A stretch of DNA of 25,243 nucleotides. It comes from a virus. Lineage: Duplodnaviria > Caudoviricetes. Of this stretch, positions 1 to 25,243 are shown piece by piece (the stretch's first letter is position 1; each line of letters opens with the position of its first letter). The position numbers and the translations under genes are program-made. Where the stretch lies: IMG/VR virus record IMGVR_UViG_3300031951_001115, positions 1-25,243 of that record. One strand, written 5' to 3'. A model generated the notes under the pieces. It had not been told where the DNA came from. It worked only from the letters and a program-made list of their open reading frames with translations, and did no database searches.

Positions 1-16
1 TGTTGGCATTGGTATA

Positions 17-39
17 AGAGTAATGCCAGCCACCGACAA
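17..39 (-). promoter_or_regulatory. PafBC/RecA-NDp-type promoter motif for a leftward gene beyond the window edge
   Basis: Minus strand reads TTGTCGGTG-GCTGGCAT-TACTCT, an exact fit to the mycobacterial RecA-NDp consensus tTGTCRgtg-N8-TAnnnT. Confidence 0.6.
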
Positions 40-60
40 ACTCCGGCATTTGATAGATAC

Positions 61-70
61 CGGCGTGTCG
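61..70. repeat. CGACACGCCG box, inverted copy
   Basis: CGGCGTGTCG is the exact reverse complement of the 10-mer at 1194-1203, 1891-1900 and 2944-2953. Confidence 0.8.
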
Positions 71-107
71 CAACTCTCTTTTCCCTATTCCCTTTAGGGA
101 TAGAGCA

Positions 108-136
108 GGGTGGGTGGGCTGCTCAACACAAACATT
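108..136 (+). repeat. G-tract + CAACACAAACATT intergenic repeat, copy 1
   Basis: GGGTGGGTGGG (108-118) then CAACACAAACATT (124-136); repeated at 1270-1296 and 1971-1995. Confidence 0.9.
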
Positions 137-172
137 TTGCGATCCGCGGCCGCGCTCGCAGCTGTAAACAGA

Positions 173-206
173 TCGAGCTCCCGATCCGCGGGGACCGAGA
201 GCTCGA
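173..206 (-). terminator. Intrinsic terminator-like hairpin downstream of ardC
   Basis: Minus strand TCGAGCTCTCGGTCC-CCGC-GGATCGGGAGCTCGA (15-bp stem with two G-U pairs) followed by TCTGTTT. Confidence 0.65.
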
Positions 207-227
207 CTGTCTTCTGATAGGGGAAGC

Positions 228-1121
228 TTATGCGCTGACCTCTTCTGAGATCTTGGCGCTTTCTTCTTTACGGTTGATCCCTTGGATGTAATCCGCAGCT
301 CGCTGAGCTTTACCGCTGGCGCTGATGATCAGTGATGGATCATTCTTTAAAGCTTTCAACCATCCGGCGAGGTACGATGCCGAATTCTGCATGTCGTAAT
401 TAATACCGTTAGAGCTGAGGAGAATCTGCGCTCCGATATCTGCGACGAGCTCTTCTCGTGCGTAGTTAGCATCGCCAAATCGTGCCGGCTTATCATCTTC
501 GCTAAACCGGTCTAAGCGTGATTGGTGCCCGGTTGAATGAATCATCTCATGGCATAGAGTGTAAGCGTGACTCTCTGCATCATCGAATGCGGCCAATGGT
601 GGCAAGGTGATCGAATCGGTTAGCGTGTTATAAAACGCGGCGCCTTGTTCCTTATAGTAAATCTCCGGCTTGTTAGCGTACCCGGACACGATGGAATTTA
701 AAGCTGGCAAGGTGTCGACCGGCTCGCGCTTGATGTCATAAATGGCCGGGATGGTAATCCCGTCGCATTGCTCAACGTTGAACACGCTATAGAATTTCAT
801 AAATGCACCCTTAGAGACCGGCTTGCCATCCTCGCCGGGCTTGATGATGCGTGACCAATACACGACGGGCAGACTCTTCTCACCCTTGCGGACGTTACCG
901 CCTAGGGCTTGCGCTTGCTTATAGGTAACCCATAGTGAGCGCTTATATTGTGCGCCACATATTGCTAGCACTAGGGCATTGATACCCGAATATTCTTTAT
1001 TGCTGGTTAAGCTCATTGGCATATAGCCGCTTGAATTCCATGGTTTATGCCATGGCGCGATACCATTCTCCAATTGTTCAATTACTAGGGCGTTAATTCG
1101 CTCCACTAGTTCCTTGTTCAT
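228..1121 (-). CDS. ardC: ArdC-family antirestriction protein (ssDNA-binding ArdC-N/DUF1738 + zincin-like metallopeptidase domain)
   Basis: N-terminal PWHKPW...YSGIN...WVTYKQAQALGGNVRKGEKS...VFNVEQ is the ArdC-N signature. The C-terminal half has HEMIHSTGH (HExxH), YAREELVA and SASYLAGWLKAL. Start moved to ATG 1121 because of the AGGGGA RBS. Confidence 0.9.
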   Translation of the reverse strand: MNKELVERINALVIEQLENGIAPWHKPWNSSGYMPMSLTSNKEYSGINALVLAICGAQYKRSLWVTYKQAQALGGNVRKGEKSLPVVYWSRIIKPGEDGKPVSKGAFMKFYSVFNVEQCDGITIPAIYDIKREPVDTLPALNSIVSGYANKPEIYYKEQGAAFYNTLTDSITLPPLAAFDDAESHAYTLCHEMIHSTGHQSRLDRFSEDDKPARFGDANYAREELVADIGAQILLSSNGINYDMQNSASYLAGWLKALKNDPSLIISASGKAQRAADYIQGINRKEESAKISEEVSA

Positions 1122-1162
1122 GTTATCCCCTATCATAGGTGCGCCTTGTTGCGCTAGGTAGA

Positions 1163-1226
1163 AAATTACCGCATATGAAGATATTCACCAACACGACACG
1201 CCGCGCATATATAACGATTTGATAAC
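1163..1226 (-). promoter_or_regulatory. Composite early promoter 1
   Basis: Minus strand GTTATCAAATCGTTAT-N7-CGGCGTGTCG-N2-TTGGTG-N17-TAATTT upstream of ardC. Confidence 0.7.
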
Positions 1227-1269
1227 AATCTCTCTCACAACAACTCCCTTACGAAGTAAGTCAGAGACA

Positions 1270-1296
1270 GGGTGGGCGGGTCTCAACACAAACATT
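1270..1296 (+). repeat. G-tract + CAACACAAACATT intergenic repeat, copy 2
   Basis: GGGTGGGCGGG-TCT-CAACACAAACATT. Confidence 0.9.
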
Positions 1297-1309
1297 TTGG
1301 CAAGCGAAA

Positions 1310-1339
1310 CGCCCGCCCCCGGGGAAGTGGGAGCGGGCG
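1310..1339 (-). terminator. Intrinsic terminator hairpin
   Basis: Minus strand CGCCCGCTCCC-N8-GGGGGCGGGCG followed by TTTCGC, just after the stop of 1353..1622. Confidence 0.65.
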
Positions 1340-1352
1340 CTGATCCGCTGGG

Positions 1353-1622
1353 CTACTTACCTATTGATTCAAGATAGAGAACCGCGTCGTAGATGGCGTC
1401 GGTATCTGATACCTCGGGCAATAGTCGCCATAGAGCATTGGCTATCGCTTGTGGTGTTTCATACTTTGGCATGTGCTTCCCCATATCTATTTCGTATGTT
1501 TCGCAATCCGAGCAGGTCTCGGAATTGTAATCCCGTTCATCATATTCATTGTCGCACCTATCGCATTTGACCCATATTGAGTCATCATAGAAGGCGGGGT
1601 CTGCCATTGGTGGATAACTCAT
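1353..1622 (-). CDS. Small Zn-ribbon-like hypothetical protein
   Basis: CDRC...CSDC pairs; ATGA overlap with the upstream gene and a GAGGGG RBS. Confidence 0.75.
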   Translation of the reverse strand: MSYPPMADPAFYDDSIWVKCDRCDNEYDERDYNSETCSDCETYEIDMGKHMPKYETPQAIANALWRLLPEVSDTDAIYDAVLYLESIGK

Positions 1623-1816
1623 TTCATCAACCCCTCATCTATGAAATCGCCACATGGATATTCAATGGCTACTGGTGGAAGGTAAGTAGTCCAACGCTCA
1701 CCCTCTGCGGTATTCAATCTCACTCTAAATGACCCTGTGCGATTTGGAACAATTTCCATAATCTGACCAACAACGCCACTCTTTTGAGTTGTGTATGTCT
1801 GACCTATTTCTAACAC
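1619..1816 (-). CDS. Hypothetical protein (small beta-rich, SH3/KOW-like pattern)
   Basis: GTG start with AGGGGA RBS directly below promoter 2; translationally coupled to the next gene. Confidence 0.75.
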   Translation of the reverse strand: MLEIGQTYTTQKSGVVGQIMEIVPNRTGSFRVRLNTAEGERWTTYLPPVAIEYPCGDFIDEGLMK

Positions 1817-1858
1817 TTGCTTCCCCTATCTACCAAACCAATTTGATTTGATGAGTTA

Positions 1859-1936
1859 ATAATAATCATGACCTCTGACAATACTCAAAACGACACGCCG
1901 TAGTTATATAACAATTTGATAACGAAGTTATCCACA
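1859..1936 (-). promoter_or_regulatory. Composite early promoter 2 with DnaA box and PafBC-like motif
   Basis: TTATCCACA (1928-1936, perfect DnaA box). Minus strand GTTATCAAATTGTTAT-N7-CGGCGTGTCG-N2-TTGAGT-N18-TATTAT, with TTGTCAGAG-N8-TATTAT nested in it. Confidence 0.7.
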
Positions 1937-1970
1937 ACTCTCTTATATATATATTCCCTTGAAAAGAATG

Positions 1971-1995
1971 GGGAGGGCGGGCCAACACAAACATT
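1971..1995 (+). repeat. G-tract + CAACACAAACATT intergenic repeat, copy 3
   Basis: GGGAGGGCGGG-C-CAACACAAACATT. Confidence 0.9.
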
Positions 1996-2009
1996 CGCGG
2001 CGAGCAATG

Positions 2010-2037
2010 CGAAACCCCCGGCTCATCACCGGGGGCT
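2010..2037 (-). terminator. Intrinsic terminator hairpin
   Basis: CCCCCGG-CTCATCA-CCGGGGG; the minus strand continues TTTCGC; near-identical to the hairpin at 17851-17871. Confidence 0.7.
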
Positions 2038-2054
2038 CGCTCTTAGTTAGGGGA

Positions 2055-2204
2055 CTAAGCCTTGACTGTCTCCAGATATCTGGAGATCTCGTAGAAAGCT
2101 CTGGCACATCTGTGGCAGAACTTCTCTGTCACTCCGATTCCATACATAAGGGCGTCTGTCCCTGAGTAGACAACCTCATCGCTTTCGCAGATTAAGCATT
2201 TCAC
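2055..2204 (-). CDS. Small Zn-finger protein (49 aa, not in ORF track)
   Basis: Hand translation MKCLICESDEVVYSGTDALMYGIGVTEKFCHRCARAFYEISRYLETVKA; two CxxC pairs; GGAGG RBS; GTGA overlap with the upstream ORF. Confidence 0.75.
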   Translation of the reverse strand: MKCLICESDEVVYSGTDALMYGIGVTEKFCHRCARAFYEISRYLETVKA

Positions 2205-2356
2205 TTGACTGCCTCCAATGCTAGATACTCAACGCAGATGCGGATTGCATCATCTGGTCCTGTGCAGTTGTTAATCTCTGACTCAAATCGAGCCGTGGTC
2301 TCTGAGTCGTTGCGGAACTTCTCATAAACCTTTGCCATAAATAATCTTGGATCCAT
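2201..2356 (-). CDS. Hypothetical protein (51 aa, not in ORF track)
   Basis: MDPRLFMAKVYEKFRNDSETTARFESEINNCTGPDDAIRICVEYLALEAVK; AAGGGA RBS; coupled to 2055..2204. Confidence 0.7.
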   Translation of the reverse strand: MDPRLFMAKVYEKFRNDSETTARFESEINNCTGPDDAIRICVEYLALEAVK

Positions 2357-2465
2357 CTTTATTCCCTTTCCCACTTGATTAAATCACATGAACGACCATC
2401 GGGTGTCTGTTGGCAATTGCCATAGACTGGATTGTAGAAGGCGTGGAGATACATAACTCCGAGGA

Positions 2466-2493
2466 GTAGGAGCGCCCCGAGGAGCGCCCCTAC
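2466..2493 (-). terminator. Hairpin after gene 2507..2866
   Basis: Minus strand GTAGGGGCGCTC-CTCG-GGGCGCTCCTAC (12-bp stem); weak U-tract. Confidence 0.5.
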
Positions 2494-2506
2494 CTTTTCG
2501 ACGATG

Positions 2507-2866
2507 TTAAGCACTGACTGATTCCTTGTAGTTGGCTACGCGGTCGTAGTCAGCCATGAGGTTTTTAGCCATGCGGGTGAGCCACTTGGTCTTGGACTCG
2601 GTGTTGCCGTTGGTGTGGAGACCGATACGGCGCTTGATGTCTGCGACTGTGTAGAAGTAGTCGTTTCCATCGACGTAGACGAAGGAGCCGATAGCACCCT
2701 CGAGGATTTTAATACGAGCGTAGAACTCGTTGGCATTGGTGTCGGTAATCTGATTCATACCGATTGACATAGTTGCGAAGATAAGTGCCTCGGTCTTAGA
2801 CCACTCGGCGCCTTCCTTCAATTCAGACCAGTTATTAACACTGGTCATATCCCACGTAAGTGGCAT
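2507..2866 (-). CDS. Hypothetical phage protein
   Basis: 119-aa ORF with AGGGGA RBS, preceded by promoter 3. Confidence 0.8.
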   Translation of the reverse strand: MPLTWDMTSVNNWSELKEGAEWSKTEALIFATMSIGMNQITDTNANEFYARIKILEGAIGSFVYVDGNDYFYTVADIKRRIGLHTNGNTESKTKWLTRMAKNLMADYDRVANYKESVSA

Positions 2867-2912
2867 TTTTATCCCCTAACGGATAGTGCCAGCGGTGTTG
2901 CTGACAGGAGTA

Positions 2913-2977
2913 ATAAAATCATAGTTCGTAAGCGTGGTCAATGCGACACGCCGTGCGCTTCATAACAATTTGATAAC
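2913..2977 (-). promoter_or_regulatory. Composite early promoter 3
   Basis: Minus strand GTTATCAAATTGTTAT-N8-CGGCGTGTCG-N2-TTGACC-N17-TTTTAT. Confidence 0.7.
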
Positions 2978-3079
2978 GAAACCCCCCCTAGGGGTTAAAT
3001 GTCGACAATTTCAAGAAAGCCACCAGGGAACCCGAACAGGTGATGCTGAATTTGCCGGGCAGTAGCCTAGAATGATCCT

Positions 3080-3169
3080 ATGTGTAAGAACTGCGGAGAC
3101 TGTACAGCTGAACACGGCGGTAGGACAATTGATGATGCCGTTGATGAAATTTTAGATTCGCCAGTTTAG
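3080..3169 (+). CDS. Tiny Cys/His-rich protein (29 aa), probably leaderless
   Basis: MCKNCGDCTAEHGGRTIDDAVDEILDSPV; TAGAAT (3068-3073) lies 6 nt before the ATG and there is no SD. Confidence 0.5.
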   Translation: MCKNCGDCTAEHGGRTIDDAVDEILDSPV

Positions 3170-3199
3170 GCAGTAGCCGGAAGCTGCGGTAGCCATACT
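3165..3199 (+). promoter_or_regulatory. Candidate late promoter (leaderless)
   Basis: TTTAGGCAGT-N19-CATACT-N6-ATG(3206). Confidence 0.5.
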
Positions 3200-3205
3200 A
3201 CCTCC

Positions 3206-3433
3206 ATGAGATACACAGTATGGCTATGGGATCAGATGGATGAAGATAGCCCAATAGGCCGGTTTGCCAAGATCTGCTACGACGATGTAAATAATGGCTG
3301 CGCTAATCCAAAGTTTTCAGCTGGTGAGTGGATCTCACATTTTGAACAAGTTCATCGCGATAACAAAGAGGAGCTTATTTCAAGGTTCTTTACAACATTC
3401 ACTGTGTATAACAAGTCTAACAAGGCTGAATGA
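3206..3433 (+). CDS. YozE/SAM-like small protein (tentative)
   Basis: WL..Q...DSPIGRFAK...D pattern recalls the YozE_SAM_like family; leaderless start. Confidence 0.6.
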   Translation: MRYTVWLWDQMDEDSPIGRFAKICYDDVNNGCANPKFSAGEWISHFEQVHRDNKEELISRFFTTFTVYNKSNKAE

Positions 3434-3446
3434 GAGACAATTGAAT

Positions 3447-3689
3447 ATGCCTAATAACAAACGCGGAGTTAGTGATCGGTCCGGAGATAAAAAGCGTGTT
3501 ATCGATCTAGAAACATTTCGTAAGACAAAAGAAATTACCGGTAAAGGTATCATTGTCTCAGCTAGAAAAGATTCTCCCGAACTAACTAAGCATGAAGATG
3601 AAGCTATGGCACTTGGTAACGAAGGTCGTAAAGGTCCTAAGTTAATTGCCGGTCCTGGTTGGATGGGAGAAAACGATGCCAAAAAGTGA
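3447..3689 (+). CDS. Hypothetical protein
   Basis: Start taken at ATG 3447 (MPNNKRG...), 5 nt after GACAAT; avoids the overlap with 3206..3433. Confidence 0.65.
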   Translation: MPNNKRGVSDRSGDKKRVIDLETFRKTKEITGKGIIVSARKDSPELTKHEDEAMALGNEGRKGPKLIAGPGWMGENDAKK

Positions 3690-3939
3690 AGCATGGACAC
3701 GCAAAGAAGGACAGAACCCTGAAGGCGGATTGAATGCTAAAGGTCGTGCATCGTTAAAAGCTAAGGGACAAAATATCAAGCCACCTGTTTCTAAAGAACA
3801 AGCTAAGAAGTCTCCTAAGTCTGCTGCACGTCGTAAGAGTTATTGTGCACGATCAGCTGGACAAGCAAAGATGTTTCCTAAAGCTGCAAAAGATCCAGAT
3901 AGCAGATTGAACAAAGCTCGTAGGAAGTGGGACTGCTAG
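3676..3939 (+). CDS. Conserved basic phage protein (DUF6321-like)
   Basis: AWTRKEGQNPEGGLNAKGRAS...RRKSYCARS...DPDSRLNKARRKWDC; GGGAG RBS before ATG 3676. Confidence 0.75.
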   Translation: MPKSEAWTRKEGQNPEGGLNAKGRASLKAKGQNIKPPVSKEQAKKSPKSAARRKSYCARSAGQAKMFPKAAKDPDSRLNKARRKWDC

Positions 3940-4097
3940 TGCTATGTGAGCATGTTCTTACAAATATTGGCAAAGAGATTTGTCCAGATTGTGGGAATGC
4001 TACACATGAAGTTGATTGGCAGCTTCAAGCAGAACTTTTAAAAGAATGGAAGGCAGCAAACCCAGATGCTAAGTACAACGGATGGTGGTCGATTTAA
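3939..4097 (+). CDS. Small Zn-binding protein (52 aa, not in ORF track)
   Basis: MLCEHVLTNIGKEICPDCGNATHEVDWQLQAELLKEWKAANPDAKYNGWWSI; CxH...CxxC; 1-nt overlaps with both neighbours (TAGTG, TAATG). Confidence 0.7.
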   Translation: MLCEHVLTNIGKEICPDCGNATHEVDWQLQAELLKEWKAANPDAKYNGWWSI

Positions 4098-4294
4098 TGT
4101 CTAAGACAATTAAAGTACAAGGTATCAAGCACACCGTTAAGAAGAACAAAAAGGGTGATGTAGTTGTTGACCACGAAGCCAAGGCAAAAGCCGGCAAGTA
4201 CGATAAAATTAATTTAACAAAAAAGGGCGGCTCTAAGACTGTTAAGCAGGGTGTTAAAGCTGTACGTAAATGGCATAAGGAGAACCCACACTAA
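4097..4294 (+). CDS. Small Lys-rich hypothetical protein
   Basis: MSKTIKVQGIKHTVKKNKKG...; TAATG coupling at both ends. Confidence 0.75.
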   Translation: MSKTIKVQGIKHTVKKNKKGDVVVDHEAKAKAGKYDKINLTKKGGSKTVKQGVKAVRKWHKENPH

Positions 4295-4761
4295 TGGCTA
4301 AAGACAAGATCACTAAGGTGACAACTCCAAAGGCACCTAAGAACAAGACTACTCGTGTAGACAACACTGAGTGGAAGGCGTCCTCCCCACTCTCTGGTTC
4401 AGGTCAATCTTGGTCTGAATGGGGCAAGAGCAATCCCAACCGAGAAGCAAACGCACAGTCCCGCAAGGCCGAGTTCCAAAAAGAACCTACAACCGCAACT
4501 AAAGCTAATACTCCACAGCGTGATGAGATGGTTGCTAAGTGGAAAGCTGCACGTCCTGTTACCGGCAAAGGTGGAGCTAAGTCTGACGCAGATAAAGAAA
4601 AGAAGCGTCAAGACATGATCTCTTGGGCTAAGTGGAATCCAAACAAGGGCACAAATGCTAACCGCGCTATCCGCGAAGAGAAAGCAAAGAAAGCTCCTAC
4701 ACCTCCACGTGCACCAAAAGCTAAGAAAGCTGCCGCACCAAAGCGTGGTAAGAAGAAGTGA
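4294..4761 (+). CDS. Lys/Ala-rich basic low-complexity protein
   Basis: AAGGAG RBS; repeated W..W.K.NPN motif; C-terminal KAPTPPRAPKAKKAAAPKRGKKK. Confidence 0.8.
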   Translation: MAKDKITKVTTPKAPKNKTTRVDNTEWKASSPLSGSGQSWSEWGKSNPNREANAQSRKAEFQKEPTTATKANTPQRDEMVAKWKAARPVTGKGGAKSDADKEKKRQDMISWAKWNPNKGTNANRAIREEKAKKAPTPPRAPKAKKAAAPKRGKKK

Positions 4762-4979
4762 AAGATCAAGCTTGGGGAGATAGCAAGCAGACCCGTGCAG
4801 GATTAGGTGGAGTTACACCAAAAAATTCTCTGAAGGCTCCGCGTAGCAGAGTCAATGAATTCAGATACGTGCACACTGGGCAGTTTGACGGTCCGAAACC
4901 AACCTATGGAAGATACAATGTTTCCGAACAATCAGCTGATATTGTCAACAGACAAAAGCGCAATATGGATATGAGGTAG
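4758..4979 (+). CDS. Hypothetical protein
   Basis: GTGA overlap with the upstream gene; fills the operon gap. Confidence 0.7.
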   Translation: MKDQAWGDSKQTRAGLGGVTPKNSLKAPRSRVNEFRYVHTGQFDGPKPTYGRYNVSEQSADIVNRQKRNMDMR

Positions 4980-4981
4980 CC

Positions 4982-6160
4982 ATGCCAGCACCATTAGTAC
5001 CAATAGCAATTGCCGCTGGTGGAGCTATTGCACGTGCTGTTGCAGGCGCCGCCGCTAAAGAAGTTGTTAAGAAAGCAGCACCCGTTGTTGCTAAACAAGT
5101 TGTAACTAAAGCAGCACCGAAAGCAGCTGACACTGCTGCAAAAGTACTTCCACGTACTACTGAATTTACAGTTGGTAAATCATCTGCATGGGATGATGCG
5201 TTTAATGCAGTTAAAACTGCACCTAAGACCGCACCTAAAACTGCACCTGCAACACCTAAAGTTGATCCATTAAAGCCAGGAACACCTGCACCTAAAATTG
5301 AACCATGGCAAAAGCCTGGTCCACAATTTCCAACTATTACTCTTCCTAAGACTGCACCTAAGACTGCGCCAGCTCCTGCTCCTAAACCAGCACCTGCGCC
5401 AAAGCCAACAACACCTGCGCCAAAGATCACACCAAAGCCAGCGCCTGCACCAAAGCCTTACACAGCACCACGTCCATCAACTCCTGCAACAAAGCCAGGA
5501 GATCTTCCAGGTGCACCAGGTTATCCAAAGGTAGCTCCTAAGACTCCTGTTAAACCAACTCCAGCTAAGCCTGCACCTAAGACGCCAACTAAGCCTGCGC
5601 CAAAGATTGAACCAAAGACTCCACCAAAGATTGAACCTAAAACTCCTACTAAGCCAGGAACTAAACCAACTGTTCCAGGTAAAGAACCATTCTTTGATCC
5701 AAAACCAGGTATTAAGCCAGGAATTAAACCAACTACAAAACCAGAAACAAAGCCAAGCACTAAGCCAGAAACAAAGCCAGAAACAAAACCAGAAACAAAA
5801 CCTTCTACAAAACCAGGTAAGAAGCCAGGAACAAAGCGTCCTATTCGAACTGCGCCTGGATTACCGGGAACAGGTAAGCCTGGCACAACTAAGCCTGGAA
5901 CAGATAAGCCTAAAACAGATCGTCCTAAGAGAGATAGAACTAAGCGTGAGGCTCGTAAACCAGATATAAAGATTCCTCCAGTTCTATTTCCAGAGCTAGG
6001 TCCTGTTGATGCACCAGTTGCTCAACCAGAGCCTCAGCTACAGCCAGTTCCATTTATCCCACCTATGCTTCCTGATGTAAAGAAGAAGACTGCCGCAGCT
6101 TTCATCCCAAAGAAAGCTCCGGAAGGTGAACCTTGGAACGCACCAAGTAGGGTGATCTAA
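4982..6160 (+). CDS. Pro/Lys/Thr-rich repetitive protein
   Basis: GAGG RBS; hydrophobic Ala-rich N-terminus; APKT/KPET/KPG repeats. Confidence 0.8.
   Translation: MPAPLVPIAIAAGGAIARAVAGAAAKEVVKKAAPVVAKQVVTKAAPKAADTAAKVLPRTTEFTVGKSSAWDDAFNAVKTAPKTAPKTAPATPKVDPLKPGTPAPKIEPWQKPGPQFPTITLPKTAPKTAPAPAPKPAPAPKPTTPAPKITPKPAPAPKPYTAPRPSTPATKPGDLPGAPGYPKVAPKTPVKPTPAKPAPKTPTKPAPKIEPKTPPKIEPKTPTKPGTKPTVPGKEPFFDPKPGIKPGIKPTTKPETKPSTKPETKPETKPETKPSTKPGKKPGTKRPIRTAPGLPGTGKPGTTKPGTDKPKTDRPKRDRTKREARKPDIKIPPVLFPELGPVDAPVAQPEPQLQPVPFIPPMLPDVKKKTAAAFIPKKAPEGEPWNAPSRVI
5738..5800 (+). repeat. 12-bp coding tandem repeat (AARCCAGAAACA; KPET/KPST)
   Basis: KPET-KPST-KPET-KPET-KPET in frame. Confidence 0.8.
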
Positions 6161-6450
6161 TGGCAGAAACAAAAAAGTTTGGTCCCTACAAAGGTTCCAA
6201 AGCGAATGGAGGTCGTCCTATCTACGTCTACAAGAAAAAGGTAGACGGTAAGTGGGTCACAACATCGAAAAATAAAGCCCGTGCCGACTATGAGGGAAAA
6301 AACGGGAAGCTTCCTCGAGACACAGATGTGGATCACAAGGATAATAATCATAGTAACGATTCCTCAAAGAATCTCCGCGCCTTAAAGCACGGAAAGAACA
6401 CCGCTAAAGAAAACAAGCGCCGTGCAGGCAAGAAGGAGAATGAAAAATGA
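6160..6450 (+). CDS. Small HNH endonuclease-like protein
   Basis: DVDHKDNNHSNDSSKNLRALKHGKN fits the HNH core pattern (DH.D....N....NL......N). Confidence 0.7.
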   Translation: MAETKKFGPYKGSKANGGRPIYVYKKKVDGKWVTTSKNKARADYEGKNGKLPRDTDVDHKDNNHSNDSSKNLRALKHGKNTAKENKRRAGKKENEK

Positions 6451-7454
6451 GATTAACAGAAAATCAGTTTGATGGTGGCGGGGATACACTTCCAGTTACA
6501 CCGCGTAAGCCTCTTGCACCATCACCTCTTGCAGCACAAGAAAGCGGAGCAATTGGCGCAGCATCTATGGCATCGCAAGCTAAAGCACAAGAACCAAAGC
6601 CTCTTGCACCATCAGCACTTGCAGCTCAGGAGAGCGGAGCAATTGGAGCAGCATCTATGGCTTCTCAGTCAGGCGCTTACAAAGAGCCTGGTAAAGGTGC
6701 AGGAATGAAAGTTGCAAAAGCAAAAGCTCCTGTTGATAAGAGCGGATATGATCGCAGCATTAAAGTCCCTCAAGCGACAGTTGATGCTGTTAAGAAAGAT
6801 GGAGCAAAAACTGCTGCCAACAAAGTTGCATACGGATCTCCAGGATATGTAGGAAGCACTTTGTCTCCTAACGCTCCTGTATCAAAAGAATACAAGGAAG
6901 CTACAAAGCGTGTTTATCCAAACGCAAAAGCTACATCTCCTGCCGCAGCATCTGGTGCGACTAACCCTAAGCAAGCAGGACCTGATGAAGCAAGAGCTGC
7001 CGCAACGGCTCCTAAAGCATCAGCTCCTAAGATGTACGGTGGAGCAGCAGCAGAAAAATATAAGGCAGAAAAGAATAAAGCAGCTCTTCCTCCCATTCTA
7101 CCTGGCGCACAAACCATGCCATTTAAGCCAGGATCATCATCCGGCAAAGTTGAAAAGATGCCACTTGTTCCAGGCGCAGGATCTGGCAAAGTTGAAAAGA
7201 TGCCATTTAAGCCTCTTCTCCCAACACCAAAGGCATCAGCAAAAACTGGTTCAAACCCAACTAAAGTTTCACAAGCTACAGTTGATGCTGTTAAGTCTCA
7301 AGGTAAGACAAAAGCGATTGCAAACGCTAAATCAAATGTAACTAACGCTGAGTACAAAGAAGCTGTAAAGCGTATATATCAATCACCAGCAAAGCCAAAG
7401 CCAAAGGCAAAGTCTGGCGGCGGTGGTGGAAAGACTTCAAAAGCAGTACTATAA
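6447..7454 (+). CDS. Ala/Lys/Pro-rich protein with internal duplications
   Basis: AAGGAG RBS. KPLAPS.LAAQESGAIGAASMASQ x2, SGKVEKMP x2 and KV.QATVDAVK..G...EYKEA.KR.Y x2. Confidence 0.8.
   Translation: MRLTENQFDGGGDTLPVTPRKPLAPSPLAAQESGAIGAASMASQAKAQEPKPLAPSALAAQESGAIGAASMASQSGAYKEPGKGAGMKVAKAKAPVDKSGYDRSIKVPQATVDAVKKDGAKTAANKVAYGSPGYVGSTLSPNAPVSKEYKEATKRVYPNAKATSPAAASGATNPKQAGPDEARAAATAPKASAPKMYGGAAAEKYKAEKNKAALPPILPGAQTMPFKPGSSSGKVEKMPLVPGAGSGKVEKMPFKPLLPTPKASAKTGSNPTKVSQATVDAVKSQGKTKAIANAKSNVTNAEYKEAVKRIYQSPAKPKPKAKSGGGGGKTSKAVL
6507..6668 (+). repeat. 72-bp in-frame direct repeat (90-bp period)
   Basis: AAGCCTCTTGCACCATCA... begins at 6507 and again at 6597. Confidence 0.85.
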
Positions 7455-7481
7455 ATATAATCAACTACAGAGGAGCCGGGA

Positions 7482-7706
7482 ATGACAATAGTTCAAGAGC
7501 AGACCCCGGTGAGGGTAACTGATCACCCGGCTCTTCTAGCAGTTGATCGTTGCGATAAATGTAACGCAGCAGCCATGGTTATTGCTAATTTTGTAAATGG
7601 TGAGCTTATGTTTTGTGGACACCACGCAATTGAACAAAAAATTAACTTAATGTCAAAGTGTGTATCAATCTTTGACCCAAATAATCTTTTATTTCCTGTA
7701 AACTAG
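7482..7706 (+). CDS. Actinobacterial small Cys/His protein (DUF7455-like)
   Basis: DRCDKCNAAA...GELMFCGHH motif; AGGAG RBS. Confidence 0.75.
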   Translation: MTIVQEQTPVRVTDHPALLAVDRCDKCNAAAMVIANFVNGELMFCGHHAIEQKINLMSKCVSIFDPNNLLFPVN

Positions 7707-7734
7707 TTACAACTAGTTCGGGAGAGGAACTTAA

Positions 7735-10536
7735 ATAATAGCTCTGCGTCTAATCGCAGTATTATCCCTCGCACTATTCCTATTCTTATTAGGTCAACAA
7801 TCCGCAAACGCAGAAGAAATTGCACCTACCACGGTGGTGGTGAGCCCTACCCCCACAACTTCCAGCGATCCCGTTCCAACTGTTGTCGTGACAGCTCCTG
7901 TCCAAGAGACCTCGACTGCAACTGTTTCAACGTCGTCTCCAACACCCGAACCTTCATCTTCAACGGCTCCGTCCCCTGAATCCACCCAACAATCCATCCA
8001 GACCCAAAGCTCGCCAACATCAGAAACATCACAACCATCTTCGACACCTACAGTCACCTCCGTTCAAGAAAAAATTGAGACAGCAACTGTAACACTAAAC
8101 ACTGCTGTATCTGCGGCAACTCCAGAGCAAATTTCTGCTGCGGCAACTCCAGTAGCGGAAGCCACCACAGCAATTCAAACTGCTGAGTCAGCTACAGTTG
8201 TAGCCGTAGCGGCTGTTCAAGCTGTGGACTCTCAGACCGCGGTGGTTGCTACCGCAACTACAGCTGTAGATTCTGCAACAGCAGTAGTGGCTACAGCTAC
8301 AACAGCGGTTGAATCTCAAACTGCGGTAGTGGCTACTGCAACAACTAATCTTACAAACGCTCAAAATACTTTGACCCAGCTTCAAAACACCCCATCAGAT
8401 AGCAAAACTTATACAACTTCTGGTTATGTAGCCCCAGTAGCCCCTGAAACACCAACAGTAACAACAACAACTTTGCCACCTATGTATGATGCTGCAACTA
8501 AAATTAACACACCATTTGATATCAAAATGGGCAACACAGTGTACGAAGGTCAAGGAACAGCTAGCCAGATCTACGTTACTTCTAAAGCAACTATTACATT
8601 TGGCACTGGCGACTTTAACTGGTGGGATTTCCCAGCAGGACCTCACATATCCGTCTTTGCTTCTGATTTTATGAGTGCTGGTCCTGGAGCAAGCATCACT
8701 GTTACAACTACTGAAACTACATTAGCGGTTGATTGGGACTTGCATAAATTTGGGGACAATAACAGCCCTCTTACTAACGTTAACTGGACAATGACAGTAA
8801 ACCCAACAACAGGTGAGTGGACAGGCGTTGGAACTGTTGCTGGCAATAAAACTGACTTGTATAACGGACCTCGTATTGGAGTTCGTGAAACTGCTGGTGC
8901 TCCAGTACAGCAAATGACTAATGTAACTAACGAAACTTTAACTGCTCAAATTACTGAGCAAACAGCTGTTGTAGCTGATAAGACAGAGGTTAAAACAGAA
9001 GCAGTTGCAACTTTAGCAACTCTTACAACAGCGAAGACAACAGCAGAGACAACGCTTGCAACAGCTCAGACCACACTAACAACAGAAACTCAAACATTAA
9101 CTACCCTCCAAACATCGGCTACTACAGCGATCACAACTGCTAATACTTTAGCTGACACAGCAACAGCTACAGTTGCTGTTGCAGTTGCCGCTATACAATC
9201 AGTAACACCAACGCCTTCAGTAGTAGTACCACCAACGACAGAACAATCAAACCCGGGATCAAACCAATCACAAACTTCGCCGCCGGATCAAAACTCTTCC
9301 AGTGGGGGCGAACAAAATACCCAATCACCAACCACGCCGGAATCGACCACAGGTGGAACGCAAAATCCTGAATCTTCACCTACTCCTCCTTCTCCTCAAC
9401 CAGAACCTACACCAACTCCAGTAGAACCTACAACTCCACCAATGGACCCGGTCCCAACAAATCCTGATCCTGCACCACAACCTGAGCCTGTTCCTGTGCC
9501 AAATCCTGTTGAACCTTCACCAGAGCCACAACCACAGCCTGAGCCTTTACCAGAGCCAACCCCAGAGCCTGAACCTGTTCCTGAGCCATCACCTTTACCT
9601 GATCCTGAGCCTTCTCAAGAAGAGCAACCTCAGCCCGAGCCTGAACCAGAGCCGCTTCCAGAGCCCGCACCTACTGAGCCCTCCACAGAAGAGCCAGAGA
9701 CACCCACAGAACCCCAACCAGAGCCGGTAGAGCCCGAAGAGCAACCCGTAGAGCCCGAGGCGCCTGTTGAGGAAGTTGATACACCCGAGGAATCAACACC
9801 AGAACCAGAGTCACCAGAGCCAGAGCAAGAAAATCCGTCCACAGAACCATTAGAACCTCCTATTGAAGAACAGGAGCCTAGCACACCTGAAGAGGAAGTC
9901 GCTAGTGCCGTAGAGGATGTTTTATCTGATGGCAAACTTTCTGCTTCTGATGCTGAAGCGGTTATGGATGCTTTAAATGCAGACGGAGAAGTTACAGTTG
10001 AAGAAGTAACCGCTCTTTCTGATGCCTTAGCTGCTGACGGTAAATTGACTACCGCTGAAAAAGAATTGGTTGCAGAAGCTCTTATTGAATCAGTAGCTCC
10101 TGGAGAAACACTTACAAAAGAACAGATCCAGGACGCTGGTATTGAGTATAAAGACCTTCCAGCAGAGACTCCTGTGGAGGTTAGGCAGGATGAAAACGGT
10201 AATGAAGTTATAATTACAGCAGACGTAGCTGCGGCTCTAGTTTTACTAGAGAACCCATCAGAATTAGTTGGCGCAATATTTAGCGACCCGGGGGAAGCAC
10301 TACAAGCACTTGGAAGTATCGGTGCGGATATGTCTCCTGAAGAACGTGAAGAAGCAACAGAAATGGTTGTTGCTGCTGTTGTTGCTGCTGGAGCTGCTAT
10401 GAACGCAGTTGGTGCAGCAGCCAGTGCTGCTAGTACCACTACCGGAGGATCTTCTTCTGGTGGCGGGGGAGGAAGTTCTGGTGGGGGAGGAGCCCCTTCT
10501 GGAGATTCAAAGGGAGTAAGGAGAAGAAAGCCTTGA
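7735..10536 (+). CDS. Large secreted/membrane-anchored Thr/Pro/Glu-rich surface protein
   Basis: The frame is open from 7735 and encodes a signal peptide ([24 protein letters not shown]|EE). It continues through a Thr/Ala helical region, a beta domain, a long PE-rich stalk, acidic repeats, a C-terminal hydrophobic helix and a basic RRRKP tail. Start codon uncertain (ORF track gives 7834). Confidence 0.8.
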
Positions 10537-10703
10537 AAGTAATTAGAGACATGATTGACCAGCTATGGACACTGCTTGGCATGTTCATTGCGTGGGTAGT
10601 ACTTGATGGATCTGCTAAGACCGTTGTGGGGTACGCAATTATTGGAACGTTAATTGCCTGGGCTGTTACTTATCCACTACGTAACCCAAAGGAAGAAGAT
10701 TAA
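10533..10703 (+). CDS. Small two-TM membrane protein (56 aa, not in ORF track)
   Basis: [56 protein letters not shown]; TTGA overlap; AAGGAG RBS. Confidence 0.75.
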
Positions 10704-10704
10704 T

Positions 10705-11106
10705 ATGAAATCGCTTGGAAACATTTTACTTAGAATTATCGCTACCTTTGCGGCTAGCGGTCTTTCTGTTATCGGTGCTGGTGCTATTGCTGGCGTTGAC
10801 ACTATTACAGCAGTTACTGTAGCTGGTCTAACAGCTGTTGCAACCGTTGTTGAAAAACTAGCTCGTGGTTTTATGAACGATGGAAAGCTAGATCTTGACG
10901 AGATTAACGCTGCATTTGCTGCTGTTGATACTAAAGCAAAGAGCGAATCTGATCTAAAAGTTGAAGCTAAGCAGAACGGTACAGATATTGTAATCAGCGC
11001 TGCTGGTGCGGTTTCATACGCAGCTACAACTAAACCAGATGGACAGGTTCCAGAAGAACAACCTGTAGATCTTGAATGGGATAAAGAGGAGCAAACTAAT
11101 GGCTGA
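10705..11106 (+). CDS. Membrane protein, holin-like
   Basis: Start ATG 10705 after AAGGA; two N-terminal hydrophobic segments; immediately upstream of the CHAP lysin. Confidence 0.65.
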   Translation: MKSLGNILLRIIATFAASGLSVIGAGAIAGVDTITAVTVAGLTAVATVVEKLARGFMNDGKLDLDEINAAFAAVDTKAKSESDLKVEAKQNGTDIVISAAGAVSYAATTKPDGQVPEEQPVDLEWDKEEQTNG

Positions 11107-11656
11107 TCAAGGTACAGCAGCCCGTCTTATTGAGGTTGCTTCAGCAGAGCTAGGAACTATTGAAGGTCCTAAAGATAACGAAACAAAGTACGGCGCTTAC
11201 ACAAAGGCTAACTTTCAGCCATGGTGTGGGTCTTTTGTCAACTGGTGCGCTAACGAAGCTGGAGTAAAGGTACCTAATACCGTTTACACACCAGGTGGTG
11301 CAGCAGCATTTAAGAAAGCTGGCGCATGGATTGACGGAGACGTTGCTGATCCAGATGCTGGAGATATTGCCTATTTTGATTTCCCATCAGATGGCGTCGA
11401 TAGAATTTCTCACGTAGGGATTGTTATCAAGGACAACGGAGATGGAACTGTCTGGTGTATCGAAGGAAACACTAGCCCAGATGAAAAGGGAAGCCAGCGA
11501 AATGGCGGCCAAGTTTCAAAAAAGCTTCGTGCTTATAAGAAGAATCCACGGAAGGTCCAAATCTCTATTGTTGGTTTTGGTCGTCCAAAGTTTAAAGGAG
11601 CTGCTGCGGCAGCCCCAGCCGCTCCAGTAGCTAAGTGTCCTACCTGCGGTAAGTAA
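11099..11656 (+). CDS. CHAP-domain peptidoglycan hydrolase (endolysin)
   Basis: TKYG...QPWCGSFVNW (catalytic Cys), GDIAYFDF, SHVGIV (catalytic His), IEGNT, GFGRP; GAGGAG RBS. Confidence 0.88.
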   Translation: MADQGTAARLIEVASAELGTIEGPKDNETKYGAYTKANFQPWCGSFVNWCANEAGVKVPNTVYTPGGAAAFKKAGAWIDGDVADPDAGDIAYFDFPSDGVDRISHVGIVIKDNGDGTVWCIEGNTSPDEKGSQRNGGQVSKKLRAYKKNPRKVQISIVGFGRPKFKGAAAAAPAAPVAKCPTCGK

Positions 11657-11751
11657 TGTACTACCTGACTCACATCACATTCCAGGGGGTGTTTATCGCA
11701 ACTTTGCTTGCGGTGACACTCCTTGGGTGTTGGTGGGCGGATCGTGACTGA
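11656..11751 (+). CDS. Tiny single-TM protein (31 aa)
   Basis: MYYLTHITFQGVFIATLLAVTLLGCWWADRD; TAATG coupling to the lysin. Confidence 0.55.
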   Translation: MYYLTHITFQGVFIATLLAVTLLGCWWADRD

Positions 11752-11872
11752 CGCAGAGCGATTAAAGCGCTGGACTTGCGATATTTGCGGTCGCAGGTTT
11801 GTAGTACCTGATTTAGCAAGAATGTGCGAGCAAAAGCACTTAGACTTGGAATATGAGCCAAGCCGTAGCTAA
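11744..11872 (+). CDS. Tiny C2HC/C2H2-like Zn-finger protein (42 aa)
   Basis: MTDAERLKRWTCDICGRRFVVPDLARMCEQKH...: C-x2-C-x3-F-x8-C-x3-H. Confidence 0.55.
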   Translation: MTDAERLKRWTCDICGRRFVVPDLARMCEQKHLDLEYEPSRS

Positions 11873-12314
11873 TGCCAAACAATTTGGTGCCAGCACCAAA
11901 AGTACTGGAAACATTAAAAAACTTGTTGGTAACACCGCAGCAAAGAATTTTGTTACTCCAAAAATAGCCGATAAGCACGGCAATGATGAGAAAAACCCTT
12001 ACGTTAGTCCTGCAACATTAAGGGCACAAAAGAAACAATACAAAAAAAATATTGAAGATGCTAGAGCTGGCAAGTTTGACAAAGTTACAGGTACTGGAGG
12101 ACCGGGACCTGAAAGAGATATTGTTTACGGAGAAGTGGTTGAGAACCCACCTCTTGGAGATAATCGTCTTCCTGGCCCAGAACCAGAAATTATTGATGCA
12201 GAGATTGTAGAACCAAAAGCTATTACGCAGGGTCCTCGAATGATTACTAGCGAAAGAGTGAATGGACCACAACCTGTTCCTATTGAACCAGGGCGTCAAT
12301 GGTCAAATGGCTAA
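11853..12314 (+). CDS. Hypothetical protein, probably leaderless
   Basis: TTTAGCAAGA-N19-TAGACT-N6-ATG; 153 aa. Confidence 0.75.
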   Translation: MSQAVANAKQFGASTKSTGNIKKLVGNTAAKNFVTPKIADKHGNDEKNPYVSPATLRAQKKQYKKNIEDARAGKFDKVTGTGGPGPERDIVYGEVVENPPLGDNRLPGPEPEIIDAEIVEPKAITQGPRMITSERVNGPQPVPIEPGRQWSNG

Positions 12315-12501
12315 AAAGAAAAAAGCAGCATCTAAACTAAAGTACGGTTTTGAAAACGTTGCTCCAGACAGAGCTGCCGGTTTAGCTAAAGAAGCTAGTA
12401 AGACTAGAGCCGGACGTGATGGACTTACTCGTGTTCAAAACTATAAGCCAACTAGAGGGGCCGAGACTATGGCTCGTCAGTGGAACAGATGGTCTCCATG
12501 A
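12307..12501 (+). CDS. Small basic hypothetical protein
   Basis: MAKKKKAASKLKYG...; overlaps both neighbours by a few nt. Confidence 0.6.
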   Translation: MAKKKKAASKLKYGFENVAPDRAAGLAKEASKTRAGRDGLTRVQNYKPTRGAETMARQWNRWSP

Positions 12502-12659
12502 GCAAAAAGAAAGAGTTTGAAAACGCGGTATCTAAGCCAATTGTTGTAAACGACTCTAGGTTTGGTATTAGACGTTTATTTTTAACAAAACAAGAAAGAC
12601 CACGCATTGGAACATACATGAATCCAGGCAGAGGCCCAAACGGAGAATCTCAAAACTAA
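12498..12659 (+). CDS. Small basic hypothetical protein (53 aa, not in ORF track)
   Basis: MSKKKEFENAVSKPIVVNDSRFGIRRLFLTKQERPRIGTYMNPGRGPNGESQN; ATGA overlap. Confidence 0.6.
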   Translation: MSKKKEFENAVSKPIVVNDSRFGIRRLFLTKQERPRIGTYMNPGRGPNGESQN

Positions 12660-12662
12660 TCG

Positions 12663-12697
12663 TTTAGGCGGAAAAACCCGAGCAATTACCCTACCTT
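12663..12697 (+). promoter_or_regulatory. Candidate late promoter
   Basis: TTTAGGCGGA-N19-TACCTT in the intergenic gap before the fibre genes. Confidence 0.45.
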
Positions 12698-12722
12698 AGT
12701 ACTTAGCATTGAAAGGATCGCC

Positions 12723-13865
12723 GTGGCCACATATCCGTCCCAGATCAAGACTTTTGTTAATAAGTCTAACGTCGTAGACCTAATTGACGCATCTCACCCA
12801 AACTTACTTCAGGATGAAGTTAGTGCTATCCAAACAGTTATTGGTACTAACCCAGCCCGCTCTACTACGGTAACTTCAAGCGATACCTTTATCTCAACAC
12901 AAACAGATTTTGACAATGTAAAGCTACGCCTAGCTAATATTGAAAAGGGTATTGTGGCTGACACCCACTCCCAATACATTAAAAAGACTAGCGATGGCAG
13001 TAACGTCGTTATTCCTACAAACTCTACTACTAAGGGCGTTACGATCCGCGGAGTTCAGGGTCAGACTGCAAATCTACAAGAATGGCAGCAAACAGTAGCT
13101 GTAACCAACGTAGTGGCGGCTGGTGGCGGTGTTACTTTTACCGCAAACAACAATTTTGTTATTGGACAACGAGTTACCACTACAGGTATCACACCAGGTT
13201 CGTATAACCTAACAGACCAAATAATTACTGACGCAACCCCAACTAACTTTGTAATTACTAACGGAGCTACAGGAACCTTTGTTTCTGGTGGATCTGCTAC
13301 CTCTACAGTATCTTACGTAGATAGCACAGCTACTTTGGTTGGATACGCAAAGACTAGCGCGTTTACAGCTAAGGGTGATCTTGCTGTTGCAAGTGGACCT
13401 TTAACTTTAAGTAAACTTTCTGTGGGCGCAAACGGAACTTATTTAGTTGCAGACTCAACAGCGCCAAACGGAATTAAATGGTTAGAGATTACTCCTATTA
13501 CTGAAACTGGTGGGGCAACTTTAAGCAACAAAGTTTTAACATCACCACAGATTAATCTTGGAATTAACCCAATTACAACAACAGCGTATGAACCAGAATT
13601 AACAGACAACGGTAAACTTACAACTCTTGCTAACGCTGCTGCCATTGGTGTTACTATCCCACTTAATGCTACAAAAGCATTTCCAATTGGAGCACAGCTT
13701 CACTTTGCACAAATTGATGACGGAACCGTGACTTTTGTACCAGCAACTAACGCTGTAATTATTGGAGCTACTCCAGGTTATAAGCTTCGTACTAAGTGGT
13801 CAACAGCAACTCTTACTAAAATTGCTACTAACACTTGGATTCTTGTCGGCGATTTGAAGATCTAA
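12723..13865 (+). CDS. Tail fibre/virion structural protein
   Basis: AAGGA RBS; Thr/Gly/Val-rich beta modules; AKGDL...GANGTYLVADS fibre repeat; C-terminal IPLNA..AFPIG...TKIATNTWILVGDL module typical of phage fibre tips. Confidence 0.7.
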   Translation: MATYPSQIKTFVNKSNVVDLIDASHPNLLQDEVSAIQTVIGTNPARSTTVTSSDTFISTQTDFDNVKLRLANIEKGIVADTHSQYIKKTSDGSNVVIPTNSTTKGVTIRGVQGQTANLQEWQQTVAVTNVVAAGGGVTFTANNNFVIGQRVTTTGITPGSYNLTDQIITDATPTNFVITNGATGTFVSGGSATSTVSYVDSTATLVGYAKTSAFTAKGDLAVASGPLTLSKLSVGANGTYLVADSTAPNGIKWLEITPITETGGATLSNKVLTSPQINLGINPITTTAYEPELTDNGKLTTLANAAAIGVTIPLNATKAFPIGAQLHFAQIDDGTVTFVPATNAVIIGATPGYKLRTKWSTATLTKIATNTWILVGDLKI

Positions 13866-13866
13866 C

Positions 13867-15963
13867 ATGCCAGTCTTAGGTATTGTACACGGTACTAAGA
13901 TTGGCCCAAATTCACCAACAGTAACCTCTGTAACCGACGTAGGAATAAACAGAGAATATGACAATGGTGCGGTCGATGTTGCGTTTAGCTTACCAGCTGT
14001 TAATACTGCCGTTTCTTACAAAGTAGTCTCTAGCAATGGACAAGTAGCTACTGGCAACTCATCACCTATTCGTGTTCAAAATTTACCAACAGGTATTAAC
14101 ACTACATTTACAGTGTTTGGAATTAATGATATTACTATTGAAGGCCCACCTTCAGCTGTTTCATCAGGTGTAACTGTCACCACTGTTCCATTTAAACCAA
14201 CAATGGGAGTTGCAACTCCAGGTAATGGCCAAGCTTTTGTTGTCTTTAGTATATTAAACTCTGGTGGAAAGCCCGTTATTTCTTATGCCGTAACCGGATC
14301 CCCTGCTGGAACAGCTACAGATACCGGCTCACCAATTACAGTACCTAATTTAAATAATGATGTCCCACACGCATTTACTGTTGTTGCTATAAATGCAAAC
14401 GGTCCTTCTCTACCAAGTAACCCTTCAAACCTAACTGTACCTTCTACAGGTAGCGGCGGAGTGCCTGCTGGAACTTATTACTGCTATAGCTCAGATTGTT
14501 TTACATCTGATGGTACAAATTTTGCTTATCTTCAAGCTCCAATCTTTACATCAGTATCTCCTTCTGATCAGTCTTCACTTACAAACTACTCGGGTGGTTT
14601 TGGGTTTGCTCGTGGTACTCGCGTTACTTACTGTAACACTGTGGAAAACACCGCTCGGATTGGAGCTCAACAATCTATTTGTCAAGCTAATTATGTAGAG
14701 CCGGACCCACCACCACCATGTGACCCTACCGAATACACAAGTGAATGTGGACCTTACACAGCCGGCCCTCAAGTAGATGGGTGCTCTCCAACATCAGCTA
14801 ACTACGGCTACACAATTACAGAGACCGCTACAAAAACTAGAACTATCTATGATTGCAACGGTATTATTATTCAAACATCTGTTCTAACTTGTACTAGAAG
14901 CACTTTTACAACAACAGTTGTAAATGATCCGCGCTGCCCTGGATATGTAGCCCAAAGAGTTAGCTCCGGCGTAACAAGTAGTGGAAATACAAATACAGCT
15001 GTATCTTCTGGAACTACCTCTGGAACTACCTCTGGAACTACAGCTACAACAGCTTCAGGTACCCTTGTTCGAGATCCAAATGGAGCTGGTTATACGGACC
15101 CAAATACTGGGGTGACTTCAACTTGGTATTCAACAGTTGATGCTGACGGAAATACTCAACTTTATCTTCTTGAAGAAACTGCGCCTGGTGTAGTAGATCC
15201 TAATGCAACAGCAAACCAAGAGCCTATAGTTATTGAAAAAGGTGCTTTTGATTACTGGTCTGATCCAAACGCTCAATGGAATTTTAATTGGGATGGTGGT
15301 CTTGGGGGGTCTCTTAGTGATTCATTTGCTGTAAACATTGACTATGACGCATTAGCTGCCCTTAACGCATCTTATGAACAACCAACTACATCAGAGCCAA
15401 CAGTTGATTATGGAACAGGCGGTTCAGTTACAGACTCTGCTGCTAGTGGTGGCGGTGGTGGAGGTGGTTGCTTTACCTACGGTACATCAATTTTAATGGC
15501 TGATGGGTCTATTAAGTTAATTCAAGATGTTAAAAAAGGCGATGTCCTAAAGTCTATGAAATTAACAGATTTCCCTCATGGCGATGACCCAAGTGCTTGG
15601 TATCCAAAATCAATGTGGAGCTCAGAGGATGAAGATGAGTTTGAGGTAGTTAGCTCTGTAGTAACTCACGTAAAACATAGCCAAACTCTAAATTACTTCA
15701 TAATTAATGATAAGTACAAAGTTACTTACGAGCACTATGTCCTTATTAAGCGGGCCGGGTTATGGCAAATGGAGCGCGTAGATAACCTACTAGTTGGAGA
15801 TTTATTTATAGCTCCAGACTCAACCACTATTGAAATTACCTCAATTAAGAACTTAAATGAGAAAATTTGGGTTGTAGACATAGACGTTGAAGATAATGAC
15901 TTCTACTTTGCCGATGGTATACTTGTACACAACTACAAGTACTACGGAAACTTTGTTCTTTAA
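13867..15963 (+). CDS. FN3-repeat, Cys-rich virion protein with C-terminal Hint (intein-like) domain
   Basis: Two FN3-like modules (SPIRVQNL..G..TFTVFGIN; SPITVPNL...HAFTVVAINANGPS.PS.PSN), a Cys-rich middle, a poly-Gly linker, then CFTYGTSILMADG...VTYEH...FYFADGILVHN. Confidence 0.85.
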   Translation: MPVLGIVHGTKIGPNSPTVTSVTDVGINREYDNGAVDVAFSLPAVNTAVSYKVVSSNGQVATGNSSPIRVQNLPTGINTTFTVFGINDITIEGPPSAVSSGVTVTTVPFKPTMGVATPGNGQAFVVFSILNSGGKPVISYAVTGSPAGTATDTGSPITVPNLNNDVPHAFTVVAINANGPSLPSNPSNLTVPSTGSGGVPAGTYYCYSSDCFTSDGTNFAYLQAPIFTSVSPSDQSSLTNYSGGFGFARGTRVTYCNTVENTARIGAQQSICQANYVEPDPPPPCDPTEYTSECGPYTAGPQVDGCSPTSANYGYTITETATKTRTIYDCNGIIIQTSVLTCTRSTFTTTVVNDPRCPGYVAQRVSSGVTSSGNTNTAVSSGTTSGTTSGTTATTASGTLVRDPNGAGYTDPNTGVTSTWYSTVDADGNTQLYLLEETAPGVVDPNATANQEPIVIEKGAFDYWSDPNAQWNFNWDGGLGGSLSDSFAVNIDYDALAALNASYEQPTTSEPTVDYGTGGSVTDSAASGGGGGGGCFTYGTSILMADGSIKLIQDVKKGDVLKSMKLTDFPHGDDPSAWYPKSMWSSEDEDEFEVVSSVVTHVKHSQTLNYFIINDKYKVTYEHYVLIKRAGLWQMERVDNLLVGDLFIAPDSTTIEITSIKNLNEKIWVVDIDVEDNDFYFADGILVHNYKYYGNFVL
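15469..15933 (+). other. Hint autoprocessing domain (155 aa, no homing endonuclease)
   Basis: Block A Cys1, block B TxxH, block F DIDVED..F and terminal His-Asn; the +1 residue is Tyr. Confidence 0.85.
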
Positions 15964-15983
15964 AATAAGGTACAGTACGCTCT

Positions 15984-16220
15984 ATGACAGACCCTTATTC
16001 TCGCCCAGCTAGGCCCTGGGACCTATATAACAAAAACCTAGGTCGAGTGGCTGAAACAGTCGCTAAGGAGCGCCTAGAGCTTTGTAAGGCCTGTCCTAAC
16101 TATATTGCCCTAACCCATCAATGCACCAAGTGCGGTTGCTTTATGGACGCTAAAACAAAGCTTCCTAATGCGGTCTGCCCTATTGGCAAGTGGGATCAAG
16201 TATTGGTTGGATATAAATGA
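15984..16220 (+). CDS. Cys-rich small protein (DUF6171-like)
   Basis: RLELCKACP...QCTKCGCFM..KTKL....CPIGKW; TACAGT 7 nt upstream suggests a leaderless start. Confidence 0.75.
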   Translation: MTDPYSRPARPWDLYNKNLGRVAETVAKERLELCKACPNYIALTHQCTKCGCFMDAKTKLPNAVCPIGKWDQVLVGYK

Positions 16221-16414
16221 CATATGTAGCTTCCGCAGCAATGCTTGCCTTCGTCATTGACGGCGAGGTTGTTCAAGTAATGGGAACTGATGAGCGCCTA
16301 GCTGCCATCCTTCTTAGTGATCCAATCATTGTTGATGTTACTGGCGTTGACCCAGCTCTTGTTACCTCGGCCAACTTTGACGTAACGACAAACACATTTA
16401 AAGATAAAGCCTGA
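16217..16414 (+). CDS. Hypothetical protein
   Basis: ATGA overlap; FVIDGEVV...DERLAAILLSDP. Confidence 0.7.
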   Translation: MTYVASAAMLAFVIDGEVVQVMGTDERLAAILLSDPIIVDVTGVDPALVTSANFDVTTNTFKDKA

Positions 16415-16439
16415 CAACCCTTAAATACTCTTAGACAAT
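16405..16439 (+). promoter_or_regulatory. Candidate late promoter
   Basis: TAAAGCCTGA-N19-GACAAT, followed by a leader hairpin GCACC-CCGATCA-GGTGC and an AAGG RBS. Confidence 0.5.
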
Positions 16440-16490
16440 AGTGACTGCACCCCGATCAGGTGCTTAACCACTCTAGAGAAAAGGTAAACA

Positions 16491-17828
16491 ATGTCAAGCT
16501 ACAATTCACCGCTTCCGGTGGGTTCACCAGAGGGTACAGGCGCAGCAGCTATTGCTATCGCAGAGACTCCAGGCGGAACTAACACCAACGGTAATGCAAC
16601 AGATTCAGCAGGAAACGTAAAAGTAGATTTCGTATGGGGTAACTACCCTATGCAACCAAACGATGTACGTACAGAAGAAGCAGCTGGAAACTTCGGCGGA
16701 ACAACAGGATCAGATGAACTTGCTTACAGAACTGCTGTAGTAACAGCTGCATCTGGAAACGGAACCACTGTTACTTACACAGCGGCTAACTCATTCCATG
16801 TTGGACAGACTGTAACAATTACAGGTCTTGCTACATCAGCTCTTAATCTTTCAAACGTGCTTATTGCTTCACTTGTAGGTACAGAAGGCGCTCGTACAGG
16901 CTTCACAGTAACTAACGCAGCTTCAGGATCTGACTCAGCTCAGACAGCTGTTGCTAAGGTAGTTGTAGGAGAGATCCCTGGCGTTGGCGCTGATGCTTCA
17001 TGGTCAGCTACAACAAAGGTAGCTGGAGCTCGTCTAGATGCAGCTCTTGATAACCATGCAAATGCAGAGGCTGAATGGAACAACTATCCAGCATTTACTC
17101 CAGGAGCAGGTAACTACAAGGTTACAGCTGCTTCAGGTAACGGAACAACTGTTACATACACAGCTCAAAACAACCTTGCAGTTGGAGATGTTGTAAACAT
17201 TACAGGTCTTACAGCTTCAGCTTACAACCTATCTGGAGTAACAGTTGCTACAGCTGATGCTCTTAAGTTCACAGTAACTAACGCAGCTAACGCTGGTGAA
17301 ATTACCGGACAGTGGTACGGCAAGGTAGAGTCAACTACTGCTCTAACAGCAGCTGATGGCGCTGGAATTGGCTACATCGTAGTACCTTCAGTACTTGGTG
17401 AGACAACAGCAGTTGCTCTTGATGAGCTTAAGGATGCTGGCTACGAAACAGCTAATATCACTACAGCTTCAGCAGCTACAAACACTGCTACACAGCCAAC
17501 ACGTATTAACGTAACAAGCACTACTGAAGCTACTGTAACTATTTCTGGCGGCACAAGCACATGGGCAGTAGGTACTAAGGTAACTATCGCTTCAGGAACA
17601 GGTATCCCAGCAGCACTTGTTGGTACTTGGCGTGTAACCGGTGGTTCAGGAAGCACACTTGTAATCGCAGGTTCAGGATGGACAGTTGCAGACACAGGCG
17701 CTATCACACCTGGTACAGCACTTACTGGTACAGCTGGAACAATCAAGACACAGTCAACAGCAGCCGGTGCATCTTCAGTTGCAACAACAGCAACAATTAC
17801 AATCACACCTTGGGCAGCAGCAGCATAA
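16491..17828 (+). CDS. Virion structural protein with repeated beta modules and a split PASTA-like domain
   Basis: VTAASGNGTTVTYTA.N...VG..V.ITGL..SA.NLS...FTVTNAA x2; VVPSVLGETTAVALDELKDAG and GTIKTQSTAAG...ITITPW are the two PASTA halves. Confidence 0.75.
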   Translation: MSSYNSPLPVGSPEGTGAAAIAIAETPGGTNTNGNATDSAGNVKVDFVWGNYPMQPNDVRTEEAAGNFGGTTGSDELAYRTAVVTAASGNGTTVTYTAANSFHVGQTVTITGLATSALNLSNVLIASLVGTEGARTGFTVTNAASGSDSAQTAVAKVVVGEIPGVGADASWSATTKVAGARLDAALDNHANAEAEWNNYPAFTPGAGNYKVTAASGNGTTVTYTAQNNLAVGDVVNITGLTASAYNLSGVTVATADALKFTVTNAANAGEITGQWYGKVESTTALTAADGAGIGYIVVPSVLGETTAVALDELKDAGYETANITTASAATNTATQPTRINVTSTTEATVTISGGTSTWAVGTKVTIASGTGIPAALVGTWRVTGGSGSTLVIAGSGWTVADTGAITPGTALTGTAGTIKTQSTAAGASSVATTATITITPWAAAA

Positions 17829-17834
17829 CCTTCC

Positions 17835-17878
17835 CAACACAAACAAAAAGCCCCCGGCTAATAACCGGGGGCTTTTTG
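17835..17878. terminator. Bidirectional intrinsic terminator with adjacent CAACACAAACA box
   Basis: AAAAAG-CCCCCGG-CTAATAA-CCGGGGG-CTTTTT between convergent genes; CAACACAAACA at 17835-17845. Confidence 0.9.
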
Positions 17879-17887
17879 ATTTACATC

Positions 17888-18163
17888 TTACGTTTTAGGG
17901 ACTGTTATCTTTCTTCCAAAACTACCCCGAAGCATTTCTTGTCTTTGCCCTGGAGTAGTGCCTCCCCAAATACCATCTAGCGATCGACCTTGGCTTAGCG
18001 CATACTGCAAACACTCTGAGATTATGGAGCAACGGCTACATATATCTTTTGCTTGTTTTACAGTTGTGTGCCACTCCGAGATATAGTCTTTTGGAAAAAA
18101 TATATCTGGTGAAGCTGCGGTGCACGGTTTTGGTACATCAAGGGGTAAAGCGTTTAAGGGCAT
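17888..18163 (-). CDS. whiB: WhiB-family Fe-S transcriptional regulator
   Basis: C(TAASPDIFFP)...AKDIC-SR-C-SIISE-C(LQYAL)...GIWGGTT...R: four Cys plus the G[IV]WGG motif. Confidence 0.95.
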   Translation of the reverse strand: MPLNALPLDVPKPCTAASPDIFFPKDYISEWHTTVKQAKDICSRCSIISECLQYALSQGRSLDGIWGGTTPGQRQEMLRGSFGRKITVPKT

Positions 18164-18175
18164 GTAGTGGTCCGT

Positions 18176-18715
18176 TCAGTTTTTTGGAAATTGTTTTAGA
18201 AAACTCTCATATCTAGCTCCATTTGTTTGACCTGGATAGACTTTCCAGGAAGACCAGTCTTCTCCACCGTTAGTCATGTGAAAAGCTATTTCCGCATTTG
18301 TAACTGGGTCAAAGAGATCTTTATTTGTTTTGAGGTCAAATTTCTCCCGTCGGTCTTCTCCGAGACTTCCCAGCATATTAATCTGGAAAACCCCGTAGGA
18401 GTTGTCTCCTGTTGAAACATCTCCGTTGTGGGCTAAGGGGCGACCGTTAGATTCTTTCTTAGCAACCGCATAGGCGACCTTGAGAGCTTTTCCCTCAAAA
18501 CCAACCGCGCTAAGCAGGTCAACTAATTCTGTATCTGACAGCTCTTTTGCTCCTCTGTATTTCTCTAGTGGGTCCACAGTGCTTACTTGTACTGTCACAG
18601 TTGATCCTTCCACCTCGTTCGCGTTAGCGAGCGCGTGTGGTAGTCCACCTATTAACAGTGCATACATCGAAAACACCGCCACTTTTTCCATCGTATCTTT
18701 TCTGATATTGAACAT
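18176..18715 (-). CDS. Secreted lysozyme-like lytic transglycosylase (SLT-type)
   Basis: N-terminal signal/TM segment; AVAKKES (catalytic Glu), SYGVFQIN, LFDPVTNA, DWSSW; GAGAGGAG RBS. Confidence 0.85.
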   Translation of the reverse strand: MFNIRKDTMEKVAVFSMYALLIGGLPHALANANEVEGSTVTVQVSTVDPLEKYRGAKELSDTELVDLLSAVGFEGKALKVAYAVAKKESNGRPLAHNGDVSTGDNSYGVFQINMLGSLGEDRREKFDLKTNKDLFDPVTNAEIAFHMTNGGEDWSSWKVYPGQTNGARYESFLKQFPKN

Positions 18716-18726
18716 TTCTGCTCCTC

Positions 18727-18797
18727 TCAGTAATAAAAGACGCTATTGCTAGCGTCTCTCATGTTCTAGATTGCCACAGCGTTACACTCAAGGTCAA
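18727..18797 (-). promoter_or_regulatory. Promoter and structured leader/uORF of the transglycosylase-whiB operon
   Basis: Minus strand TTGACC-N18-CAATCT-N5-ATG (11-aa uORF MRDASNSVFYY, 18762..18727); hairpin AGACGCTA-GCAA-TAGCGTCT; the uORF stop overlaps the RBS. Confidence 0.6.
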
Positions 18798-18938
18798 GTC
18801 CAAACAAATATATTTTTTATATTGAGACAAATTTACGCTTAGATGGTCTAATTTAAAGATATAAATCTCGTGATTTGAGACGGACAACATATTCTCATAT
18901 TTTGAACTTGACATCTTCTACAGAATGAGTATATGTAA

Positions 18939-19175
18939 ATGAGCGTATCTGATTGGGCCGCATTAACCTCTGTTGTTCTTGGAGTAGGCGGAGTAACTAT
19001 CCTTGGTATCAAGTGGACAATCAAGCATTATCTAGCTGAACTTAAGCCAAATGGCGGATCAAGCATGCGTGATTCCATTAATAAAATAGCTACCGACGTA
19101 ACGGAAATGCGAGTCTCTTTAGCTCGTCTAGAAGGCCGGTTTGACCAGCACGTTGACGAATCTCCTGAGTGGTAG
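18939..19175 (+). CDS. Single-TM membrane protein (actinophage lysis-cassette type)
   Basis: N-terminal TM helix, then ELKPNGGSSMRD and a coiled coil. Confidence 0.7.
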   Translation: MSVSDWAALTSVVLGVGGVTILGIKWTIKHYLAELKPNGGSSMRDSINKIATDVTEMRVSLARLEGRFDQHVDESPEW

Positions 19176-19227
19176 TACTTTTATAGTACTGGGGTCTTGT
19201 ACCCCACCTACAAGGAAAGAGAGAAAA

Positions 19228-19422
19228 ATGAATATAGCTCAGCTTCAAGCTGCGTTTGGTTCGTACCTTAGAGCCTCAATTGCGGCAGTAGCAGCTCTTT
19301 ACATGAGCGGTATTACTGACCCAAAGACGCTCCTTAACGCTTTTATTGCAGGTCTTATCGGACCGCTTGCTAAAGCCGTTAATCCAAAAGACACGTCAAT
19401 AGGAATAAACGCGTCTAAGTAA
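19228..19422 (+). CDS. Putative holin
   Basis: 64 aa with two hydrophobic helices and an NPKD tail; AAGGA RBS; start at ATG 19228. Confidence 0.65.
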   Translation: MNIAQLQAAFGSYLRASIAAVAALYMSGITDPKTLLNAFIAGLIGPLAKAVNPKDTSIGINASK

Positions 19423-19434
19423 ATAAACTTACAT

Positions 19435-19468
19435 AAAGGGAGCTGATGGGGATATCAGCTCCTTTTTT
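19435..19468 (+). terminator. Intrinsic terminator
   Basis: GGAGCTGAT-GGGGAT-ATCAGCTCC-TTTTTT. Confidence 0.85.
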
Positions 19469-19484
19469 GTTGTATACTGAAGGC

Positions 19485-19724
19485 ATGATCAAATGTGCTA
19501 ACTGCTCTCTAGCGGCTGTTTATACAATAAGCGAGCCGGGAGCAAATCCTGTTGACTACTGCTCTACCTGCCTACCACGTTGGCTTCTAACAGATGCAGC
19601 TGAAGGTAAGTTTGTTCTTCGCTCTGAAGATGTAAAAAAGGACGTTGTTGAGGAAAAGCCAAAGACTATTAAAAAGAAAGCAGCGGCGCCTGTAGAGGAA
19701 ACGTCTGCCGATGAGAGTAACTAG
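19485..19724 (+). CDS. Zn-finger hypothetical protein, leaderless
   Basis: TATACT (19473-19478)-N6-ATG; CANC...YCSTC. Confidence 0.75.
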   Translation: MIKCANCSLAAVYTISEPGANPVDYCSTCLPRWLLTDAAEGKFVLRSEDVKKDVVEEKPKTIKKKAAAPVEETSADESN

Positions 19725-19974
19725 TAAACCTGCTATTCAAGTACACCCCGTTCCCCACACCGTAACGGATCCAAAAGGCCCTTTTCCTAGAGAGCTGTTT
19801 GACGAGCCAGATATTGTGGTTGATTATGAACCTCAAGATAATGAAGATGGAAGCAACTTTCCACTAGGCGCTACCTCTCAAAACAATTTTAAACCTGTAA
19901 GATATCTACGTTGTTCAGTATGCTTAGTGCGAGTCCTAGAAACAGAGACTGAAAATCACGTTTGTGAGGAATAA
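19711..19974 (+). CDS. Hypothetical protein with C-terminal CxxC...HxC
   Basis: GAGG RBS; CSVC...HVC; TAATG coupling. Confidence 0.7.
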   Translation: MRVTSKPAIQVHPVPHTVTDPKGPFPRELFDEPDIVVDYEPQDNEDGSNFPLGATSQNNFKPVRYLRCSVCLVRVLETETENHVCEE

Positions 19975-20519
19975 TGGCTAGAAGAAGCAAAGCTTATATT
20001 GAAGGAATGAACCGGGTAAGCGAAGAGCTAGCCCGAGTAAAAAACAATGAATCTACTCGTGTAGCAAAGCGTGAGCTTAAAGAAAGCCAAAACGAAGTAT
20101 TTGAAAACACTGAGTGGCTTGTCAGCGTACCTAAAGAGCTAAAGAACGCTGGATCAGAAGTTAAGAACGCCCCTACAACAAATCCTGAGCGCCCTAGAGC
20201 TTGGACGATTGCTTACCACCCAAATGATAAAAAGCTTGTAGTTGTGTTTAGAGACAACACTTGGTGGGAATACCGAAACGTGCCTACTCATTTGTGGGAA
20301 GGCTTAAAAGCCAGCGGATCTACCGGTAAGTATCTAAGAACCTCTGGTCTTGATCAGTGGCCGGATATGGGCCCAGCAAATATGGATGAGTTCTCATCAG
20401 GAGCAAAAGAAAAGATTAGCCAAACAGCCCTAATTAGTAGCAAACTAGGTAAGCCTCTTCCAGAGGACTTTAACATTAGACACTTCACAGCAAAGGAACT
20501 ATTTAACGAAATCTTATGA
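19974..20519 (+). CDS. KTSC-domain protein
   Basis: IAYHPNDKKLVVVFRDNTWWEYRNVPTHLWEGLKASGSTGKYL matches the KTSC pattern. Confidence 0.8.
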   Translation: MARRSKAYIEGMNRVSEELARVKNNESTRVAKRELKESQNEVFENTEWLVSVPKELKNAGSEVKNAPTTNPERPRAWTIAYHPNDKKLVVVFRDNTWWEYRNVPTHLWEGLKASGSTGKYLRTSGLDQWPDMGPANMDEFSSGAKEKISQTALISSKLGKPLPEDFNIRHFTAKELFNEIL

Positions 20520-20815
20520 AAACATACGGTCAACTATACGTCGGAAAACTTGAGTACTACCACCGCAAGCCTTTACCAATTGTTGAGATTGGATGGACCC
20601 AGGAAACGGATCACCCCTACCGTAAAGGCACTTGTTTAGTATTTAGGTTGCCTTTTACTAAGCCAGGGTTTTATATGGGTAAGTGGATCATTGGATCTGA
20701 GTTGCCATTTGAAGCAGATAATGCAATAGACTCCCGCCTATCGGATGCTATGAAGGTCCGCAATGTTTGGAAGCCGGAGGATGGCAGTTATGAAGAAGCT
20801 TTTTTCAAAGAGTAA
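20516..20815 (+). CDS. Hypothetical protein
   Basis: ATGA overlap; 99 aa. Confidence 0.7.
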   Translation: MKTYGQLYVGKLEYYHRKPLPIVEIGWTQETDHPYRKGTCLVFRLPFTKPGFYMGKWIIGSELPFEADNAIDSRLSDAMKVRNVWKPEDGSYEEAFFKE

Positions 20816-21041
20816 CAAAGACTGGGATAAACCATTCTCAGAAAAAGTAGCAAAACGGGTATCTCGAATCCCTACTGCTGAGCTAGAAATGTGGCTAGAG
20901 CAATCTATTTATGAGGTTGGTCGATGCCTTTCTGGTTACACAAAAAGTCGGGAAATGGTTTACCTACAAGAAGCTAGGACTGGTGCAGAAGCTTTACATG
21001 CAGTTGTAGAAGAGCTGTACAAAAGGAACGCTAAGCCGTAA
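20790..21041 (+). CDS. Hypothetical helical protein
   Basis: GGAGG RBS before ATG 20790 (MKKLFSK...). Confidence 0.7.
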   Translation: MKKLFSKSNKDWDKPFSEKVAKRVSRIPTAELEMWLEQSIYEVGRCLSGYTKSREMVYLQEARTGAEALHAVVEELYKRNAKP

Positions 21042-21074
21042 GTAGATTTGTCGACTTTATGATAAACTAGGTCT

Positions 21075-21147
21075 TGCCTCTCTCTTCCTCTCCCCGTGTG
21101 GTGGCAGCAAAGGGCCCTGGGTTTAATAGCCCAGGCTTTTTGTTTTT
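21075..21147 (+). ncRNA. Candidate small RNA with CU-rich loop and its own terminator
   Basis: TAAACT -10 at 21063-21068; TGCC-[TCTCTCTTCCTCTCCCCGTGTGGT]-GGCA hairpin; terminator CCTGGGT-TTAATA-GCCCAGG-CTTTTTGTTTTT. Confidence 0.5.
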
Positions 21148-21166
21148 AACTAGACTTAAGGTTAAT

Positions 21167-22756
21167 ATGGAAAACAACATTGTTTTAGAAGATGATGACG
21201 AAGAGTTCTTCCCGGTAGACGCGGAGGAAGAAGATCTTGCGCCCGAAGAAGAGTTTGAAGAACTTGATGAATTATCTAGGGAGTTTGTTAAAAAAATAAC
21301 TGACAGAACTGTTCAGTTTATGACAGCTCTTGTTGGTCATGAGTTACACCCATACCAAATGCCGTTAGCTCGTCGCATCATTGAATCTGTAATTATTAAT
21401 GACGGTGAAGAAATTACTGCGCTTGCAGCACGTCAGTCAGGTAAATCAGAAACTATTGCTAACACTGTAGCTACACTTATGGTTTTACTTCCAAGGCTTG
21501 CAAAGATGTACCCGGATCTTCTTGGTAAGTTTAAAGATGGAATTTGGATCGGTATGTTTGCTCCTGTTGAAGGTCAGGTAGAAACTTTATTTGGTCGTAC
21601 AGTAAATCGCCTTACATCAGAGCGAGCTCTTGAAATTCTTGGTGATCCAGAGATTGATGATTCTCTTGGAAAAGTTCCGGGTGTAACACGGCAAATTAAA
21701 CTTAAAAACTCAGGTAGCAGTCTTATGATGATGACAGCTAACCCTAGAGCTAAAATTGAATCTAAGTCTTTTCATTTAATTGTTATTGACGAGTGCCAGG
21801 AGGCGGACGACTTTGTTGTATCAAAATCTATTAGCCCTATGCTTGCTTACTACTCAGGAACTATGGTTAAGACAGGCACTCCAACTACAAGTAAAAACAA
21901 TTTTTACCGTTCTATCCAATTAAACAAAAGACGGCAAACTGGCAGAACTTCACGTCAAAACCACTTTGAGTGGGATTGGCGAGACGTAGCTAAGGTAAAT
22001 GTTAACTACGGCAAGTTTATTAAAAAAGAGATGCTTCGTATTGGGGAGGACTCTGATGAGTTCCAGATGTCGTACTCATGCAAATGGTTGCTGGAGCGAG
22101 GAATGTTCGTTACATCAGCTATTATGGACGAGCTCGGTGACACCTCGCAAGAAACTGTTAAAGCTTGGCACAGAACACCAGTCGTTGTGGGAATTGACCC
22201 TGCAAGAAAGCTTGACTCCACAGTAGTTACAGTTGTCTGGGTAGATTGGGATCGCCCAGATGAGTTTGGTTATTACGACCACCGCGTACTTAACTGGTTA
22301 GAGATTCAAGGCGACGACTGGGAAGATCAGTACTTCCAGATTGTTAACTTCTTAAATAACTATGACGTATTAGCTGTTGGTATTGACGCTAATGGTGTTG
22401 GAGACGCGGTAGCTCAAAGAATGAAACTTCTTCTACCAAGAGCTGAAGTTCATTCAATAGGCAGCAGCCAACCTGAGCAATCAAAGCGTTGGAAGCACCT
22501 AAAAGCTTTAATTGATCGACGTATGGTTGGGTGGCCAGCTCACGCAAAAACCCGTCGCCTTAGAACCTGGAAAAGGTTCTATCAACAAATGACAGACTTA
22601 GAAACAAAGTTCCAAGGCCCTAACTTCTTAGCTCATGCCCCAGAGGAAGCCCATGCTCATGACGATTACGCCGACTCTTTGGCTATTGCTTGCGCCCTAA
22701 CCATGGATCTGACAATGCCGCAGGTAGAAGTCTCCTCATCCCCATTTTTTAGATAA
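21167..22756 (+). CDS. terL: Terminase large subunit
   Basis: YQ Q-motif, Walker A ARQSGKS, Walker B LIVIDE, motif III TGTP, RNase H-like nuclease GIDPA...DD.ADS. Start taken at ATG 21167 (AAGG RBS) because the longer ORF runs through a terminator. Confidence 0.95.
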   Translation: MENNIVLEDDDEEFFPVDAEEEDLAPEEEFEELDELSREFVKKITDRTVQFMTALVGHELHPYQMPLARRIIESVIINDGEEITALAARQSGKSETIANTVATLMVLLPRLAKMYPDLLGKFKDGIWIGMFAPVEGQVETLFGRTVNRLTSERALEILGDPEIDDSLGKVPGVTRQIKLKNSGSSLMMMTANPRAKIESKSFHLIVIDECQEADDFVVSKSISPMLAYYSGTMVKTGTPTTSKNNFYRSIQLNKRRQTGRTSRQNHFEWDWRDVAKVNVNYGKFIKKEMLRIGEDSDEFQMSYSCKWLLERGMFVTSAIMDELGDTSQETVKAWHRTPVVVGIDPARKLDSTVVTVVWVDWDRPDEFGYYDHRVLNWLEIQGDDWEDQYFQIVNFLNNYDVLAVGIDANGVGDAVAQRMKLLLPRAEVHSIGSSQPEQSKRWKHLKALIDRRMVGWPAHAKTRRLRTWKRFYQQMTDLETKFQGPNFLAHAPEEAHAHDDYADSLAIACALTMDLTMPQVEVSSSPFFR

Positions 22757-22763
22757 TTTACAC

Positions 22764-22798
22764 TTTAGCCTGTTTATATCTCTTAAAAGTAGGACACT
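22764..22798 (+). promoter_or_regulatory. Candidate late promoter
   Basis: TTTAGCCTGT-N19-GACACT. Confidence 0.5.
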
Positions 22799-22835
22799 TT
22801 TACCGAGGTCCTCAACCGACATTTAGGAGTCATTA

Positions 22836-23234
22836 ATGACAATTGCACCAGATCCAAAGTTCCCTGAAAAAGTAGGAGCTGTATACGACCGCAAGATGGC
22901 AGGCGCTGTCCCAGGACAACGCGGACCACTTCGTTTCGAAGAAGGCATTGCAACAGACACAGACGTACCAGCTCAGTTTACAAACGGAGCAATGCAGGGA
23001 TACATGCCTGCACCAGGTCGCGCTAATCGCAATGCACCTGTTTGGCAGAAGACAGCTGAAGAAACAATGCGTGAACGCGCACACGTTGGTTCAGCTGCAT
23101 GGGTAGAAGCACCACAGAACTTGACAGACTTTGCTGCTGGAGGTTTTGCTGATCACGGCGACAATCGTTTCGAAGAAGTTATTCGCAACGGCGCTCGTCA
23201 GAGTGCTATGAACCCTGCTGTAGTCCAGGACTAA
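22836..23234 (+). CDS. Hypothetical protein between terL and portal (probably virion-associated)
   Basis: AGGAG RBS; RGPLRFEEGIATDTDVP...ERAHVGSAAW; codon usage like the structural genes. Confidence 0.8.
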   Translation: MTIAPDPKFPEKVGAVYDRKMAGAVPGQRGPLRFEEGIATDTDVPAQFTNGAMQGYMPAPGRANRNAPVWQKTAEETMRERAHVGSAAWVEAPQNLTDFAAGGFADHGDNRFEEVIRNGARQSAMNPAVVQD

Positions 23235-23242
23235 TTAAATAA

Positions 23243-23297
23243 AGTTTCTCGTCCCCCGTTTCTACGGCGAATACGTGGCGGGGGCGAGAACTTCTTT
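23243..23297 (+). terminator. Long hairpin, terminator or processing site
   Basis: TTCTCGTCCCCCG...CGGGGGCGAGAA stem with an inner TACG/CGTG helix, followed by CTTCTTT. Confidence 0.6.
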
Positions 23298-23310
23298 ATA
23301 AGGATTAAAA

Positions 23311-23622
23311 ATGCTGATCAGAGGTCAAGAAGTAAAAGAGGGTCCAAAGCAGTTACCTGCCAACCCTAAGCTTTACAACATGGTTAGAACCCAAGCAAAA
23401 ACTCGTTTTTCAAAACAATCTCCTGCATCTGCTCACTGGATACACGCAAAGTATGTTCAGATGGGTGGAAAGTTTGTAGACTCAAAGAAAGACATTGATC
23501 CTCGATTCAGAGACTACGTAGAAGAAGAAAAAGAGAAAAAAGAAAAGGCAATGAAGAAAAAGGTTACCAAGCCAGTTGGCAAGGGAACCATTGCCGGTGA
23601 ATCTTTCCGACGCCACTTTTAG
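23311..23622 (+). CDS. Basic hypothetical phage protein
   Basis: AAGGA RBS; PANPKLYN...AK.RF...W....Y..MGGKF motif. Confidence 0.75.
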   Translation: MLIRGQEVKEGPKQLPANPKLYNMVRTQAKTRFSKQSPASAHWIHAKYVQMGGKFVDSKKDIDPRFRDYVEEEKEKKEKAMKKKVTKPVGKGTIAGESFRRHF

Positions 23623-23677
23623 CGGTTTGTCGACATTTGTGTTAGTCTATACGTATTAGAAGTAGAAGGGTGTTTTG

Positions 23678-25243
23678 GTGAGCGGTAGCGGTATTGATTT
23701 CTCCCCTCCCAGTTATAGGGCAGCCTCTTCTGATTTAACAATCTCCATCTCCCCGCTTGGTTTAGTAGAGCTTGCAGATGAAGAGTTTGAAGTCCATGGC
23801 CCACGTCTAAATCGTTACTCCCTTAACTGGGCAATGTATCTAGGCCATCACTATTCATATCGCCGTCAAACAGGCGAAACTCAGATGGTAATGAATTACT
23901 ATCGTGCTTTTACCGACTTTGTACTTAACTTTACTTTTGGTAAAGGCGTTAATTTTAGATCCCCAAAAGAAACAGAAGCTATTGTCCCAGACCTACTAGA
24001 GCGTGTGTGGGAAGTAGATAACAACAAAGCCACAGTATTGTGGGAAATCGGACAACAAGGCGGTGTATCAGGTGATTGCTTTATTAAAGTTGCTTATGAA
24101 GAAGCGTGGACTGATCCCTCTGGCCTTATCCACCCTGGCCGTGTGCGTATTCTTCCTCTTAACTCATCTTTCGCTTTTCCAGAGTTTCATCCTCATGACC
24201 GCGAGCGCCTTATTCGTTTTAAGCTCAAGTATCGTTTCTGGGGCACTTCGCTTGAAGGAACGCGTCAAGTATTTACTTACACAGAAATCTTAACTGACGA
24301 TGTTATTGAAGAGTACATCAACGACGAACTTATTGACTCTCGCCCGAACCCGCTCGGGACAATTCCTATTGTTCACATTCCAAATGTGCGTATTAGTGGC
24401 AGCCCTTGGGGTCTTTCTGATTGCAATGATATTATCAATATTAACCGCACTTACAACGAGACCGCTACGGATGTTGCTGACATTGTTAACTATCACGCAG
24501 CGCCGGTCACAATCATCATCGGTGCAAAGGCTTCTCAACTTGAGAAAGGCGCTAATAAAGTCTGGGGAGGACTACCAAAAGACGCAAAGGTAGAAAACCT
24601 AGAAGGCGGATCTCAAGGTCTTAAGGGAGCTATGGAGTTCTTGGCTTTAATCAAGAAGTCTATGCACGAAATGATTGGTGTTCCAGAGACAGCTCTTGGC
24701 CAAGCGCAGCCAATTTCAAACACATCTGGCGTGGCATTATCTATTCAGTTCCAGCCTTTGATGAACCGCTACCATCAAAAGATCATTCAATATGCTCACG
24801 GACTAGAGCGAGTAAATGAGTTAATTTTAAGAAGCCTTGCAATTAAGGAACCAGAAACTTTTGTTTGGAAAGCGGAAGTAAATACCCCTATTAAACCTGG
24901 TCAGTTAGACAAGTTAGATCCACAAGATCCTATTACGTACCAATCTTATGTTCACTTCCCACAGCCTCTCCCACTAGATAAGTTGATTGCTTTGAACGAA
25001 GTTCAATCACTTTTGTCATTGGGATTAGAGTCTAAAGAGGGAGCTTTACGCACATTAGGTGAAGAGTTCCCAGCTGAAAAGCTACAAGAAATTCGCCAAG
25101 AACTTCGTGACGATGCTGTATCTGACGGAGCATTAAAGCTACTTCAAACACAGATCGAACAAGAAATTATGCAATTAACAGGTGGAATGGCTACCCCAGA
25201 AATGGGTGGACCAGGAGTAAATGCAGGTGGTGGAGCTATGACA
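23678..25243 (+). CDS. Portal protein (SPP1 gp6-like), truncated at the window end
   Basis: Open frame from GTG 23678 (GAAGGG RBS) to the end, absent from the ORF track because it has no stop. MSGSGIDFSPPSY...NPLGTIPIVHIPN...WGLSD...SNTSGVALSIQFQPL; lies downstream of terL. Confidence 0.88.
   Translation, partial: MSGSGIDFSPPSYRAASSDLTISISPLGLVELADEEFEVHGPRLNRYSLNWAMYLGHHYSYRRQTGETQMVMNYYRAFTDFVLNFTFGKGVNFRSPKETEAIVPDLLERVWEVDNNKATVLWEIGQQGGVSGDCFIKVAYEEAWTDPSGLIHPGRVRILPLNSSFAFPEFHPHDRERLIRFKLKYRFWGTSLEGTRQVFTYTEILTDDVIEEYINDELIDSRPNPLGTIPIVHIPNVRISGSPWGLSDCNDIININRTYNETATDVADIVNYHAAPVTIIIGAKASQLEKGANKVWGGLPKDAKVENLEGGSQGLKGAMEFLALIKKSMHEMIGVPETALGQAQPISNTSGVALSIQFQPLMNRYHQKIIQYAHGLERVNELILRSLAIKEPETFVWKAEVNTPIKPGQLDKLDPQDPITYQSYVHFPQPLPLDKLIALNEVQSLLSLGLESKEGALRTLGEEFPAEKLQEIRQELRDDAVSDGALKLLQTQIEQEIMQLTGGMATPEMGGPGVNAGGGAMT

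Follow-up and report, generated by a model that had tools for sequence, protein, structure and literature searches.

What is encoded in the short gene-free stretch just upstream of terL in this phage, and what might its product act on? To answer this, we analysed a window of 25,243 nucleotides from a phage record, with a GC content of 45%, which carries genes for the terminase, WhiB and the portal protein and for a CHAP endolysin. The downstream neighbour of the element is the gene for TerL, the terminase large subunit (21167-22756, plus strand), with matches to Pfam Terminase_6C and 6N; TerL homology starts at ATG 21167, which we take as the TerL start. The upstream neighbour is a small conserved gene without annotated function (20763-21041, plus strand; likely start at 20790), for which no Pfam or PHROG match was found and which also adjoins the element in relatives. 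The terminases of Streptomyces phage BRock and its relatives are 53-54% identical to the TerL of the window. WhiB and TerL point to an actinobacterial host, and the GC content makes a freshwater Nanopelagicales host plausible. Scans of GTDB with TerL and WhiB identified no host.

An earlier note on this DNA had described a -10 box, a hairpin with a C/U tract and a terminator in this stretch, and all three were located where it had placed them. The promoter has an extended -10 element, TG-A-TAAACT (21060-21068, plus strand). TAnnnT was present in 71 of the 72 distinct copies compared and the TG extension in 52 of them, against a rate of 9% for the -10 pattern at random positions. A sigma-70 scan of the window did not call this box because it is not accompanied by a -35 box. 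The spacing between the -10 box and the purine of (G/A)CC was 6-7 nt in 68 of the 72 copies, and we therefore placed +1 at G21076. Transcription from there to the end of the U-tract would give a small RNA of about 72 nt (21076-21147, plus strand). Just 5' of the -10 box lies TTTGTCGAC (21047-21055, plus strand), possibly the site of a regulator, and a TCGAC-like motif occupied this position in 48/72 distinct copies. The sole other exact copy of TTTGTCGAC in the window precedes the portal gene, at 23626; when one mismatch was allowed, the window held six matches compared with 5.3 expected, which is chance level. As this upstream motif is common to the element and the portal gene, it hints at late expression of the element.

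The predicted RNA has two domains. The 5' domain (21076-21105, plus strand) consists of a 3-bp GCC/GGC stem, in which 21076-78 pairs with 21103-05, and a 24-nt loop containing a 17-nt pyrimidine tract (21079-21095). This tract was on average 97.8% pyrimidine across the 72 distinct copies. In the loop, CCCGT is near-invariant and a C4 run is present, and the loop remained unpaired in the folds. The stem was GCC/GGC in 66 of 79 copies, ACC/GGT in 4, GCC/GGT in 2 and the mismatched ACC/GGC in 7; it can pair in 72/79 and cannot in 7/79. The short hairpin proposed earlier is present, but its stem is just 3-4 bp long and is absent from the RNAalifold prediction.

The 3' domain is a terminator-like hairpin with a U-tract (21106-21147, plus strand; 13 consensus pairs) and a variable, A/U-rich loop, and it likely ends the upstream operon as well. 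Covariation in relatives, which the earlier note had named as a check, was found in this hairpin: two-sided changes occurred at 11 of the 13 pairs, and 96.6% of cells were paired. None of 500 shuffles reached this level, and slid controls reached 56% at most. The lower stem covaries even where the compensatory changes remove U residues of the U-tract, which points to selection on RNA structure beyond that of a bare terminator. Folding energies beat those of shuffled sequences only modestly (z -1.65 for the 101-nt stretch and z -2.21 for 21076-21147); it is conservation that raises the unit above chance. A separate -10 box, TAGACT (21151-21156, plus strand), serves terL; TAnnnT lies no more than 24 nt from the TerL ATG in 76/79 distinct copies. 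Since terL owns a -10 box, the unit is not needed as a terL leader.

We then compared the element across related loci. It precedes terL in 77 of 80 loci, these being the best 80 of 603 confirmed TerL loci. Two of the three exceptions are cut before the element, and the third, L039, has no element. In L039 (1900-2100) the upstream gene runs directly into terL, through either deletion of the element or misassembly. One copy was present in each of fifteen large records, four of which were covered to just short of their ends. A pattern scan of viral contigs gave 119 loci; of 116 examined, 74 lay at terL and had both the promoter and the hairpin, whereas the remaining 42, judged by eye, were without this context. 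Model R1, which scored 87 bits at the window element, recovered 66 of 77 sources, including 17 outside its training set; the 11 that it missed comprised L039 and ten loci whose TerL is distant. In 1380 pairs whose TerL proteins were less than 88% identical, the loop was 82% identical, compared with 56% for the hairpin loop and 42% for TerL four-fold sites. This loop conservation (0.82 where four-fold sites stand at 0.42) upholds another expectation of the earlier note. Most loop differences were swaps between C and U or indels of CU, and there were 30 loop variants among the 72 distinct copies; such changes would retain pairing with G/A tracts. Some columns are invariant, however: the CT of columns 9-10 and, within the CCCGT..GG region, its CC, T and GG.

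Outside this group the element was not found at terL: at E 1e-6, R1 had no match around terL in six Streptomyces-type or other distant loci and four MAG loci, and one of four whole distant-phage records held one weak match (E 0.001). The loop pattern gave 14 scattered matches in GTDB, none titled as an actinobacterium. A host homologue was also sought with R1 in 16 acI-type genomes, with only 150 candidates scored per genome; the two weak matches (E 0.004 and 0.04) looked like ordinary terminator-like hairpins, and this candidate was dropped. In Streptomyces phage LuckySocke (L099 5576-5821), the slot before terL is occupied by a membrane-protein gene on the reverse strand; a long hairpin on the plus strand overlaps this gene, lies behind a -10-like box and could be an antisense control. 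In L077 (2615-2843), tRNA-Thr and tRNA-Asn genes lie directly behind the element and before terL. An estimated 1300 or so IMG/VR stretches match the TerL patterns, and the RNA marks a widespread freshwater phage family.

The element has the features of a stand-alone sRNA gene, with its own promoter, its own terminator, no coding capacity and conservation. The -10 spacing, the covariation and the loop identity support the earlier reading of the stretch as a separate RNA gene, non-coding and conserved, whose C/U loop is exposed, and a discrete RNA is very probably made from it. Seventeen metatranscriptome runs hold small shares of the region; none of the eight examined covers the element, but these were contigs from ordinary libraries and are uninformative on this point.

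The likeness of the loop to those of the actinobacterial 6C and B11 RNAs, noted earlier, was supported: a C-rich single strand is exposed, and the C4 run and CCCGT are conserved. 6C works by means of C-rich loops and needs no chaperone (PMC6486639), and B11 represses by pairing with ribosome-binding sites (10.1101/2022.10.27.514065). The element shares with them the short length, the actinobacterial setting and an exposed, C-rich loop that could pair with RBS regions rich in G. Unlike 6C and B11, which have two C-rich loops and are host chromosomal genes, it is encoded by a phage, has a single 24-nt loop of mixed C and U closed by a 3-bp stem, and matches no Rfam family. No gathering-level Rfam match was found in the window or six relatives, and 6C was absent from the matches up to E 10. 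The cuckoo (CcsR-type) RNAs of Alphaproteobacteria also resemble the element in having a C/U-rich loop like an anti-SD; as described in PMC4615179, however, they have two to four hairpins with CCUCCUCCC in each, whereas the element has one loop without CCUCCUCCC and belongs to another host phylum. CCUCCUCCC was absent from all 30 loop variants of the 72 distinct copies. The C4 antisense RNA of P1/P7 is likewise phage-encoded, acts in trans and pairs its loops near the RBS, but it has defined long target sites (PMC12197685), and no conserved target of this type was found for the element. The Rfam c4-a1b1 model scored 12.3 bits on the element, below its cut-off of 46.7.

The element was described nowhere in the literature found. 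Candidate structured RNAs from IMG/VR, some of them upstream of terminases, are catalogued in PMC10690425, and the alignments of that work may include the element as an unnamed listing; PMC4626039 yielded nothing further on it. For riboregulation in actinobacterial phages in general, we found just reviews and host sRNAs, and the topic is little described. The element appears to be an uncatalogued phage-encoded C/U-loop sRNA that probably works like 6C/B11.

The mechanism we favour, at about even confidence, is that of a predicted trans-acting phage sRNA whose C/U loop pairs with G/A-rich RBS regions, in the manner of 6C and B11 and without chaperones. The unit would form a phage gene in its own right, producing a small RNA of about 70 nt, whose unpaired C/U loop would base-pair with G/A-rich ribosome-binding regions and dampen translation of the paired mRNAs. 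Its targets may be several and may include host mRNAs; the holin leader is the best candidate, though unproven. For this predicted sRNA, we infer transcription, late timing, chaperone-free pairing, repression and target identity. The presumed host group of these phages is not known to have Hfq. If the RNA does repress the holin or SD-led host mRNAs, phages would be employing the C-rich-loop mechanism of their hosts, which needs no chaperone, to control when lysis occurs or to redirect translation. The RNA is short and easily synthesised, and its roughly 30 natural loop variants are ready-made compensatory alleles.

We next examined the targets that had been proposed for the loop. The quoted purine sites are present (7720-7729, 19213-19223, 18721-18728 on the minus strand, and the early AGGGG sites). 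One of them is the RBS of the large surface protein (7720-7729, plus strand; gene 7735-10536), which is complementary to the loop over 10 nt without a mismatch and is now a weak candidate target. With at most one mismatch, the window holds three matches to this complement compared with 1.28 expected, one of the three being the loop itself, and 12 of 100 shuffles reached three; the match is near chance level. Nor is this RBS supported as the explanation of the loop, as the gene is absent from its slot in 8/32 distinct loci that keep the loop, and no match to the gene was found in any stretch of record G003. Its cognate signal was unstable, at z -2.55 (n=23) compared with z -0.31 in a smaller, differently anchored set (n=14), in which four of six pairs were better and one worse. 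A co-evolving surface-protein RBS was striking by eye, but 5 of 92 orthogroups reached z -2.55, and we rejected it.

The same gene has other unusual features. It encodes a large Pro/Glu/Thr-rich membrane protein with an apparent non-AUG start, ATA in the window; the starts in relatives are ATT, ATC, TTG or CTG, with ATG in two. Homologues were seen in L240, L250-L259, L272, L308, L313, L319, L332, L340, L351, L403 and L423. A conserved CTGCG-N6-CGCAG hairpin lies a few codons past the start, and this hairpin together with the non-AUG start suggests that translation of the protein may be tightly limited.

The holin-like gene (19228-19422; with its leader 19188-19422, plus strand) was also among the targets named earlier, and it remains the best candidate without being proven. 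The gene has no Pfam or PHROG match, and its label comes from size and hydrophobicity. Its leader gave the best cognate signal, first of 27 families with z -3.5; a test on 147 loci, which supplied 65 distinct pairs, gave z -3.85, compared with -1.22 for a control stretch further upstream. Among 92 orthogroups it was second in cognate preference and eighth in pairing rank. In 15 independent near-relative pairs, however, seven were better and seven worse, and the signal was gone; it may reflect shared ancestry. A more specific version of the trans-acting reading is that a late, family-wide phage sRNA sets lysis timing as a trans RNA antiholin, with two-site pairing to the holin leader and co-evolution of loop and leader across clades. 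The 5' part of the loop would pair with the SD, and the CGUGUG part with a site further upstream. We regard this version as unlikely on present evidence. By eye, the stretch ahead of the SD in holin leaders (window 19180-19227 and homologues) often contains a -10 box of its own and a short hairpin.

The wider tests covered all phage start regions, host genomes and 16S rRNA. Tuning of the loop to phage RBSs was not supported: in 15 records, natural loops did not outperform shuffled ones in pairing (mean z -0.8 to +1.2), and top-decile pairing with start regions reached z -2 or lower in just 2/15 records. The commonest SD of the phage is AAGGAG (187 of 1706 start regions), and the loop contains no exact complement of AAGGAG(A). 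The suggested sparing of leaderless phage mRNAs was not supported either: an SD was present in 1111 of 1706 gene calls, and 155 were leaderless-like, by a crude caller that favours SD. In a cognate-versus-swapped test of 21 genes, four reached z -2.1 or lower, namely those for the surface protein, the holin, the transglycosylase and a 133-aa membrane protein. Three of these had been named beforehand in the earlier note, which is mildly encouraging, but none survives correction for 21 tests. Cognate z values across the 92 orthogroups had a mean of -0.34 and a standard deviation of 1.15, wider than the null. At the two top-ranked phage sites, cognate loops were not preferred (z +0.39 and -0.82), and the sites look like codons at the end of the upstream gene. 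In 61 genomes of the Nanopelagicaceae family, a 13-nt complement was found in 21, compared with 19 for the reversed control, with no conserved site; among 30 loci inspected, the matches fell at unrelated genes. We also rejected pairing with 16S rRNA, since its attractive energies were no better than those of shuffles in 12 loop variants.

A different use of the loop would be as a protein decoy that titrates a host factor (ribosomal protein S1, Rho, or a cold-shock or KH protein) or mimics the 16S 3' tail. The loop shows no target-specific tuning, a conserved target was found neither in the phage nor in candidate hosts, and the loop is held to pyrimidines by selection although C and U may be exchanged and indels occur, all of which favours a decoy. 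However, the column-specific invariants exceed what a generic pyrimidine binder needs, and for Rho in particular a tract of about 20 nt is short for a loading site. We consider the decoy unlikely. Under the trans-acting sRNA reading, a mixed C/U loop could pair with many purine tracts, and this would account for its strong conservation without one co-evolving target. The element might instead work in cis as a late-gene switch, giving a short transcript until a phage factor at TTTGTCGAC or the C/U loop permits read-through to terL and the head genes. In phage lambda, pR' and Q antitermination provide such an arrangement, with a promoter, a short RNA and a terminator before the late genes; the layout here is alike, but terL differs in having its own -10 box, present in 76/79 copies. 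The fixed place before terL agrees with a switch, the 74 of 116 pattern loci at terL being those with promoter and hairpin, as do the conserved motif directly 5' of the -10 box, a U-tract that is short once the lower stem pairs, and the tRNA genes of L077, which lie behind the hairpin without room for a promoter of their own. Against it, the upstream motif also precedes the portal gene, where neither loop nor terminator is present, and the Streptomyces relatives express terL without the unit. A cis switch is a distinctly unlikely explanation.

Two further explanations dispense with a functional RNA loop. The terminator and promoters might be all that matters, with the tract acting in DNA as a packaging start or a protein-binding site; the single copy beside terL would suit this, and the covarying part is the terminator-like hairpin, no 5' stem being predicted by RNAalifold. 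However, a promoter fixed 6-7 nt 5' of the tract with a purine at +1, complementary GCC/GGC arms that include four ACC/GGT swaps, and the tolerance of indels and C/T swaps fit RNA better than a site in DNA, which we judge very unlikely. The remaining explanation is translation: TerL might begin at TTG 21074 with a longer N-terminus, or a peptide might be read from the minus strand behind the purine tract. The earlier note had seen no plausible ORF here. In the window genome this is not strictly so, because TTG 21074 is in frame with terL and the frame is open from there, but the frame is open through the loop in just 5 of 79 distinct copies and is incidental, in keeping with the other expectation that the element is not translated as the TerL N-terminus. 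On the minus strand, a start followed by 15 or more codons was found in 4/79 distinct copies, and the loop indels have lengths that are not multiples of three. By sequence comparison, the translation reading is largely refuted, and we give it almost no credence.

Several other observations were made in the window and in related genomes. A promoter-like repeat, GACACGCC ... ATAAC[A/G]ATTTGATAAC, occurs in three copies (1189-1241, 1886-1938 and 2939-2980) 5' of minus-strand genes; it includes GACAC, which resembles a WhiA site. Two gene-free stretches (1270-1345 and 1960-2045) share CAACACAAACATT beside hairpins and have C-rich tracts on the minus strand, and they are possibly further RNA elements. 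A gene of 698 aa at 13867-15963 has weak Pfam matches below the cut-off, fibronectin-III-like and, at the C-terminus, Hint-like. In L633 (1500-1680), a Nanopelagicaceae genome, a hairpin unit of about 50 nt occurs twice just 5' of the tmRNA gene.
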